A stretch of DNA of 64,000 bases from a bacterium. Lineage in GTDB: Bacteria > CLD3 > SB21. The position numbers were made by a program, and so were the translations under genes. Below are positions 1 through 64,000 of the stretch, piece by piece (the stretch's first letter is position 1; every line of letters starts with the position of its first letter). The stretch covers positions 28,372 through 92,371 of the forward strand of contig WBUR01000002.1 in assembly GCA_008933615.1 (NCBI GenBank). The letters run 5' to 3'. The notes under the pieces were generated by a model. It saw nothing but the letters and a program-made list of their open reading frames with translations. It was not told the DNA's origin and searched no databases.

Positions 1-1
1 T

Positions 2-163
2 GAAGTTTCCAAAGAGGCTGCAAAAGCTCCTAAGAGTTTTGTGCCAAAGCCCGGTCCGCCAGCAGAAATAAAGGCTGAAGAAACGACCGCAGAGGCTGCG
101 CCAGTAAAAAAACCAAAGATATTTGTGCCAAAGAGTAGACAGACTGAACCGCCACAATCGTAA
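2..163 (+). CDS. 3' end of an upstream gene (partial). The C-terminal tail is Lys/Pro/Ala-rich with repeated FVPK motifs (…KSFVPKPGPPAEIKAEETTAEAAPVKKPKIFVPKSRQTEPPQS*).
   Basis: Open frame running off the 5' edge of the window and ending at TAA 161-163. Low-complexity basic tail; the protein family cannot be identified from the fragment. Confidence 0.3.
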   Translation, partial: EVSKEAAKAPKSFVPKPGPPAEIKAEETTAEAAPVKKPKIFVPKSRQTEPPQS

Positions 164-254
164 TTCTTTAAAGCAAATGGTTTGATTTTATGACGGTTGT
201 TTATTAATTTAATACAAGAGTTTGTTTGCTTCTTCTAAAAGAGGTGTGAAATGT

Positions 255-845
255 ATGGATGTACCCGTTGAAATAAAGTGGATTATAGAAGACGAACAGA
301 GCAACGGATATATACTTCAGTTGATTGAGACCAATCACGATAAAGGCCGGATTTTACCGGTTGTCATTGGCGCGCCTGAAGCTCACGCCATCGCATTGGA
401 ACTCCAGGGCATTAAGCCCTTCAGACCTTTTACACATGATTTAGCTGTTCAATTTCTCGAAGCGTTGGATGCGGAAGTGCGAAAAGTGGTGATAACTGAA
501 TTAAACAAAAATACGTTTTTCGCCACGATATACATTAGCAGCAACAGCGTGGGCGAACAAGTGATAGATTCCAGGCCGTCGGATGCGATAGCCATCGCGA
601 TACGTGTTGGCGCTCCCATTTTTGTCAATGAAGACGTCATGAGCGTCGCCGGTTTGGAAGTTGACTTGCAAACGGGCGCCTATAATAAATCCTTAAAACA
701 AACGGACGGTATTCCCGATACTGCGCCGCCGATTATTCAAAATAACCTTGAAAAACTTGAGAAAGAACTTCAAAAAGCGATCGAATCTGAAAACTATGAA
801 CTCGCCGCCAAAATTCGTGATCAGATTAATCTCATGAAATCATAG
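255..845 (+). CDS. Bifunctional nuclease family protein (DUF151/BFN domain) with a C-terminal UVR (UvrB/UvrC-type) motif
   Basis: The translation contains ...ILPVVIGAPEAHAIALELQG...RPSDAIAIAIRVGAPIFV..., typical of the BFN domain. The C-terminus is LEKELQKAIESENYELAAKIRDQI, a UVR motif. ATG at 255 is preceded by a GAGGTG Shine-Dalgarno sequence. The ORF track uses an upstream TTG at 222. Confidence 0.7.
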   Translation: MDVPVEIKWIIEDEQSNGYILQLIETNHDKGRILPVVIGAPEAHAIALELQGIKPFRPFTHDLAVQFLEALDAEVRKVVITELNKNTFFATIYISSNSVGEQVIDSRPSDAIAIAIRVGAPIFVNEDVMSVAGLEVDLQTGAYNKSLKQTDGIPDTAPPIIQNNLEKLEKELQKAIESENYELAAKIRDQINLMKS

Positions 846-860
846 CCCAGAACTTACCCC

Positions 861-2459
861 ATGTTTATTCTTGCCCGATATATTATTCGCGAACATATCG
901 GCCCTTTCTTTTTTGCATTATCCCTCATTATGACCATGTTGGTTCTCAATTTTGTGCTTCAGGCTATGAAGTATATCATTGGCAAGGGAATCAGCATACA
1001 GGTTATATTTGAATTTATTGCTTATAACTTAGCCGGCATCATAGTGCTTGTTGTCCCCATGTCCATATTGGTTGCTACTATTATGGCATTTGGCCGTTTA
1101 TCATCGGATAATGAGATAACAGCAATCAAAGCAGGAGGGATTAATTTTTATAAGCTGATCATTCCTGTGCTCATGCTGTCGGGCGTTATCACCTACGGAT
1201 TGTTTGTGTTTAATGATCAGGTTTTGCCGATTGCAAATCACCACGCGCGTGTCCTGAAAAAAAACATTCAGACGAAGCGGCCGACGCTGACAATTGAACC
1301 GGGGGTCTATCTGGATGGAGTTGAGAATTTTACTATGATCGTGGAAAACAAGGATGAACTGGGCTCGTCGATTTACGGTATTACGATATTCGATAAGACT
1401 CAGCGAGATGCCGCGCGAACAATCACGGCCGAAAAGGGGCAAATTGAAATCGAAGAAGAAAATGAAGACATGGTTATCACTTTAGAGAACGGCGAGATCC
1501 ATGATATGAATCCGCGAAAACCGGATAATTACCAGAGGATAAATTTTACAAAATACAGAGTGACGGTCAAAGTTGAAAATCTTACATTAAAAAAGAGCGA
1601 TGAGAGTTTTCATAATGAACGTGAAAAAAATATTTCCCAATTAATGGAAGATGTGCAGCGTTATAAAAATGAAAGGGATAAGCATCTCGACAAAGTGGTC
1701 AAAGCAGTTGAGAAAAGTCCCGAAGTAATAACGCAACTTGATGAAAAAGGCAAAGGCTATTTTCATCGTTTCTTCTTTAATTACTCTTTTCTCGATGATA
1801 TTAACGCCATCTTTACGCGTCTAAATTTAGCGGCAGATACAACTGAGTACAAGTTCCAGACCGCTTTTCATGACTCCTCTCATAAGAGCATACTAACGAT
1901 TTTGAAATATTCTTCCGACAGCACGCGCAAGCCCGGCGTTGTCTTAAAACGGGGCATGAGTTCTGAAGATTCAATAAGAAAAATGAACGCCGGTATTCAA
2001 CTTCCCGATACAGCAGCAATGATTACGGCATTTGCCGTACAACAAGTCGCAAGCGCATTGAACTCCACGAATAATTATCAGCGTCTTATGGATCAACTGA
2101 TGGTGGAAGTTAACAAGAAATATTCAATACCCGTCGCATGTATCGTCTTCGTCATGCTGGGCGCTCCGTTAGGCGTAATGGCGAAAAAGGGGAACTTAGG
2201 AATAGCCGGCGGCATTAGTCTTTTTTTCTTCATCGCGTATTATTTTTGTTTAATTCTTGGTGAAAATTTTGCAGACCGCCAATTACTGAATCCTTTTGTT
2301 GCAATGTGGTTTATGAATATCCTATTGGGATCCGTTGGTGTTATTTTAATCTATCAAACGGCTTCGGAAAAAGATTTTGGAATTGTCTCATTCCTGCGCA
2401 CGGTTGTCTACAAAATCTATTATGCCGTAAAGCGGACGGATAAAAAGGAACGGCTTTGA
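861..2459 (+). CDS. LptF/LptG-family (YjgP/YjgQ) lipopolysaccharide export permease, long form with a large periplasmic insertion
   Basis: N-terminus MFILARYIIREHIGPFFFALSLIMTMLVLNFV is a YjgP/YjgQ signature. At 532 aa it is well over the roughly 360 aa of E. coli LptF/G because of a charged central domain. Hydrophobic helices flank that domain. Confidence 0.75.
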   Translation: MFILARYIIREHIGPFFFALSLIMTMLVLNFVLQAMKYIIGKGISIQVIFEFIAYNLAGIIVLVVPMSILVATIMAFGRLSSDNEITAIKAGGINFYKLIIPVLMLSGVITYGLFVFNDQVLPIANHHARVLKKNIQTKRPTLTIEPGVYLDGVENFTMIVENKDELGSSIYGITIFDKTQRDAARTITAEKGQIEIEEENEDMVITLENGEIHDMNPRKPDNYQRINFTKYRVTVKVENLTLKKSDESFHNEREKNISQLMEDVQRYKNERDKHLDKVVKAVEKSPEVITQLDEKGKGYFHRFFFNYSFLDDINAIFTRLNLAADTTEYKFQTAFHDSSHKSILTILKYSSDSTRKPGVVLKRGMSSEDSIRKMNAGIQLPDTAAMITAFAVQQVASALNSTNNYQRLMDQLMVEVNKKYSIPVACIVFVMLGAPLGVMAKKGNLGIAGGISLFFFIAYYFCLILGENFADRQLLNPFVAMWFMNILLGSVGVILIYQTASEKDFGIVSFLRTVVYKIYYAVKRTDKKERL

Positions 2460-3211
2460 ACGAAAAAAACATCATATTCGGCAGAAGGGCTGTTATGGAG
2501 GCCATTCGAAGCAATACGGCAATTGAGGAACTGTTTTTGCAGAAAAATGCACAGGGACTGTCTGATATCCAAAATGAAGCGCAACTGTTTTCAATAAAAA
2601 CAAAAGAAGTGCCGCAGAGCGTCATGGATAATATGGCCTTACGCCAGAACCATCAAGGTGTTCTTGCCAAACTAAAATATATGGAATTTGCCTATGCGAC
2701 CGTGGAAGATATTTTTGAAAGAGCGGAGCGCAAGAATGAAAGAGTCCTTATAACCATCTTGGATGAAATAGTAGATCCCCATAATTTGGGCGCCATCATT
2801 CGAAGCGCTGAATGCGCAGGATTTCACGGCGTTATTATTCCAAAACATAACTCAGCAGAAGTAAATGCCACCGTGATGAAAACATCAGCCGGAGCAGCTA
2901 CTCATATACCGATTGTCCAAGTAACTAATTTATCACGCGCGATGAAGGAACTGAAGGCCCAAGGCGTCTGGATACACGGGACGTCAATGAATGCCACAAA
3001 AAATTATTTTGAAATGGATGCGCGCGACCACATTGCTGTAGTGATTGGCAGCGAAGGAAGTGGAATGAGGCGTTTGACAGAACAGGGGTGCGACTTTTTG
3101 ATAAAAATTCCAATCTTCGGAAATATCGAGTCGCTCAACGCATCGGTCGCAGCCGGAATTGTATTTTTTGACATTCAAAGGCAACGTTTATCACGGCCAA
3201 AACCAGGTTAA
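2456..3211 (+). CDS. rlmB: TrmH/SpoU-family RNA 2'-O-methyltransferase, RlmB-like
   Basis: Motifs LDEIVDPHNLGAIIRSAECAGFHGVIIP, VIGSEGSGMRRLT and IPIFGNIESLNASVAAGI align with the E. coli RlmB catalytic domain. TTG start overlaps the upstream stop. Confidence 0.8.
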   Translation: MNEKNIIFGRRAVMEAIRSNTAIEELFLQKNAQGLSDIQNEAQLFSIKTKEVPQSVMDNMALRQNHQGVLAKLKYMEFAYATVEDIFERAERKNERVLITILDEIVDPHNLGAIIRSAECAGFHGVIIPKHNSAEVNATVMKTSAGAATHIPIVQVTNLSRAMKELKAQGVWIHGTSMNATKNYFEMDARDHIAVVIGSEGSGMRRLTEQGCDFLIKIPIFGNIESLNASVAAGIVFFDIQRQRLSRPKPG

Positions 3212-3215
3212 TACC

Positions 3216-4007
3216 TTAACTTTCCAGTTCTTTTTGTTTTAATTCTTCTTTCTGTTGAATTTTTTCGCCAACCCAACCTCCGAATAATCCAAATATTCCG
3301 CCCCCTATAAGCGCAATTAATAAAACAAATACCGGAATTTCAATATCTAAACCGAACTTGAGAAATAAATAATTAAAAAGTATCGTAACCGTACCTGCAA
3401 TCCCACATTCCAGTTCGGTGTTTCCCGGGGATTTGTAGCCTGCGACAATACCTGATGCTATGACGCTCAAGGCGAGAAATAGTGCAATAGGTATGAGTTT
3501 GTAGAAAAATAATGATACAAAAAACAAAATGAAACAATTGAGCATAAAACCGACAACTGATGCAACGATAATCCAATGCCACTGGATGAATTTTGTAGGT
3601 TGGTTAAACCCTTCCATTTCTTCACCGATCCAACCACCGAGCTGAGTCAGTAAAATACCTCCAACGATCAGTAGTAATATCTGAAAAACGCTGAGTTCAG
3701 TAAGTTGGGACTGCACTTCGTAAAGTCTAGTTAATATCATACCGACGATCGGAATGATCATACCTACCAAAGCTGCCTCTTTAATGGTATGTCCACTAGA
3801 ATAGTGGCCTAATATCATTCCCGTTAGGATATAGGCTAATCCTGTGATTAAATAGGGTATGACTGGATTGTGAAATTTAGCGTAACTAATGAGAACCAAT
3901 ATCCCAATAAGAATAAGCCCGACTACCGTGCCGGCCGTAACCCAAAACCAATCAATATTCGATAGTAAATTTTTAATAGGGTTATTTTTCAAGTTCTGCT
4001 CAGTCAT
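3216..4007 (-). CDS. Hypothetical polytopic membrane protein with an internal duplication
   Basis: About 8 hydrophobic helices. Two halves end in similar motifs, GGWIGEEMEGF and GGWVGEKIQQ. No recognisable family. Confidence 0.5.
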   Translation of the reverse strand: MTEQNLKNNPIKNLLSNIDWFWVTAGTVVGLILIGILVLISYAKFHNPVIPYLITGLAYILTGMILGHYSSGHTIKEAALVGMIIPIVGMILTRLYEVQSQLTELSVFQILLLIVGGILLTQLGGWIGEEMEGFNQPTKFIQWHWIIVASVVGFMLNCFILFFVSLFFYKLIPIALFLALSVIASGIVAGYKSPGNTELECGIAGTVTILFNYLFLKFGLDIEIPVFVLLIALIGGGIFGLFGGWVGEKIQQKEELKQKELES

Positions 4008-4255
4008 TACAGTGCCTCATATTTAGAATAATGGTGCGTATTATCATGCATGCAGAAAAATTCTCTCCGGAACATGTTTCAAACTGGAAAAATGTAGAAA
4101 TTATAATCCTTATTGTCAAATTCAAGTTTGGTTCACATTTTGGACATTAATTTTTGCAAATGGGATTTCATTAAGCTATATTTTTTATATTTCAATATAT
4201 ATAGACAAAACAATAAAATATTTTTCGATGTTTGGTTAGAATAAAAAATAGTACC

Positions 4256-4468
4256 ATGAACCGTTATACGCGCATAGCTGTCGGTGGGCTTTATATCATA
4301 TTCGGTACCTTCATAATGCATTTTGAAGTATTGCCTGGAAACTTCGACCCCAGATTTCTTACTATGATGGGATTTGTATTGATCTGTTATGGCATGTATC
4401 GGGTAGTGCACAACTTTTATGTGAAGCCCGAAAACAGGGAACAACAGAATGATAAGGGTAATCAATGA
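4256..4468 (+). CDS. Small 2-TM membrane protein (hypothetical)
   Basis: MNRYTRIAVGGLYIIFGTFIMHF...FVLICYGMYRVV gives two hydrophobic helices. Its stop overlaps the start of the next gene (ATGA), suggesting translational coupling. Could be spurious. Confidence 0.25.
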   Translation: MNRYTRIAVGGLYIIFGTFIMHFEVLPGNFDPRFLTMMGFVLICYGMYRVVHNFYVKPENREQQNDKGNQ

Positions 4469-5400
4469 ACTCCAGCGTTGCAAAGTACTTCCTTATTGCA
4501 GCTTTATGCTTGTCGTGCCGGAAACGCGATGACGTCAGTTCGCCGACGAGCGGCAAACTGGACGTCATTTGTGATGAATCGGTTTCATCGGCAATTGAAA
4601 CTCAAAAAACGGAGTTTGAAAAAAACTACCCTAAAGCGCGTATCAGCTTAAAGCTCAGTACGACAAATTATGCGATCGGCAGTTTACTTAACCATGACGT
4701 CGAATGTATTATTTCCACGCGCGAACTGGATTCCACTGAAACTGATTTTCTGATTCGAAACGACATTAAAGTATATTCGCAAAAATTAGCTTTGGACGGT
4801 ATCGCATTTATTGTCAACGCCAAGAACCCCATCCAGGAAGTTACTTTGGACCAAATAAGTTCTATACTAACCGGAAGAAATATTCGATGGAATTCAGTTT
4901 CTGACGCTACATCCTTTCCTTCAAACATTGATGAAGTCCGTCTTGTTATCGACGGCCGAAAATCAGGAAACTATTATCTGCTTAAACATCAGGTTTTGAA
5001 TGACGAGTCCATGACGGCAGCGGCTGAAATAATACCCGGTGACTCCATGGTCAGTTCGTCTGAAAGAATCTTGAATTACGTTGTATCGCATCGCGACGCG
5101 ATAGGGTATGTTAGCACTGCGTGGCTCGGAAATAATCCTAAATTCACCAAAGTTGCCGATCAAATAAAAGTGCTGCGTTTAGCAGCAACCGACTACCAGA
5201 AGGCCGTTGCTCCCATTCCTGGCTATGTTTACCGTGGGGATTATCCATTGCGGCGTTTTATTTACATAATGCACCGCCAAGACCACATCGGACTTGCGGC
5301 AGGATTTACGGCATATATGACCGGAAATGAAGGGCAGCGAATGTTCTTACGATCTAATCTGGTACCGGCGATGAATCCTGTCCGGCTCGTACCTGAATAA
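4465..5400 (+). CDS. PstS-like periplasmic phosphate-binding lipoprotein (PBP superfamily)
   Basis: Lipoprotein signal LIAALCLSC. PBP-like fold motifs are visible (…IAFIVNAKNPIQEVTLDQISSILTGRNIRWN…). No pstCAB genes follow, so it may be an orphan binding protein. Confidence 0.55.
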   Translation: MNSSVAKYFLIAALCLSCRKRDDVSSPTSGKLDVICDESVSSAIETQKTEFEKNYPKARISLKLSTTNYAIGSLLNHDVECIISTRELDSTETDFLIRNDIKVYSQKLALDGIAFIVNAKNPIQEVTLDQISSILTGRNIRWNSVSDATSFPSNIDEVRLVIDGRKSGNYYLLKHQVLNDESMTAAAEIIPGDSMVSSSERILNYVVSHRDAIGYVSTAWLGNNPKFTKVADQIKVLRLAATDYQKAVAPIPGYVYRGDYPLRRFIYIMHRQDHIGLAAGFTAYMTGNEGQRMFLRSNLVPAMNPVRLVPE

Positions 5401-5457
5401 AATTCGCTTGTGTTTTTATGAAAAAAATTAGAACTTTGCTGGCTTTTTATCCGTAGA

Positions 5458-7221
5458 ATGTTTCATACAAACCCTTATCAAATAGGCTTGAGAAAGATAT
5501 CTGTTCTAATGCGGCATATGCTGTTTAACTTTGCAAATACGAGTCTATTTTTATTGCTGTTAATTACTTCAGAAGCGATATCCCAGAATGTTCAAATTCA
5601 GGCGGCGCGAGAAAGGCTGAGTAGCGGCGATACAGCAGGCGCTCTGAGCCTCTTGGAAAGCGCAGCAAACGAATATCCTGAGTCGGCTGACGTCCACTAC
5701 TGGCTTGCGTTAGCATATTATAAGAGCGAACGAATCTCGGATGCACTGAACTCGGCCCAGAAGACATTCGCCATCAAGCCGAAACATCTATTGAACCGAA
5801 GCTTGTTACTTGATATTTACTTGAAAGAAGAAAATTTTACAGATGCAAAAGCTGAAGCTGAATTCTTGCTTAAGGAATCACCCAAAGATCCGGATCTTCG
5901 CTTTAGGTTTGCACAATGTTTGGCAGGTTTAAGTCAGTTTGAAGAAGCAAGTATTGAGCTTTCGAAACTGGAAGTGCATAAAAAGTTACCGTATAATTTG
6001 CAGTACAAAGTTCTCTTACTACTCGGGGATGTGTATGCCAAACAGAATATAAATGAAACGGCAATTGCCTATTATTCCAAAGCAGCGTCAGTAAACGGCA
6101 GTTCGGTTGATGTACATATAAAACTGGGCAAAACGTATTTCAAGGAACGCCAGTATAACGATGCGCTGAGGGAGTATCTAGAAGTCGTGCGGCTTGATTC
6201 AAATAACACCGAAGGCAATCTCAATGTAGGGTATATTTATTATAATGGAGGTAAATCAAATCCTCAGCAGTATGGGAACGCAATTTTTTATCTGCAGAAA
6301 TATGCGGCGCTAGAGCCGGCTGATCCTCGCGGATTTTTGTACATCGGAAAAAGTTTTCATGCGCTTAGAAGTTACTCCAACGCAATCCCACCGCTTCAGA
6401 CGGCTGCTCGGCTTGACAGTGGGGCAGGACGAGAAGAGACGATGAAATTTCTGGCTGAGTCGTATTCAGGAATTCAGGATCACGAAAAGACGATTAAGAT
6501 GTATGAAGAACTGGAGAAAAAACAGTATCCTTTGGACGCGATGGATTATGTCAGGTTAGGCCTTTCGTACAAAGCTATTAAAGATACGCTAAATACGGGC
6601 AAGTATTTTAGCAAAGCGGCATCCGCGGATTCGTTATACCATGTATTGCTTCAGGAAGTTGGGTTGATGTACTACGGAAGCAAAAATTTTGTCGAGGCGG
6701 CTCGCTGGTTCGAAAAACGAATTGCTGCAAACGCCAATGATACTGCCGTTGCCGGGACATGGCAGAGTTTAGGTTTATGCCAGTTTTATTCGGCAAAAAC
6801 ACGGCAGGATACATTAAAAGCGCTGTCATCAATTCGAAATGCGATACATTTAAAGCCGTATTCTCAATACTATTGGCTTATATTTGCACAAATCGCAGAG
6901 TATGCGGATTCCGCAGCGTCTGCAAAAATGGCTTATCAGCAGGTCGTAGATATTGATTCTAATAATGCTCAAGCTTATTTCGGGCTGGCAAGCATATCTT
7001 ACCGTTTAAAAAACAATGACGAAGCCATCACGTATTTCAAACAGGTTATCCGGCTCGACGACAAACATAAATACGCGCTGTATTATCTCGCCCAATGTTA
7101 CCTTAGGCAGAAAAATAATTTAGCAGCTATTCCATACCTGAGAAAATATGTCGAACTAGATCCAAACGGGCAATTCGCTGTAAATTCAAAACGTATTCTG
7201 AAGCAACTTGGCGCTAATTAA
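5458..7221 (+). CDS. TPR-repeat protein (secreted)
   Basis: Multiple 34-aa TPR-like repeats (…AYYSKAASVNGSSVDVHIKLGKTYF…, …AYFGLASISYRLKNNDEAITYFKQVIRLD…). Signal-like N-terminus; the real start may be the internal MRHML. Confidence 0.75.
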   Translation: MFHTNPYQIGLRKISVLMRHMLFNFANTSLFLLLLITSEAISQNVQIQAARERLSSGDTAGALSLLESAANEYPESADVHYWLALAYYKSERISDALNSAQKTFAIKPKHLLNRSLLLDIYLKEENFTDAKAEAEFLLKESPKDPDLRFRFAQCLAGLSQFEEASIELSKLEVHKKLPYNLQYKVLLLLGDVYAKQNINETAIAYYSKAASVNGSSVDVHIKLGKTYFKERQYNDALREYLEVVRLDSNNTEGNLNVGYIYYNGGKSNPQQYGNAIFYLQKYAALEPADPRGFLYIGKSFHALRSYSNAIPPLQTAARLDSGAGREETMKFLAESYSGIQDHEKTIKMYEELEKKQYPLDAMDYVRLGLSYKAIKDTLNTGKYFSKAASADSLYHVLLQEVGLMYYGSKNFVEAARWFEKRIAANANDTAVAGTWQSLGLCQFYSAKTRQDTLKALSSIRNAIHLKPYSQYYWLIFAQIAEYADSAASAKMAYQQVVDIDSNNAQAYFGLASISYRLKNNDEAITYFKQVIRLDDKHKYALYYLAQCYLRQKNNLAAIPYLRKYVELDPNGQFAVNSKRILKQLGAN

Positions 7222-7307
7222 TGTGAATTACCGGCGCATATATGCATCGCACACTACAGAAGCTATTATGAGACTCTACATCTTCACTATTCAAGGAGGA
7301 AATCTAC

Positions 7308-8057
7308 ATGAAACAGTCCGTTTTTATGACGGTATTAATCGCAACGGCATTTCTGATCTCAGCGATTATTTATGAATTCGTTTTTGGCGCGGAAGGCGAT
7401 GCTTTCGGATTAAACTATATCTACAAAGGCGGATATTTGGTTGTTGTCCTCATGGTCCTGTCCATTATGGTTATAACGTTTGTATTTGAACGTATCTTTT
7501 CTTTGCGTAAAGCCAACGGCAGTGATGCTTTGCCGTTTTTTTTGAAAAAAGTTCAAAAAAACCTTCTTGAAAACAGCGTGGAATCCGCTGTAGAAGTGTG
7601 TGACCATCAAAAAGGATCGTGCGCAAATATTATCAAAATGGGACTTGAAAGTTTTATTCGTACTGGAAAGTTAGGCTTGACGATCGATAAGCGTGTTGCG
7701 GAAATGAAACGATCCATCGAAGAAGCTTCTTCGCTGGAAGTGCCGCTGTTGGAGAGGAATTTAATCGCGATTTCAACCATTGCATCCATTTCTACGATGG
7801 TCGGGTTGCTTGGAACGACTATCGGTATGATTCGCGCGTTCAAAGCCCTGGCACAATCCGGCGCTCCCGATGCGGTTCAACTTTCACTTGGAATTTCAGA
7901 GGCCCTGATCAATACAGCGGGCGGCCTGTTTGCAGCCATTGTTGCCATCGTCGCATATAATTATTTTGTTAATAAAGTGGATACGTATACGTATCTCATT
8001 GACGAAGCGAGCTATAACGTGGTCGAGATCTTGGCTAATAAGAATTCCGATAAGTAA
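7308..8057 (+). CDS. exbB: MotA/TolQ/ExbB proton-channel family protein
   Basis: Three TM helices. Conserved C-terminal helix motif ...MVGLLGTTIGMIRAFKAL... First gene of the exbB-exbD-exbD-tonB cluster. Confidence 0.85.
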   Translation: MKQSVFMTVLIATAFLISAIIYEFVFGAEGDAFGLNYIYKGGYLVVVLMVLSIMVITFVFERIFSLRKANGSDALPFFLKKVQKNLLENSVESAVEVCDHQKGSCANIIKMGLESFIRTGKLGLTIDKRVAEMKRSIEEASSLEVPLLERNLIAISTIASISTMVGLLGTTIGMIRAFKALAQSGAPDAVQLSLGISEALINTAGGLFAAIVAIVAYNYFVNKVDTYTYLIDEASYNVVEILANKNSDK

Positions 8058-8084
8058 ACGATTCAATTCCCATAACGAGGCAAC

Positions 8085-8567
8085 ATGGCGAAAATTAAAA
8101 AACATCGCGTTGGTGTTAATCTTGATATGACCCCCATGGTAGACGTAGCGTTTCTGTTGTTAACTTTTTTTATGCTGGCAACGACGTTCCGACCGCCCGA
8201 AGAAGTATCTGTCACGGTGCCGGATTCTCATTCGCAATTAAAGTTACCGGTTGCAAACGTAATCACGCTGTCTATAACGAAGGAAAAACGAATATGGATG
8301 GACGTGGATGCTCAGGTTGTTCGCGCCAAGATTTTTGGAATAGACTATGCGCAGAAAGCCGGCAAAGAAATTAGTATAGATGAACTAGCTTCGCTGATCA
8401 ATAAAGCGAGGTTGGAGAATCTTGCGATTCGCGGAGCGCAAGGAGCCATGCGTGTTGTCATTAAAGCAGATAAAGACGCGGACTACGACGTCGTGAGTGA
8501 CATCATTGATATATTACAGAAAACCAAGATCACAACGGTAAATTTTATCACCAATCTGGAACGATAA
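8085..8567 (+). CDS. exbD: ExbD/TolR biopolymer transport protein
   Basis: N-terminus ...DMTPMVDVAFLLLTFFMLATTF is the ExbD/TolR signature TM segment. Confidence 0.85.
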   Translation: MAKIKKHRVGVNLDMTPMVDVAFLLLTFFMLATTFRPPEEVSVTVPDSHSQLKLPVANVITLSITKEKRIWMDVDAQVVRAKIFGIDYAQKAGKEISIDELASLINKARLENLAIRGAQGAMRVVIKADKDADYDVVSDIIDILQKTKITTVNFITNLER

Positions 8568-8588
8568 TAAATAGGCGGAGTTTAAATT

Positions 8589-9167
8589 ATGTCTGAAATA
8601 GGAGCGGCACAGCCAAGGTCGCACGGCAAAGGGAAAAAAAGAAAACGACGGCTCGGCGTTCGTCTTGATATGACGCCGATGGTGGACGTAGCTTTTCTTC
8701 TTTTGACTTTTTTTATGTTAACAACGGCCTTTCGTTTGCCGCAAACCATGGAAATCAGCATTCCGGAAGACGATAAAGAAAGCAATCAAGTCAAGATCGC
8801 CGAATCAAATATTTTGCAAGTGCGGGTAACGGATGATAATACGATTTATTGGAATTTGGGAAATAATGCACCTCAAAAGACGGACTTAAACAATTTACGT
8901 CACCTATTTATTGAGCGAAGCGAGAAGAATATTCAAGACGGCAAAGGCGTTACAATTAAGGAGAAATATAAACTGATTATGCTCATCAAAATCGATAAAA
9001 AGGCCAAATACGAACATATGATCAATATTGTCGATGAACTGGATCTTGCGATGGTCTCGCTGAATGAGAAAAATAAGTTAACGGAAAGCGGCAGTAAATT
9101 ATCTCCCCGTTTTGCCTTTGCGCCGCTTACCGATCGGGATCTAACGGAGCTTAAGAAGGCGCCATGA
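8589..9167 (+). CDS. exbD: ExbD/TolR biopolymer transport protein (second paralogue)
   Basis: Repeats the same DMTPMVDVAFLLLTFFMLTTAF motif. Paralogue of the preceding gene. Confidence 0.85.
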   Translation: MSEIGAAQPRSHGKGKKRKRRLGVRLDMTPMVDVAFLLLTFFMLTTAFRLPQTMEISIPEDDKESNQVKIAESNILQVRVTDDNTIYWNLGNNAPQKTDLNNLRHLFIERSEKNIQDGKGVTIKEKYKLIMLIKIDKKAKYEHMINIVDELDLAMVSLNEKNKLTESGSKLSPRFAFAPLTDRDLTELKKAP

Positions 9168-9907
9168 GCAATATCGATGTCATAGATGGATTTGAGAGGG
9201 AAAACTACGGTTCGTATGTACTCAAAAAAGTCTATTCGAAGAACTTAGCAGCCGGATTAATTATCGGCGTGGCGTTGCACATCGGAGGAATCGCTTCCTA
9301 TTATATTTCGAATATCGTGATGCAGGAGGATAGGATAATCACCGTCAAATTCACCGACATTAATGAACTCCAAAATGCCCCGCCGTTACAGGATGCGCCG
9401 CCGCCGCCGACAGTAAAAATAGAAATCCCGGATGTGATCAAACCTGCTATGGGAATGCCTATCATCGTTCCGGATGAGGAGGCGTTGCCGGAATTAACCA
9501 TTCAAACTCAGGAAGAAATCAAAACGGATATTGCATCAAGTACTTTTGGAGATCAGGATGGTGAAATAAGGGTTGATATCAGCGGAGTGATACAGGGGAT
9601 TTCCGGAAATGATGAACCCGGCATGGATGAATTTGTTGTGGTCGAACAAAACCCGGTTCCGCTTGGAAGGCCGAATATCGTCTATCCGGAACTCGCAAAA
9701 AAAGCAGGCCTGGAAGGCAAGGTTGTTGTTAAGGCGCTTATCGACGAGACGGGGAGCGTGACAAAAATTGTTGTGATCGCCGGTGAAGATATTTTTAAAG
9801 ACGCCGCAGTGGCTGCGATCAAGCAAATGAAATTTAAGCCCGCCATCAACGGCAACAGGGCTGTCAAGGTCTGGATTACTTATCCTGTCGTGTTTCGGCT
9901 CAATTGA
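9164..9907 (+). CDS. tonB: TonB-family energy transducer
   Basis: N-terminal TM anchor, a Pro-rich spacer (APPLQDAPPPPTVKIEIP) and a C-terminal TonB domain (…PVYPELAKKAGLEGKVVVKALIDETGSV…KPAINGNRAV…). Start overlaps the upstream stop. Confidence 0.85.
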   Translation: MSNIDVIDGFERENYGSYVLKKVYSKNLAAGLIIGVALHIGGIASYYISNIVMQEDRIITVKFTDINELQNAPPLQDAPPPPTVKIEIPDVIKPAMGMPIIVPDEEALPELTIQTQEEIKTDIASSTFGDQDGEIRVDISGVIQGISGNDEPGMDEFVVVEQNPVPLGRPNIVYPELAKKAGLEGKVVVKALIDETGSVTKIVVIAGEDIFKDAAVAAIKQMKFKPAINGNRAVKVWITYPVVFRLN

Positions 9908-10040
9908 AAGTTTTAGGGGATTAACTTTGGAGCCAAAAGCTATTGCGTTTACTACTCCGGATTAGTATGACAGACGCAGTTGTTCATTGATACAATAGTT
10001 ATGTGCAATTGTCCTTTCAAAACAAAGGCGTCTTTCGTCT

Positions 10041-10274
10041 TTAAGAAATGTGCTTATTTTCTACATCGGAGGCGCTTTTGTATTCCAATATGTCTCCGGG
10101 CTGACAATTCAAGGCCTTACAAATTTCCTCAAGGGTTGATAGCCGAATCGCTTTTGCCTTGCCGTTTTTTAAGACAGAAACATTGGCGATCGTGATACCG
10201 ACTTTCTCAGCAAGCTCGGTGACGCTCATTTTTCGTTTCGCCAGCATGACGTCTATGTTAATGATGATCGCCAT
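10041..10274 (-). CDS. XRE/Cro-C1-family helix-turn-helix transcriptional regulator (short)
   Basis: ...MSVTELAEKVGITIANVSVLKNGKAKAIRLSTLEEICKALNCQPGDILEY is a canonical HTH_XRE. Convergent with tonB and overlapping the upstream DUF2975 gene by 4 nt. Confidence 0.8.
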   Translation of the reverse strand: MAIIINIDVMLAKRKMSVTELAEKVGITIANVSVLKNGKAKAIRLSTLEEICKALNCQPGDILEYKSASDVENKHIS

Positions 10275-10278
10275 AGTC

Positions 10279-10764
10279 TTATACCGTTAAGTCGTTCTCG
10301 GACTTTATATCCACGGCACTTTGCAAAACCCGTTCAAATACCGCTGCCGCAATTGCGATGACGATAGAGGCGAATGTGGCGATGATTCCCAACATAATGG
10401 CACCCGCGGCGTCATCCTTGTCACTACGAGCGGCTATCATGAGAAAGGCATCCGCCGCGACGATTGCGCCCGCAGTAACGAGTGCGCAGTATTTTATCAT
10501 CCGAAAAGCTTTTACTGTTCCTTGTGAGAATGTTTTATTTATTCCGACATATCCTAGCACTTTGAATGCTTGATAGAGCGCCACGAAAAATGGGATGGAC
10601 CCTATATACACATATGCTAGAAATGGATCATTGAAATATATCTCAAAGAGCGTGGCGTGTACGTTCCTACCTTCGAGCTGGGGTTCCCACAGCAAGGCAG
10701 CTAGAACACCGATGCCGATGAGCACAATGACAACCTGAAGAAATATCGTTGAATTTTTTTTCAT
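10279..10764 (-). CDS. DUF2975-like 4-TM membrane protein (partner of the short XRE regulator)
   Basis: Four hydrophobic helices. The gene pairing (membrane protein immediately upstream of a roughly 70-aa XRE regulator) is a known conserved arrangement. Confidence 0.55.
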   Translation of the reverse strand: MKKNSTIFLQVVIVLIGIGVLAALLWEPQLEGRNVHATLFEIYFNDPFLAYVYIGSIPFFVALYQAFKVLGYVGINKTFSQGTVKAFRMIKYCALVTAGAIVAADAFLMIAARSDKDDAAGAIMLGIIATFASIVIAIAAAVFERVLQSAVDIKSENDLTV

Positions 10765-10945
10765 AAGATACTCACCTCAAGGATTAATCGATTAGTGTTT
10801 ATTTGCGACACATATTGAATATAAGATATTATTTATCGTTTGTCAATATGTTTTTATTGTTATATGTATATAGGAGGTGCTAACGTTCGCTCACCGCGCC
10901 AGCGGAAGAGTTTGAGATAGAGATTTGAGTTTACACGCGAATTTC

Positions 10946-10990
10946 TCATAAAACACAAATCCTCACAGATCCAAGACCTGTGAGGATTTG
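10946..10990 (-). terminator. Rho-independent terminator downstream of the hsp20 pair
   Basis: Perfect 13-bp inverted repeat CAAATCCTCACAG / CTGTGAGGATTTG (10956-10968 / 10978-10990) with a 9-nt loop. On the minus-sense transcript it is followed by UGUUUUAU. Confidence 0.6.
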
Positions 10991-11013
10991 TTATTTCATT
11001 TTTCCAAGTCAGA

Positions 11014-11472
11014 TTAGAACTTGATATCAATCTGTTTCGCTTTAGCTTCTTCCGCTTTAGGCAGTACGATGGTCAAAACGCCGTCTTTGTAATTAGCATC
11101 GATCTTATCGGACTTGACGAGCGACGGCAGACGGAATGACCTGCTGAAAGACCCGTAACTTCTTTCCACGCGATGGAAATTCTCTTCTTTCGTCTCGCTT
11201 TCCTGTTTCTTTTCTCCCTGAACGGTGAGAACGTTTTCCTGCAGCGTGATCTTTACGCCGTCTTTGGTGACGCCGGGCAATTCAATATGAACGGTGTATT
11301 TGTCCTTGCCCTCCGTGATGTCGGCTGACGGATACCAGTTCTGTAAACCGTTAAATGTCTCATCGTCGCCGGTGAAGAAGTTCGATAACATCTTACTCAT
11401 TTCTTTTTGCACGTTGAAGAGGTCGGTCAATACGCCTCTTTCGTTGATCGGGTTATACCTGATGATTGACAT
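11014..11472 (-). CDS. Hsp20/alpha-crystallin family small heat-shock protein
   Basis: Alpha-crystallin domain (…KDKYTVHIELPGVTKDGVKITLQENVLTVQGEK…SFRLPSLVKSDKIDANYKDGVLTIVLPK). Confidence 0.85.
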   Translation of the reverse strand: MSIIRYNPINERGVLTDLFNVQKEMSKMLSNFFTGDDETFNGLQNWYPSADITEGKDKYTVHIELPGVTKDGVKITLQENVLTVQGEKKQESETKEENFHRVERSYGSFSRSFRLPSLVKSDKIDANYKDGVLTIVLPKAEEAKAKQIDIKF

Positions 11473-11499
11473 GGTTATCCCTCCTTTTGTTTGTTGGTT

Positions 11500-11892
11500 T
11501 TAGTTAAAGTTAATTTTAATTTCACGAGGTTTAGCCTCTTCCTTTTTAGTTAAATTCATCTGTAAAAATCCGTTCTTCCATGACGCATCTATGTTTTGAG
11601 TATCAACGGTTTTTCCCAGCGTGAATATTCTTCGATAATTTCTTTTGTAGATCTCCGATCGTATCAATTCGCCTTCTTCCTGAATATTCATTTTGCCTTC
11701 GATCAAAAGCTGACCGTTTTTCACTTGCACGCTCAAAGTGTCCTTATTCACACCCGGCATCTCTAAGAGCAGGTGATAATGATCTTTGCTCTCGCGTATG
11801 TCGCAACGCGGCTGAACGTAGTAATAGCCATTTTCGTGTTTTACAACATCACGCTGATCTGTTTTGACTTCGTTGAAAGTTTTTGTCTCCAT
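11500..11892 (-). CDS. Hsp20/alpha-crystallin family small heat-shock protein
   Basis: …DHYHLLLEMPGVNKDTLSVQVKNGQLLIEGK…FTLGKTVDTQNIDASWKNGFLQMNL. Tandem with the downstream hsp20. Confidence 0.85.
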   Translation of the reverse strand: METKTFNEVKTDQRDVVKHENGYYYVQPRCDIRESKDHYHLLLEMPGVNKDTLSVQVKNGQLLIEGKMNIQEEGELIRSEIYKRNYRRIFTLGKTVDTQNIDASWKNGFLQMNLTKKEEAKPREIKINFN

Positions 11893-12319
11893 TTTTTGTC
11901 TCCTGTTTGATTTAATGAGTTAATTTTGGTTTCGTTCTTGATTAATACAAAGCCAGTGCCAAAATTTACATACTGAAATTTATGGGTTTATGAAGCACCC
12001 CTTTAGAAAATAAGACAAAATGACATATTTTACAATTTAGAAATCATGAAATAATTGCAATTATATGACAATATGGCTGTTTTTTACTAACTGAGGCATA
12101 TAGAAGGTAAAGATTCGTATTAGTTAAGGATTTTTATGACACCAAGGCATAAAAACGCGAAGATTGATTGCAAAAGAAATTTTTCATCTTAAGTTAACTT
12201 TATGACTACGGGTCTTTGTGGCACTTATTCAATGGGAGCTCAGCGGTCGCTTAATTTCTGTTGATTTTACAGGTAATTTTAGCTAAACTTTTTTGCCTTT
12301 TTTTAACCCGGAAATTGCA

Positions 12320-13120
12320 ATGTTAGACGAATTTCAAATAAGAGAAGACATTGTTGAGTGCGGCCGTCGATTGTATCAAAAGGGGTTTGTCGCGGCGAAT
12401 GACGGCAATATCAGCGTGAAAATAAGCGACGATGAGATACTTGCCACTCCCACCGGACGATGTAAAGGGTTTTTGTATACAGATGAGTTGGTCAAACTAA
12501 ATCATAAAGGCGATGTTCTTGAAGGAAGCGCCAAGCCATCAACGGAAATTTTGATGCACCTCGCCATTTATGAGGAACGCCCCGACGTTAGATCTGTGGT
12601 TCACGCTCATCCGATATACGCGACCGGCTTTGCAACCGCGAATATTCCTTTGTCCGATTGTGTGTTGGCGGAAATAGTTACGACCTTAGGATCAATTCCG
12701 ATAGCTCCTTATGCGACGCCGTCGACGCCGGAATTGGCGGATTCCATAAGAAACGTCATACGTCATGCCGATGCATGCCTTTTGGCAAATCACGGCGTCG
12801 TGACGTGCGGACGAAACGTATTTGACGCTTATTACAAAATGGAACGGGTGGAGCATTACGCGCATATCATCTACGTTGCAAAAATGCTGGGCGGGGAGAG
12901 GGTTTTGAGTCCGGAAGAGGTACAAAAATTGTATCAAATAAGAGAAACATACGGAACGCAAACTCACGCAAATCCGGGTTGCCTGGCATGTACGGAAGAC
13001 TGCGTCGGCGGCGATTGTGTCTTATATGAAAAAAAAAATAAAAGTCACGATAGCAGGAATGCGACCGATGAAACGCGTATATCTGCCCTTATCAGGGACA
13101 TCATTCAAACTTTAAAATAG
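12320..13120 (+). CDS. Class II aldolase/adducin-family protein with a C-terminal Cys-rich extension
   Basis: MLDEFQIREDIVECGRRLYQKGFVAANDGNISVK… is a typical aldolase-II N-terminus. Conserved His-containing catalytic motifs are present (…VVHAHPIYATGFA…). It carries an extra C-terminal tail of about 60 aa with CLACTEDCVGGDC. The ORF track start at 12293 is probably too early. Confidence 0.7.
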   Translation: MLDEFQIREDIVECGRRLYQKGFVAANDGNISVKISDDEILATPTGRCKGFLYTDELVKLNHKGDVLEGSAKPSTEILMHLAIYEERPDVRSVVHAHPIYATGFATANIPLSDCVLAEIVTTLGSIPIAPYATPSTPELADSIRNVIRHADACLLANHGVVTCGRNVFDAYYKMERVEHYAHIIYVAKMLGGERVLSPEEVQKLYQIRETYGTQTHANPGCLACTEDCVGGDCVLYEKKNKSHDSRNATDETRISALIRDIIQTLK

Positions 13121-13124
13121 TAAA

Positions 13125-13946
13125 ATGGTTGACAAGGCTTATCATTCAAAAATTCGTTCTTTCTTGTTTATTTCCTTTGGATTGGTTCTGACGTTTATAC
13201 TCGTTTTAACAGCAATACCAATTTCGCTTTTTGCGCCGATGGGAAAGACAATGGCTGCGATAGAAAAATTTTGGTCGGGTGTCCTCGTACGCTTTTCTAT
13301 GATGCGAGTTGTGGCTAAGGGGATGGAGCATATCAAAAGCGATAAAACGTATATATTTATTTGCAACCATCAAAGCGCGTTGGACATCCCGTTAATGATG
13401 TTTTACGCGCCGAAACAACTGCGGATGATATTTAAGAAAGAACTCCTATATATACCATTCTTTGGACTTGTGCTGTGGTTGCTCAAGTTCATTCCGATTG
13501 ACCGTGGAAATAGGGAAAAAGCTATAACGAGTTTAAAAAAAGCTGCCAAACGCATCCACGATGGAATCAATATTGTTATTTACGCCGATGGCACCAGAAG
13601 CGTGAATGGAGAATTGAAGCCGTTTAAAAAAGGAGCTTTTCTATTGGCCATCGACGCGCAGGTGGACATTATTCCGGTAACGATCAGTGGAACCATAAAC
13701 GTAATGCATAAATTCGGCGGAATTTTGGACGTCAAATTCGGCCAGGAAGTTCATATCATTTTTGATCCTCCCATTTCCACATCGTCTTTTGTGTTGGAAC
13801 AGAAAGACGAATTAAAGACATTAGTTAATTCACAGATTGCCGGTAACTACGAAGTGATAAAACATCTGTCCAAGATCACCGACACGAACTTATTAGATAA
13901 AGTTACCCGATTTGAACAAAAGCAGCATTCGGTTACCGCTGCATAA
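13125..13946 (+). CDS. plsC: 1-acyl-sn-glycerol-3-phosphate acyltransferase
   Basis: Acyltransferase motif I FICNHQSALD. Motifs FKKGAF and IPVTISGT are also present. Confidence 0.8.
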   Translation: MVDKAYHSKIRSFLFISFGLVLTFILVLTAIPISLFAPMGKTMAAIEKFWSGVLVRFSMMRVVAKGMEHIKSDKTYIFICNHQSALDIPLMMFYAPKQLRMIFKKELLYIPFFGLVLWLLKFIPIDRGNREKAITSLKKAAKRIHDGINIVIYADGTRSVNGELKPFKKGAFLLAIDAQVDIIPVTISGTINVMHKFGGILDVKFGQEVHIIFDPPISTSSFVLEQKDELKTLVNSQIAGNYEVIKHLSKITDTNLLDKVTRFEQKQHSVTAA

Positions 13947-13968
13947 CATTCATATAAAGGAAATACCG

Positions 13969-14694
13969 ATGAAAGGAATTATTTTAGCCGGAGGGCTCGG
14001 CTCACGCTTACAACCTCTGACTCTGATCACCAACAAACATTTGCTTCCCGTATATAATAAGCCGATGATCTACTATCCGATTGAAAAATTAGTTGAAGCG
14101 GGAATTGACGACATCGTTTTGGTAACCGGTGGAAGTTATGCAGGCGATTTTCTGCGGTTGCTTGGAAATGGAAAAGAATTTAACTTATCTCACATCAACT
14201 ATGTGTATCAAAAGGGTGAAGGCGGAATTGCAGAAGCGCTGGGTTTGTGCGAGCATTACGCGAAAAATGACTCCATCGCCGTAATATTAGGCGATAATAT
14301 TTTTGAGGATAGTATCAAAAATGCAGTCGCTGATTATGAAAAAACGAACAAAGGCGGCAAGATATTCCTGAAAGAAGTGCACGATCCGCAGCGTTTCGGT
14401 GTGGCGGAAGTTAAGGGTGAAAAAGTTATCGGCATTGAAGAAAAGCCAAAGATCCCGAAATCCAACTATGCGGTGACCGGAATCTACATGTATGATGCGG
14501 AAGTTTTCGATGTGATTAAAACGTTGAAACCATCCGGACGAGGCGAGCTGGAAATTACCGATGTGAACAATCACTACATCCGAAAAAACGCAATGAAGTA
14601 CGAATTCATGAACGGATGGTGGACAGATGCCGGAACGTTTGAGTCGCTGTTCCATGCAAGCGGGCTGGTTGCAAAGTCTTTGAATGAGAAATAA
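13969..14694 (+). CDS. Sugar-phosphate nucleotidyltransferase (glucose-1-phosphate thymidylyltransferase-like, short form)
   Basis: N-terminus MKGIILAGGLGSRLQPLTLITNKHLLPVYNKPMIYYPIE is the G-rich nucleotidyltransferase signature. The start is chosen at the ATG after AAGGAAAT; the ORF track start at 13912 overlaps plsC. Confidence 0.75.
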   Translation: MKGIILAGGLGSRLQPLTLITNKHLLPVYNKPMIYYPIEKLVEAGIDDIVLVTGGSYAGDFLRLLGNGKEFNLSHINYVYQKGEGGIAEALGLCEHYAKNDSIAVILGDNIFEDSIKNAVADYEKTNKGGKIFLKEVHDPQRFGVAEVKGEKVIGIEEKPKIPKSNYAVTGIYMYDAEVFDVIKTLKPSGRGELEITDVNNHYIRKNAMKYEFMNGWWTDAGTFESLFHASGLVAKSLNEK

Positions 14695-14803
14695 AGTTGT
14701 CTCCTTTAATAGGTCGCTATTAACCGGCCCATTGGGGTTTTTATTTTAAATTGTAATCAAAAAGAATTTTTTGTAATATAACAAAGTCAATTAAAGCTAA
14801 TTA

Positions 14804-15955
14804 ATGAAGAAACTTGGGATTTTCGGTTCAACAGGTTCGATTGGAAAGAACGCGCTTCAGGTTGTGCGGAATAACCCGGATCGTTTTAAGGTTGTATGTT
14901 TAACGGCGAACAACAATGTTGACCTTTTAGTTCAGCAGGCATTGCAATTCATTCCGGAAACTGTCTGTATTTCAGATCAATCTGGTTTTAAAATTGTTAG
15001 AGAAAGACTGCGGCCGACCGGTATTCAAGTTCTTTGTGGTGCGGAAGCGTTGTCTGATCTTGCGCGCGAGGCTAATTTTAATATGATGGTAGGGGCCATT
15101 GTCGGATTTGCCGGGCTCCTGCCGACGATTGAAGCGATAAAGGCCGGTAAAGATATTGCGCTTGCGAATAAGGAAACTTTGGTGGTCGCCGGAGAGATCG
15201 TAAACCGATTACTGGAAGAGCATTGCGTTAGACTCATACCGATTGACAGCGAACACAGCGCGCTGTTCCAGTGCCTCGTCGGCGAGGATAGAACTAGCAT
15301 TCGAAAGATAATTCTAACGGCATCGGGCGGGCCTTTTTTGCATAAGCCCAAAGAAGAATTCGGTAACATCACCGTGTCGGAAGCGCTGAAACATCCAAAT
15401 TGGAAAATGGGTTCAAAAATCACAATCGACTCGGCAACGCTTATGAATAAAGGGCTTGAGGTTATTGAAGCGCACTGGCTTTTCGGGCTCTCACCGGACA
15501 AAATAGACGTTGCAATTCATCCTCAGTCCATCATTCATTCAATGGTGGAATTTGTAGACGGATCTACAAAAGCGCAAATGGGCGCTCCCGATATGAAAGT
15601 TCCGATTCAATACGCATTATCATATCCCGAACGGATTAAGAACGGTTTTAACGCATTTAATTTCCGTAAAACAAATCGGCTGGATTTTTTTAAACCGGAT
15701 CGCACCAAGTTCAAGTGCCTGCCCTTAGCTTACGATGCCTTGAAAGAACTTGGGACCATGCCGGCAGTTTTGAATGCGGCAAATGAAGTAGTCGTAGAAA
15801 GTTTCCTTAAAGAAAAAATTAAGTTTGTTGATATTCCAAAATATATCAAAAAGGCGATGCAGGCGCATGACGTTATTCATGATCCTGGCCTGGGATGTAT
15901 TTTGGAGGCTGATCAATGGGCAAGAAGCTATGTAAAAAAATCATTAGGTTTATAA
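14804..15955 (+). CDS. dxr: 1-deoxy-D-xylulose 5-phosphate reductoisomerase
   Basis: MKKLGIFGSTGSIGKNALQVV… gives the NADPH-binding N-terminus. Motifs …LANKETLVVAGE…IPIDSEHSALFQCL… are Dxr hallmarks. Confidence 0.9.
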   Translation: MKKLGIFGSTGSIGKNALQVVRNNPDRFKVVCLTANNNVDLLVQQALQFIPETVCISDQSGFKIVRERLRPTGIQVLCGAEALSDLAREANFNMMVGAIVGFAGLLPTIEAIKAGKDIALANKETLVVAGEIVNRLLEEHCVRLIPIDSEHSALFQCLVGEDRTSIRKIILTASGGPFLHKPKEEFGNITVSEALKHPNWKMGSKITIDSATLMNKGLEVIEAHWLFGLSPDKIDVAIHPQSIIHSMVEFVDGSTKAQMGAPDMKVPIQYALSYPERIKNGFNAFNFRKTNRLDFFKPDRTKFKCLPLAYDALKELGTMPAVLNAANEVVVESFLKEKIKFVDIPKYIKKAMQAHDVIHDPGLGCILEADQWARSYVKKSLGL

Positions 15956-15980
15956 TTAAGCAAATTGATGAAAGGTACGT

Positions 15981-17471
15981 ATGGGTTCTGCGTTATTTGA
16001 TTTTATTATTCCATTTATTGTGGTCTTAGGCGTATTGGTTTTTATTCACGAATTGGGCCACCATCTGGCGGCGAAGCTTTTCGGGATGAAGGTAGACGCT
16101 TTTTCTTTAGGATTTCCTCCGCGCGCATGGGGGTTTCGATGGAGCACGAAAAGACTGCGTCCGAAATTCATGCGTGACTTAACTGCCGCGATCCAGGACA
16201 ATGTAACCTTCAGGCAGCTTCACGAACGCCTGGTCTGCAAAAAAAGCTCCACAGCTGAAGATGAGTCGATCCGAATATTAACTGAATTGTTTAATGTTCA
16301 AGTCGAAGAATCGAAGATCCAAGTGTTAAACAAAAAAGGAAAATCCGAAGAACGTATTGAAAGTAAAACAAACGTCGTAATTGCGGATGGCGGGATATCG
16401 AAAAAGTTTTTACAGGATGAATTAGATACGATGTATAAGACTTTCACATCTGATGCCGATCTTGTGGATAGTTTTCACCGGTATAGTGAAATTCAGGATG
16501 ATAAGATTTTTAAAGATAAATACCAGACGGACTATTGCGTTTCCTGGATTCCTTTGGGTGGTTATTGCAAGATCAACGGCATGATCGATGAAAGTTTCGA
16601 CGTCGATAGCATGAAGGAAGGTGTCGCTAAGCCCTGGGAATACCGCGCTAAACCTATATGGCAGAGGATCATTGCCATCACCGGCGGCGTTGTATTTAAT
16701 TTTCTCCTGGCGGTTATCATATTTGCCGTGATCGCCTTAAGCCACGGTTTGCCGGATATGGACAAATACGATGCATATAAAATGGGAACTACGATTCAAA
16801 CGGTAGGTCCGGGAAGTCCTGCTGAAAAAGCCGGTTTGCTGGCCGGCGATAAAATTACCGCCATCAACGATACGCCTGTGGATGAGTGGAGAAGTTTAGT
16901 TGAGATCATTCACAACCGGCCGGAAGAGAAAATTCGCGTGACTTATCAAAGAGGCGAATCTGTTTTAAGCGCTGAGATCATACCGAATAGAGTAAAAACG
17001 CAAACCGCCGAAGGAATAAAAGAAATCGGACAGATCGGGATCGGCCCCTCGCCGTTACCTGAATTTACTCGCGAAGCATCTTTTGCTGAATCGATGCAAT
17101 TTGGTTTTATGAATACCTACCGCGTTTCGGCGCTAATTCTCGTCAATCTCAAACAGATCATTCTTGGCGAACAATCATTTAAAGACAGCATGGGTGGTCC
17201 GATTGCCATTGTGAAGATGACCGGGGAAGTAAAACAACAACAAGGTTGGGCTGGCATTTGGGGTTTTATGGCGCTGCTCAGCATTAGTTTGGCTGTATTC
17301 AATCTTTTTCCAATCCCGGCCCTGGACGGCGGGCACTTGATGTTCTTAATTATTGAAGGGGTCATTCGACGTCCTTTGTCGATCAAATTTAAGTTATATG
17401 CACAGCAGGCCGGTATGGCGATTTTGCTGACTTTTATTGCGTATGTTACGTTCAATGATATCATGAAATGA
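15981..17471 (+). CDS. rseP: RseP-family site-2 zinc metalloprotease with a PDZ domain and an unusual insertion of about 130 aa after TM1
   Basis: HELGHH zinc motif in TM1. Also …IPLGGYCKINGM…, a PDZ domain (…GSPAEKAGLLAGDKITAINDTPV…) and the C-terminal LDGGHLMFL motif. See the separate finding on the insertion. Confidence 0.85.
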   Translation: MGSALFDFIIPFIVVLGVLVFIHELGHHLAAKLFGMKVDAFSLGFPPRAWGFRWSTKRLRPKFMRDLTAAIQDNVTFRQLHERLVCKKSSTAEDESIRILTELFNVQVEESKIQVLNKKGKSEERIESKTNVVIADGGISKKFLQDELDTMYKTFTSDADLVDSFHRYSEIQDDKIFKDKYQTDYCVSWIPLGGYCKINGMIDESFDVDSMKEGVAKPWEYRAKPIWQRIIAITGGVVFNFLLAVIIFAVIALSHGLPDMDKYDAYKMGTTIQTVGPGSPAEKAGLLAGDKITAINDTPVDEWRSLVEIIHNRPEEKIRVTYQRGESVLSAEIIPNRVKTQTAEGIKEIGQIGIGPSPLPEFTREASFAESMQFGFMNTYRVSALILVNLKQIILGEQSFKDSMGGPIAIVKMTGEVKQQQGWAGIWGFMALLSISLAVFNLFPIPALDGGHLMFLIIEGVIRRPLSIKFKLYAQQAGMAILLTFIAYVTFNDIMK

Positions 17472-17483
17472 TCGGTTTTAAGA

Positions 17484-18194
17484 TTGCAGAATTTTCACGG
17501 AGATTTTGACTCGGTATTGTTCGATTGTGACAGTACGCTGACAAAAATTGAAGGGATAGACGAACTAGCCGCGCTCAAAAATGTTAAGGACGAGGTGAGC
17601 CGCATAACGAATGACGCGATGGAAGGACGGCTGAGTTTTCAAAGCGCATTAGAAATGCGTTTATCAATTATCAGACCTTCCCACGCAGAATTGCTCGCGG
17701 TAGGGCAAAAATATATTGATGAGGTTGTAGATGGGGCTGTAGAGCTGATAGACGTGCTGCGCCAATCCGGAAAAGACGTTTATATACTCAGCGGCGGTTT
17801 CCAGGATTCAGTCAGATTGTTTGCAGAATTTCTGGGTGTTGAATTAAAACATGTTTTTGCCAATGAAATTCTTTTCGAAGCGGATGGAAATTACTCCGGC
17901 TTTAACGGTGAGTCGGCGTTGGCAAGGTCTCATGGAAAAGCTGAGATTGTTAGAACGATCAAAGGATCAAAAGTGATGATAGGAGACGGAGCCAGTGATC
18001 TGGAAACCCGGAACGATGTTGACCTTTTCATCGGATATTGCGGAGTTCAGAAACGAAAAATTATCGAGGAGAATGCAGATATTGTAGTTTACGATTCAAA
18101 CCTAATGTCAGTTGCTCCTTTGATTATGAATAGCAACTTCATGTTGACAGAGTCGGATCAAATTAGATTTAATAGTATAGATTTGCGTAGATAA
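17484..18194 (+). CDS. HAD-superfamily phosphoserine phosphatase-like (SerB family)
   Basis: Motif I FDCDSTLTKIEGIDELA. Downstream motifs SGGF and GDGASD are typical of HAD-IB SerB. Confidence 0.7.
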   Translation: MQNFHGDFDSVLFDCDSTLTKIEGIDELAALKNVKDEVSRITNDAMEGRLSFQSALEMRLSIIRPSHAELLAVGQKYIDEVVDGAVELIDVLRQSGKDVYILSGGFQDSVRLFAEFLGVELKHVFANEILFEADGNYSGFNGESALARSHGKAEIVRTIKGSKVMIGDGASDLETRNDVDLFIGYCGVQKRKIIEENADIVVYDSNLMSVAPLIMNSNFMLTESDQIRFNSIDLRR

Positions 18195-18215
18195 CCGATA
18201 CATTCATTAAATGAG

Positions 18216-21700
<3,485 letters not shown>

Positions 21701-21718
21701 AAAGCAAAGTTCAAAATA

Positions 21719-22633
21719 ATGCTCTTTCCTCTACTCGAAGCGCTTTTGCAGAAGAATACAGAATTATGCAAACTGCGAATTCAAGAACATATTCTATCCG
21801 ATGGAGATAGGATGTCAATTTACAAAAGCCTGTTTACCTACGCATCTCAACACGCCCCGTCAGACCATTCCAATATAAATGCGGTGATATTTTCTGATTG
21901 TTTGGTGAATCTGATTCAAGCCCATGGCGATAGGGGTGCGGGAAGTTGGCAGCAGGAGTTGATAGGATACGGTATCGATTATTTTTGTACGATTCCGATT
22001 GAGCCGATGGATACCACGCCGCTGAAGCCTTCGCGGAACGAAGCAAAAGTCGCTTCGATAGCAGATCTTGAGGAAAGTTTTGATCAGGACGATGTAAACA
22101 TGGTTATTGCATCCGTTCGCGATTTACTGACCCTGATGGACAACAAACGTTATTTCATGGAAATCATGTTTCGTATTGCGTTGAAAAAGCCCCCTCGATG
22201 CCTTGTCCTTGCAAGCGCGATTTCTCGTGCCATAGGAATAATGGGTTGGCAGAATAATTTCACTCCTTTTCTGCTTTATCATTTAATCGTACGGCTGCAT
22301 AATGAAAAAACAACATTTTCATTTTCAGAAAGAAATACGGAGAACACCAATATTTTTGAACAAAGTCTCGGCAACGTCAAATCAAACGATGACCTGCTTT
22401 TCCTGGCTGCTTCTTACCGAACGTACCATGACAGTAAGATACTTGCAACACAGATCCTTCCAATGATTCGTACGCGGCTCATCGATTATTTTGAGCGCAA
22501 GAGAAGCTCGGATCAATTGATCGAAAACAGTCAGTCAGCGATGGACCGTATCGTTCGCCCTTCCTGTCTCCTGGATTTGTCGTCTGTACAAGGAATTGAG
22601 GCGTTGCAGTCAAAAAATCCTTTTGCAGTTTAA
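21719..22633 (+). CDS. Hypothetical protein
   Basis: Long ORF with coding-like composition. No recognisable motifs. Confidence 0.4.
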   Translation: MLFPLLEALLQKNTELCKLRIQEHILSDGDRMSIYKSLFTYASQHAPSDHSNINAVIFSDCLVNLIQAHGDRGAGSWQQELIGYGIDYFCTIPIEPMDTTPLKPSRNEAKVASIADLEESFDQDDVNMVIASVRDLLTLMDNKRYFMEIMFRIALKKPPRCLVLASAISRAIGIMGWQNNFTPFLLYHLIVRLHNEKTTFSFSERNTENTNIFEQSLGNVKSNDDLLFLAASYRTYHDSKILATQILPMIRTRLIDYFERKRSSDQLIENSQSAMDRIVRPSCLLDLSSVQGIEALQSKNPFAV

Positions 22634-22677
22634 GTTAACTTTTCTATATTTTGACGAATTATAAAAAAACTTTTATC

Positions 22678-23229
22678 ATGCCCTCTCTAAAAATCACAAC
22701 ATACGGCAATCCGATACTTCGCAGGAAAGTAAAACCAATCACGAAAATTGATTCCGGTTTGAAAAAACTTGCAAAGGACATGTTGGAAGTCATGCACAAA
22801 GCCGACGGTATAGGATTAGCCGCGCCTCAGATAGGCAAGTCCATCTCAATTTTTGTTGCGGATATTTCTCCGATTCAAGAAGAAATGGCGCCGATGATTT
22901 TTTTGAATATTGAGATACTGGAATCGTTCGGGTCATCGCCTTATAATGAAGGCTGCTTGAGTATTCCCGGTGTGGTAGCCGAAGTCATTCGTCCGGAAAA
23001 AATTAGAATTCGTTATATGGACTTATCGGGCCGACATCATGAAGGCATGGCAGAAGGCGTGTTAGCCCGCGTGATTCAACATGAAACCGATCATTTGAAC
23101 GGAAAACTATTTATTGATTATCTGTCCGAGGAAACTCTGGAGCCTTTTCAAGCCATTCTCAAAGACCTTGAACAAAAAAATAAAAAACTCGTGGCGAAAA
23201 AAAAAACCGCTAAAACTTTTACCCACTAA
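22678..23229 (+). CDS. def: Peptide deformylase
   Basis: Three PDF motifs are present: GIGLAAPQIG, EGCLSIPG and QHETDHLNG. Start chosen at MPSLKI…; the ORF track gives 22651. Confidence 0.9.
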   Translation: MPSLKITTYGNPILRRKVKPITKIDSGLKKLAKDMLEVMHKADGIGLAAPQIGKSISIFVADISPIQEEMAPMIFLNIEILESFGSSPYNEGCLSIPGVVAEVIRPEKIRIRYMDLSGRHHEGMAEGVLARVIQHETDHLNGKLFIDYLSEETLEPFQAILKDLEQKNKKLVAKKKTAKTFTH

Positions 23230-23254
23230 AAATAGATTCGGCTCCGTTATATCC

Positions 23255-24100
23255 ATGCTTCAAAAAACTTTTAAGTTGTTCAATAAAAAACAGGAACCCA
23301 TACGGGGCGATGTCTGTATTCCCGATCTGAATCGCAGGTATCCAATCGTTATTATCTGCCACGGTTTTAAGGGATTTAAGGACTGGGGTTTCTTCCCCTA
23401 CGTCGCTGAAATGCTCTGCAAGCGAGGGTTCATTGTTGTTAAATTTAATTTTTCAGGAAGCGGGATCGGCGAAGATCTTATGAATTTCACGGAATTGGAT
23501 AAATTCGCATCCAATACGTACACTCAGGAACTTGAAGATCTGGAGAAAATTCTAGACGAACTCGAACGAGGGAACGTTTGCGGTAATTCAGGTTATCTCG
23601 ACAGAATCGGTATTTTGGGGCACAGCCGTGGCGGCGGAATGGCTATTTTAAAGGCGTCCTACGACAAGCGCGTAAAGGCCCTGGTAACATGGTCGGCTAT
23701 TTCTACCGTAGAGCGTCAGTCGTTCTTAGATGTACTTCCGCAATGGAAACGGCAGACGTATATTGAAATTCCGAATATGAGAACCGGCGAAAAGATGCGG
23801 CTCAATATGAATATCGTAGAAGATATCGAAAGAAACGCGAAATCACGGCTGAATATTTCCAGATCGGCTTCGAAATTGGATGTTCCTTACATGGTTATCC
23901 ATGGTGAAAAAGACGAAAGCGTGCCTGTAAGTGAAGCGCGCAATATTTTCCAGGAGTTACATTTATCCAGAATCAGACTTGAAATCATTCCGAACGCGAC
24001 GCATACCTACGGCTGTGTCCATCCTTTTGATGGCCCCACGCCGGAGCTTAAAAAAGCTTTTTCACTGACGCATGAATGGTTCAGCAATTTTTTAAAGTAA
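23255..24100 (+). CDS. Alpha/beta-hydrolase-fold protein (dienelactone-hydrolase-like)
   Basis: Nucleophile elbow GHSRGGG. …IHGEKDESVP… and a late His are consistent with a Ser-Asp-His triad. Start at the ATG after the def stop; the ORF track start overlaps def. Confidence 0.65.
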   Translation: MLQKTFKLFNKKQEPIRGDVCIPDLNRRYPIVIICHGFKGFKDWGFFPYVAEMLCKRGFIVVKFNFSGSGIGEDLMNFTELDKFASNTYTQELEDLEKILDELERGNVCGNSGYLDRIGILGHSRGGGMAILKASYDKRVKALVTWSAISTVERQSFLDVLPQWKRQTYIEIPNMRTGEKMRLNMNIVEDIERNAKSRLNISRSASKLDVPYMVIHGEKDESVPVSEARNIFQELHLSRIRLEIIPNATHTYGCVHPFDGPTPELKKAFSLTHEWFSNFLK

Positions 24101-24103
24101 ATT

Positions 24104-24751
24104 ATGATTATTGATATAGAAACGGTCGGCCCTTTTCAGGAAAATTGTTATATCATCGGCGATGAGAAAACCATGGCTGGCGCTATTATCGATCCGGGCG
24201 ATGAAGCCGATCGAATTCTTAAAACAGCAAAAAAAACCGGGCTGCAATTTAAATATATACTCAACACCCACGCGCATATTGACCACGTTTGCGGAGTTCA
24301 GGAGGTCAAAGACGCGCTGCAAATCCCTTTCTATCTCCACAAAGACGATTTAGTTCTTTTACAGAACCTTCCGAAGCAAGCCGCTATGTTTGGAATATTT
24401 GTTGATCGTGTGCCCGAAGTTGACTTTTTCTACGGTACGGAAACGCAAATTCAGATTGGCGGTCTCACGGCGCAGATTTTTCACACACCGGGACATTCTC
24501 CCGGCGGTGTATGTCTTTATTTCAAGTCGGAAAATATTGTTTTCGGCGGGGATGTGTTGTTCAACGGATCGATCGGGCGAACGGATTTGTACGGCGGCGA
24601 TTACGACACATTAATCAATGTAATTCGTGAGAAACTTTTTATACTTCCCGATGAAACTTTAGTTTACCCCGGACATGGCCCTGTTACTTCTATAGGCCAC
24701 GAGAAGAGATATAATCCGTTCTTGAGTGGTGAATCGGGGCAGTTTGCATAG
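24104..24751 (+). CDS. MBL-fold metallo-hydrolase (hydroxyacylglutathione-hydrolase-like)
   Basis: THAHIDHVCG (HxHxDH) and downstream HTPGHSPG and D…H motifs. Confidence 0.8.
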   Translation: MIIDIETVGPFQENCYIIGDEKTMAGAIIDPGDEADRILKTAKKTGLQFKYILNTHAHIDHVCGVQEVKDALQIPFYLHKDDLVLLQNLPKQAAMFGIFVDRVPEVDFFYGTETQIQIGGLTAQIFHTPGHSPGGVCLYFKSENIVFGGDVLFNGSIGRTDLYGGDYDTLINVIREKLFILPDETLVYPGHGPVTSIGHEKRYNPFLSGESGQFA

Positions 24752-24780
24752 GTTAATCAGAAAAACTTAAGGTCTACCAA

Positions 24781-25284
24781 ATGTCAACAGATAAAACAGA
24801 CGTTGCGCTCAGCCCAGTAAAACGCCTCGTATCCAAACGAGATATAGGCATTGAGGCGTTTGAATTAGAAAACGGCAATGTGATGCTGGAAGCGACTTTT
24901 TTGGATCCGTATCATTTGATACGATTAAATATTCAGGTGGATCCGCGCACCCGCACTATCGTTGCCGCAAAAAGTCAAATGGCGAACCATCCGCACTCCA
25001 TTTGCCCTAGCGTGACCGAGAAGGCAAAACTTCTGACAGGACTTGTTATAGAGCGAGGTATTACAAAAGAGATTTCCAAACGCATTGGCGGGAGCGAGGG
25101 ATGTGTTCATTTGCGTGAACTCGCGTTCGAAACGGTTAATTTCGCCGCAACCGTCATGATGGGGTATGATGAAGGCTTTGGTCTTATGAGCAGAGAATTT
25201 AATATTCTTGACGAAAAAAAGCGTTTTGATCTGTCAAAACAAATTCTAAAAAACACCTGTCATGTGTACAAAGCAGACGAATAG
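24781..25284 (+). CDS. DUF2889-family protein
   Basis: Matches the DUF2889 pattern as I remember it (…DPRTRTIVAAKSQMANHPHSICPSV…GGSEGCVHLRELA…). Flanked by MBL-fold genes. Confidence 0.5.
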   Translation: MSTDKTDVALSPVKRLVSKRDIGIEAFELENGNVMLEATFLDPYHLIRLNIQVDPRTRTIVAAKSQMANHPHSICPSVTEKAKLLTGLVIERGITKEISKRIGGSEGCVHLRELAFETVNFAATVMMGYDEGFGLMSREFNILDEKKRFDLSKQILKNTCHVYKADE

Positions 25285-25308
25285 GTCATTAGTGGGGAAG
25301 AGAACCAT

Positions 25309-26157
25309 ATGAGAATTGGAACATATACTGTTCATCCTATAGAAACAGGTAGATTCGCATTGGACGGAGGAGCCATGTTCGGCGTGGTTCCAAAGAATCT
25401 ATGGAACAAAACCAATCCTGCGGACGACCAGAATCGCATTAGTCTGGCCATGCGCTGCTTATTGCTGATCGCTGACGACGGCAGAAAAATTCTCTTTGAT
25501 AACGGTTTGGGACACAAATACCATGACAAATTCGCCTCTATTTACCGTGTGGATCATTCGCAATTCACTTTAGAGAAATCCTTGTCACAACTGGGGCTCA
25601 CAACGGATGATATTACGGATGCAGTTCTAACTCACTTGCATTTTGACCACGCCGGAGGCTCTACAAAAACCGATACCGTTGGAAAGGTCGAACCCACATT
25701 CAAAAATGCGAAGTATTATGTGCAAAAAAAACATTATGAATATGGACTGAACGCGAGCGAGAAAGACCGTGCGAGTTTTTTGAAACCGGATTTCATGCCG
25801 CTTATGGAATCTAAAAAACTGAATTTAGTCACCGATGCAGATTCTTTGTTTGATAACGTTTCTTTTTTTATTGCGCATGGCCATTCGCCATATCAGCAAT
25901 TGCCTATTATTTCAGACGGAACAACGACCATCTTTTTTTGCGGGGATTTGATGCCGACAAAAACGCATGTATCTGTTCCGTACGTCATGGCTTACGATAA
26001 TCAGCCTCTGGTAACCATCGATGAAAAAAAGAAAATACTCTCGCAAGCCGTTGAAGGTAAATGGGCTTTGTTTTTCGAACACGATCCGGACACGGCTATG
26101 GGAACTGTGATCAGTGATGAAAAAGGATATAGATTTGATGAAAAAATTGATTTTTAA
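25309..26157 (+). CDS. MBL-fold metallo-hydrolase
   Basis: THLHFDHAGG motif. Further His/Asp ligands downstream. Confidence 0.75.
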   Translation: MRIGTYTVHPIETGRFALDGGAMFGVVPKNLWNKTNPADDQNRISLAMRCLLLIADDGRKILFDNGLGHKYHDKFASIYRVDHSQFTLEKSLSQLGLTTDDITDAVLTHLHFDHAGGSTKTDTVGKVEPTFKNAKYYVQKKHYEYGLNASEKDRASFLKPDFMPLMESKKLNLVTDADSLFDNVSFFIAHGHSPYQQLPIISDGTTTIFFCGDLMPTKTHVSVPYVMAYDNQPLVTIDEKKKILSQAVEGKWALFFEHDPDTAMGTVISDEKGYRFDEKIDF

Positions 26158-26183
26158 TGTCGGGCTGAACACACGGTAATTAT

Positions 26184-26906
26184 ATGATTGGTCAGAAGAC
26201 TGTAAGTGCGATCATTCCATCGGCCGGCGTCGGCAAAAGAATGCAGGGTAAGGTTCCGGGCGGAGTGGGCAAACAATTTGTGTCTCTGCATAACAAACCG
26301 TTGATAAGTTACACGCTGGAAAAATTTGATAAGTCAAAATACGTCGATGAAATCATAGTCGTGTGCGCGGCTGAAGCTATCTCGTATATGAAAAAAGAAG
26401 TTTTGAATCCAAATCATTTTTCACGAATAATTAAGATCGTACCCGGAGGAAAAGAACGCCAGGACAGTGTTTACGAAGGGTTTAAAGGAATTGAGCACGC
26501 GGATATTGTGTTGGTTCATGACGGCGTTAGGCCATTTGTGAGAACAAGCCGAATTGATCAATTGATCGAGGTTTGCAGTACCGTCGGAGCGGCCGTTCTT
26601 GCTGTAAGGCCGAAGGATACTGTGAAATCACAGGATAATGAACAGTATATAGAAAAAACATTGGATCGTTCAACATTATGGAATATTCAAACGCCGCAGG
26701 CATTCGATTATGGGATGCTGAAAGAAGCTTACGAAAGCGCCAATCGTTCAGGGTTCTATGGTACCGATGAAGCCATGCTGGTTGAAAAAATCGGGCGTCG
26801 AATTAAATTGGTTGAAGGCGATTATGAAAACATCAAAATTACAACGCCCGATGATTTGAATTATGCGGAATTTATATTGGCCAACGAACTAAAACAATTA
26901 GTTTGA
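26184..26906 (+). CDS. ispD: 2-C-methyl-D-erythritol 4-phosphate cytidylyltransferase
   Basis: …AIIPSAGVGKRM…KQFVSLHNKPLISYTLE… N-terminus. …VLVHDGVRPFV… and …IQTPQAF… motifs. Confidence 0.85.
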   Translation: MIGQKTVSAIIPSAGVGKRMQGKVPGGVGKQFVSLHNKPLISYTLEKFDKSKYVDEIIVVCAAEAISYMKKEVLNPNHFSRIIKIVPGGKERQDSVYEGFKGIEHADIVLVHDGVRPFVRTSRIDQLIEVCSTVGAAVLAVRPKDTVKSQDNEQYIEKTLDRSTLWNIQTPQAFDYGMLKEAYESANRSGFYGTDEAMLVEKIGRRIKLVEGDYENIKITTPDDLNYAEFILANELKQLV

Positions 26907-26979
26907 CATTGCGGTATTCATTTCATTAAGTTTTTATTACTTATAAGCTTTACTAAGTTTTTTAACACAGGAGGAGCGT

Positions 26980-27489
26980 ATGGACGAATATAAAGAGTAT
27001 ATGAAAAAAGGCCGTGAGTTTTTCGTTCAGCAGGATTACCGAAAGGCGTATGAGTTTTTTAATGCCGCGCTGGACATGGTCAAAGAACTCAAAGAAGAGG
27101 ATGACAAAAAAAGTCATTATTATATAACTCAAGAATGTGTATTTGATTCATTGGAGAAAATGCAGGATTACAAAAGCGCTTTATCACGAATAGAAGAAGT
27201 TATTACGGAGGAAAAAGCCAAAGGCGAAAATGCTACCGTAAAACATATTGCTCACTTCATGCAGCGCAAGGCGTGCCTGGAAATTAAGAACGGGAATAGC
27301 CGTCCAGGGGTTAAGTTGGCAGGGGAAGCATATGATCTCAGCTTCAAGACAAAAGAACAGACTAATTGTGAAATTGCGGCAAAAATATGGAACGAACATC
27401 AACGAGGCTCTAAAGTAACAGTCGAGTATTTGGAATACTGGCAAAAGCACCACAACTATTGGGTTGCCGATAAAGACTTACCTATATAA
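26980..27489 (+). CDS. Hypothetical cytoplasmic protein
   Basis: Coding-like charged ORF with no recognisable family. Followed by a strong terminator. Confidence 0.45.
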   Translation: MDEYKEYMKKGREFFVQQDYRKAYEFFNAALDMVKELKEEDDKKSHYYITQECVFDSLEKMQDYKSALSRIEEVITEEKAKGENATVKHIAHFMQRKACLEIKNGNSRPGVKLAGEAYDLSFKTKEQTNCEIAAKIWNEHQRGSKVTVEYLEYWQKHHNYWVADKDLPI

Positions 27490-27511
27490 TTTTTGCAGAT
27501 TGCGTAATATT

Positions 27512-27546
27512 AAATCCGTTCCGGTTTTGGAGCGGATTTTTTTTTG
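27512..27546 (+). terminator. Rho-independent terminator
   Basis: AAATCCGTTCC-ggtttt-GGAGCGGATTT forms an 11-bp stem with one G-U pair. It is followed by a T8 tract. Confidence 0.75.
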
Positions 27547-27676
27547 CTGTTACCGTACCGAACCCAGTTGTTCATTCAAAGAAATTCTTGATTATTCATA
27601 GTAGGATGACTATATTTGGCACCAACAAAATTTGTTGGATAAACATACAACTTAGATTTTTTATCACGAGGATATT

Positions 27677-28819
27677 ATGGATTTCAAATTGAGCGATGAG
27701 CAAGAAATGATCAGGCAAACTGCACGGGATTTCGCACAGGAGCACTTGGCTCCGCATGCGGCGGAACGTGATGAAAAACAGTTTTTCCCAAAAGAAGTTA
27801 TTAAACAGATGGGCGAACTTGGATTTTTGGGCATGATGGTAGGCGAAAAATGGGGAGGTTTTGCCTCAGATTCCATTTCATACGTACAAGTAATAATCGA
27901 ACTTGCAAAAGCCGATGCTTCCGCCGCGGTCATAGCTTCGGTTAATAACTCCCTTGTTTGTTTTAACATTGAAAAGTATGGTACGGATATCCAGAAAGAG
28001 AAATATCTCAAACCTCTCGCGTCCGGACAAGCGCTCGGTGCGTATTCCTTATCGGAGGCGGTCTCGGGAAGCGACGCTGCAGGTTTGATTTGTTATGCGG
28101 AGAACAAAGGCGATCATTATCTGGTAAATGGAACTAAACTATGGGTAACGAATGGCCACCATTCAGATTATGTTGTGTGTTTTATTAGAACCGATAAGTC
28201 AAACAAAACAAAGGGTATAAGTGCATTTATAGTAGATAAAGCTTTCCCTGGGTTTAAAGTTGGCAAAAAAGAGAATAAACTGGGTATTCGCGCTTCCGAC
28301 ACGACGGAACTTGTGTTTGAAAATTGCAAAGTTCCAAAGGAAAATCTTCTGGGCCAAGAGGGTATGGGTTTTAAGATTGCCATGGAAACGCTGGACGGCG
28401 GTCGAATCGGAATAGCCGCGCAAGCGATAGGCATCGCGGAAGCCGCTCTTGATGAATCCGTTAAGTATACCAAAGCGCGGGAGCAGTTCGGCCAGCCGAT
28501 TGCAAAATTCCAGGCAAATGAATTTAAAATCGCAGACATGGCCATGCGTATTGACGCTTCCAAGCTGCTGCTTTACCGCGCCTGCTGGCTGAAAGATCAA
28601 GGCCAAAAATTCGGCAAAGAAGCGGCGATGGCTAAATTGTTTGCTTCTGAAACGGCAATGTGGGCAACGACCGAAGCCGTACAGATGCACGGGGGTTATG
28701 GTTATACAAAAGAATACCCTGTAGAACGTTTCATGCGCGACGCAAAAATAACTGAAATTTACGAAGGCACGTCGGAAATTCAGCGCATTGTAATCGCCCG
28801 TAATGTTTTGAACTGGTAG
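27677..28819 (+). CDS. Acyl-CoA dehydrogenase (short/branched-chain type)
   Basis: Full-length ACAD architecture: …LGFLGMMVGEKWGG…, YSLSEAVSGSDAAG, …GIAAQAIGIAEAAL…, and the C-terminal …QMHGGYGYTKEYPVERFMRDAKITEIYEGTSEIQR. Confidence 0.9.
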   Translation: MDFKLSDEQEMIRQTARDFAQEHLAPHAAERDEKQFFPKEVIKQMGELGFLGMMVGEKWGGFASDSISYVQVIIELAKADASAAVIASVNNSLVCFNIEKYGTDIQKEKYLKPLASGQALGAYSLSEAVSGSDAAGLICYAENKGDHYLVNGTKLWVTNGHHSDYVVCFIRTDKSNKTKGISAFIVDKAFPGFKVGKKENKLGIRASDTTELVFENCKVPKENLLGQEGMGFKIAMETLDGGRIGIAAQAIGIAEAALDESVKYTKAREQFGQPIAKFQANEFKIADMAMRIDASKLLLYRACWLKDQGQKFGKEAAMAKLFASETAMWATTEAVQMHGGYGYTKEYPVERFMRDAKITEIYEGTSEIQRIVIARNVLNW

Positions 28820-28837
28820 ATCAATATCGCCGGAGAA

Positions 28838-29953
28838 TTGAGAATGATAAATACGTTTGAATTGATGGAAGAGAAAGAACACGAAGAGGTTGTGTTTTTC
28901 AGCGATAAAAAAAGCGGATTGAAAGCGATCGTAGCAATTCATAATACCACTTTAGGTCCTGCTCTGGGCGGGTGCAGAATGTACCCGTATACATCAACTG
29001 AACAAGCTTTGACAGATGTGTTGCGCTTATCTCGCGGAATGACTTACAAAGCCGCTGTAGCCGGTCTTAATCTCGGAGGCGGAAAATCGGTAATTATCGC
29101 CGATCCGAAAAAAAATAAAAATGAAATTCTATTCAGGGCATTTGGTCGATTTATTCAAGGCCTTGGCGGACGATATATTACCGCCGAAGATGTCGGGACA
29201 TGCGTGACCGATATGGAATGGGTCCGAATGGAAACAAAATACGTTACCGGAATATCGCGTGCATTAGGCGGCAGCGGAGACCCTTCGCCCGTCACGGCTC
29301 TGGGTACGTATCGCGGTATGAAAGCTTGCGTTGAAAAAGTGTTCGGGACGCAGTCATTAAAAGGATTGCGTGTCGCTATTCAGGGATTGGGCCATGTAGG
29401 TTATTATCTTGTGCGCCATCTTCACGATGAGGGCGCCAAACTGATTGTGAACGATATCGACAATGAAAGAGTAAAAAAAGTTGTTAATGAATTTGGCGCG
29501 GAATATGTCGACGCGGATAAAATTTATTCCGTAGATGCGGATATTTTCGCTCCGTGCGCACTGGGCGCCATTGTAAACGACCAGACCATACCGCAATTTA
29601 AGTTCAAGATCATTGCTGGAGCCGCTAATAACCAGCTTGCCGACGAAGCCAAACACGGCCAAATGTTGATCGAAAAAAAAATAGTTTACGCGCCGGATTA
29701 TGTTATCAATTCAGGCGGCTTGATCAACGTATATAATGAGTTGGAAGGGTACAATCAGGAGAAAGCCCTTTCCCAGGCGAAGGGTATTTACGAAATTGTA
29801 AAGATAATATTGGATCTGGCGGAAAAAGAAAATATTCCGACCTACGTAGCATCTAACAAAATAGCCGAAGATCGTATGAATAGTATTGGCCGAATAAAGC
29901 AGACGTATGTCAGAAAATCCGAAACGGTGATGCGCAGATTAGAAAGTTTCTAG
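28838..29953 (+). CDS. Leu/Phe/Val (Glu/Leu/Phe/Val-family) amino-acid dehydrogenase
   Basis: …GPALGGCRMYPY…, AGLNLGGGKSVI and the Rossmann GxGxxG (IQGLGHVGYYL). Adjacent to an ACAD, suggesting branched-chain amino-acid catabolism. Confidence 0.85.
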   Translation: MRMINTFELMEEKEHEEVVFFSDKKSGLKAIVAIHNTTLGPALGGCRMYPYTSTEQALTDVLRLSRGMTYKAAVAGLNLGGGKSVIIADPKKNKNEILFRAFGRFIQGLGGRYITAEDVGTCVTDMEWVRMETKYVTGISRALGGSGDPSPVTALGTYRGMKACVEKVFGTQSLKGLRVAIQGLGHVGYYLVRHLHDEGAKLIVNDIDNERVKKVVNEFGAEYVDADKIYSVDADIFAPCALGAIVNDQTIPQFKFKIIAGAANNQLADEAKHGQMLIEKKIVYAPDYVINSGGLINVYNELEGYNQEKALSQAKGIYEIVKIILDLAEKENIPTYVASNKIAEDRMNSIGRIKQTYVRKSETVMRRLESF

Positions 29954-30009
29954 TTCCATTTGATTAACATATTCAACTTGCAAGTTGAAAAAGGTCTTTC
30001 TCAATTCTT

Positions 30010-30501
30010 ATGAATCCTCTGTTGCTTGACGAATTAAAACCCGGCAATCATACCCCTAAGAGCAGCCGCAGAGAAGCGCGTGAAACGGTTCTTCAGGTAT
30101 TATATGCCTATGAATTTTCTCAGGATCCTATCAATAAAATCGTCGAAGATGTTTGCGGCCCTTTTACAGATCAGACCATGGCGTTCATTAAGAAATTGGT
30201 CGCATGTGCCGTTAAGCATCGTGAGGTTCTTGACAATCACATCAAATCACGTACCCAAAATTGGGATTTTGAACGAATTGCGATGATTGACCGTTTGCTG
30301 TTGCGTATCGGAATTTGTGAATTCTTACATTTTGAAGATATCCCGCCCAAAGTTTCGATAAACGAAGTCATCGAAATCAGCAAGCGTTATAGTACCGACA
30401 AAAGCAGCAAATTCGTTAACGGCATTTTGGATTCAGTATACGAGGATCTCAAATTAGCCGGACGAATAACCAAGGCGGGCAGAGGCGTCATAGAAGAATA
30501 A
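30010..30501 (+). CDS. nusB: Transcription antitermination factor NusB
   Basis: …REARETVLQVLYAYEF… and …FERIAMIDRLLLRIGICEF… are NusB hallmarks. N-terminal extension of about 20 aa. Confidence 0.85.
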   Translation: MNPLLLDELKPGNHTPKSSRREARETVLQVLYAYEFSQDPINKIVEDVCGPFTDQTMAFIKKLVACAVKHREVLDNHIKSRTQNWDFERIAMIDRLLLRIGICEFLHFEDIPPKVSINEVIEISKRYSTDKSSKFVNGILDSVYEDLKLAGRITKAGRGVIEE

Positions 30502-30530
30502 AACTTTGATATGGACGAAAAACCGTTGTC

Positions 30531-30564
30531 AGCTTGTTCATATTCGTGAATAAGCTTTTTTTAT
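30531..30564 (+). terminator. Probable rho-independent terminator after nusB
   Basis: AGCTTGTTCA-tattcg-TGAATAAGCT stem with one G-U pair. Followed by TTTTTTAT, ending immediately before the next start codon. Confidence 0.45.
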
Positions 30565-31158
30565 ATGAATAACCATTTGATTGATATCGCGCAAATCGTA
30601 GCAGTTTCCGAGGTTAATGGACCTGGGAAACGAGCGGTAATCTGGGTACAGGGCTGCCATAAGCGTTGCCCAGGCTGCTGGAATCAAGATTACTTAGAGT
30701 TCAGCAGTGTTTGGCAGCTTACAGCGCAGAATCTTTTTGATACTGTAAAACAAATGACCGCAGATTTTGTAGCTATTGAAGGAATAACTTTCAGCGGGGG
30801 TGAACCGTTTGCCCAAGCCGAAACTCTAGCGGATGCAGCTGCTTTGTTCAAGGAAAATGATCTGACTATCATGAGTTACTCCGGATATACGCTGGAAGAA
30901 ATACAACGAAAAGATAAAAGTCAATCTAAGCTCCTTGCCGTTTTGGATATTTTGGTGGATGGCGAATATGTTAAGGAGCAGCATTGTGACCGTTTGTGGC
31001 GCAGTTCACTCAATCAAAAAGTACACTTTTTATCGGATCATTATAAATCGTATGAAGATTCGATCAACGCAGACGTTCGTGAATATGAGGTTGTTTTATC
31101 TGCGAACGAGACGCGTATTACTGGATTTCCAAAAGCTGAATTAATAACAAAAAGTTAA
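30565..31158 (+). CDS. Radical-SAM activating enzyme of the anaerobic RNR activase (NrdG-like) / 4Fe-4S single-cluster family
   Basis: …VNGPGKRAVIWVQGCHKRCPGCWN… carries the Cx3Cx2C cluster motif and closely resembles the NrdG N-terminus. GxE-type SAM motif …FSGGEPF…. No cognate glycyl-radical enzyme in the window. Confidence 0.65.
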   Translation: MNNHLIDIAQIVAVSEVNGPGKRAVIWVQGCHKRCPGCWNQDYLEFSSVWQLTAQNLFDTVKQMTADFVAIEGITFSGGEPFAQAETLADAAALFKENDLTIMSYSGYTLEEIQRKDKSQSKLLAVLDILVDGEYVKEQHCDRLWRSSLNQKVHFLSDHYKSYEDSINADVREYEVVLSANETRITGFPKAELITKS

Positions 31159-31217
31159 ATTGGTTTTTCGTTGCCGATACCGTGGGCGTCATGCAAAGTA
31201 AACATTTGGACTAGCGG

Positions 31218-32483
31218 ATGGACCTTTCAAAGAAGTTAAAAAATATTACGGATGAAACAATCCGGCTGATGGCTATAGTTGAAATTGGTAAACTGCTGAA
31301 TTCGACGCTGGACTTAAATAAGATCCTCGAAATTATTTTAGATACGGCCATAAAGAACCTGAATGCCGATCGGGGGACCGTTTATTTGATTGATCATGAA
31401 AAAAAACAATTGTGGTCGAAGGTACTGCAAGGCGATAGCATTGTTGAAGTGCGTTTAGCGCTTGGTCAGGGAATTGCAGGCTTTGTTGCCCAAACAGGAA
31501 AAAAAATTATTTTAAAGGACGCTTATAAAGACCCGCGATTCAACCCCGATTTTGACAAAAAAACGGGTTACGTGACAAAAAGCATACTGTGTATGCCTAT
31601 GAAAAACCGCAAGGGACAAATGATCGGCGTCTTTCAGATTCTCAATAAAAAGACCGGTTTTTTTAATGTTGACGACACAAAGTTTCTTGACACCTTATCC
31701 GTAGACGCTTGTATTGCAATTGAGAACGCGCGTCTTTACGAAGAAGCCATCGAAAAAGAACGAATGGAAAAGGAACTTGAAGTTGCGGCCACAATTCAGG
31801 AAATGATAATTCCGAAAGAGATTGTTCAGCAAGAGGGCTATGAAATTGCGGGTTTCAATGTACCGAGCAAACAAGTTGGTGGCGATTTCTATGATGTTGT
31901 CTATCTTCCGAACGGTAATACTGCGCTAATCATAGCCGATGTTTCCGGCAAGAGTATCCCGGGAGCCTTACTGGTGTCGACATTGCAAGCGTCGTTGCGC
32001 GCATACCTGGAAAGTGACTTTGAACTTGAAAAACTTGTTACAAAGTTAAATCGCATCATACTGAAAAATTCGACTGCAGATAAATATATTACTTTTTTTA
32101 TCGGAATTCTTGACCCCAAAACCCATACTTTGAAATCCGTCAATGCAGGCCATAATCCGCCGCTTATTTGCCGAAACGGAACTATCAAGAAACTTACGGT
32201 CGGCGGTATTCCGCTGGGTATGTATCCGTATGACCAATATGAATCGGAGGAAACTCAATTAGGGCCCAATGACGTTGTCGTTATGTTTACAGATGGGGTT
32301 ACGGAAGCGGCCGACAAGGATGACGAATTTTACGATGATAACAGGCTGGAACAATGCGTTTTAAAGAACGCTCAATTACATGCCGATAAATTGAAACAGG
32401 TTATTTTCGACGATGTGAAAGAGTTTGTTGGCGAAGCCGAACAATCGGATGACATAACGATGCTCTTATTAAGAAAAAAATAG
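31218..32483 (+). CDS. GAF-domain PP2C-type (SpoIIE/RsbU-like) serine phosphatase
   Basis: N-terminal GAF (…DRGTVYLID…GIAGFVAQTGK…), then a PPM phosphatase domain (…GGDFYDV…IADVSGKS…FTDGVTEA…DDITML). Confidence 0.8.
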   Translation: MDLSKKLKNITDETIRLMAIVEIGKLLNSTLDLNKILEIILDTAIKNLNADRGTVYLIDHEKKQLWSKVLQGDSIVEVRLALGQGIAGFVAQTGKKIILKDAYKDPRFNPDFDKKTGYVTKSILCMPMKNRKGQMIGVFQILNKKTGFFNVDDTKFLDTLSVDACIAIENARLYEEAIEKERMEKELEVAATIQEMIIPKEIVQQEGYEIAGFNVPSKQVGGDFYDVVYLPNGNTALIIADVSGKSIPGALLVSTLQASLRAYLESDFELEKLVTKLNRIILKNSTADKYITFFIGILDPKTHTLKSVNAGHNPPLICRNGTIKKLTVGGIPLGMYPYDQYESEETQLGPNDVVVMFTDGVTEAADKDDEFYDDNRLEQCVLKNAQLHADKLKQVIFDDVKEFVGEAEQSDDITMLLLRKK

Positions 32484-32502
32484 ACGTGTAAAGGGGGGGA
32501 TT

Positions 32503-33423
32503 ATGAAAACAGTATTCTCATTACTTATACTTTCATTCTGCTTAGTTTGTTCTGCCTATTCCCAGAGTACAAGCGGAAATGCAATGATTGTAAGCATTTC
32601 CGGCGATGTTCGATGCGCGACGTCACAACCTGCAATTCTAAAAACCGGGACTATCCTTGCGTCAAAAGACTCGCTTTTCTTAGGTGAAAAAGCAACGATT
32701 ACAATTTTGGAAGAAGACGGGAAAGTAACTACATACAGTCAATCATTTAGATTGGCGAGTAAATCCGAATGTAACCCCACACTCCAAAAGTTACTTAAAC
32801 AGGGCATACAAAGCCAAAACTGGATTGAATCTGCAAAAAAGAAACCGCGAAATAATTTCCGCTCCAACACGACTGACAACATCAGTATGGTTTATCCTCG
32901 GAACACCCGTTTGACGAAACTACCTGAGCGGCTGAATTGGACGGTATTGACTAAATCCGAAAGTGAATACGAAGTTTCAATTCGGTGTTATGAGAACGAT
33001 TTTTCATACGATCATACAACCGGAAACAATAGCCTAGATATAAGTTCGGATATATCGCTTTCAATCGGGCAGCAATATTATTGGTTTGTTCGGGATGTTT
33101 TTTCCGAACTTTCCGAAGTTCCTTCGGCAGTTTGGTTCAACGTTCTGGATACGAAGGAGATAAAAAAATTAGAACAGGAAAGACAAACCGTTGCGTTTAT
33201 CATGAATAACGACACACTCTCAGTTGCGTATCAAATGCTCTTCGCTAACTTGTTGATGTCGTATGAACTCTATGATGAATGCAAATCGTTATTGGATGAT
33301 TTATCAAAGCAAGACGGTCAGAACCATTTGCTCCACACATTTTATGCAATCATTTATGACAAAATGGATTTAATTAGCGATTCCAGAAAATATATCGAGT
33401 ATACTGATCAATATAGTAAATAG
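32503..33423 (+). CDS. Hypothetical secreted protein
   Basis: Signal peptide MKTVFSLLILSFCLVCSAYSQ. No recognisable domain. Confidence 0.45.
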   Translation: MKTVFSLLILSFCLVCSAYSQSTSGNAMIVSISGDVRCATSQPAILKTGTILASKDSLFLGEKATITILEEDGKVTTYSQSFRLASKSECNPTLQKLLKQGIQSQNWIESAKKKPRNNFRSNTTDNISMVYPRNTRLTKLPERLNWTVLTKSESEYEVSIRCYENDFSYDHTTGNNSLDISSDISLSIGQQYYWFVRDVFSELSEVPSAVWFNVLDTKEIKKLEQERQTVAFIMNNDTLSVAYQMLFANLLMSYELYDECKSLLDDLSKQDGQNHLLHTFYAIIYDKMDLISDSRKYIEYTDQYSK

Positions 33424-33542
33424 AATGGTTTTTTTTTGGAAATATGACAAAAGTCATTTGATTTATAAATAAAGTTTTTTACAATAGGTGGAACTTTAAT
33501 GGGTTGTTGTGCGTTAAAACGTATAGTTGACAGACAAAAAAT

Positions 33543-33968
33543 ATGATGATTTACAACAAAATAGTTAAAACGGGTATAGTTGCAATAACCATAACTGCAC
33601 TAATAGCGGTATATTTTAGTTCCGGTATGAAAATTTTGTGCTCGGCAAATGCGAGCGAAAGTATGACTTGTTGCAAGTCGGCTGACACTTCAAAAAATAG
33701 TTGCGATTCTCAAGGGCCGAATACTTTATCGCTTCAATCCGCACATAAGTGTCCTTGTCCTTCAATGCAAACGGGGCCTAATCAGAGTTTTGACGAAGTA
33801 TTGCCTAATACTGGAAAAGCAGAGTCAAAATCACAATCTGTTCAATGCACTTCTATTTCCACAGAAATTTACACAAGTTCCATCTCTGAATTAGTTTTGA
33901 CCGGTTATGTACATTCTTATTTATCTGCACATGAACGCCTTTCTCTCCTTCAAACCTTCCTTATTTAA
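33543..33968 (+). CDS. Hypothetical membrane-anchored Cys-rich protein immediately upstream of the metal-efflux operon
   Basis: N-terminal TM helix (GIVAITITALIAVYF), then …MTCCKS…NSCDS…HKCPCPS… Weak RBS; could be spurious. Confidence 0.3.
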   Translation: MMIYNKIVKTGIVAITITALIAVYFSSGMKILCSANASESMTCCKSADTSKNSCDSQGPNTLSLQSAHKCPCPSMQTGPNQSFDEVLPNTGKAESKSQSVQCTSISTEIYTSSISELVLTGYVHSYLSAHERLSLLQTFLI

Positions 33969-33997
33969 TCTCTTCTTTTTTTGATCATTGCTGTAGG

Positions 33998-34020
33998 TTG
34001 TTTTGACATTGTCAAAACAA
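33998..34020. promoter_or_regulatory. Perfect 23-bp palindrome (candidate operator) upstream of the metal-efflux operon
   Basis: TTGTTTTGACA-T-TGTCAAAACAA has 11-bp arms and a 1-bp spacer. It sits 80 bp upstream of the OMP gene start. A 1-nt loop makes a terminator hairpin unlikely. Confidence 0.45.
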
Positions 34021-34099
34021 TGTTATGCTATTCAGGTTATGTGGAATAGTGTGGCAACGCCGTAATCTAAAATGATGATTTCAAAAGAGGAAGATTTGT

Positions 34100-35377
34100 A
34101 TGTTTCATTCTATAAAAACCACGTTGTTTATTCTACTTGTATCACAGACCGTGTGTGCACAAACGCAAGACGGCTTAAGCCTTAATGAGCTTATTCAAGA
34201 AGCATTAGACAACAACCCGCAGTTACATTCTGCACGCCATCAAGCGGACGCCGCTAAAGCGCAAATCAAACAAGTGACCTCACTGGATGCACCGCAAGTT
34301 GGAATAGAGTTTTATCAAACACCGATTCAATCTTTTCCGATCGCGACAAAGAATAGCATGGAAACCGATTATTTTGTTCAGCAGATGTTTCCGTGGCCCG
34401 GAAAGTTATCCGGTATGGGAAAAATTGCAGAAAATAATGTCGCTATGAAAGAACAGGAATCGAAAGCGCTGGATAAGAAAATCATACGGGATCTTAAATC
34501 GGCGTATTATGAACTGTATCTAGTTCAGCGAAAGATGGAGATCAATGGAGAAAATAAACGCATCATGCAAAAGATCATTGATATTGCCCTTAAACAATAC
34601 GAAGTAGGCGCCGGAAATCAATCCGATATTTTGCGTGCGCAAACTGAATTGACAAAATTGACCAATGAAAGTTTTCTGTTGGAGAGGGAAAAAGGAATTA
34701 CGGAGGCTATGATCAATACATTGATCAGCAGACCAGCAAATCAACCTTTGGGGCGAATTGCAGAATTAGAGATTCATGATGTGAAAGTGGGCTTTGACCC
34801 ATTGGTTGCGATAGCCGAAGATAACCGTGCCGAACTAAAAGCTATGGGTTACAATATTGAGATGTTCAAGTCTGAACAAGCACTCGCGAAGCGCGAATTC
34901 TATCCCGACATCATGGTTCGCGGAATGTATAAGAACATGTCCAATACTTCAAAAGACTTTTGGTCGCTGATGATCGGTTTCAATGTTCCGATTGCGTTTT
35001 GGTCTAAAAATAGATACCAGGGTAAAGTCAATGAATTTGGTAAGCATATCAATCATGCAGAGATGGAATATCGGGATACGAAAAACATGATCGGAAATGA
35101 TATTCAGAATGCTTTGGTCATCATGGAGTCGTCGCGTAAGCAAGCGGATGAAATTAAGCGTCATCTTATTCCACAGGCAGAAGCGACATTAGAAGCAACG
35201 CTGGCGTCGTATCAATCGGGTAAAACATCATTCATCATGGCGCTGGACAGTTACCGGATGTTGTTAATGGCTAAACTGGATTATTCGATGAGCGTAATGA
35301 ATACTGCGGTCAGTGAGGCCCAGTTGGAACAGGCCGTTGGCTTGAGTATGAACGAAATTAAGGAGCGACTCAAATAA
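34100..35377 (+). CDS. TolC-family outer-membrane efflux protein (CusC/CzcC-like)
   Basis: Signal peptide. Two-repeat OEP architecture with conserved …YYELYLVQRKMEI… and …GAGNQSDILRAQTEL… segments. Confidence 0.8.
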   Translation: MFHSIKTTLFILLVSQTVCAQTQDGLSLNELIQEALDNNPQLHSARHQADAAKAQIKQVTSLDAPQVGIEFYQTPIQSFPIATKNSMETDYFVQQMFPWPGKLSGMGKIAENNVAMKEQESKALDKKIIRDLKSAYYELYLVQRKMEINGENKRIMQKIIDIALKQYEVGAGNQSDILRAQTELTKLTNESFLLEREKGITEAMINTLISRPANQPLGRIAELEIHDVKVGFDPLVAIAEDNRAELKAMGYNIEMFKSEQALAKREFYPDIMVRGMYKNMSNTSKDFWSLMIGFNVPIAFWSKNRYQGKVNEFGKHINHAEMEYRDTKNMIGNDIQNALVIMESSRKQADEIKRHLIPQAEATLEATLASYQSGKTSFIMALDSYRMLLMAKLDYSMSVMNTAVSEAQLEQAVGLSMNEIKERLK

Positions 35378-35394
35378 GTTGGGTCGTAATAATC

Positions 35395-38300
35395 ATGATA
35401 GAAAAAATTATTGATTGGAGCAGTAAGAATAGACTAATAGTTATATTTGCGTATTTGATTCTGACAGGATATGGTATATATGCTGTTTTCAATATGCCGG
35501 TCGATGCTATACCTGATTTATCGGAAAACCAGGTTATTATTTTTACGGAGTGGATGGGCCGGTCGCCGCAAATTGTGGAGTCCCAGTTAACATTTCCGAT
35601 CGTATCGTCTTTGCAGGGATTGCCGGATGTCAAAGCGGTTAGAGCGGCATCGATGTTCGGCATGTCCTTCGTCTTTGTAATCTTTGAAGACAATACGGAT
35701 ATTTACTTTGCGCGAACGCGTGTGCTTGAGCGGCTAAGCACGGTTCAAACTACGTTGCCGCCCGGGGTGACGCCGTCATTGGGGCCGGATGGGACGGGCG
35801 TGGGCCATGTATTTTGGTACACGGTCGAAGGAGAGGGTTATGATCTGGGAACCCTGCGTGCCGTGCAGGATTGGTATATTCGATATAAACTTGCTGCCGT
35901 TGATGGGGTAGCCGAAGTTGCCGGAATCGGTGGTTTTGTAAAACAATACCAGGTGGATATAAACCCGCTTCAATTACGCGCTTATAACATTTCAATTTCA
36001 GACGTCGTCAATGCGATCCAACGAAGCAATAATGAAGTGGGCGGCAAGATCATTGAGGCGAGCGACGCAGAATATTTTGTAAGAGGGCAGGGCTATATTC
36101 AATCGGTCGACGATATCGGCAATTCGCTTATAAGAACCGCGCCAAACGGAATTCCTGTTTTGATAAAGAACGTTGCAACCGTGCAGGTTGGCGGAGATAT
36201 CCGCAGAGGCTCTCTGGAAAAAGACGGAAAAGGCCAAGTAGTCGGCGGAATTATTGTCATGCGTAACGGAGAAAACGCTAAAGAGGTCATAGATCGTGTG
36301 AAGGAGAAAATTAATGAGATCTCACCGGGTCTGCCGTTCGGAGTTCAAATCGTTCCTTCCTATGACCGCAGCACACTTATTCGGGATGCTATCGGAACGC
36401 TTGAGCGTGCGCTGGTCGAGGCGGCAATCACCGTTTCAATCATGGTGGCCATATTTCTTCTGCACTTCAGGAGCATTTTGCGAATTATTATCGAAATTCC
36501 TGTTTCTGTGTTATTGTCTTTTATCCTCATGCGGATATTTGGAATCACATCGAACATCATGAGTCTTGGCGGTATCATTTTGGCAATTGGGGTCATTGTT
36601 GATGCTTCCATAGTCATGGTGGAAAATGCATATAGGAATATTGCGCATGCGATAGAAGAAAAAGGGCATTTGAGCGCGGAAGATTACAAAACAATTTCAA
36701 TATCATCTGCCAAGCAAGTCGGGCGGGCGATATTCTTTTCCGAACTCATCATTTTAGTGTCATTCCTGCCCGTATTTTTATTAACAGGACAAGAGGGAAA
36801 ACTATTTACGCCATTGGCATTTACAAAAACGTTTGTGATGATCGCTTCTGCCGTAGTAGTTATTACCCTAATCCCGGTCCTCATGACATTGCTTATGAAG
36901 GGAAAATTCAGGCCTGAAAAACAAAATCCTGTCACGGGCTTCTTCATTTGGATATACGAGCCCGTTATTCACTGGGTATTAAAATATCGCAAGACTACCA
37001 TTGCCATCAATGCCATTGCGTTGATTATTACGATACCGATGATCGTGAAAACAGGTTCTGAATTCATGCCGCCATTGGATGAAGGATCCATTTTGTATAT
37101 GCCGGTTACGCTGCCGAATGCCTCAATTACTGAAGTAAATCGTATCTTGCAGTTGCAGGACCAAATTATTCATACTGTACCGGAAGTTCACCATGTTCTC
37201 GGTAAGGCCGGTCGTGCTGAAACGGCTACCGATAACGCCCCGCTAAGCATGATTGAAACGATTATTGTTCTCAAGCCGAAGGAAGAATGGCGAGCGGGAA
37301 TTACAAAGAAAGATATTATCGCTGAACTGGATCAGAAGTTGCAGATTCCGGGTGTCCGTAACGGGTGGACGCAGCCGATCATCAATAGAATTAACATGCT
37401 CTCAACCGGAGTTCGTACGGATATTGGTTTTAAGATATTCGGCGACAATTTGGATACACTCGAATATTACGCAATTAAAGCAGAGCAACTACTCAAGACC
37501 GTGGATGGAGCGGCGGACGTAGTAGCGGAACGCGTTCAAAACGGATATTATCTCGATATTGACCTTAAACGCGAAGCGTTAGCCCGCTATGGCGTCAATA
37601 TAGCCGATATTCAAGACATCATAGAGACGGCCATTGGCGGACAAAATTTAGGTATTGTACTGCAGGAAAGAATGAGATTTCCTATTCGGATGCGATACGA
37701 ACGCGAAATTCGCGATAATATTGAAGAATTGAAAAATCTCATAATACCTGTGAATGTTTCCGGAGGAATGAGCAATACCGGCGGCATGAGTTCAGCAGGC
37801 GTAGCTTCTCAGAGCATGGTAAGTCGAAAAATGGGTAGTTCGCCGGGTATGCAAAATACTAACACGGATAAAACTTATGAAGCATCTTTGACAAACGGGT
37901 TTTCACTCACAACTTCCTCCGGTGATACAAAAGTCTATCTGCCTCTTTCATATTTGGCCGACATAAAGACGTTGACAGGCCCACCCATGATCAATAGCGA
38001 GAACGGTATGCTGCGGTCTATTGTTTTTATGAATACGCGAGGGCGCGATATGGGCAGCGTGATGGAGGACGCTAAAAATGTGATCACTGAAAAATTGGAC
38101 CTTCCGACAGGGTATACCTACACATGGAGCGGACAATACGAACATAAGGTCAGAGCACAAAGAACTTTGACCATCATTATGCCGGTCGTATTCTTACTGA
38201 TATTTTTCATGCTTTACTATACACTGCATGATTACAAAGAAGCGGGCGTCGTCATGTTGTCCGTGCCTTTTGCGCTGATTGGTGGTATGTATATGATTTA

Positions 38301-38745
38301 TTTTTTGGATTACAATTTTTCAGTTGCAGTCTGGGTCGGATTTATTGCTCTGTATGGGATTGCCACACAAACCGGCGTCATCATGGTAGTCTATTTGCAT
38401 GAGGCTTTGGACCGGCGTATTCGTGATCATGAAAAGGGACTGCGGGGCCCTGTCACCGTGAAGGATATTTATGACGCGACAGTGGAAGGTTCGGTCTTGC
38501 GGCTTCGCCCCAAACTCATGACCGTTAGTACAGCCATGATAGGACTCATTCCGGTTATGTGGGCAACCGGGGCCGGATCGGATGTCATGAAACCATTAAC
38601 GGCGCCTATGATCGGCGGGTTGTTTACATCGGCGGTTCATGTGCTGGTCGTTACGCCAATTTTGTTTGTCATTATGAAGGAACTCGCGCTGAAAAAAGGA
38701 AAACTCGAGAAATCTAAAATGGCGGATTGGATGAGAGAAGGATGA
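35395..38745 (+). CDS. cusA: Heavy-metal efflux RND transporter, CusA/CzcA (HME) family, with a Met/Ser/Gly-rich periplasmic insertion
   Basis: The N-terminus aligns closely with E. coli CusA (…PVDAIPDLSENQVIIFTEWMGRSPQIVESQLTFPI…IFEDNTDIYFARTRVLERL…GPDGTGVGHVFWY…). 12-TM RND topology. Insert at about aa 785-845. Confidence 0.9.
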   Translation: MIEKIIDWSSKNRLIVIFAYLILTGYGIYAVFNMPVDAIPDLSENQVIIFTEWMGRSPQIVESQLTFPIVSSLQGLPDVKAVRAASMFGMSFVFVIFEDNTDIYFARTRVLERLSTVQTTLPPGVTPSLGPDGTGVGHVFWYTVEGEGYDLGTLRAVQDWYIRYKLAAVDGVAEVAGIGGFVKQYQVDINPLQLRAYNISISDVVNAIQRSNNEVGGKIIEASDAEYFVRGQGYIQSVDDIGNSLIRTAPNGIPVLIKNVATVQVGGDIRRGSLEKDGKGQVVGGIIVMRNGENAKEVIDRVKEKINEISPGLPFGVQIVPSYDRSTLIRDAIGTLERALVEAAITVSIMVAIFLLHFRSILRIIIEIPVSVLLSFILMRIFGITSNIMSLGGIILAIGVIVDASIVMVENAYRNIAHAIEEKGHLSAEDYKTISISSAKQVGRAIFFSELIILVSFLPVFLLTGQEGKLFTPLAFTKTFVMIASAVVVITLIPVLMTLLMKGKFRPEKQNPVTGFFIWIYEPVIHWVLKYRKTTIAINAIALIITIPMIVKTGSEFMPPLDEGSILYMPVTLPNASITEVNRILQLQDQIIHTVPEVHHVLGKAGRAETATDNAPLSMIETIIVLKPKEEWRAGITKKDIIAELDQKLQIPGVRNGWTQPIINRINMLSTGVRTDIGFKIFGDNLDTLEYYAIKAEQLLKTVDGAADVVAERVQNGYYLDIDLKREALARYGVNIADIQDIIETAIGGQNLGIVLQERMRFPIRMRYEREIRDNIEELKNLIIPVNVSGGMSNTGGMSSAGVASQSMVSRKMGSSPGMQNTNTDKTYEASLTNGFSLTTSSGDTKVYLPLSYLADIKTLTGPPMINSENGMLRSIVFMNTRGRDMGSVMEDAKNVITEKLDLPTGYTYTWSGQYEHKVRAQRTLTIIMPVVFLLIFFMLYYTLHDYKEAGVVMLSVPFALIGGMYMIYFLDYNFSVAVWVGFIALYGIATQTGVIMVVYLHEALDRRIRDHEKGLRGPVTVKDIYDATVEGSVLRLRPKLMTVSTAMIGLIPVMWATGAGSDVMKPLTAPMIGGLFTSAVHVLVVTPILFVIMKELALKKGKLEKSKMADWMREG

Positions 38746-38790
38746 AGAATTTACGATCGATGAATAGATCAATTTAAGGAGGTAGTTTGT

Positions 38791-40086
38791 ATGAAATATG
38801 TTTTGGTTTTATCAATACTGATAGTGGCGGGGATTGCCGGTTGTTCAAATAAAGAGTCGAGTGGTGATGAAAAAGAGAAAACAAAAGAAATCTATTATTG
38901 TCCGATGCATCCGGAAGTTACTTCAGAAAAGCCCGGGGTATGCCCGATTTGCAATATGGATCTGGTAAAAAAGGTTGATGAGAAAAGGGCGGTAATGGAG
39001 GACATGCCAGGAATGATTAATCTGAGTTTACAAAAACAAGTTCTGGCAAATGTCTCTACGCTCAAAATTCAAAAGGAACATTTTTTAAAGGAACTTGTGT
39101 CCTATAGTTATCTCGATTTTGCAGAGCAAAATAGAAGGCTTATTTCTGCAAGATTTAACGGACGGATTGAAAAGCTGTTTGTCGATAAGACAGGTGACTA
39201 CATAAGCCGAGGACAGCCTTTATTTGAGATTTATAGTCCGGATTTGCTGGAAGCGCAGAACGAATATCTCATTGCACTTGAAAATACAGCCTCGATCCGC
39301 AAAACATCGTTTAATGACGCTGCCAGTACTAACACTTTAATCAAATCTTCACGCAAACGGCTTGAATTATATGGGTTGACGGATGAACAAATTGCGACCC
39401 TCGATTCAAGTCGTGAGTTACAATACACTATGACATATTATTCGCCTATTAGCGGAACGGTTATTGAAAAAAAGATTCAGGAGGGAGCATATGTAAATGA
39501 AGGCACGCTTCTTTATGATATCGCCGATATGTCCACCTTATGGGGTATTGCGGAAATTTATGAAAAAGATTTGTCTTTGATTAAAGTTGGCAACAGGGTC
39601 AAGCTTCGTCTTCCGGCATATCCGGATGAGGCTTTTGAAGGCTCTGTAAATTTTATATATCCTGTGGTCAACTCGCAAACACGCACGGTAAAAGTTCGCT
39701 CTGAATTTTCTAATGTAAATCACAAACTCAGGCCGCAGATGTATGGGGAGATTGTCGTTCAACAAGACATGGGAAAACAACTGCTGATTTCTCAGGATGC
39801 GGTTCTGTTTACAGGAAAACGTCAAATTGTATGGGTGAAAACGGCAGAAGACCATTTTGAGTCCAAGGAAGTGACTTTGGGAATTAAGAATGACGGGAAA
39901 TATCAAGTGTTATCCGGATTAAAAGAAGGCGATGAAGTAGCCGTAACCGGCGGATTTCTCATTGACTCCGAAAGCCAGCTTCGCAGCGGAAAGGCTACGG
40001 GACATCAACATGAAGGCATGAAAATGGACGATGATTCAAAGGATCAAAAAAAGGAAACAAATGAAAGCCCAGAACACAAACACTAG
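38791..40086 (+). CDS. cusB: Membrane-fusion (periplasmic adaptor) protein CusB/CzcB-like with an N-terminal heavy-metal-binding domain
   Basis: Lipobox IAGC. YYCPMHPEV…GVCPICNMDL is an HMBD/YHS-like Cys motif. The HlyD-like body …RLISARFNGRIEKLFVDKTGDYISRGQPLFEIYSPDLLEAQNEYL… follows. His-rich C-terminal tail …HQHEGMKMDD…EHKH. Confidence 0.85.
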   Translation: MKYVLVLSILIVAGIAGCSNKESSGDEKEKTKEIYYCPMHPEVTSEKPGVCPICNMDLVKKVDEKRAVMEDMPGMINLSLQKQVLANVSTLKIQKEHFLKELVSYSYLDFAEQNRRLISARFNGRIEKLFVDKTGDYISRGQPLFEIYSPDLLEAQNEYLIALENTASIRKTSFNDAASTNTLIKSSRKRLELYGLTDEQIATLDSSRELQYTMTYYSPISGTVIEKKIQEGAYVNEGTLLYDIADMSTLWGIAEIYEKDLSLIKVGNRVKLRLPAYPDEAFEGSVNFIYPVVNSQTRTVKVRSEFSNVNHKLRPQMYGEIVVQQDMGKQLLISQDAVLFTGKRQIVWVKTAEDHFESKEVTLGIKNDGKYQVLSGLKEGDEVAVTGGFLIDSESQLRSGKATGHQHEGMKMDDDSKDQKKETNESPEHKH

Positions 40087-40104
40087 GCTAAGGAGATAAA
40101 GTTT

Positions 40105-40476
40105 ATGAAAAGGACCCATAAACATAAAAATTACAACAATCGCATTTTATTGATTTCAGCTATTGGACTTCTTGTCTTTGCAATTGTTTCTTTGCTAAAC
40201 CTTGAGTTGGATGTAAAAGAGAACGTCGGGATATCAACGTCCAAAGCGACATCATCCGATGTTAGGGTAACCAAAATTGCATCGAAATTTATATGCAGTT
40301 GTGGAAGTTGTGGCGGTGAACCACTTGATTTATGTTCATGTGAGCATGCAGTTAAAGTGCGACAATATATCCAAGAGTATTTGTTAAATAATAAAAGCGA
40401 GGATCAGATTGTCGCCTTAATCAGCAAATCATACGGCGGATTGAAACCTCAATTTGAAAAAAACACGATAAAATGA
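40105..40476 (+). CDS. CcmH/NrfF-like domain protein with an expanded Cys cluster, membrane-anchored
   Basis: N-terminal signal anchor. …FICSCGSCGGEPLDLCSCEHAVKVRQYIQEYLLNNKSEDQIVALISKSYGG aligns with E. coli CcmH …LRCPKCQNN…DLRQKVYELMQEGKSKKEIVDYMVARYGNFV. RBS AAGGAGA lies 9 nt upstream and 18 bp after the cusB stop. Confidence 0.55.
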   Translation: MKRTHKHKNYNNRILLISAIGLLVFAIVSLLNLELDVKENVGISTSKATSSDVRVTKIASKFICSCGSCGGEPLDLCSCEHAVKVRQYIQEYLLNNKSEDQIVALISKSYGGLKPQFEKNTIK

Positions 40477-40535
40477 AATGTGTCTGAAAGTCCGAACACT
40501 TAACTAATTAATTAACGTACTTAAAGGGAGTATAC

Positions 40536-41054
40536 ATGCAAAATGTCCATCCTATGTTAATTCACTTTCCAATCGCTTTATTTCTGACAGCGATGATCTT
40601 TGACCTCGTCTCTTTTGCCCGTAGAAATGAATCTTTTGAAAATATGGCTTCTAAACTATTTATTCTCAGCGCTATTGCATTTATAGCGTCCGCTATCACT
40701 GGACTTTTAGCAGAAAACAGTGTGTCGCACAGCGAAGAAGCGCATCACATTATGGAAGACCATAAACTCTTTCAATTGATTGCTACAGGCATTTCTGTTT
40801 TTATTGCTTTACTAATATTTTTTGTCAAAAAAAGAATGCAATTGCTAAGATTAGTATTAACTCTTCTCGGTGCAGGATTCATGACGTACGGCTCGTACCT
40901 GGGTGGCGAACTTGTCTATAGGTTTGGAATTGGAACAAATGTGCAAGTAATAAAACCTGATAGCAATAGACAGAATGAGCAACCCATACAAGAAGTCAAA
41001 AAAGACTCTACAGAAACTGAAGAGCACTCTGATACCCACGAGCACAAACACTAA
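40536..41054 (+). CDS. 4-TM membrane protein, DUF2231-like, with a His-rich C-terminal tail
   Basis: MLIHFPIALFLTAMIFDL… plus three further helices. Tail …TEEHSDTHEHKH. Confidence 0.5.
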   Translation: MQNVHPMLIHFPIALFLTAMIFDLVSFARRNESFENMASKLFILSAIAFIASAITGLLAENSVSHSEEAHHIMEDHKLFQLIATGISVFIALLIFFVKKRMQLLRLVLTLLGAGFMTYGSYLGGELVYRFGIGTNVQVIKPDSNRQNEQPIQEVKKDSTETEEHSDTHEHKH

Positions 41055-41081
41055 TTAATTTTTAAAAAGAAAGAAACTAAC

Positions 41082-41666
41082 ATGAAGACATATGACATTA
41101 AGACTTATATAGTGTTGATTATCAGCGTCGCCGCGGTAACTCTGAACGGATGCATGATGATGGCAATGGGTGGCATGACTCATGACTCGCATTCTGATCG
41201 CGGAATACATCAATCTCAATCTGTAGAAATTCAAAAAGGCGATTTAAAAGCTATCTTGACCGTGCCTGCCCTCGTTATGGGGAAGGAGTCGGAAATTGTC
41301 ATGAAAGTATATGACCGCCATGGAATGGCCGTATCCGGCGCTAAAGTTACTATGCAATTTGATGCTGATCATGAGATGAAGAAGGATCACAATCACGGTT
41401 CTTTCGGTGGAGAAGAAAGGACTGCCGTAGAGACGGCGGGAAAGGGCACGTATAGCCTAAAACATAGCTTTGATCATCACGGTGCCATGCGTGTTACGGC
41501 GAAGATTTCCTATCAGGAGAATTCAGAGCCGCTTGTTCTGGCTATGACCACTGGGGTGTCACACATGCAAGAAAATCACAGCGGCCGCTCCATGACGCCC
41601 ATGATTATTGCAGGCGCCGCTCTGATGGCCGTGATGATGATTTTTATGATAGGAAGATACAATTAG
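41082..41666 (+). CDS. His/Met-rich lipoprotein with a FixH/YtkA-like beta-sandwich region and a C-terminal TM anchor
   Basis: Lipobox LNGC followed by MMMAMGGMTHDSHSD. His clusters DADHEMKKDHNHG and HSFDHHG. C-terminal helix IIAGAALMAVMMIFMIG. Fold assignment is tentative. Confidence 0.55.
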   Translation: MKTYDIKTYIVLIISVAAVTLNGCMMMAMGGMTHDSHSDRGIHQSQSVEIQKGDLKAILTVPALVMGKESEIVMKVYDRHGMAVSGAKVTMQFDADHEMKKDHNHGSFGGEERTAVETAGKGTYSLKHSFDHHGAMRVTAKISYQENSEPLVLAMTTGVSHMQENHSGRSMTPMIIAGAALMAVMMIFMIGRYN

Positions 41667-41699
41667 CAAATCATTATAAACTTAAAAAGGATTATTGCT

Positions 41700-42287
41700 A
41701 TGAAAACAATGAAAATCTCAACAATGGTACTTCTTGGACTTCTATGGGTCATGAGTTGCAGCAATAACGATGATATGATGCAGGCACTGCGGATTAGCCC
41801 AAAAGATGGCGAAACGGGTGTTGCCTTGAATAAAAACATCGAATTGGATTTTGATACACCTATGGCGCGTTCAGTTGTTCAAAGAAATTTCCACATGATG
41901 ACAACACAAAAAATGCAGACGATTGCAGATTCCATGATGGTTTATATGGTAATGATGGGGATGATGACACACGGCGATTCAGCGACAATTTATGACGGAA
42001 TGATGCGAATGATGGACAACAATACGATGCGCGGAACCTTTGTTTGGAACTCGGATTCGACCCGGTGCACGTTTGATCCTGATTCGCTTATGATGCCCGG
42101 TACACAATACCGAATGCACATGGGCCAAGAAATGATGACGATGACCGGTATGATGCAAGGTGACGGTATGATGTCGGATGACAATCATGGAATGATGGGC
42201 AATGCCGGCGGTATGATGCATGGGGATATGATGATTAATTTTACTACCGGCAACAGTATGATGAAATCAGGCAACCTGAAAAATTAG
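41700..42287 (+). CDS. Extremely methionine-rich lipoprotein: an Ig-like (Big_5-type) domain plus an MM-dipeptide repeat tail
   Basis: Lipobox VMSC. …ISPKDGETGVALNKNIELDFDTPM… resembles a bacterial Ig-like domain. About 40 of 195 residues are Met, mostly as MM pairs (SMMVYMVMMGMMTHG, DGMMRMMDNN, GMMQGDGMMSDDNHGMMGNAGGMMHGDMM). Confidence 0.65.
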   Translation: MKTMKISTMVLLGLLWVMSCSNNDDMMQALRISPKDGETGVALNKNIELDFDTPMARSVVQRNFHMMTTQKMQTIADSMMVYMVMMGMMTHGDSATIYDGMMRMMDNNTMRGTFVWNSDSTRCTFDPDSLMMPGTQYRMHMGQEMMTMTGMMQGDGMMSDDNHGMMGNAGGMMHGDMMINFTTGNSMMKSGNLKN

Positions 42288-42297
42288 GAGTAGAACT

Positions 42298-42660
42298 ATG
42301 TTAGTTCATAATAGAATTTTTATAGCGGCTATATTCAGTCTGATCTTTGCGACCGGATGTACCAGCCCCATGTTGACCATATATAAGGAAAATCCTCTGT
42401 CCAAAGAAGTAATAATCATTGCCGGCAACACTGAAAACATGACCATCGGCAAAACCTACATTGTCTATCGAAACGAAATCCATACCACCTTGCCTTCATC
42501 CGGCGCTCATGCAGGACACGGTGGTCATGATATGGGAGGATCCACCCTTTCAAGAAAGATGGTGGGTCTTATACTTATTACAACAATTTTGGATTCTAAA
42601 ACCGCCTCTGCTCAAGTCGTAAGTGGTGACGTGCAGAATGGAGATATAGCCGAGGAATAG
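42298..42660 (+). CDS. Small His-rich lipoprotein (hypothetical)
   Basis: Lipobox FATGC. Motif SSGAHAGHGGHDMGG. Last gene of the tightly packed operon. Confidence 0.45.
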   Translation: MLVHNRIFIAAIFSLIFATGCTSPMLTIYKENPLSKEVIIIAGNTENMTIGKTYIVYRNEIHTTLPSSGAHAGHGGHDMGGSTLSRKMVGLILITTILDSKTASAQVVSGDVQNGDIAEE

Positions 42661-42767
42661 TCGGATAAAATCTGTCAACACAATAATTTCTCTTGAGGTA
42701 TATTCTTTAAAGTATTTCTGAAATTGATTCTAACTCAATTCTCATTAATTAAACCAAGGAGTGATTT

Positions 42768-43121
42768 ATGAAAACCAGGATGTCTTTTTCTGTGTTAGTG
42801 ATGTTAATTTTGTGTCTGAATGTCAAAGCTTGGGCACAGGAATCAAAAGAAGCCGAAATTATATCGAAAATAGTTACCATTGATGTTCCTACCATTAAAT
42901 GCGGTTCATGCGTTAAAACCGTATCGAATGCTCTCAAACAATTGAAGGGAGTGGAAGAAGTCACTGTGGATAAAAAATCTAAAACGGCAGTTGTAAAATA
43001 CGATCCATCAAAACTAAAAGTAAATGACTTAGAAACGGCGATTTCAAAATCAGGTTATGACGCCAACGAGGTAAAAAGAGACAAAAAAGCGTTTGACGAA
43101 TTGGACTCATGTTGCCGCTAA
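42768..43121 (+). CDS. Secreted heavy-metal-associated (HMA) domain protein with a non-canonical CxxC motif
   Basis: Signal peptide (…NVKAWAQ). Ferredoxin-like HMA pattern …IVTIDVPTIKCGSCVKTVSNALKQLKGVEEVTVDKKSKTAVVKYD…LETAISKSGYDA…. C-terminus ends …DSCCR. Confidence 0.65.
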   Translation: MKTRMSFSVLVMLILCLNVKAWAQESKEAEIISKIVTIDVPTIKCGSCVKTVSNALKQLKGVEEVTVDKKSKTAVVKYDPSKLKVNDLETAISKSGYDANEVKRDKKAFDELDSCCR

Positions 43122-43238
43122 CAACGAAATTAATGTACTCCAAGCTTCATTCATACTAATTGCGATATAAAAAAATATATACCTGCACTACGGTTCAGTT
43201 GGTTAACGAAAGTTTATGACCCGCTGATTGCATTTGCC

Positions 43239-43811
43239 ATGCCCGAATTGAAGTTCAAAAAAGCATTGATCGAACAATCTCGTGTCAAAGCTAATCATAG
43301 CGTGCTTGATTTTGGTATGGGTACGGCCACATTATCTCTTTTACTAAAAAAAGAAGTACCCGATTCCTTTGTTACCGGAGTTGACGTTGATGATAAAATA
43401 TTATCTATTGCAAAACGGAAAATCGAGGAAAACAAAGCCGTGATTGTTGTTGATATATATGACGGATTAAAGCTCCCGTATGAGAATAATTCATTTGACA
43501 GGGTAATAACAAGCCTCGTGTTCCATCACCTTGATAAAGAACAAAAACTTAATTCTCTAAAAGAAATTTACCGGGTACTTAAACCAGCAGGAGAATTGCA
43601 TATAGCGGATTGGGGAAAAGCATCGAACGGATTTATGCGTTTGGTTTTTTATGGTGTACAGCTATTTGATGGATTTAGAACAACAAAAGATAATATTAAC
43701 GGATTACTGCCCGAATACATAAACAAAGCAGGATTTAAAGATATAAAAACGGGCAAATCTTTTAACACAATATTTGGAACGCTAACGCTATATAGAGGAG
43801 GCAAAAGTTGA
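43239..43811 (+). CDS. Class I SAM-dependent methyltransferase
   Basis: Motif I VLDFGMGTAT. Motif post-I VTGVDVDD. …VLKPAGELHIADW…. Confidence 0.75.
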   Translation: MPELKFKKALIEQSRVKANHSVLDFGMGTATLSLLLKKEVPDSFVTGVDVDDKILSIAKRKIEENKAVIVVDIYDGLKLPYENNSFDRVITSLVFHHLDKEQKLNSLKEIYRVLKPAGELHIADWGKASNGFMRLVFYGVQLFDGFRTTKDNINGLLPEYINKAGFKDIKTGKSFNTIFGTLTLYRGGKS

Positions 43812-44539
43812 TAAAAATATTCCAGGAAGACTATATGAATAAATATTTTTTAATGTTTTTAGCCGTTCTATTGCTAGGGTGCAAAAAAAACGAAACGTAC
43901 CAAGTTTATTACCGAGGCTCTTTAAGAGCCATCATGATGGGTGAAGACCTGGAAGCGAAAATGGAGATGGATTCAATAGCCGGGCTAAAGAACCTTTATG
44001 CTCTCGGTGCCATGGAAAACTTAAAAGGAGAAATGCTAGTCTTAAATAGCATTCCTCTTATCTCTACTGTAAGCGATTCTACGGTAACCGTTGAACGTAC
44101 TTTTAATAAAAAACCGGCATTACTTGTGTATGTACAGGTTACCCGTTGGGATACGATCAAAATTACACAACCATTACGCGATACGGGTGAATTAGAATCT
44201 TTAATTGCATCCATGATTGAAACAAGGCGTTTAACACAGCCTGTGCCATTTATATTGCGTGGGAACTTTGAATCACTTGAATGGCATGTGATACGACCCA
44301 AAAATAGAAAAATACAAAATGAACACGACGGGCATAAGAATACCGGCTTTAAGGGGGTATTAAAAAATGAAAACGATGTTTATGTATTAGGATTTTTTTC
44401 CACCGAACATCAGGGTATCATTACCCACCACGATGCATTTACGCATATGCATTTTAAGACACCGGATGATAAGCTGGCTGGACATGTAGACAATATTATT
44501 CTTAAAGGTGAGGTGAACTTATTGTTACCAGGTATATAG
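43808..44539 (+). CDS. Alpha-acetolactate decarboxylase-family lipoprotein
   Basis: Lipobox LLGCKK. The pattern …YQVYYRGSLRAIMMGE…GLKNLYALGAMENLKGEMLVLNS… and …VLGFFSTEHQGIITHHDAFTHMHFKT… parallels ALDC family proteins. The true start is probably the internal MNKYF at 43835. Confidence 0.5.
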   Translation: MIKIFQEDYMNKYFLMFLAVLLLGCKKNETYQVYYRGSLRAIMMGEDLEAKMEMDSIAGLKNLYALGAMENLKGEMLVLNSIPLISTVSDSTVTVERTFNKKPALLVYVQVTRWDTIKITQPLRDTGELESLIASMIETRRLTQPVPFILRGNFESLEWHVIRPKNRKIQNEHDGHKNTGFKGVLKNENDVYVLGFFSTEHQGIITHHDAFTHMHFKTPDDKLAGHVDNIILKGEVNLLLPGI

Positions 44540-44559
44540 ATAAGTTGAAGATTAAATTT

Positions 44560-46272
44560 TCATTCAAGCAGATGCGGGGCATTCCAGAAAAACTGGGTTA
44601 GGCCTTTGTTTGTGCCAAACCATACATAATCGCCGTCAATCAATATTTTTTTTACGCGCGCCCCGGCCAATCCGTCCTGGATTCCGTAATAGATCCACTT
44701 TTGCTTACGTTTGATGTATCGTAGGACGCCGTTGTTTGTCCCGATCCATAAATTATTTTCATCGGATGCCGCGTCATTGACGCCGGGCAATAAATACTGG
44801 GTATTGACTGGAATAGACTCCCAAAACATCCTTACCTTATTGTATCTGATAACGCTTAAGTCGGATGCAAAATAGATGTATGTTGAATCCTCCGTTAAAC
44901 CCCTGATCTGTTGATCAAGAAATTGCGAAGGACTGACAGTAAATCCCACCGCATTAAAATGAGAAAATGTATAGTCGGACAACGATACCGCATAGATGCC
45001 GTTGCTTGTGCCAAGCCAGATCGTCTTATTGAAGATTAATATTTTAAAGATAGAGACGTTAAATAATGCAGGAATTTCAATTTTAGAGATTACATATTCT
45101 TTCTGCTTGGGCCTAACTATGTTTAGCCCCTGCTGTGTTCCTACATACAAGTTGTTGCCTTCCGTTGCTATGGAATATACCGATGGATGATACAAACCGC
45201 TATACGTGCCATACGTTGTCCAATAGTCCATTTTGTTGATCCGTTGAACCAAACCTTCATCCGTTCCTATCCAAATATTGTTCTTATCGCTTATCATGCA
45301 GTTCACATTTTGCAGTCGCAAGCCTGACCTGAACCCGGAATCGTAATATTTAAAATCATCCTTTTCCTGATTCCATTCTGTGACTCCGGAAACAAAGGAG
45401 GAATAGGTTCGTCCATTTGATGAACGAATATTCCCGCCGGTCCACATAGTAATGTCGTCAAAGCACATAGCGGACACGTCCTCCATTGCAAGCCCGTAGT
45501 TTAAGGGTTCCGCTAAATAGGAAACGCTGTTTGCCTTCCAGACGCCGGCGCCATAAGTCGTGAGCCATAAATTACCAAGATGATCGTATACAGAAGAAGT
45601 GACAGGAAATTTACGAAATTCATTATCCGTAAAAACCTGTTCGTAATCGTCAAATTGAAAACCGGTTTCGGTGTTCGTAAAAATATGAGGCAATTTTCCT
45701 TGCGGCACCGCTCGCAAACCGTACCAGGCAACTACGGTTGTTTCGAGTAACGATTCTCGCGCAAACCCAAATAGTGAATTACTGGAAGATAAATAGCCTT
45801 TATTAGTTTGAAGCCAAACTTTGCTGCCTTCAAAGCCGATGGAGTGAATTTCTTCATCCAAAAGAATGCCGATTTGAAAATATGTTGCAGTTGTGAATTG
45901 TTGAGACACGGGGTTGTAGATTTGCAGACCCTCTCTTGACGCAACCCAAAGAAAGTCGTTTTGCTTTTCAACGGCGACAACTTTGATGTAATTATCCAAT
46001 AAGCCGTTGCTCGTGGTCAATGGATAATTGAACTGTTTTTTTGTAAAATCATAGCGTAAGACGCCGCCTAAGGTTCCGACATACGCAATTTTATAACTGA
46101 CTGCAATTGAAGTGCTGTAACGGGTCGCAGAAAAAGTAATCCAGTCGCCCGGCCTGTAGTTGAGTTGATAGTATATTTTTTCTACATCTTTTTTGGTTTG
46201 GGAATAAAGAAAGGCCGTAGAATTGGCAACTAGGAGCCCAAAAACGACACAATACTTAAGCATAGTTTTCAT
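44560..46272 (-). CDS. Secreted beta-propeller sensor-domain protein (two-component-regulator propeller / Y_Y_Y-like repeats), no kinase domain
   Basis: Signal peptide. Repeated …W.GT..GL..Y… blades (e.g. LWVASREGLQIYN, IWIGTDEGLVQRI, IWLGTSNGIYAVS, LWIGTNNGVLRYI, VWFGTNKGLTQF). Confidence 0.6.
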   Translation of the reverse strand: MKTMLKYCVVFGLLVANSTAFLYSQTKKDVEKIYYQLNYRPGDWITFSATRYSTSIAVSYKIAYVGTLGGVLRYDFTKKQFNYPLTTSNGLLDNYIKVVAVEKQNDFLWVASREGLQIYNPVSQQFTTATYFQIGILLDEEIHSIGFEGSKVWLQTNKGYLSSSNSLFGFARESLLETTVVAWYGLRAVPQGKLPHIFTNTETGFQFDDYEQVFTDNEFRKFPVTSSVYDHLGNLWLTTYGAGVWKANSVSYLAEPLNYGLAMEDVSAMCFDDITMWTGGNIRSSNGRTYSSFVSGVTEWNQEKDDFKYYDSGFRSGLRLQNVNCMISDKNNIWIGTDEGLVQRINKMDYWTTYGTYSGLYHPSVYSIATEGNNLYVGTQQGLNIVRPKQKEYVISKIEIPALFNVSIFKILIFNKTIWLGTSNGIYAVSLSDYTFSHFNAVGFTVSPSQFLDQQIRGLTEDSTYIYFASDLSVIRYNKVRMFWESIPVNTQYLLPGVNDAASDENNLWIGTNNGVLRYIKRKQKWIYYGIQDGLAGARVKKILIDGDYVWFGTNKGLTQFFWNAPHLLE

Positions 46273-47504
46273 GGTGTTGACAATATCAATTGTAAACGTT
46301 TGTGTGCATCATCTAAGGCTTGTTTAGCCGTTTTCTTTTTGTATATAGCATACTCTATTTCATCCTCAATCACGGTTTCGATTTTTATCCAATGCGAATG
46401 AATAGGGGATGGACGGGACGTCTGTAACTGTTCAAATAGAATTTTTTCTATAGGTTTTCCCTCGTAATAGGAATCATTGTCTAAAACTTTTGATGCCGGA
46501 AGCGTGACTTTTGAAACATCGCAAAGCTTTAGAGCGTTCTCCTTTTTCATCAGGAAACGTATGAATTCGACGGCGCTGTCTTTTTTTGTAGATTGTTTAT
46601 TTATTACGAGATATTCACCGCCAAAAAACGAGAACGAGCGTTGATCTTTCTTACTTTGTGGAAACATTATCGCGCCGTAATTCAGCCCCGGATTCTGATC
46701 AGCGATTTTTTTAATAAGCCATCCTCCTGAAAATACAAATCCAATGTGTCCTTGGGCAAACTTATCATCCAGGTTTTTTTGGCTTTCCAACAATCCATAT
46801 TCACATAATTTTAAATAATATTCGAGCGCTTCAATATTTTCTTTTGAATTAATAACGGAAGTCTTTTTATCCGGAGACAACACATCGCCTCCATTGCTCC
46901 AAAAAAAAGGCAATATTTTTTTATATAATTGATGAGGTTCTTTCTTCGTATTACCGAAACCGTAAATATCATGGTCGGGATTATGTGCTTTCTTTACTGC
47001 CGCAAGAAGTTCATCCCATGTATGAATAGAATCGTTCGCAACCAGCTGTTTGTTGTAGAAAATGACGCGCGAGCCCAGCATCCACGGAAAACCAAAGGTC
47101 TGTGAATCATCCTGGCAGGATTCCCATCCTAAAAAACCATCTTTGATTTTTGTAGCTTCTGAACTTACATCCGCCAAAACATCACGTGAAGCAAATTCGT
47201 AAATCCAGTCGGAACCCAGTTCAAGCATATCCGGAGCGCGTCCCGAGGCAAATGAAGCAACGATTTTGTCATGACCGCCGGACCATGTTAGTTCGGTCAT
47301 TTCGATTTTGATTCGTGGGTGAAGTTCTTCGAATTCGTTAATTAATTCTCTCACAATCGGCTTTTGATAGGGCTCTGCCCAAAATTGCCACCAGGTTATG
47401 ACTGTTCTATCTTCGGTAGGGAGTTTAGCGGAACACGAAATTGAAATGATACATAAAGTTGCTATGCATAAGATTGATTTCACGGACATTTGAAGCGATT
47501 TCAC
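46269..47504 (-). CDS. ABC-transporter extracellular solute-binding lipoprotein (family 1, sugar-type)
   Basis: Lipobox ISISCS. …ITWWQFWAEPY…, …FGFPW… and …GEYLVINKQS… are typical of SBP_bac_1. Confidence 0.7.
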   Translation of the reverse strand: MKSLQMSVKSILCIATLCIISISCSAKLPTEDRTVITWWQFWAEPYQKPIVRELINEFEELHPRIKIEMTELTWSGGHDKIVASFASGRAPDMLELGSDWIYEFASRDVLADVSSEATKIKDGFLGWESCQDDSQTFGFPWMLGSRVIFYNKQLVANDSIHTWDELLAAVKKAHNPDHDIYGFGNTKKEPHQLYKKILPFFWSNGGDVLSPDKKTSVINSKENIEALEYYLKLCEYGLLESQKNLDDKFAQGHIGFVFSGGWLIKKIADQNPGLNYGAIMFPQSKKDQRSFSFFGGEYLVINKQSTKKDSAVEFIRFLMKKENALKLCDVSKVTLPASKVLDNDSYYEGKPIEKILFEQLQTSRPSPIHSHWIKIETVIEDEIEYAIYKKKTAKQALDDAHKRLQLILSTP

Positions 47505-47511
47505 TATTTTG

Positions 47512-48951
47512 TCACACTAGTTTTTCAATTGTATGACCGACACGGAAACACATGGTTTCATCAAAAGCCTTTGAGATGACCTGAATACCAATCGGCATAT
47601 TTTCGGAGTTTGTTCCGCACGGCACGCTGAGGGCGGGATTCCCGGCGATATTAATATTTACTGTATAAACATCTGACAAATACATGGCGAGCGGGTCTTT
47701 AGTTTTTTCGCCGAATTTAAAGGCCACCGTTGGTGAAGTTGGCGCAAGTAAACAGTCAATGTTCTTTGAAAAAACGTTTACGAAGTCATTCTTTATCAGC
47801 GTTCGAACTTTCTGAGCCTTTTTGTAATAGGCTTCGTAATATCCTGCGCTTAAGACATAAGTACCCAGCATGATGCGCCGTTTAACTTCCTCACCAAACG
47901 CCTCGCTTCTGCTTTTGACATAGGTTTCAGCAATGGTCTTTGCCTCCTGGCTGCGATGGGTATAACGGATTCCATCATAACGCGCAAGATTGGACGACGC
48001 TTCAGCAGTTACAAGTATATAATACGTTGCAATTCCATACTCGGTATTCGGAAGCGACACGTCGACAATTTCCGCTCCTTCTTTTGATAACTTATCCATC
48101 ATTGAGCGTATGCTTTTTTCGATCGCAGCATCAAGACCTTTTCCAAAATATTCCTTCGGAATTCCGATTCGTAATCCTTTAACACCCATGGAAATATGAT
48201 CTGCATAATGGGGGACGGGAACATTCGCGCTGGTTGAATCCGATGCATCCAGGCCGGCAATAATTTCGGTTAATAGGGACGTGTCTTCCACATTATTGCC
48301 GATCGGCCCGATCTGGTCAAATGAAGATGCAAACGCGGATAACCCGTATCGTGATATCCGTCCATACGTGGGTTTTAGTCCTACGACTCCGCAAAAACTT
48401 GCCGGTAAGCGCACTGAACCGCCTGTTTCTGAACCTAATGCAACGGTGCTCATCCCTGCAGTAACGGCCACTACGCTTCCGCCGCTGGAGCCGCCTGGAA
48501 CTCGCGACGTGTCCAATGGATTCAGGACATTCCCATAAGCGGAATTTTCGTTGGACGAACCCATGGCAAATTCATCCATGTTCGCTTTGCCAATGATGAT
48601 GGCGTCTTCCTTTTCCAATCGTTCAATTACTGTTGCGTCATAAGGTGAAATATAATTTTCTAGAATTTTTGAACCGGATGTGTTGCGCTCATCTTTAACA
48701 ACAATAGCATCCTTTACAGCAACAACAAGTCCTGCTAATTTACCGGCGGATTTGGAATTTATTTTAGAATCTACAATTTCAGCTTGTTTTGCCAACTTTT
48801 CTTTATCAAACACCGTGATAAAAGCGTTTAAGTTTTTTTTCTTTTCAATATTTTGTAAATAGCCGTTAACCAATGTTTTGCACGAAGTCTGCCCGCTTTT
48901 CAATTCCATTGATATTTCAGAAAAGGTTTTGTTCACTGGATCTTTCTCCAA
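47512..48951 (-). CDS. gatA: Glutamyl/aspartyl-tRNA amidotransferase subunit A
   Basis: Amidase signature …GGSSGGSVVAVTAGMSTVALGSETGGSVRLPASFCGVVGLKPTYGRISRYGL…. Confidence 0.9.
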   Translation of the reverse strand: MEKDPVNKTFSEISMELKSGQTSCKTLVNGYLQNIEKKKNLNAFITVFDKEKLAKQAEIVDSKINSKSAGKLAGLVVAVKDAIVVKDERNTSGSKILENYISPYDATVIERLEKEDAIIIGKANMDEFAMGSSNENSAYGNVLNPLDTSRVPGGSSGGSVVAVTAGMSTVALGSETGGSVRLPASFCGVVGLKPTYGRISRYGLSAFASSFDQIGPIGNNVEDTSLLTEIIAGLDASDSTSANVPVPHYADHISMGVKGLRIGIPKEYFGKGLDAAIEKSIRSMMDKLSKEGAEIVDVSLPNTEYGIATYYILVTAEASSNLARYDGIRYTHRSQEAKTIAETYVKSRSEAFGEEVKRRIMLGTYVLSAGYYEAYYKKAQKVRTLIKNDFVNVFSKNIDCLLAPTSPTVAFKFGEKTKDPLAMYLSDVYTVNINIAGNPALSVPCGTNSENMPIGIQVISKAFDETMCFRVGHTIEKLV

Positions 48952-48992
48952 TTAATCATTATGTCTGGTTAAAACAAAATCGGCCGCGACGA

Positions 48993-49700
48993 TCAGGGGA
49001 AGTTTGTTATTATTTTAAATAAATCCGTCGGCGTGCTGATTTCAAAATCCGGTTTGTGCTTCCAAAATTTTGTATCAGCCCCGCTATATTTTACAACGAC
49101 CGAAATAACTTTGCTTTTTTCGCACAATCTATCTTTAAGGTTTCTTGCAAATTCAACATCCATCTGATGGTCGCCAATATAGAGTATGATTTTCTCCGCT
49201 ATGGTGTCAAATAACTGCTTCAGACACTTTATTCCGCCATATCCGGATGGTTTTTGTTCATCAGGAGGAATATCGTCATAGCCAACTATTGAGCCAAACT
49301 TATGAGATAAATTGTTTTCATTCAACACGCAATTTATGTTTTTAGAAGAATTCTGCGAACAAATCCCTTGGGGAATAGAAATTTGATCGATGGCTTCTTT
49401 AATCTTGGGGAACAAGTTAACGGGAGTTGGGTTTTTTAATTGATATTCAGTCCACAATCGTCCGGCATCAAGCATTTCAATTTTAGTCATTCCAAAATAA
49501 GAAATATACAAATCCTGCCAATTTTTGGCTTGATGATTGGCTGTGCTATATACTATTTCGCTTTTCAGACAGTCAGGTAAATTTTCTCCTGTCAGGCGAG
49601 GGGCTACAACCGACAGAATCTGTTTTGTAACGTCGAGGTTTTTTGGGACTGAATTTACCAAGGTTCCATCGTAGTCCCAAATGATTGCATCCACTTTCAT
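48993..49700 (-). CDS. HAD-superfamily hydrolase
   Basis: Motif I IIWDYDGTLV. C-terminal …YIGDHQMDVEFARN… supplies the motif III/IV Asp residues. Confidence 0.7.
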   Translation of the reverse strand: MKVDAIIWDYDGTLVNSVPKNLDVTKQILSVVAPRLTGENLPDCLKSEIVYSTANHQAKNWQDLYISYFGMTKIEMLDAGRLWTEYQLKNPTPVNLFPKIKEAIDQISIPQGICSQNSSKNINCVLNENNLSHKFGSIVGYDDIPPDEQKPSGYGGIKCLKQLFDTIAEKIILYIGDHQMDVEFARNLKDRLCEKSKVISVVVKYSGADTKFWKHKPDFEISTPTDLFKIITNFP

Positions 49701-49762
49701 TGAGTGCTCGTTATTGATTTATCTTAGTCTCAGATTAACGACTGTCCCGTACAAATGTACTA

Positions 49763-49808
49763 TACAAAAAAAATCCCGACACGCCGACAAGTCGGATAAT
49801 CGGGATTT
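49763..49808 (-). terminator. Rho-independent terminator downstream of tatA
   Basis: On the minus sense, AAATCCCGA…(inner CCGACttgTCGG hairpin)…TCGGGATTT is followed by TTTTTTTTGT. Confidence 0.65.
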
Positions 49809-49836
49809 CTAAAAAATATAATTCCGAAATATATTA

Positions 49837-50019
49837 TTATTTCTTATCCGGATCTTCGGTAATTCCTTTTTTGATCTCTTCTTCGGTCGAATGCATCGCG
49901 CGTTTGAATTCTCTGATGCCTTTACCCAGGCCTTGGGCAAATTCCGGGATTTTTTTGGCACCGAAAAGAACTAATACTGCGATACAAATGATAATAATTT
50001 CAGGCATACCTAAATTCAT
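49837..50019 (-). CDS. tatA: Twin-arginine translocase subunit TatA/E
   Basis: MNLGMPEIIIICIAVLVLFGAKKIPEFAQGLGKGIREFKRA… GGAGGTG Shine-Dalgarno 7 nt upstream of the chosen ATG. The ORF track start is 5 codons earlier. Confidence 0.85.
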   Translation of the reverse strand: MNLGMPEIIIICIAVLVLFGAKKIPEFAQGLGKGIREFKRAMHSTEEEIKKGITEDPDKK

Positions 50020-50133
50020 GAAAAGCACCTCCAATGGGAGTTAATAAGCATTTTTTACACAATCGAATGTATTGTTTTGTCAATTTAAATGCAACAAATA
50101 AAAAAGAGTAGGCGTCAACTACTCTTTGTTTTG

Positions 50134-50204
50134 CTGGAATGCAGGGATTCGAACCCCGATTAATGGATCCAGAGTCCATTGTCCTACCATTGGACGACAT
50201 TCCA
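50134..50204 (-). tRNA. tRNA-Gln (anticodon CUG)
   Basis: Hand-folded. Acceptor TGGAATG/CATTCCA gives a U1:A72 pair, typical of tRNA-Gln. D-arm GTCC-AATGGTA-GGAC. Anticodon arm ATGGA-CTCTGGA-TCCAT, with CTG at positions 34-36. T-arm CGGGG-TTCGAAT-CCCTG. Discriminator G. CCA is not encoded. Position 37 is G, which is atypical, so the isotype needs confirmation. Confidence 0.75.
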
Positions 50205-50462
50205 AAGAACGGCTCAATATATTCAACCGATAGTGAAAATGCAATATTGAAATTTTGAAAAATCAAATCCTCAATCAGGACGGAAAAGTTTAAATCTGCC
50301 TACCCTGCAGCAATAATCAGATCTGCGATTGAACGTGTGATATCATGTTTCGATAATTAGCCGCCGAATGAATCATCCAAAAACCCAAGAGTGGCATACT
50401 ATTGAATCATAAAAATAAAAAAAGTATATTTGTATATCTTACCATACTCAATGAGGCACATC

Positions 50463-51680
50463 ATGAAACACAGTGACTTGCTCAAAATGCTTTCACAAAA
50501 AACCGATTCGAAGATCGTTCTTTTAGTGCTGGACGGACTTGGCGGTATACGAACGAAAGAACGTCCTAAAACCGAATTAGAATTAGCGAATATACCTAAT
50601 CTGAATGCGCTGGCAAAAGAATCTCTTTGCGGGCGAATTATGCCGGTTTCATACGGCATAACGCCCGGCAGCGGACCGGCGCATTTCTCTTTGTTCGGCT
50701 ATGATCCGACGGATGACCAGATTCAGATAGGGCGCGGCGTTTTGGAGGCGCTTGGGCTGGATATGAAATTACAAGCCGGCGATGTTGCCACGCGATGTAA
50801 TTTTGCAACGATCGATGAAAAAGGGTTACTAACAGACCGGCGCGCCGGACGTATTCCTACAGAAGAATGCGTACGTCTATGCGACTTACTGTCTGCTAAG
50901 ATCAAAAAAGTAGATGACGTAAAAGTGATAATAAAACCGGGTGAACAATACCGTTTTGTCGTAGTTTTCCGTGGAAAAAAACTGGACGGACGCATCAAGG
51001 ATACCGATCCGCAAGTAACGGGTGTAAAAGCGCTAGCGGCGGTTGCTGCAAATACAGCGTCAAAGCGTATGGCGCTTATTGCCAATAAATTTATAGTTAA
51101 AGCGAATCAGGTATTGAAAAGCGAGCTTAAGGCCAACAGCATCCTCATGCGCGGGTTTTCAGTATTGCCGCACGTTCCTTCGATGACAGAACGATTTAAT
51201 ATCACGCCGGTTTGTATAGCCAGTTATCCCCTCTACCGCGGTGTTGCCAGCGTCGTGGGTATGGATGTTTTTCACACGGGAATGGAGATTTCAGATGAAT
51301 TTCAGACGCTGAAAGAAAATTGGAGCAAATACGACTTCTTCTTTATGCACATCAAAAAAACCGATTCATATGGTGAAGACGGGAATCCCGAAGGCAAAAT
51401 GAAGATACTTGAGGAAGTAGATAAACATATTCCGATGTTGAGAGAATTACATCCGGACGTTATTATGGTAACGGGCGATCATTCAACTCCGCCGCCGATG
51501 AAAAGCCACAGTTGGCATCCGGTCCCATTTATGATCTATTCAGCCGTTTGCAGTTTCGATGATACACAGGCCTTTAATGAAGTAGAGTGTTCAAAAGGAC
51601 AGCTGGGCAATTTCCCATCGTATTATATAATGGAACTGGCGCTGGCAAATGCCGGCAAACTAAAAAAATTCGGAGCCTAG
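50463..51680 (+). CDS. Cofactor-independent phosphoglycerate mutase, archaeal-type (ApgM / PF10143-like, alkaline-phosphatase superfamily)
   Basis: …KIVLLVLDGLGG…, …GSGPAHFSLFGYDP… and …VTGDHSTPP… are metalloenzyme-superfamily motifs. Start at MKHSDLL with a GAGG RBS. Confidence 0.7.
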   Translation: MKHSDLLKMLSQKTDSKIVLLVLDGLGGIRTKERPKTELELANIPNLNALAKESLCGRIMPVSYGITPGSGPAHFSLFGYDPTDDQIQIGRGVLEALGLDMKLQAGDVATRCNFATIDEKGLLTDRRAGRIPTEECVRLCDLLSAKIKKVDDVKVIIKPGEQYRFVVVFRGKKLDGRIKDTDPQVTGVKALAAVAANTASKRMALIANKFIVKANQVLKSELKANSILMRGFSVLPHVPSMTERFNITPVCIASYPLYRGVASVVGMDVFHTGMEISDEFQTLKENWSKYDFFFMHIKKTDSYGEDGNPEGKMKILEEVDKHIPMLRELHPDVIMVTGDHSTPPPMKSHSWHPVPFMIYSAVCSFDDTQAFNEVECSKGQLGNFPSYYIMELALANAGKLKKFGA

Positions 51681-51686
51681 AAAAAA

Positions 51687-52187
51687 ATGGAAATTTATTT
51701 ATTACGTCATGGCATCGCCGAAAATATCGGCGGTAAAATTCGATCGGACGGAGTACGTCCATTGACCGAAGAAGGTATTGATCTCATGCGTGATGAGGCT
51801 AAGGGTATGAAACGTCTCGGGCTGCATTTCAACGTGGTCTTGACAAGTCCGCTGGTGCGTTCAAAACAAACTGCGGAGATTGTGGGTGATGTGCTGGATT
51901 GTTCCAACAAAATCCACAATTGCGCAGCTTTGGCAATTCCAATGTCCGTAGCTGATCTGATGCAGTCGTTCAAGTCATTCCAGAATGACTACAAGGTTCT
52001 TTTAGTCGGACATCAACCGGACCTTGGAAAATTAGCCGGTTATTTTATCGGAAACAGTAAGCTGTCGCTTTCCCTAAAGAAGGGAAGCCTTTGTAAGATC
52101 GAAGTGGAACGCCTCAGCCCGACACCGCGCGGTAATTTAAAATGGTACCTCACGCCACGTCAATTGAAAATTATGAGTCAGGCTTAG
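51687..52187 (+). CDS. Histidine-phosphatase superfamily protein (SixA-like phosphohistidine phosphatase)
   Basis: MEIYLLRHGIAE gives the RHG catalytic motif. A later …VGHQPDLG… His is present. Size of about 165 aa is typical of SixA. Confidence 0.75.
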   Translation: MEIYLLRHGIAENIGGKIRSDGVRPLTEEGIDLMRDEAKGMKRLGLHFNVVLTSPLVRSKQTAEIVGDVLDCSNKIHNCAALAIPMSVADLMQSFKSFQNDYKVLLVGHQPDLGKLAGYFIGNSKLSLSLKKGSLCKIEVERLSPTPRGNLKWYLTPRQLKIMSQA

Positions 52188-52211
52188 CGGTTTAATACAA
52201 AGTATGGCGAT

Positions 52212-53774
52212 ATGAGAAAAAAACAAACTGAAAAGAATAAGAATTATCTTGCCGCAATAGATATTGGTACAAATTCGTTTCATCTTGTCATCGTAGAAAT
52301 CCTGGCGGACGGAAATGTCAAAATTCTGGATCGCGCTAAAGAAAACGCACGTCTGGGCAGCGGCGGTAAAGATATGAAAACGATCACACCTGAGGCAATG
52401 GAACGCGGTATAACCGCTTTAAAACATTTTGCTGAAATCGCTCACACGTACCAAGCTCCGATTCGTGCTGTGGCAACTAGCGCCGTGCGCGAAGCGCTGA
52501 ATCAAAATAATTTTCTCAAGAAAGTTCATGCCAGAACCGGTATTACCGTAGAAGTGGTCTCTGGATTTGAAGAAGCGCGCCTCATTTATTTGGGTGTGCT
52601 ACAGGCTTTGCCGGTTTTTGAGAAGAGAGTGTTATGCATTGACATCGGGGGTGGGAGTGTAGAATATCTGATCGGTACTAAGGGCGAAGCGCTGTATGCC
52701 AACAGCCTTAAAATCGGGTGTATCCGCTTAACGGAAAGGTTCTTTTCTAGGTCCATCCTCAAAGATAAGGATATCAAGGCGTGTCGTGAACACATAGTCG
52801 GTTTCATTTCGCCTGTTGCAAGAGAAATTAAAAAGTACCGCTATGAATTTGCCATAGGAAGTTCTGGGACGATACAAAATATCGCAAATATGATCCGGGC
52901 TATGCGTGGCGAAATCATCAGCATGCAGGTTAATAATTTTTCTTTCACAAAAGACGAACTTAATAAGATCGTTAAGACTCTTTTGCGGGCAAGAACGGAT
53001 GGTCAGCGCGCACAAATTCCCGGGCTGGATCCTAAACGTGTGGATATTATTGTTGCAGGCGCGCTTGTATTACAAGAATCATTCAATCTGCTAAAAATTA
53101 AACGTCTCACGGTTTCTGAATTTGCACTTCGCGAAGGGATAATCTATGATTATTTGAAAAACCGTTTGTATGAACTCGATCACCACCACCACCTTTCAAA
53201 TATTCGTTACAAAAGCGTGATGCAATTGGCAAAAACGTTTAATTACGATACGCATCATGCAAATCAAGCCGTAAAATTATCGTTGAGTATTTTTGACCAA
53301 ACCAAGAATTTGCACAAGCTGGGCGAGAGGGAAAGAGAGTTTCTAGAATATGCGGCTTTACTCCATGAGATTGGGTTTTTTATTTCCCATGCGCAGCATC
53401 ACCGCCACACGTATTATTTGATACGTAATTCGGAATTAGCCGGTTTTACGGACACTGAAAAAGAAATCATTGCCAACATCGCGCGTTACCACCGAAAGAG
53501 CCACCCGAAGCCCAAACACGACGGGTACAATTATTTAACGGAAAATGAAAGAGTGATTGTTAAGAAATTGGCGGGGATATTACGTTTGGCTGACGGCCTT
53601 GATCGAAGCCATATTAGCAAAGTTTCGTCTGTTAAGTGCAGGGTGCAACCGCGGAGTTTTATATTAAAGATAAAGTCCTCGTCGAAAATTGATCTCGAAG
53701 AATGGGCTGTGAATATGAAAAAAGGTCTATTCGAAGAAGTGTTTCATAAACCGGTCGTGTTAAAGCGCGCTTAA
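52212..53774 (+). CDS. Ppx/GppA-family exopolyphosphatase / pppGpp phosphohydrolase with a C-terminal HD domain
   Basis: …LAAIDIGTNSFHLVIVE… is the ASKHA fold phosphate-1 motif. …CIDIGGGSVEY…. C-terminal HD-type His/Asp (…LLHEIGFFISHAQHHRHTYYLI…). Confidence 0.85.
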   Translation: MRKKQTEKNKNYLAAIDIGTNSFHLVIVEILADGNVKILDRAKENARLGSGGKDMKTITPEAMERGITALKHFAEIAHTYQAPIRAVATSAVREALNQNNFLKKVHARTGITVEVVSGFEEARLIYLGVLQALPVFEKRVLCIDIGGGSVEYLIGTKGEALYANSLKIGCIRLTERFFSRSILKDKDIKACREHIVGFISPVAREIKKYRYEFAIGSSGTIQNIANMIRAMRGEIISMQVNNFSFTKDELNKIVKTLLRARTDGQRAQIPGLDPKRVDIIVAGALVLQESFNLLKIKRLTVSEFALREGIIYDYLKNRLYELDHHHHLSNIRYKSVMQLAKTFNYDTHHANQAVKLSLSIFDQTKNLHKLGEREREFLEYAALLHEIGFFISHAQHHRHTYYLIRNSELAGFTDTEKEIIANIARYHRKSHPKPKHDGYNYLTENERVIVKKLAGILRLADGLDRSHISKVSSVKCRVQPRSFILKIKSSSKIDLEEWAVNMKKGLFEEVFHKPVVLKRA

Positions 53775-55111
53775 TCCGCATCTTCTATATCCGATTCGAT
53801 TTCAAATGCTCTCCTTTTATCCTGCGCATGCTTTTTTGCTGCAGTGAAACGTGCGTAAAACTCCTGCAAGAATTGATTACCAACCTGTCTGTCATAAATG
53901 ACGAGAAAATTATCGTCATTAGCTTCATTGGCATTTTTACTGAAATTAAATGAGCCTGTAATGACGATAGGGATATCTTCCGTATCCGGATTTTCAGCGT
54001 CAATGAGAATGTACTTATGATGAAGCTGTCGATCTTCATGGGCAAGATAAGCATCGGCTTTTTTAGCCCAAGGTTGACGTGAAATCGAATCTAAGGTCAT
54101 TGCGCTATAGAGGCCATACGAACTTCTGCCGGTTTTGTCAAATACCGCTTTCAGGTCCAGGTTTTTTAATTCAAATTTTTCACGGATCGCCTCATCAATC
54201 TCTACGCCGGTACTGAAAGAGAATGCGCATATCTTTATGTCATGGTCTGCCTCTTTGGAAATTAGGTCTGCCACTATTTCCAGCAAATTAGGCCTAATCT
54301 TATCTTTGCTCATCGGAGCAAAATAAGCTTCGACTCTGCTATTGTTACCAACCAAGGTTTTTGCATTCGACGATTTTTTTTTGTATTGGTGAAACGCAGC
54401 TTTTAAAGTATCCGGGTTTTCATCAGAACAGCCCCACATGGTTTCAAATTCTTCTGTAAACGAACGTGCCAGAGTTCGACTTTGAACTTCTATCACGTTC
54501 TGCATGCTGACCATGCCCGTGATTGTAAAATTATAGGATCCGGTGATAACTATATCATCCGTTGAATCCGCTGAAAGATAATCTGCTACCAAAAATTTGT
54601 TATGCATAAAGGCGCTTCGTCCTTTGAAAAAATTCTTTTTGGACTTTATAGCCGGCCAGCCGGCATCGCTCAGCATTGGGATTTTATATTTATTCTGAAG
54701 AAGACTGCGGGCAACTTTCCAAAGATCTTTGTTATTATTCGGTGCGCTTTCATCATCAAATATTATGCGAACTCTCACTCCTCTGACTTTCGCCTTACAG
54801 AGAGCCACTACAATATTTAAACTGTTTAATTCAAAAGCGGCTAGATCAATACTTTTTTTTGCGTTATTAACTGCGTCCATAACGCGTTGCTCAAGGTTTT
54901 CATTACCATTTGCAATATTTCCGGAACTTGCGTAAATGCTGTCGATTGTTCCGTTAAAATAAATATATCCTTTTCCACCAAAGACCGGGGTTGGGCTTAG
55001 ATTATATCGCACTTGGGCGGCGAGATTTGCATAGGCAAGAATTCCAAGCACATGCAACACAATGAGAGCGTTTGAAATCGTGAAGTGCAAAATAGGTTTC
55101 TGGTGAGTCAA
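53771..55111 (-). CDS. Secreted/membrane-anchored phospholipase-D-family protein with two HKD motifs
   Basis: N-terminal signal anchor. Two HxKxxxxD motifs: SAFMHNKFLVAD and QLHHKYILIDAE. Acidic C-terminal tail. Its 3' end overlaps the ppx stop by 4 nt (convergent). Confidence 0.75.
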   Translation of the reverse strand: MTHQKPILHFTISNALIVLHVLGILAYANLAAQVRYNLSPTPVFGGKGYIYFNGTIDSIYASSGNIANGNENLEQRVMDAVNNAKKSIDLAAFELNSLNIVVALCKAKVRGVRVRIIFDDESAPNNNKDLWKVARSLLQNKYKIPMLSDAGWPAIKSKKNFFKGRSAFMHNKFLVADYLSADSTDDIVITGSYNFTITGMVSMQNVIEVQSRTLARSFTEEFETMWGCSDENPDTLKAAFHQYKKKSSNAKTLVGNNSRVEAYFAPMSKDKIRPNLLEIVADLISKEADHDIKICAFSFSTGVEIDEAIREKFELKNLDLKAVFDKTGRSSYGLYSAMTLDSISRQPWAKKADAYLAHEDRQLHHKYILIDAENPDTEDIPIVITGSFNFSKNANEANDDNFLVIYDRQVGNQFLQEFYARFTAAKKHAQDKRRAFEIESDIEDAD

Positions 55112-55548
55112 TAATTATATTATAAACAAATTTATGTGCTTATCGGATTCTCACCCACTTAGCGAATTACTTGTCAGCCTAGCATGTCGAAGGTTGATTT
55201 TATTGATCAACAGGCTTGTCCCGAGCCCTGCCGAAGGGCTCAGCTGACTTTGTGAGCCGACCCGATGAGCAGGTAAATTTAACATAGTTTCAATCGTTTT
55301 CAAAGTAATTTTTCAAATGATGTCTTGAACAACTTACGCCAATTTGACATAAAAAATAATTAACTGCCACAAATTCATGATTTAGTGACAAAAAGCCAAA
55401 GCAATCCGCCATAAATGCTTAAAAATACATGAATTTACATGGTATAAGGTTTGCAATGATAAGGAAATGTCATTGTTTGAGCTATTGAGTTAATTTTACA
55501 TAAAGTTAGAAATAAATTAAATAAAATCCATAACAAGGAGACAGAATC

Positions 55549-57459
55549 ATGACCAAAGGAAAAGTCATAGGAATCGATCTTGGAACAACAAACTCATGCG
55601 TTGCAATAATGGAAGGCGGGCAGCCTGTCGTCATTGCAAATGCTGAGGGCGGACGAACCACGCCGTCGGTTGTCGCATTCACTAAAGTTGGCGAAAGAAT
55701 TATTGGCGGCCCGGCTAAACGGCAGGCCATTACAAATCCGAAAAATACAATTTTTTCAATCAAGCGATTTATGGGCCGGCGCCATGATGAAGTAGTCGAA
55801 GAGCGTCAAAAAGTGCCCTACGAGGTTATCAGCGGCGACGGGAATTCGGCGCGCGTCAAGATTAACGATCAGGTTTTTTCGCCTCCTGAAATTTCCGCAA
55901 TGGTATTGCAGAAAATGAAACAAACGGCTGAGGATTATTTAGGACAAGCCGTGACGGATGCCGTTGTTACGGTTCCTGCCTATTTCAACGATGCGCAGCG
56001 GCAGGCAACAAAGGACGCAGGTAAAATAGCGGGCCTCAATGTGCTGCGGATTTTAAACGAACCGACGGCCGCCGCATTGGCATATGGCCTTGACAAGAAA
56101 TCAAATGAAAAGATAGCCGTATACGATTTAGGAGGCGGTACATTTGATATTTCAATTTTGGAAATCGGTGACGGCGTGTTTGAAGTGCTGTCGACGAACG
56201 GCGATACGCATTTGGGCGGCGACGATTTTGACGAACGCGTAGTGAACTGGCTCGCTGATGAATTCAAAAAGAATGAAGGGATTGATCTAAGAAAAGACCC
56301 CATGGCGCTGCAACGGTTAAAAGATGCAGCTGAAAAAGCGAAGATTGAAATCTCCAGCTCTATGCAGACACAGATCAATTTGCCGTATGTTACCGCAGTG
56401 GATTCAGTGCCTAAACACTTGGACATTGTCTTAACGCGCGCAAAATTTGAGCAAATCTGCGAAGATCTGATACAGCGTACGGTTCGTCCTGTCGAGCAGG
56501 CCATGAAAGACGCGGGATTGCAGTATTCGCAAATTGATGAAGTAATTCTCGTGGGCGGTTCGACGCGTATTCCCAAGATTCAACAGCTTGTTCAGGATCT
56601 CTTCAAAAAGGAACCGCATAAAGGTGTTAACCCGGACGAGGTTGTCGCGGTCGGAGCAGCTATTCAAGGCGCAGTTTTAGCCGGCGAAGTTAAGGACGTA
56701 TTGTTACTCGATGTGACGCCGTTGTCGCTCGGAATCGAAACGCTCGGCGGAGTATTCACAACGATGATTCCGCGCAATACCACGATTCCAACGAAGAAAA
56801 GCGAGATATTTTCCACTGCGGCTGACAGCCAAACTGCAGTGACTATTCGCGTAGGACAGGGTGAACGTCAGCTATTTACGGATAACAGAGAGATTGGTCG
56901 TTTCGAATTAGTAGGAATCCCCCCTGCGCCGCGCGGAGTGCCTCAGATCGAAGTGACGTTTGATATTGACGCGAACGGTATTCTCCATGTTCTCGCGAAA
57001 GACAAAGCGACCAACAAAGAACAGAGTATTCGAATAGAATCTTCGTCGGGATTGAATTCTGAAGAAATCGAGCGAATGGTGAACCAGGCAAAAGAACACG
57101 CCGACGAAGATAAGCGGAGCCGGGATCGAATCGATGCAAAAAATCATGGTGAAAGCCTTGCATATCAAACGGAAAAAAACATAAAAGAATTTGGCGATAA
57201 GATCGATGCCGATTCTAAAACCAGGCTTGAAAACGAATTGCAGAAATTGCGTGACGCGATCGCTTCCAATAACGTAGATGACATCAAATCTGCATCCGGA
57301 TCATTGGAAAGCGTATGGAATGAAATTTCTACAAAAATGTATCAGGCGGGAGCAGGCGCTCAAACGGCACAACCGGGGCAAGAGGCCGCGGGCAGCGATC
57401 AAGGCAAGAAAGTGGAAGAAGCCGATTATGAAGTAGTTGACGATAAAGAAAAGAAGTAA
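55549..57459 (+). CDS. dnaK: Molecular chaperone DnaK (Hsp70)
   Basis: Canonical [21 protein letters not shown] and [11 protein letters not shown] motifs. Acidic C-terminus ending DDKEKK. Confidence 0.95.
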
Positions 57460-57477
57460 ATACGAAAGAACAATAGT

Positions 57478-57723
57478 ATGCCGACCTATGATTTCAAATG
57501 TCCGGAAGGGCATGTATTCGAAGAGTTCCAACGTATCAACGATGAACCGTCAACGCCATGTCCGACTTGCGGAAAGGCGTCATCGCGAATGATCGGAGCA
57601 GGATCTGGCCTTATGTTCAAAGGTTCAGGCTTTTATATAACTGATTATAAGAAAACCGGTGCCTCGAATGGCTCCAATGGTGAAAAAAAAGAAAAGAAGA
57701 CTGATTCCGGGAAGAAGGATTAG
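57478..57723 (+). CDS. FmdB-family zinc-ribbon protein
   Basis: MPTYDFKCPEGHVFEEF…CPTCG… is the CxxxH…CxxC zinc-ribbon pattern typical of the FmdB family. Confidence 0.7.
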   Translation: MPTYDFKCPEGHVFEEFQRINDEPSTPCPTCGKASSRMIGAGSGLMFKGSGFYITDYKKTGASNGSNGEKKEKKTDSGKKD

Positions 57724-57762
57724 GCCCAAATTATCTGAAAAAAAAAGAGGAAGGTTTCAAGT

Positions 57763-58644
57763 ATGTTTTTCATGAACACATTTAAGACCATGTTTTTGCT
57801 TACAATGCTGACATTACTTTTCGTGTTTATAGGAAATATGATTGGCGGTCAGTCAGGTGCCATTATCGCTTTGGTCTTGGCCGGTATTATGAATTTTGTG
57901 AGCTATTGGTTTAGCGATAAAATCGTACTGAAAATGTATGGCGCGAAGGAAATCCAATATAGCGATAACACTAAATTTTATAATCTGGTTCAGCGGTTAG
58001 CAACTAATGCGAGTCTGCCGATGCCACGGCTTTACATTATTCCGACAGATTCGCCAAACGCATTTGCTACCGGACGTGATCCGGAGCATGCCGCAGTAGC
58101 AGCTACAGAAGGTATTCTATCAAGGCTGAGCGAGGACGAACTTGAAGGAGTGATGGCGCACGAACTTGCGCATGTTAAGAACCGCGATATACTGATTAGC
58201 TCAATTGTAGCTACATTCGCGGGTGCGATAGGTTATATCGCGAGTATGGCGCAGTGGGCTGCGATTTTTGGCGGATTCAACAAAAGTTCTGATGATGATG
58301 ATAGCGGCGGCAGTAACATTTTTTCATTTCTTATCATGGCAATTCTTGCTCCCATTGTCGCAACCATCATTCAGTTAGCCATATCACGGTCGCGTGAGTT
58401 TTTGGCGGATAGAACGGGTGCAGAAATCTCTCGCAGGCCTATGCAGCTGGCAAACGCTTTGATTAAATTGGAAAAAGGAAATTTGCAGCTGCCATTACAC
58501 GCAAGTAATGCGACCGCTCATATGTTCATCATTAGCCCTTTGACAGGAGGCGGCCTTACCGGTTTGTTCAGGACGCATCCGACGACGAAAGAACGGGTTG
58601 AAAAGCTCAAGCAATATGCACAGGAAACGGGATTATCATTTTAA
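57763..58644 (+). CDS. htpX: Zinc metalloprotease HtpX (peptidase M48)
   Basis: [10 protein letters not shown] gives the HExxH motif. Four TM helices. Matches the E. coli HtpX pattern. Confidence 0.85.
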
Positions 58645-58655
58645 GAAAGATTTCC

Positions 58656-59528
58656 TTGAAAGATTATTACAAAATATTGGGCATTTCGGAATCAGCATCG
58701 GAGGATGAGATCAAAACGGCGTACAAAACGCTGGCGAAAAAATTTCATCCGGACCGTAACCACGGAAATAAACAGTCGGAGGAAAGATTCAAGGAAATGT
58801 CCGAAGCCTATAATACCCTGAGCGATGCAAAAAAAAAGAAAGAATATGATACACTGCGCCGATTCGGCGGCGGGAGAAGCGGAACGAGTTATCAGAATTC
58901 TGATGATTTCTCATCCTCTGACTTGAATGATTTTATGAGAAATTTTAAATCGGGTGGGAAATCATACGGATTTGGCGGGCGTGAATCGTTTGCAGATATA
59001 CTGGATGATATGTTCTTTGGCAACACCACAAAAAAGCAGGAAATCAATGTTGAATTATCCGTTCCGTTTCAGAAATCGATAAATGGTGGAGATGTGGAGT
59101 TTGCTATAAACAATGGTATTCCGCACACCATACGGGTAAAACTGCCAGAAGGAATTAACGACGGTGAGCAATTGCGTATTCATCAAAACAATTCCCCTGA
59201 CATACTTTTAACTATACGCGTTCAGCCCGATCCGTTTTTTTCAAGAAAGGGTAATGATGTTTATTGCGAAATTCCGGTTAATTTCGCTCAGATGTCGCTT
59301 GGGAGTACTGTTAAAGTTAAGACAGTTTATGGGAGCCATGTGGAAGTCAAAATTCCGGTTGGAACACAAAACGGAACGATGTTGAAACTTTCACATTTAG
59401 GAGTTCGCCATAGCGGGAAAAAAGGGGATATGTATGTTACTATGGCGCTTTCAGTTCCAAAAAATTTAACAAGAAAACAGAAAGAGCTATTGGAAGCCTT
59501 TGCCAATGAATCCGGAATGAAATGGTAA
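58656..59528 (+). CDS. DnaJ-class co-chaperone lacking the Zn-finger (CbpA-like)
   Basis: J-domain MKDYYKILGIS…KFHPDRN with HPD. Gly/Phe region, then the DnaJ C-terminal beta domain. No CxxCxGxG repeats. Confidence 0.8.
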   Translation: MKDYYKILGISESASEDEIKTAYKTLAKKFHPDRNHGNKQSEERFKEMSEAYNTLSDAKKKKEYDTLRRFGGGRSGTSYQNSDDFSSSDLNDFMRNFKSGGKSYGFGGRESFADILDDMFFGNTTKKQEINVELSVPFQKSINGGDVEFAINNGIPHTIRVKLPEGINDGEQLRIHQNNSPDILLTIRVQPDPFFSRKGNDVYCEIPVNFAQMSLGSTVKVKTVYGSHVEVKIPVGTQNGTMLKLSHLGVRHSGKKGDMYVTMALSVPKNLTRKQKELLEAFANESGMKW

Positions 59529-59668
59529 TTCAGCAGAGTTAAATTTCAATATTATTAAGGTTAGACTAATATTATTAATAAATTATTACGTATTTTGGAT
59601 AAAACTTTCAGCATTTTATACCGTAAAAAAAATAAAGTTTTCTTTATAACAAATTTTGGAGGAATGTA

Positions 59669-61168
59669 ATGCATACTGCGAGATCGTCGAGACTAATCAT
59701 AGGGTTAGTACTGGTTATTATTGGAATAGTCGCCGGTATCCTTCTGACGGCAAATTTAGATATGACTTTTAAAGGACGAGCTGGATCGGATACGGAAGTC
59801 AGGCTTCAATTGGAAGAGAAAATGGCGGCCATGAAAGATTGGAGTGAAGGGTTTTCAGTGGTTGCTGAATATGTCACACCAAGCGTGGTTACAGTTGAAA
59901 CTGAGACTACCGTAAAATATAGCGATCCATTCAACGATTTTATGGGTGGGGACGATATGTTCAGGAGATTCTTCGGGAATCCAAGAAGCCAGCCAAAACA
60001 AGAGCAAAAAGTTGCGGGTCTTGGGTCAGGCGTTATTGTGAGCACCGATGGATATATAATTACGAATAATCACGTAATTGACAGAACCGACAAGATAAAA
60101 ATCACGCTATCAAACGGGAAAACATATGACGGAAAGTTGATTGGAACTGATCCAAGAACAGATCTTGCCGTTGTAAAAATTGATGAAAAAGGATTACCGG
60201 CAATCAAAGTTGCCAATTCGGATAATATAAAAGTCGGCCAATGGGCGTTAGCGGTTGGAAATCCTTTCAGCAAATCTCTTAGCCATACTGTAACCGCCGG
60301 CATTATCAGCGGCATGTCGCGTTCCTCCGTTGGCCTTGATACCGATGTCGATTTTTTACAAACGGATGCGGCCATTAATCCGGGTAACAGCGGCGGTGCA
60401 TTGGTTAATTTGAGCGGAGAACTGGTTGGCATAAATGCCGCGATCATGTCAAGAAGCGGCGGTTATGAAGGAATCGGTTTTGCAATACCGTCTAACACCG
60501 CAAAATCGATTATGGATCAATTAATCAAGTCAGGAAAAGTTGTTCGCGGCTTTGTCGGCGTGAGCATGCAGGACGTGGATGAACAAATGGCGAAAGCCCT
60601 TGGGTTAAAGTCGGCAAAAGGCGCTGTCATTGCTCAAATCGTGGAAGGCAGTCCGGCTGACAAAGCACAGTTGAAACAAGGCGATGTAATTGTGAAGGTG
60701 GACGGTAAAGAAGTTGCCAATAGCGTCGAGATTAGAAAACAAATAATTCCAAAGCAGCCTGGAACCGATGTTGATCTTACTTTAATACGCGACGGCAAAG
60801 AAATAACCATAAAAGTTACATTAGCGGAAGCCCCAGGCGAGCCTATGGCTGTAAAAGAAGAAGCGCCTGCCAAAAAGAGCTTTGAACGATTGGGGATCAA
60901 TGTTACCACGATGAATAAAGATCTGGCAACTAAGTTCGGCGTCTCAAATATTCCGGGTGTTATAATTACGGACATTGAACAGGACGGATCTGCATTTGGC
61001 GCAGGGCTTAGACAAGGCGATATCATTCAGCGTGTGGGCCGGAAGGACGTTAAGAATGTGAAAGAATTTATCGATGAAGTAGATAAGGTGACCAAAGGAG
61101 AAACGGTACTGCTGCTGGTAAACCGCAAAGGGAGTTCATTATTTGTCGCGTTTAACATGCCAAACTAA
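59669..61168 (+). CDS. HtrA/DegP-family periplasmic serine endoprotease with two PDZ domains
   Basis: N-terminal TM. Trypsin-fold catalytic residues (…TNNHVI…, …DLAVVKI…, GNSGGAL). Two PDZ segments (…GFVGVSMQDV…, …LGINVTTMN…). Confidence 0.9.
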   Translation: MHTARSSRLIIGLVLVIIGIVAGILLTANLDMTFKGRAGSDTEVRLQLEEKMAAMKDWSEGFSVVAEYVTPSVVTVETETTVKYSDPFNDFMGGDDMFRRFFGNPRSQPKQEQKVAGLGSGVIVSTDGYIITNNHVIDRTDKIKITLSNGKTYDGKLIGTDPRTDLAVVKIDEKGLPAIKVANSDNIKVGQWALAVGNPFSKSLSHTVTAGIISGMSRSSVGLDTDVDFLQTDAAINPGNSGGALVNLSGELVGINAAIMSRSGGYEGIGFAIPSNTAKSIMDQLIKSGKVVRGFVGVSMQDVDEQMAKALGLKSAKGAVIAQIVEGSPADKAQLKQGDVIVKVDGKEVANSVEIRKQIIPKQPGTDVDLTLIRDGKEITIKVTLAEAPGEPMAVKEEAPAKKSFERLGINVTTMNKDLATKFGVSNIPGVIITDIEQDGSAFGAGLRQGDIIQRVGRKDVKNVKEFIDEVDKVTKGETVLLLVNRKGSSLFVAFNMPN

Positions 61169-61195
61169 ACGAGACAATGTGATTTCTTGTGCATC

Positions 61196-61235
61196 AGCAT
61201 CAGGAATCTTTACGGTCCCTGATGCTTTTTTATTA
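61196..61235 (+). terminator. Rho-independent terminator after htrA
   Basis: AGCATCAGG-(13-nt loop)-CCTGATGCT forms a perfect 9-bp stem. Followed by TTTTTTATTATTT. Confidence 0.75.
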
Positions 61236-61272
61236 TTTATTATTATATGATTTCATTATCAAGGATTAGAAG

Positions 61273-63720
61273 ATGACAAAAACTTTCGAGGAACAGATTT
61301 CTCTCAAAGAAAAAAAGAAGAAGGGTCAGTTACCGGAATCGTTGCCGATCATTCCGTTGCGCAATACGGTGCTATTTCCTCAGCAGATCATGCCTTTGTC
61401 CATCGGCAGAGACAAGACGCTTAAGCTGATTTCAGAGTTCTCAGACGCAAACCGCCTGATCGGTGTTGTAGCGCAGAAGGAAAGTTCGATTGAGAATCCC
61501 AGCCATTCCGATATGTATGAATACGGAGTAGCTGCGACGATCATGCGCGTATTCGATATGCCGGATGGCAGTAAGAGCGTAATCGTTCAGGGTGTTCAAC
61601 GGATCCGACTCAAAGAATTTATACAGGATGACCCCTATTGGGTGGCAAAGATAGACGAATTGGTTGATATTCCTCCATCGCATGATGACCTTGAGATAGA
61701 CGCATTGGTGATGAATATAAAAAGCATTTTTCAAAAAATGGCCGGGTTAGCACCGTATCTTACTGCAGAACAGACGTCAATGATACTAAATGTACAACTG
61801 CCTGGACGGGTCGCCGACGTTGCAGTTTCAGCGCTGAATATTTCAACCGAAGAAAAACAGGAGATACTGCAAGTTCTGAATGTGAAGGAGCGCCTGGATA
61901 AAACGCATGTGATGTTAAATAAGGTTTTGCAGACTCTCGAATTAGGGAACAAAATCCAAAGTGATGTGCAGGACGAAATTAGCAAAACGCAACGTGAATA
62001 TTATTTACGCGAGCAGTTAAAGGCAATTCAGCGTGAGCTGGGTGATGCGGAATCTGCCAACCCGGAAATTACAGAGATAAAAGAAAAGATTGAAAAAGCG
62101 AAGATGCCTAAAGAAGTGTATGACGTCACAAAAAAGGAATTGGAGCGTCTGGGCCGCATGTCGCCTATGGCGGCCGAGTATACAGTATCACGCACCTACA
62201 TTGACTGGCTTGTCGACATGCCGTGGAGCATATTTACTGAAGACAATATGAAGATAGATGCGGCGCGAAAAAGCCTTGAATCGGACCATTATGGTTTGGA
62301 AAAGGTCAAGAAAAGAATATTGGAATATCTGTCCGTGCGTAAACTTAAGAACGATATGCGCGGCCCGATCCTCTGTTTTGTTGGTCCGCCGGGCGTCGGA
62401 AAAACCTCATTAGGCCGATCCATTGCTAAGGCGCTTGGGCGAAAATTCGTTCGCATGTCGTTGGGCGGGATTCGTGATGAAGCGGAGATTCGAGGCCACC
62501 GCCGAACATATATCGGCGCATTACCGGGGCGCGTGATACAAGGTATCAAGAAAGGCGGTTCCATCAACCCGGTATTCATGCTTGATGAGATTGATAAGGT
62601 TGGAATGGATTTTCGAGGGGATCCGTCAAGCGCATTGCTTGAAGTGCTTGATCCGGAACAGAATTTCAGTTTTGCAGACCATTATCTGGATGTACCGTTT
62701 GATCTCTCGAAAGTCCTATTTATTGCGACAGCCAATCTAGCTGATCCGATCATACCCGCCCTGCGTGATCGTATGGAGATCATTGAAATTCCAGGTTATA
62801 CGGAGGAAGAGAAGATAAATATTGCACAAAAATTCATTATTCCGAAACAGATAAGCGAACACGGTTTAAGCGGGAAACAAATCAAATTTGACCGTCAAAC
62901 GATCAAACACATTATCCGCGATCACACACGCGAGGCGGGGCTGAGAAATCTGGAGCGGGAAATTGCGACTATTTGCAGAGGTGTCGCACACCAAATTGCC
63001 GAAGGAAAAATCACCAAGACCACGATTGACAAAAAAAACTTGTATACTTACCTCGGAAAAATAAAGTTCTTCTCAGATGCCGTTGAGCGTATCAATAAGC
63101 CTGGAATTGTCACGGGACTGGCATGGACAGCCGCCGGCGGGGACATACTGTTTATTGAAGCTTCAAAAATGAAAGGGAAGGGCAACTTGACACTGACAGG
63201 GCAGCTGGGTGATATCATGAAAGAATCAGCCGTTGCTGCATTGAGTCAAATTCGGTCGCAGGCAGAGGAGCTTGGAATCACAGATGAATTCGACAAAATA
63301 GACATCCATATTCATGTGCCTGCAGGAGGAATTCCGAAGGATGGGCCTTCAGCAGGAATCACTATGTATACGGCCATTTATTCGCTATTAACAAACAGGC
63401 TTGTTCGAAATGATATTGCGATGACTGGAGAAATTACGCTTAGAGGGGCTGTATTGCCGATCGGCGGCGTAAAAGAGAAAATACTCGCGGCGCATCGCGC
63501 AGGTATCCGAACCATAATTATTCCGAATAAGAATGCTAATGATCTTGATGAAGTTCCAAAACAGATCCGCGATGAGATCAAGTTTGTTCTGGTCAAAGAA
63601 GTTTCTAAAGTTGTTGAGATCGCACTTGAACCGATCGTTAAATCCATACGGGTTCATAACAACGGTGTGAAACCAAAAAGGAAGAAAACAAAAAGTCTAA
63701 AACGATCACAAAAAAAATAA
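61273..63720 (+). CDS. lon: ATP-dependent Lon protease
   Basis: LON N-domain, Walker A GPPGVGKTS, and a Ser-Lys dyad protease domain (…PKDGPSAGITMYTAIYS…). Lys-rich C-terminal tail. Confidence 0.95.
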   Translation: MTKTFEEQISLKEKKKKGQLPESLPIIPLRNTVLFPQQIMPLSIGRDKTLKLISEFSDANRLIGVVAQKESSIENPSHSDMYEYGVAATIMRVFDMPDGSKSVIVQGVQRIRLKEFIQDDPYWVAKIDELVDIPPSHDDLEIDALVMNIKSIFQKMAGLAPYLTAEQTSMILNVQLPGRVADVAVSALNISTEEKQEILQVLNVKERLDKTHVMLNKVLQTLELGNKIQSDVQDEISKTQREYYLREQLKAIQRELGDAESANPEITEIKEKIEKAKMPKEVYDVTKKELERLGRMSPMAAEYTVSRTYIDWLVDMPWSIFTEDNMKIDAARKSLESDHYGLEKVKKRILEYLSVRKLKNDMRGPILCFVGPPGVGKTSLGRSIAKALGRKFVRMSLGGIRDEAEIRGHRRTYIGALPGRVIQGIKKGGSINPVFMLDEIDKVGMDFRGDPSSALLEVLDPEQNFSFADHYLDVPFDLSKVLFIATANLADPIIPALRDRMEIIEIPGYTEEEKINIAQKFIIPKQISEHGLSGKQIKFDRQTIKHIIRDHTREAGLRNLEREIATICRGVAHQIAEGKITKTTIDKKNLYTYLGKIKFFSDAVERINKPGIVTGLAWTAAGGDILFIEASKMKGKGNLTLTGQLGDIMKESAVAALSQIRSQAEELGITDEFDKIDIHIHVPAGGIPKDGPSAGITMYTAIYSLLTNRLVRNDIAMTGEITLRGAVLPIGGVKEKILAAHRAGIRTIIIPNKNANDLDEVPKQIRDEIKFVLVKEVSKVVEIALEPIVKSIRVHNNGVKPKRKKTKSLKRSQKK

Positions 63721-63750
63721 CAACTCAAAAGGGCTCATAAGGAACATATA

Positions 63751-64000
63751 ATGAATAAACAAAAACTGCAGATACCTATCATTTTGGGCGTCCTATTTCT
63801 ATTTGTTCTCCTCAACCCAATATTATTTCCAAGCGGACAAGACGCAGAAATAACCTATAAGGAGTTTCGCGATAAATTAGCCGCAGGAAAAATTGACGAA
63901 GTTCAAATCACCAACGACAAGATATTCGGAAAATTTAAATTACCTGATAGTCTTGTTGCTCAGCAGGAAAAAGCAAACCAGCAGCCGACGGATATCACGG
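63751..64000 (+). CDS. ftsH: 5' part of ATP-dependent zinc metalloprotease FtsH (runs off the window)
   Basis: N-terminal TM helix. The periplasmic segment …EITYKEFRDKLAAGKIDEVQITNDKIFGKF… matches the FtsH N-terminal region pattern. Confidence 0.6.
   Translation, partial: MNKQKLQIPIILGVLFLFVLLNPILFPSGQDAEITYKEFRDKLAAGKIDEVQITNDKIFGKFKLPDSLVAQQEKANQQPTDIT

Follow-up and report, generated by a model that had tools for sequence, protein, structure and literature searches.

The gene considered in this study lies within a 64,000-nucleotide stretch of bacterial DNA (the window) and belongs to a tightly packed plus-strand array at 34100-43121, whose features are collected in Table 1. Its open reading frame (ORF) opens with MKTMKISTMVLLGLLWVMSC, which is read as a signal peptide followed by the lipobox VMSC. 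The original prediction of a lipoprotein was upheld, since the lipobox Cys of MKTMKISTMVLLGLLWVMS-C20 is invariant in all 50 aligned family members, most of which carry the pattern [LVI][AST][GS]C at this place.

Table 1. Genes of the plus-strand array, parts of the Met-rich lipoprotein, and the overlapping antisense frame, in window coordinates.
Feature	Position	Strand	Details
Outer-membrane factor OEP (CusC-like)	34100..35377	+	Pfam OEP 1e-43
CusA-type HME-RND pump	35395..38745	+	three-Met site kept
CusB-type adaptor, N-terminal HMBD	38791..40086	+	HlyD_D23 1.7e-72, HMBD 1.2e-13
CcmH-like	40105-40476	+	
DUF2231	40536-41054	+	
YtkA-like lipoprotein (weak match), 10% Met, C-terminal TM helix	41082..41666	+	YtkA 21.1 bits, below cutoff of 25.9
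Met-rich lipoprotein gene	41700..42287	+	195 aa, 41 Met, 15 MM
Signal peptide and lipobox (VMSC, Cys20)	41700..41759	+	read off the sequence; Cys20 in 50/50 members
Big_5 Ig sandwich, first half	41784..41903	+	aa 29-68, four predicted strands and a short helix, conserved F64-H65; pLDDT >90
Met-rich helical hairpin in the Ig domain	41904..42023	+	aa 69-108, 14 Met; AlphaFold2 block, pLDDT 85-97
Antisense His-rich ORF	41979..42221	-	80 aa, 20 His; artefact, no gene
Ig sandwich, second half	42033..42122	+	aa 112-141 GTFVWNSDSTRCTFDPDSLMMPGTQYRMHM; invariant G112 and W116; C123 in 49/50
Met-rich helix and flexible GMM loop	42126..42221	+	aa 143-149 and 150-174 (GMMQGD GMMSDDNH GMMGNAG GMMH)
Last beta-strand	42228..42248	+	aa 177-183 MMINFTT, closes the Ig sandwich in both AlphaFold2 models
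120-aa lipoprotein, His-rich loop HAGHGGHDMGG	42298..42660	+	no Pfam or NCBIfam match
Secreted HMA (CopZ/MerP-like) protein, CGSC motif	42768..43121	+	Pfam HMA 1e-17

The quantitative analysis of composition demonstrated that Met makes up 21.0% of the whole ORF product (41 of 195 residues) and 21% of its mature part (37 of 176), whereas the mean over the 57 window ORFs of at least 150 aa is 2.9% (binomial P ~5e-23). Among these ORFs the product of 41700-42287 ranks first in Met content, followed by that of its upstream neighbour (10.3%). The protein contains only 5 His, and 17% of its residues are charged. The 15 MM dipeptides, none of which extends to MMM, exceed the expectation from 20,000 shuffles of the mature sequence (6.3 ± 1.7), as no shuffle reached 15. 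The count of about 40 Met in 195 residues, or about 20%, given in the original prediction is thus correct, the peptide strings quoted there (GMMTHG, DGMMRMMDNN, and GMMQGDGMMSDDNHGMMGNAGGMMHGDMM) are all found in the ORF translation, and against background the Met excess is about 7-fold. The further claim that MM pairs at this density fall outside the described motif classes was right about the density and overstated the novelty: Met-rich segments already known, for example those of CueO and hCTR1, contain MM pairs as well, MrpX likewise has 20% Met, and MM adjacency is enriched throughout the family even when the window clade is left aside (183 observed vs 99 expected). At the DNA level, only a weak tandem repeat was detected in the GMM-loop region (18-nt period, 71% match, 42132-42182), and recent repeat expansion was therefore ruled out as the origin of the Met array.

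The 14 homologues retrieved by a word-indexed search are without exception lipoproteins, 185-197 aa long and 37-99% identical (11 at 66-99% and three at about 40%). The window gene was codon-aligned with its orthologues at six DNA loci, five of which were informative and yielded dN/dS values of 0.087-0.17 with a dominance of third-position changes; no value was calculated for L004 because a single substitution separates it from the window gene, and two additional comparisons of one homologue with another yielded 0.09 and 0.13. Across seven close relatives, the fully conserved columns included 26 of the 41 Met, compared with 66 of the 154 other residues. The pattern of substitutions identifies 41700-42287 as a genuine conserved gene under strong purifying selection. 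There is next to no chance that the plus strand is not coding here, whether because neither strand codes or because the antisense His-rich ORF, which does exist as an 80-aa open frame on the minus strand, is the real product. The sense frame bears the lipobox and Big_5 and has full-length orthologues down to about 25% identity, and its dN/dS of 0.09-0.17 reflects changes mostly at third positions. Across homologues, the longest antisense open stretch measures anywhere between 60 and 137 aa, and it is interrupted in L003 and L005; it is His-rich because CAT complements ATG. The constraint on the sense frame together with the variable, broken antisense stretch therefore supports the earlier view of this ORF as an artefact, and the non-coding or antisense reading is effectively refuted. 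A scan for promoters and terminators across 33-45 kb gave results no better than shuffles.

The only Pfam match of the protein was Big_5 (PF13205), in which aa 29-75 align with profile positions 7-54 of 105 (4.4e-8; 34.2 bits, above the gathering cutoff of 23.6). After in-silico excision of aa 69-108 and 143-174, the matched profile range extended from 7-54 to 7-86 and the score increased from 34.2 to 40.0 bits. Because removal of the insertions lengthens and raises the match, the protein is better described as one split Ig domain than as a domain followed by a Met tail. Two AlphaFold2 runs, the second of which used the 50-sequence family alignment, predicted the same topology (second run: mean pLDDT 83.8, five models at 81-84, pTM 0.74). 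The predicted strands (30-33, 38-41, 47-51, 64-68, 112-116, 122-127, 136-141, and 177-183) compose one Ig-like beta-sandwich, in line with Big_5 membership; a helical hairpin (69-86 / 91-108) is inserted between two Ig strands, and a short helix (143-149) leads into the GMM-repeat loop, where pLDDT falls below 50 only at aa 155-169. Foldseek returned the same generic Ig picture, and sequence searches of the PDB with the protein and with the family profile found nothing significant.

These models describe a single split Ig domain (aa 29-183) with two Met-rich insertions. The original prediction of an Ig-like domain was thus correct as to its presence, which an HMM search for such a domain supported with the Big_5 match of 34.2 bits. 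The proposed layout, with about 80 aa of Ig-like domain at the N-terminus and the Met array after it, did not hold, as the predicted Ig domain runs from aa 29 to 183 with interruptions. Met accounts for 31.9% of the residues in the two insertions (the hairpin and the helix with the GMM loop) vs 12.8% in the Ig core. The hairpin includes family-conserved Met and His columns, and at least 90% of family members share F181 and T183 of the last strand. A helical-wheel test for one-sided Met faces was not significant (P ~0.11).

Using the family profile, a HMMER scan of 1.84 billion representatives produced 1,508 matches, roughly 340 of them with E < 1e-10. Among the best 150, at least about 50 are short proteins (145-210 aa) aligned over their whole length, and the rest are giant multi-Big_5 proteins that align at the two Ig halves only, the second of which corresponds to profile positions 108-143. 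An alignment of 50 members served as the basis for column conservation and the Met range. All of these members share G112 and W116 as well as the Cys of the lipobox, and 49 of the 50 have C123; Pfam found Big_5 in all of them and no other family. The Met content ranges from 6.2% to 21%, with the window protein at the maximum and the window clade at about double the content of the family. Several columns characteristic of the family are kept in the window protein, namely M72 (66%), M86 (60%), M101 (86%), M145 (78%), M165/166 (56% and 68%), and M177/178 (about 50%), as well as H65 (70%) and H140 (74%). Other family His have been lost in the window clade, to Met at position 88, to Arg at 103, and to Asn at 108 and 180, and at position 80, where 27 of the 50 members have a second Cys, the window protein has Met. 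Replacement of His by Met was considered as a family-wide trend and set aside, since outside the window clade the anticorrelation between the two residues is weak (rho -0.26, p 0.08). Some of the Met gains are located at Leu/Ile sites of core strands (positions 66-67) and could have a cause other than ligand design.

The family also varies in its architecture. Tandem two-domain versions were found (P0038, P0042, P0048, and P0081), and adjacent paralogue pairs are present in L007 and L008. In a distant clade, the GMM repeats of the loop give way to MDCDC or MDCPCC, which are CxC motifs, and a different soft-metal ligand set therefore occupies the same structural position.

A profile search of a 5.8-billion-protein index returned 22 proteins, none functionally named, and database entries for family members read 'hypothetical' or 'Ig-like domain-containing protein'. 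JGI names P0007 'NlpE involved in copper resistance', an annotation regarded as unsupported because the Pfam and NCBIfam scans gave no NlpE match. NCBIfam holds no model for the Met-rich lipoprotein or for its small neighbours, and the literature search retrieved no paper on a Met-rich Ig lipoprotein family. By profile and alignment, these proteins constitute an unnamed lipoprotein family (about 145-210 aa, 6-21% Met) in metagenome-assembled genomes (MAGs) of Bacteroidota and Ignavibacteriae. The family is without a paper, a Pfam family, or an NCBIfam model of its own, and its combination of scaffold and Met density is new; a Met-rich periplasmic copper-handling protein encoded in a copper operon is, as a kind, already known.

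The location of the gene inside a Cus-type operon, also part of the original prediction, agrees with the surrounding OEP, CusA, and CusB genes. The best solved relative of the window CusA is E. coli CusA (948 bits, vs 547 for ZneA), and Met is kept in all three columns M573, M623, and M672, which form the Cu(I)/Ag(I) site of CusA. With this three-Met cluster, a CusB-like adaptor, and an OEP, the window pump is classified by its sequence matches as a Cus-type HME-RND system. The partner genes of the operon are likewise rich in Met, His, or Cys; the matches of the HMA protein to the NCBIfam models MerP and CopZ lie under their cutoffs. CusF was found in neither the operon nor the window by Pfam, by motif in any frame, or by tblastn, in which an approximate CusF query gave E > 1.

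The linkage with Cus genes recurs in relatives with identities down to about 25%. Of the 29 related loci retrieved, 14 have CusA or CusB adjoining the family gene (L001, L003-L006, L009-L011, L013, L014, L018, L019, L021, and L025); as nine of the 29 are duplicates, near-duplicates, or second paralogues (including L002, L026, and L027), the loci correspond to about 20 independent family-gene sites. The YtkA-like partner is syntenic in L003-L006, L009-L013, and L020, and the 120-aa lipoprotein in L003-L005, L007, L008, L010, and L011. The related loci were drawn from genome, metagenome, and assembly collections, and their hosts are labelled as 'bacterium', 'Bacteroidota', or 'Ignavibacteriae' MAGs. 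Most of the loci lacking Cus genes are short fragments, some of which (e.g., L012 and L020) still hold the YtkA-like and CcmH-like partners; no Cus gene lies within 10 kb of two distant members, L028 and L029.

Several known systems offer points of comparison. Like CusF of the E. coli cusCFBA operon, the Met-rich lipoprotein is a small envelope protein encoded within a Cus operon, and it presumably shares Met-based ligation and the feeding of CusB/CusA. However, CusF is soluble and has an OB fold with one Met2His(Trp) site, whereas the present protein is a lipoprotein, has an Ig fold, and counts about 37 Met in its mature part; it has no Pfam match to CusF (PF11604), no H-x-W-x-M-x-M motif, and no OB fold. 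The predicted fold is a beta-sandwich of the CopC type, and CopC (PF04234) was matched neither by the window protein at E ≤ 0.1 nor by any of the 50 members at E ≤ 0.01. The protein also lacks the Cu(II) site with an N-terminal His that CopC/PcoC have, because its mature N-terminus consists of the acylated Cys20 followed by S-N-N-D-D, and the short Met-rich loop of CopC/PcoC contrasts with a 40-aa helical hairpin plus a repeat loop. The Met-rich domain of CueO is similar in its dense Met with some His/Asp and in being part helical and part flexible, although in CueO it is attached to the active site of an oxidase, while the Met-rich lipoprotein is a free-standing Ig fold without an oxidase. 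Transient recruitment of Cu(I) has been proposed for the CueO domain (PMC11494321, PMC11840665).

SilE and PcoE are periplasmic multi-site Ag(I)/Cu(I) sponges encoded with Sil or Pco/Cus systems (PMC5008109). The likeness to them lies in the genes, as the Met-rich lipoprotein is also encoded with a Cus system, and multi-site binding is proposed for it too. SilE is disordered, rich in His and Met, and not lipidated, in contrast to the Met-rich lipoprotein, which has 5 His, is lipidated, and is predicted to be mostly folded (mean pLDDT 83.8; at least 70 at 151 of 195 residues), so that it does not belong with the disordered, soluble His/Met-rich sponges.

We consider it probable that the lipid-anchored Ig protein binds several Cu(I)/Ag(I) ions through thioethers and acts as a tethered buffer or chaperone for CusCBA. 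One Big_5/CopC-like Ig sandwich would provide the scaffold, onto which the Met-rich hairpin and the flexible GMM loop are grafted. Several Cu(I) or Ag(I) ions would be bound by Met3-type thioether coordination, probably at multiple dynamic sites, as in the CueO Met-rich domain and model tripods, for which a dynamic multi-site 'sponge' that recruits Cu(I) has been described (PMC11494321, PMC11840665). The tethered protein may capture Cu(I)/Ag(I) in the periplasm and pass the metal on, either directly to CusB or CusA or to the YtkA-like, 120-aa, and HMA partners, and it would thereby fill the niche that CusF has in E. coli. Within the window clade, the losses of His and Cys to Met or to non-ligand residues might make ligation pH-independent, insensitive to thiol oxidation, and selective for Cu(I)/Ag(I); we infer that these replacements fit a shift to Cu(I)/Ag(I)-selective non-thiol ligation.

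A more specific reading, that the family is a new folded all-thioether metal module, is doubtful when all of its parts are taken together. Here the Met-lined hairpin on the Ig sandwich would organise Cu(I)/Ag(I) and Met into a multinuclear cluster of defined structure, or into a 'wire' acting as a relay, instead of serving as a disordered sponge, and the module would replace CusF as an obligatory donor to the HMBD-type CusB in FCB-group bacteria or, alternatively, would be displayed on the cell surface.

[quoted passage not shown] MrpX of Azospira suillum is the precedent for such a role: this periplasmic hypochlorite scavenger contains about 20% Met (21% here) and 44% charged residues, and its gene is transcribed together with yedYZ (PMC4436054). 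In addition, CusF Met becomes oxidised under copper stress and is repaired by MsrPQ, as reported (PMC9302797), and some of the Met gains of the window protein are at non-ligand core positions. However, neither the operon ORFs nor a crude motif scan of the window revealed a gene of the Msr or YedY type (YedYZ/MsrPQ), and the Met-rich lipoprotein, with 17% charged residues, a Big_5 domain, and a place in a Cus operon, differs from the small and highly charged MrpX. The His and Cys columns of the family and the CxC clade also look like metal ligands rather than oxidant sinks, and the synteny with Cus genes is consistent. The lack of an Msr partner in these searches, the low charge, the predicted folded domain, and the Cus synteny make this explanation unlikely. 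An equally unlikely alternative retains the metal chemistry and changes the location: the lipoprotein would be flipped outward by the Bacteroidota export pathway and would trap Cu(I)/Ag(I) extracellularly instead of feeding the pump. The host genomes come from Bacteroidota or Ignavibacteriae, and the Bacteroidetes lipoprotein export signal, C-X-K-(D/E)2-X, in which position proved critical in experiment (PMC5080379), is resembled by the mature N-terminus C-S-N-N-D-D, with two acidic residues after a polar one, so that surface export is conceivable; the N-D-D triplet is found in 9 of the 11 closest homologues. However, the acidic pair is at +5/+6, one position past the optimum, the Lys of the signal is missing, the motif is absent from more distant family members, and the CusB, YtkA-like, and HMA partners are periplasmic.

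The possibility that the protein is a structural Ig adaptor that serves the pump or the envelope and has nothing to do with metal, in which Met is a flexible hydrophobic residue and its abundance a compositional quirk, appears more remote than either of these. Big_5 is a generic Ig-like module of adhesins and L,D-transpeptidases, and several Met do stand in for Leu, Ile, or Val. Nevertheless, such a role is hard to reconcile with the approximately 7-fold enrichment of Met over background and its conservation, since the Met columns are better conserved than others; moreover, Met is concentrated in the insertions, MM adjacency is non-random, and the operon partners share the richness in Met, His, or Cys.

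Periplasmic handling of Cu(I)/Ag(I) is known mainly from Proteobacteria, through CusF, CopC, PcoE/SilE, and CueO. The Cus operons of Bacteroidota and Ignavibacteriae contain a different conserved accessory set, the most striking member of which is this Ig lipoprotein with up to 21% Met, at present labelled just 'Ig-like domain-containing protein' in genomes of the FCB group. If the preferred reading of a tethered Cu(I)/Ag(I) buffer or chaperone is true, the family would offer a naturally occurring scaffold on which Cu(I)/Ag(I) coordination by thioethers alone, at high density, can be studied, and it would be a candidate for replacing CusF. It would also be a useful marker when copper and silver resistance is annotated in uncultured FCB bacteria.

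The Met-rich lipoprotein gene is flanked on both sides by further lipoprotein genes of the Cus-type operon, and both neighbors are co-conserved with it in related loci. The YtkA-like lipoprotein contains 10.3% Met, the second highest content within the window, and carries a mature N-terminus of CMMMAMGGMTHDSHSD, a YtkA-like Ig domain detected as a weak, sub-threshold match, and a C-terminal transmembrane helix; its gene accompanies the Met-rich gene across many loci. The 120-aa lipoprotein, which matched no family in Pfam or NCBIfam, carries the His-rich loop SSGAHAGHGGHDMGG, and several loci keep its gene immediately 3' of the Met-rich gene.

Coordinates of the features in the window and in related loci (L numbers)
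Feature	Coordinates	Strand	Remark
Small membrane-anchored Cys-containing protein gene	33543-33968	+	Just upstream of OEP gene
CusA insertion, aa 785-846	37747-37932	+	Break in E. coli CusA alignment
CusB with N-terminal HMBD	38791-40086	+	Cys-containing motif
CcmH-like protein gene	40105-40476	+	Within Cus operon
YtkA-like lipoprotein gene	41082-41666	+	Directly upstream of Met-rich gene
120-aa lipoprotein gene	42298-42660	+	Directly downstream of Met-rich gene
MM-dipeptide secreted protein gene	L001:9236-9976		Just upstream of family member; distant Cus operon
Adjacent paralogue pair	L007:861-1442 and L007:1500-2075
Adjacent paralogue pair	L008:1-501 and L008:629-1084
Distant-clade regions	L025:8906-10588; L028:8867-10603; L029:9124-10603

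The Met-rich family is present in multiple copies in some assemblies: JAEUSK01 (MAG-301) contains three on separate contigs (L004, L006, and L007; identity 99%, 81%, and 84%), and L007 and L008 each hold two neighboring, divergent paralogues. These multiple copies could represent true paralogy or a strain mixture in the bin. In a distant clade (L025, L028, and L029), the flexible GMM-repeat loop is replaced by a CxC or CPCC motif, and the family gene is preceded by two others, one for a protein of 126-131 aa that bears a CxxCH (haem c-type) motif and one for a ~200-aa Cys-rich protein. An HMA-CusA-OEP-P-type ATPase-CusB cluster adjoins L025 but neither L028 nor L029. The secreted 246-aa product at L001, with three repeats of MDHGMMxDSxDTSKxEHMMK, is another MM-dipeptide protein, unrelated to the family and sharing its operon type.

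Cys-containing proteins are also encoded in the window's Cus operon and just upstream of its OEP gene. The CcmH-like protein bears the motif CSCGSCGG...CSCEH, and such proteins, often in two copies, were found in four related loci (L005, L010, L011, and L013). The small membrane-anchored protein (CCKSAD..C..CPCPS) matched no family and showed 74% conservation in L003.

Concerning the pump itself, the alignment of E. coli CusA to the window CusA is interrupted between query residues 784 and 847 by a Gly/Ser/Met-rich insertion of ~62 aa (GGMSNTGGMSSAGVASQSMVSRKMGSSPGM...). In E. coli, CusB receives metal from CusF via a Met-based N-terminus. As the N-terminal HMBD of the window CusB contains Cys (YYCPMHPEV...CPICNMDL), the route of metal entry into this pump may differ from that in E. 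coli.
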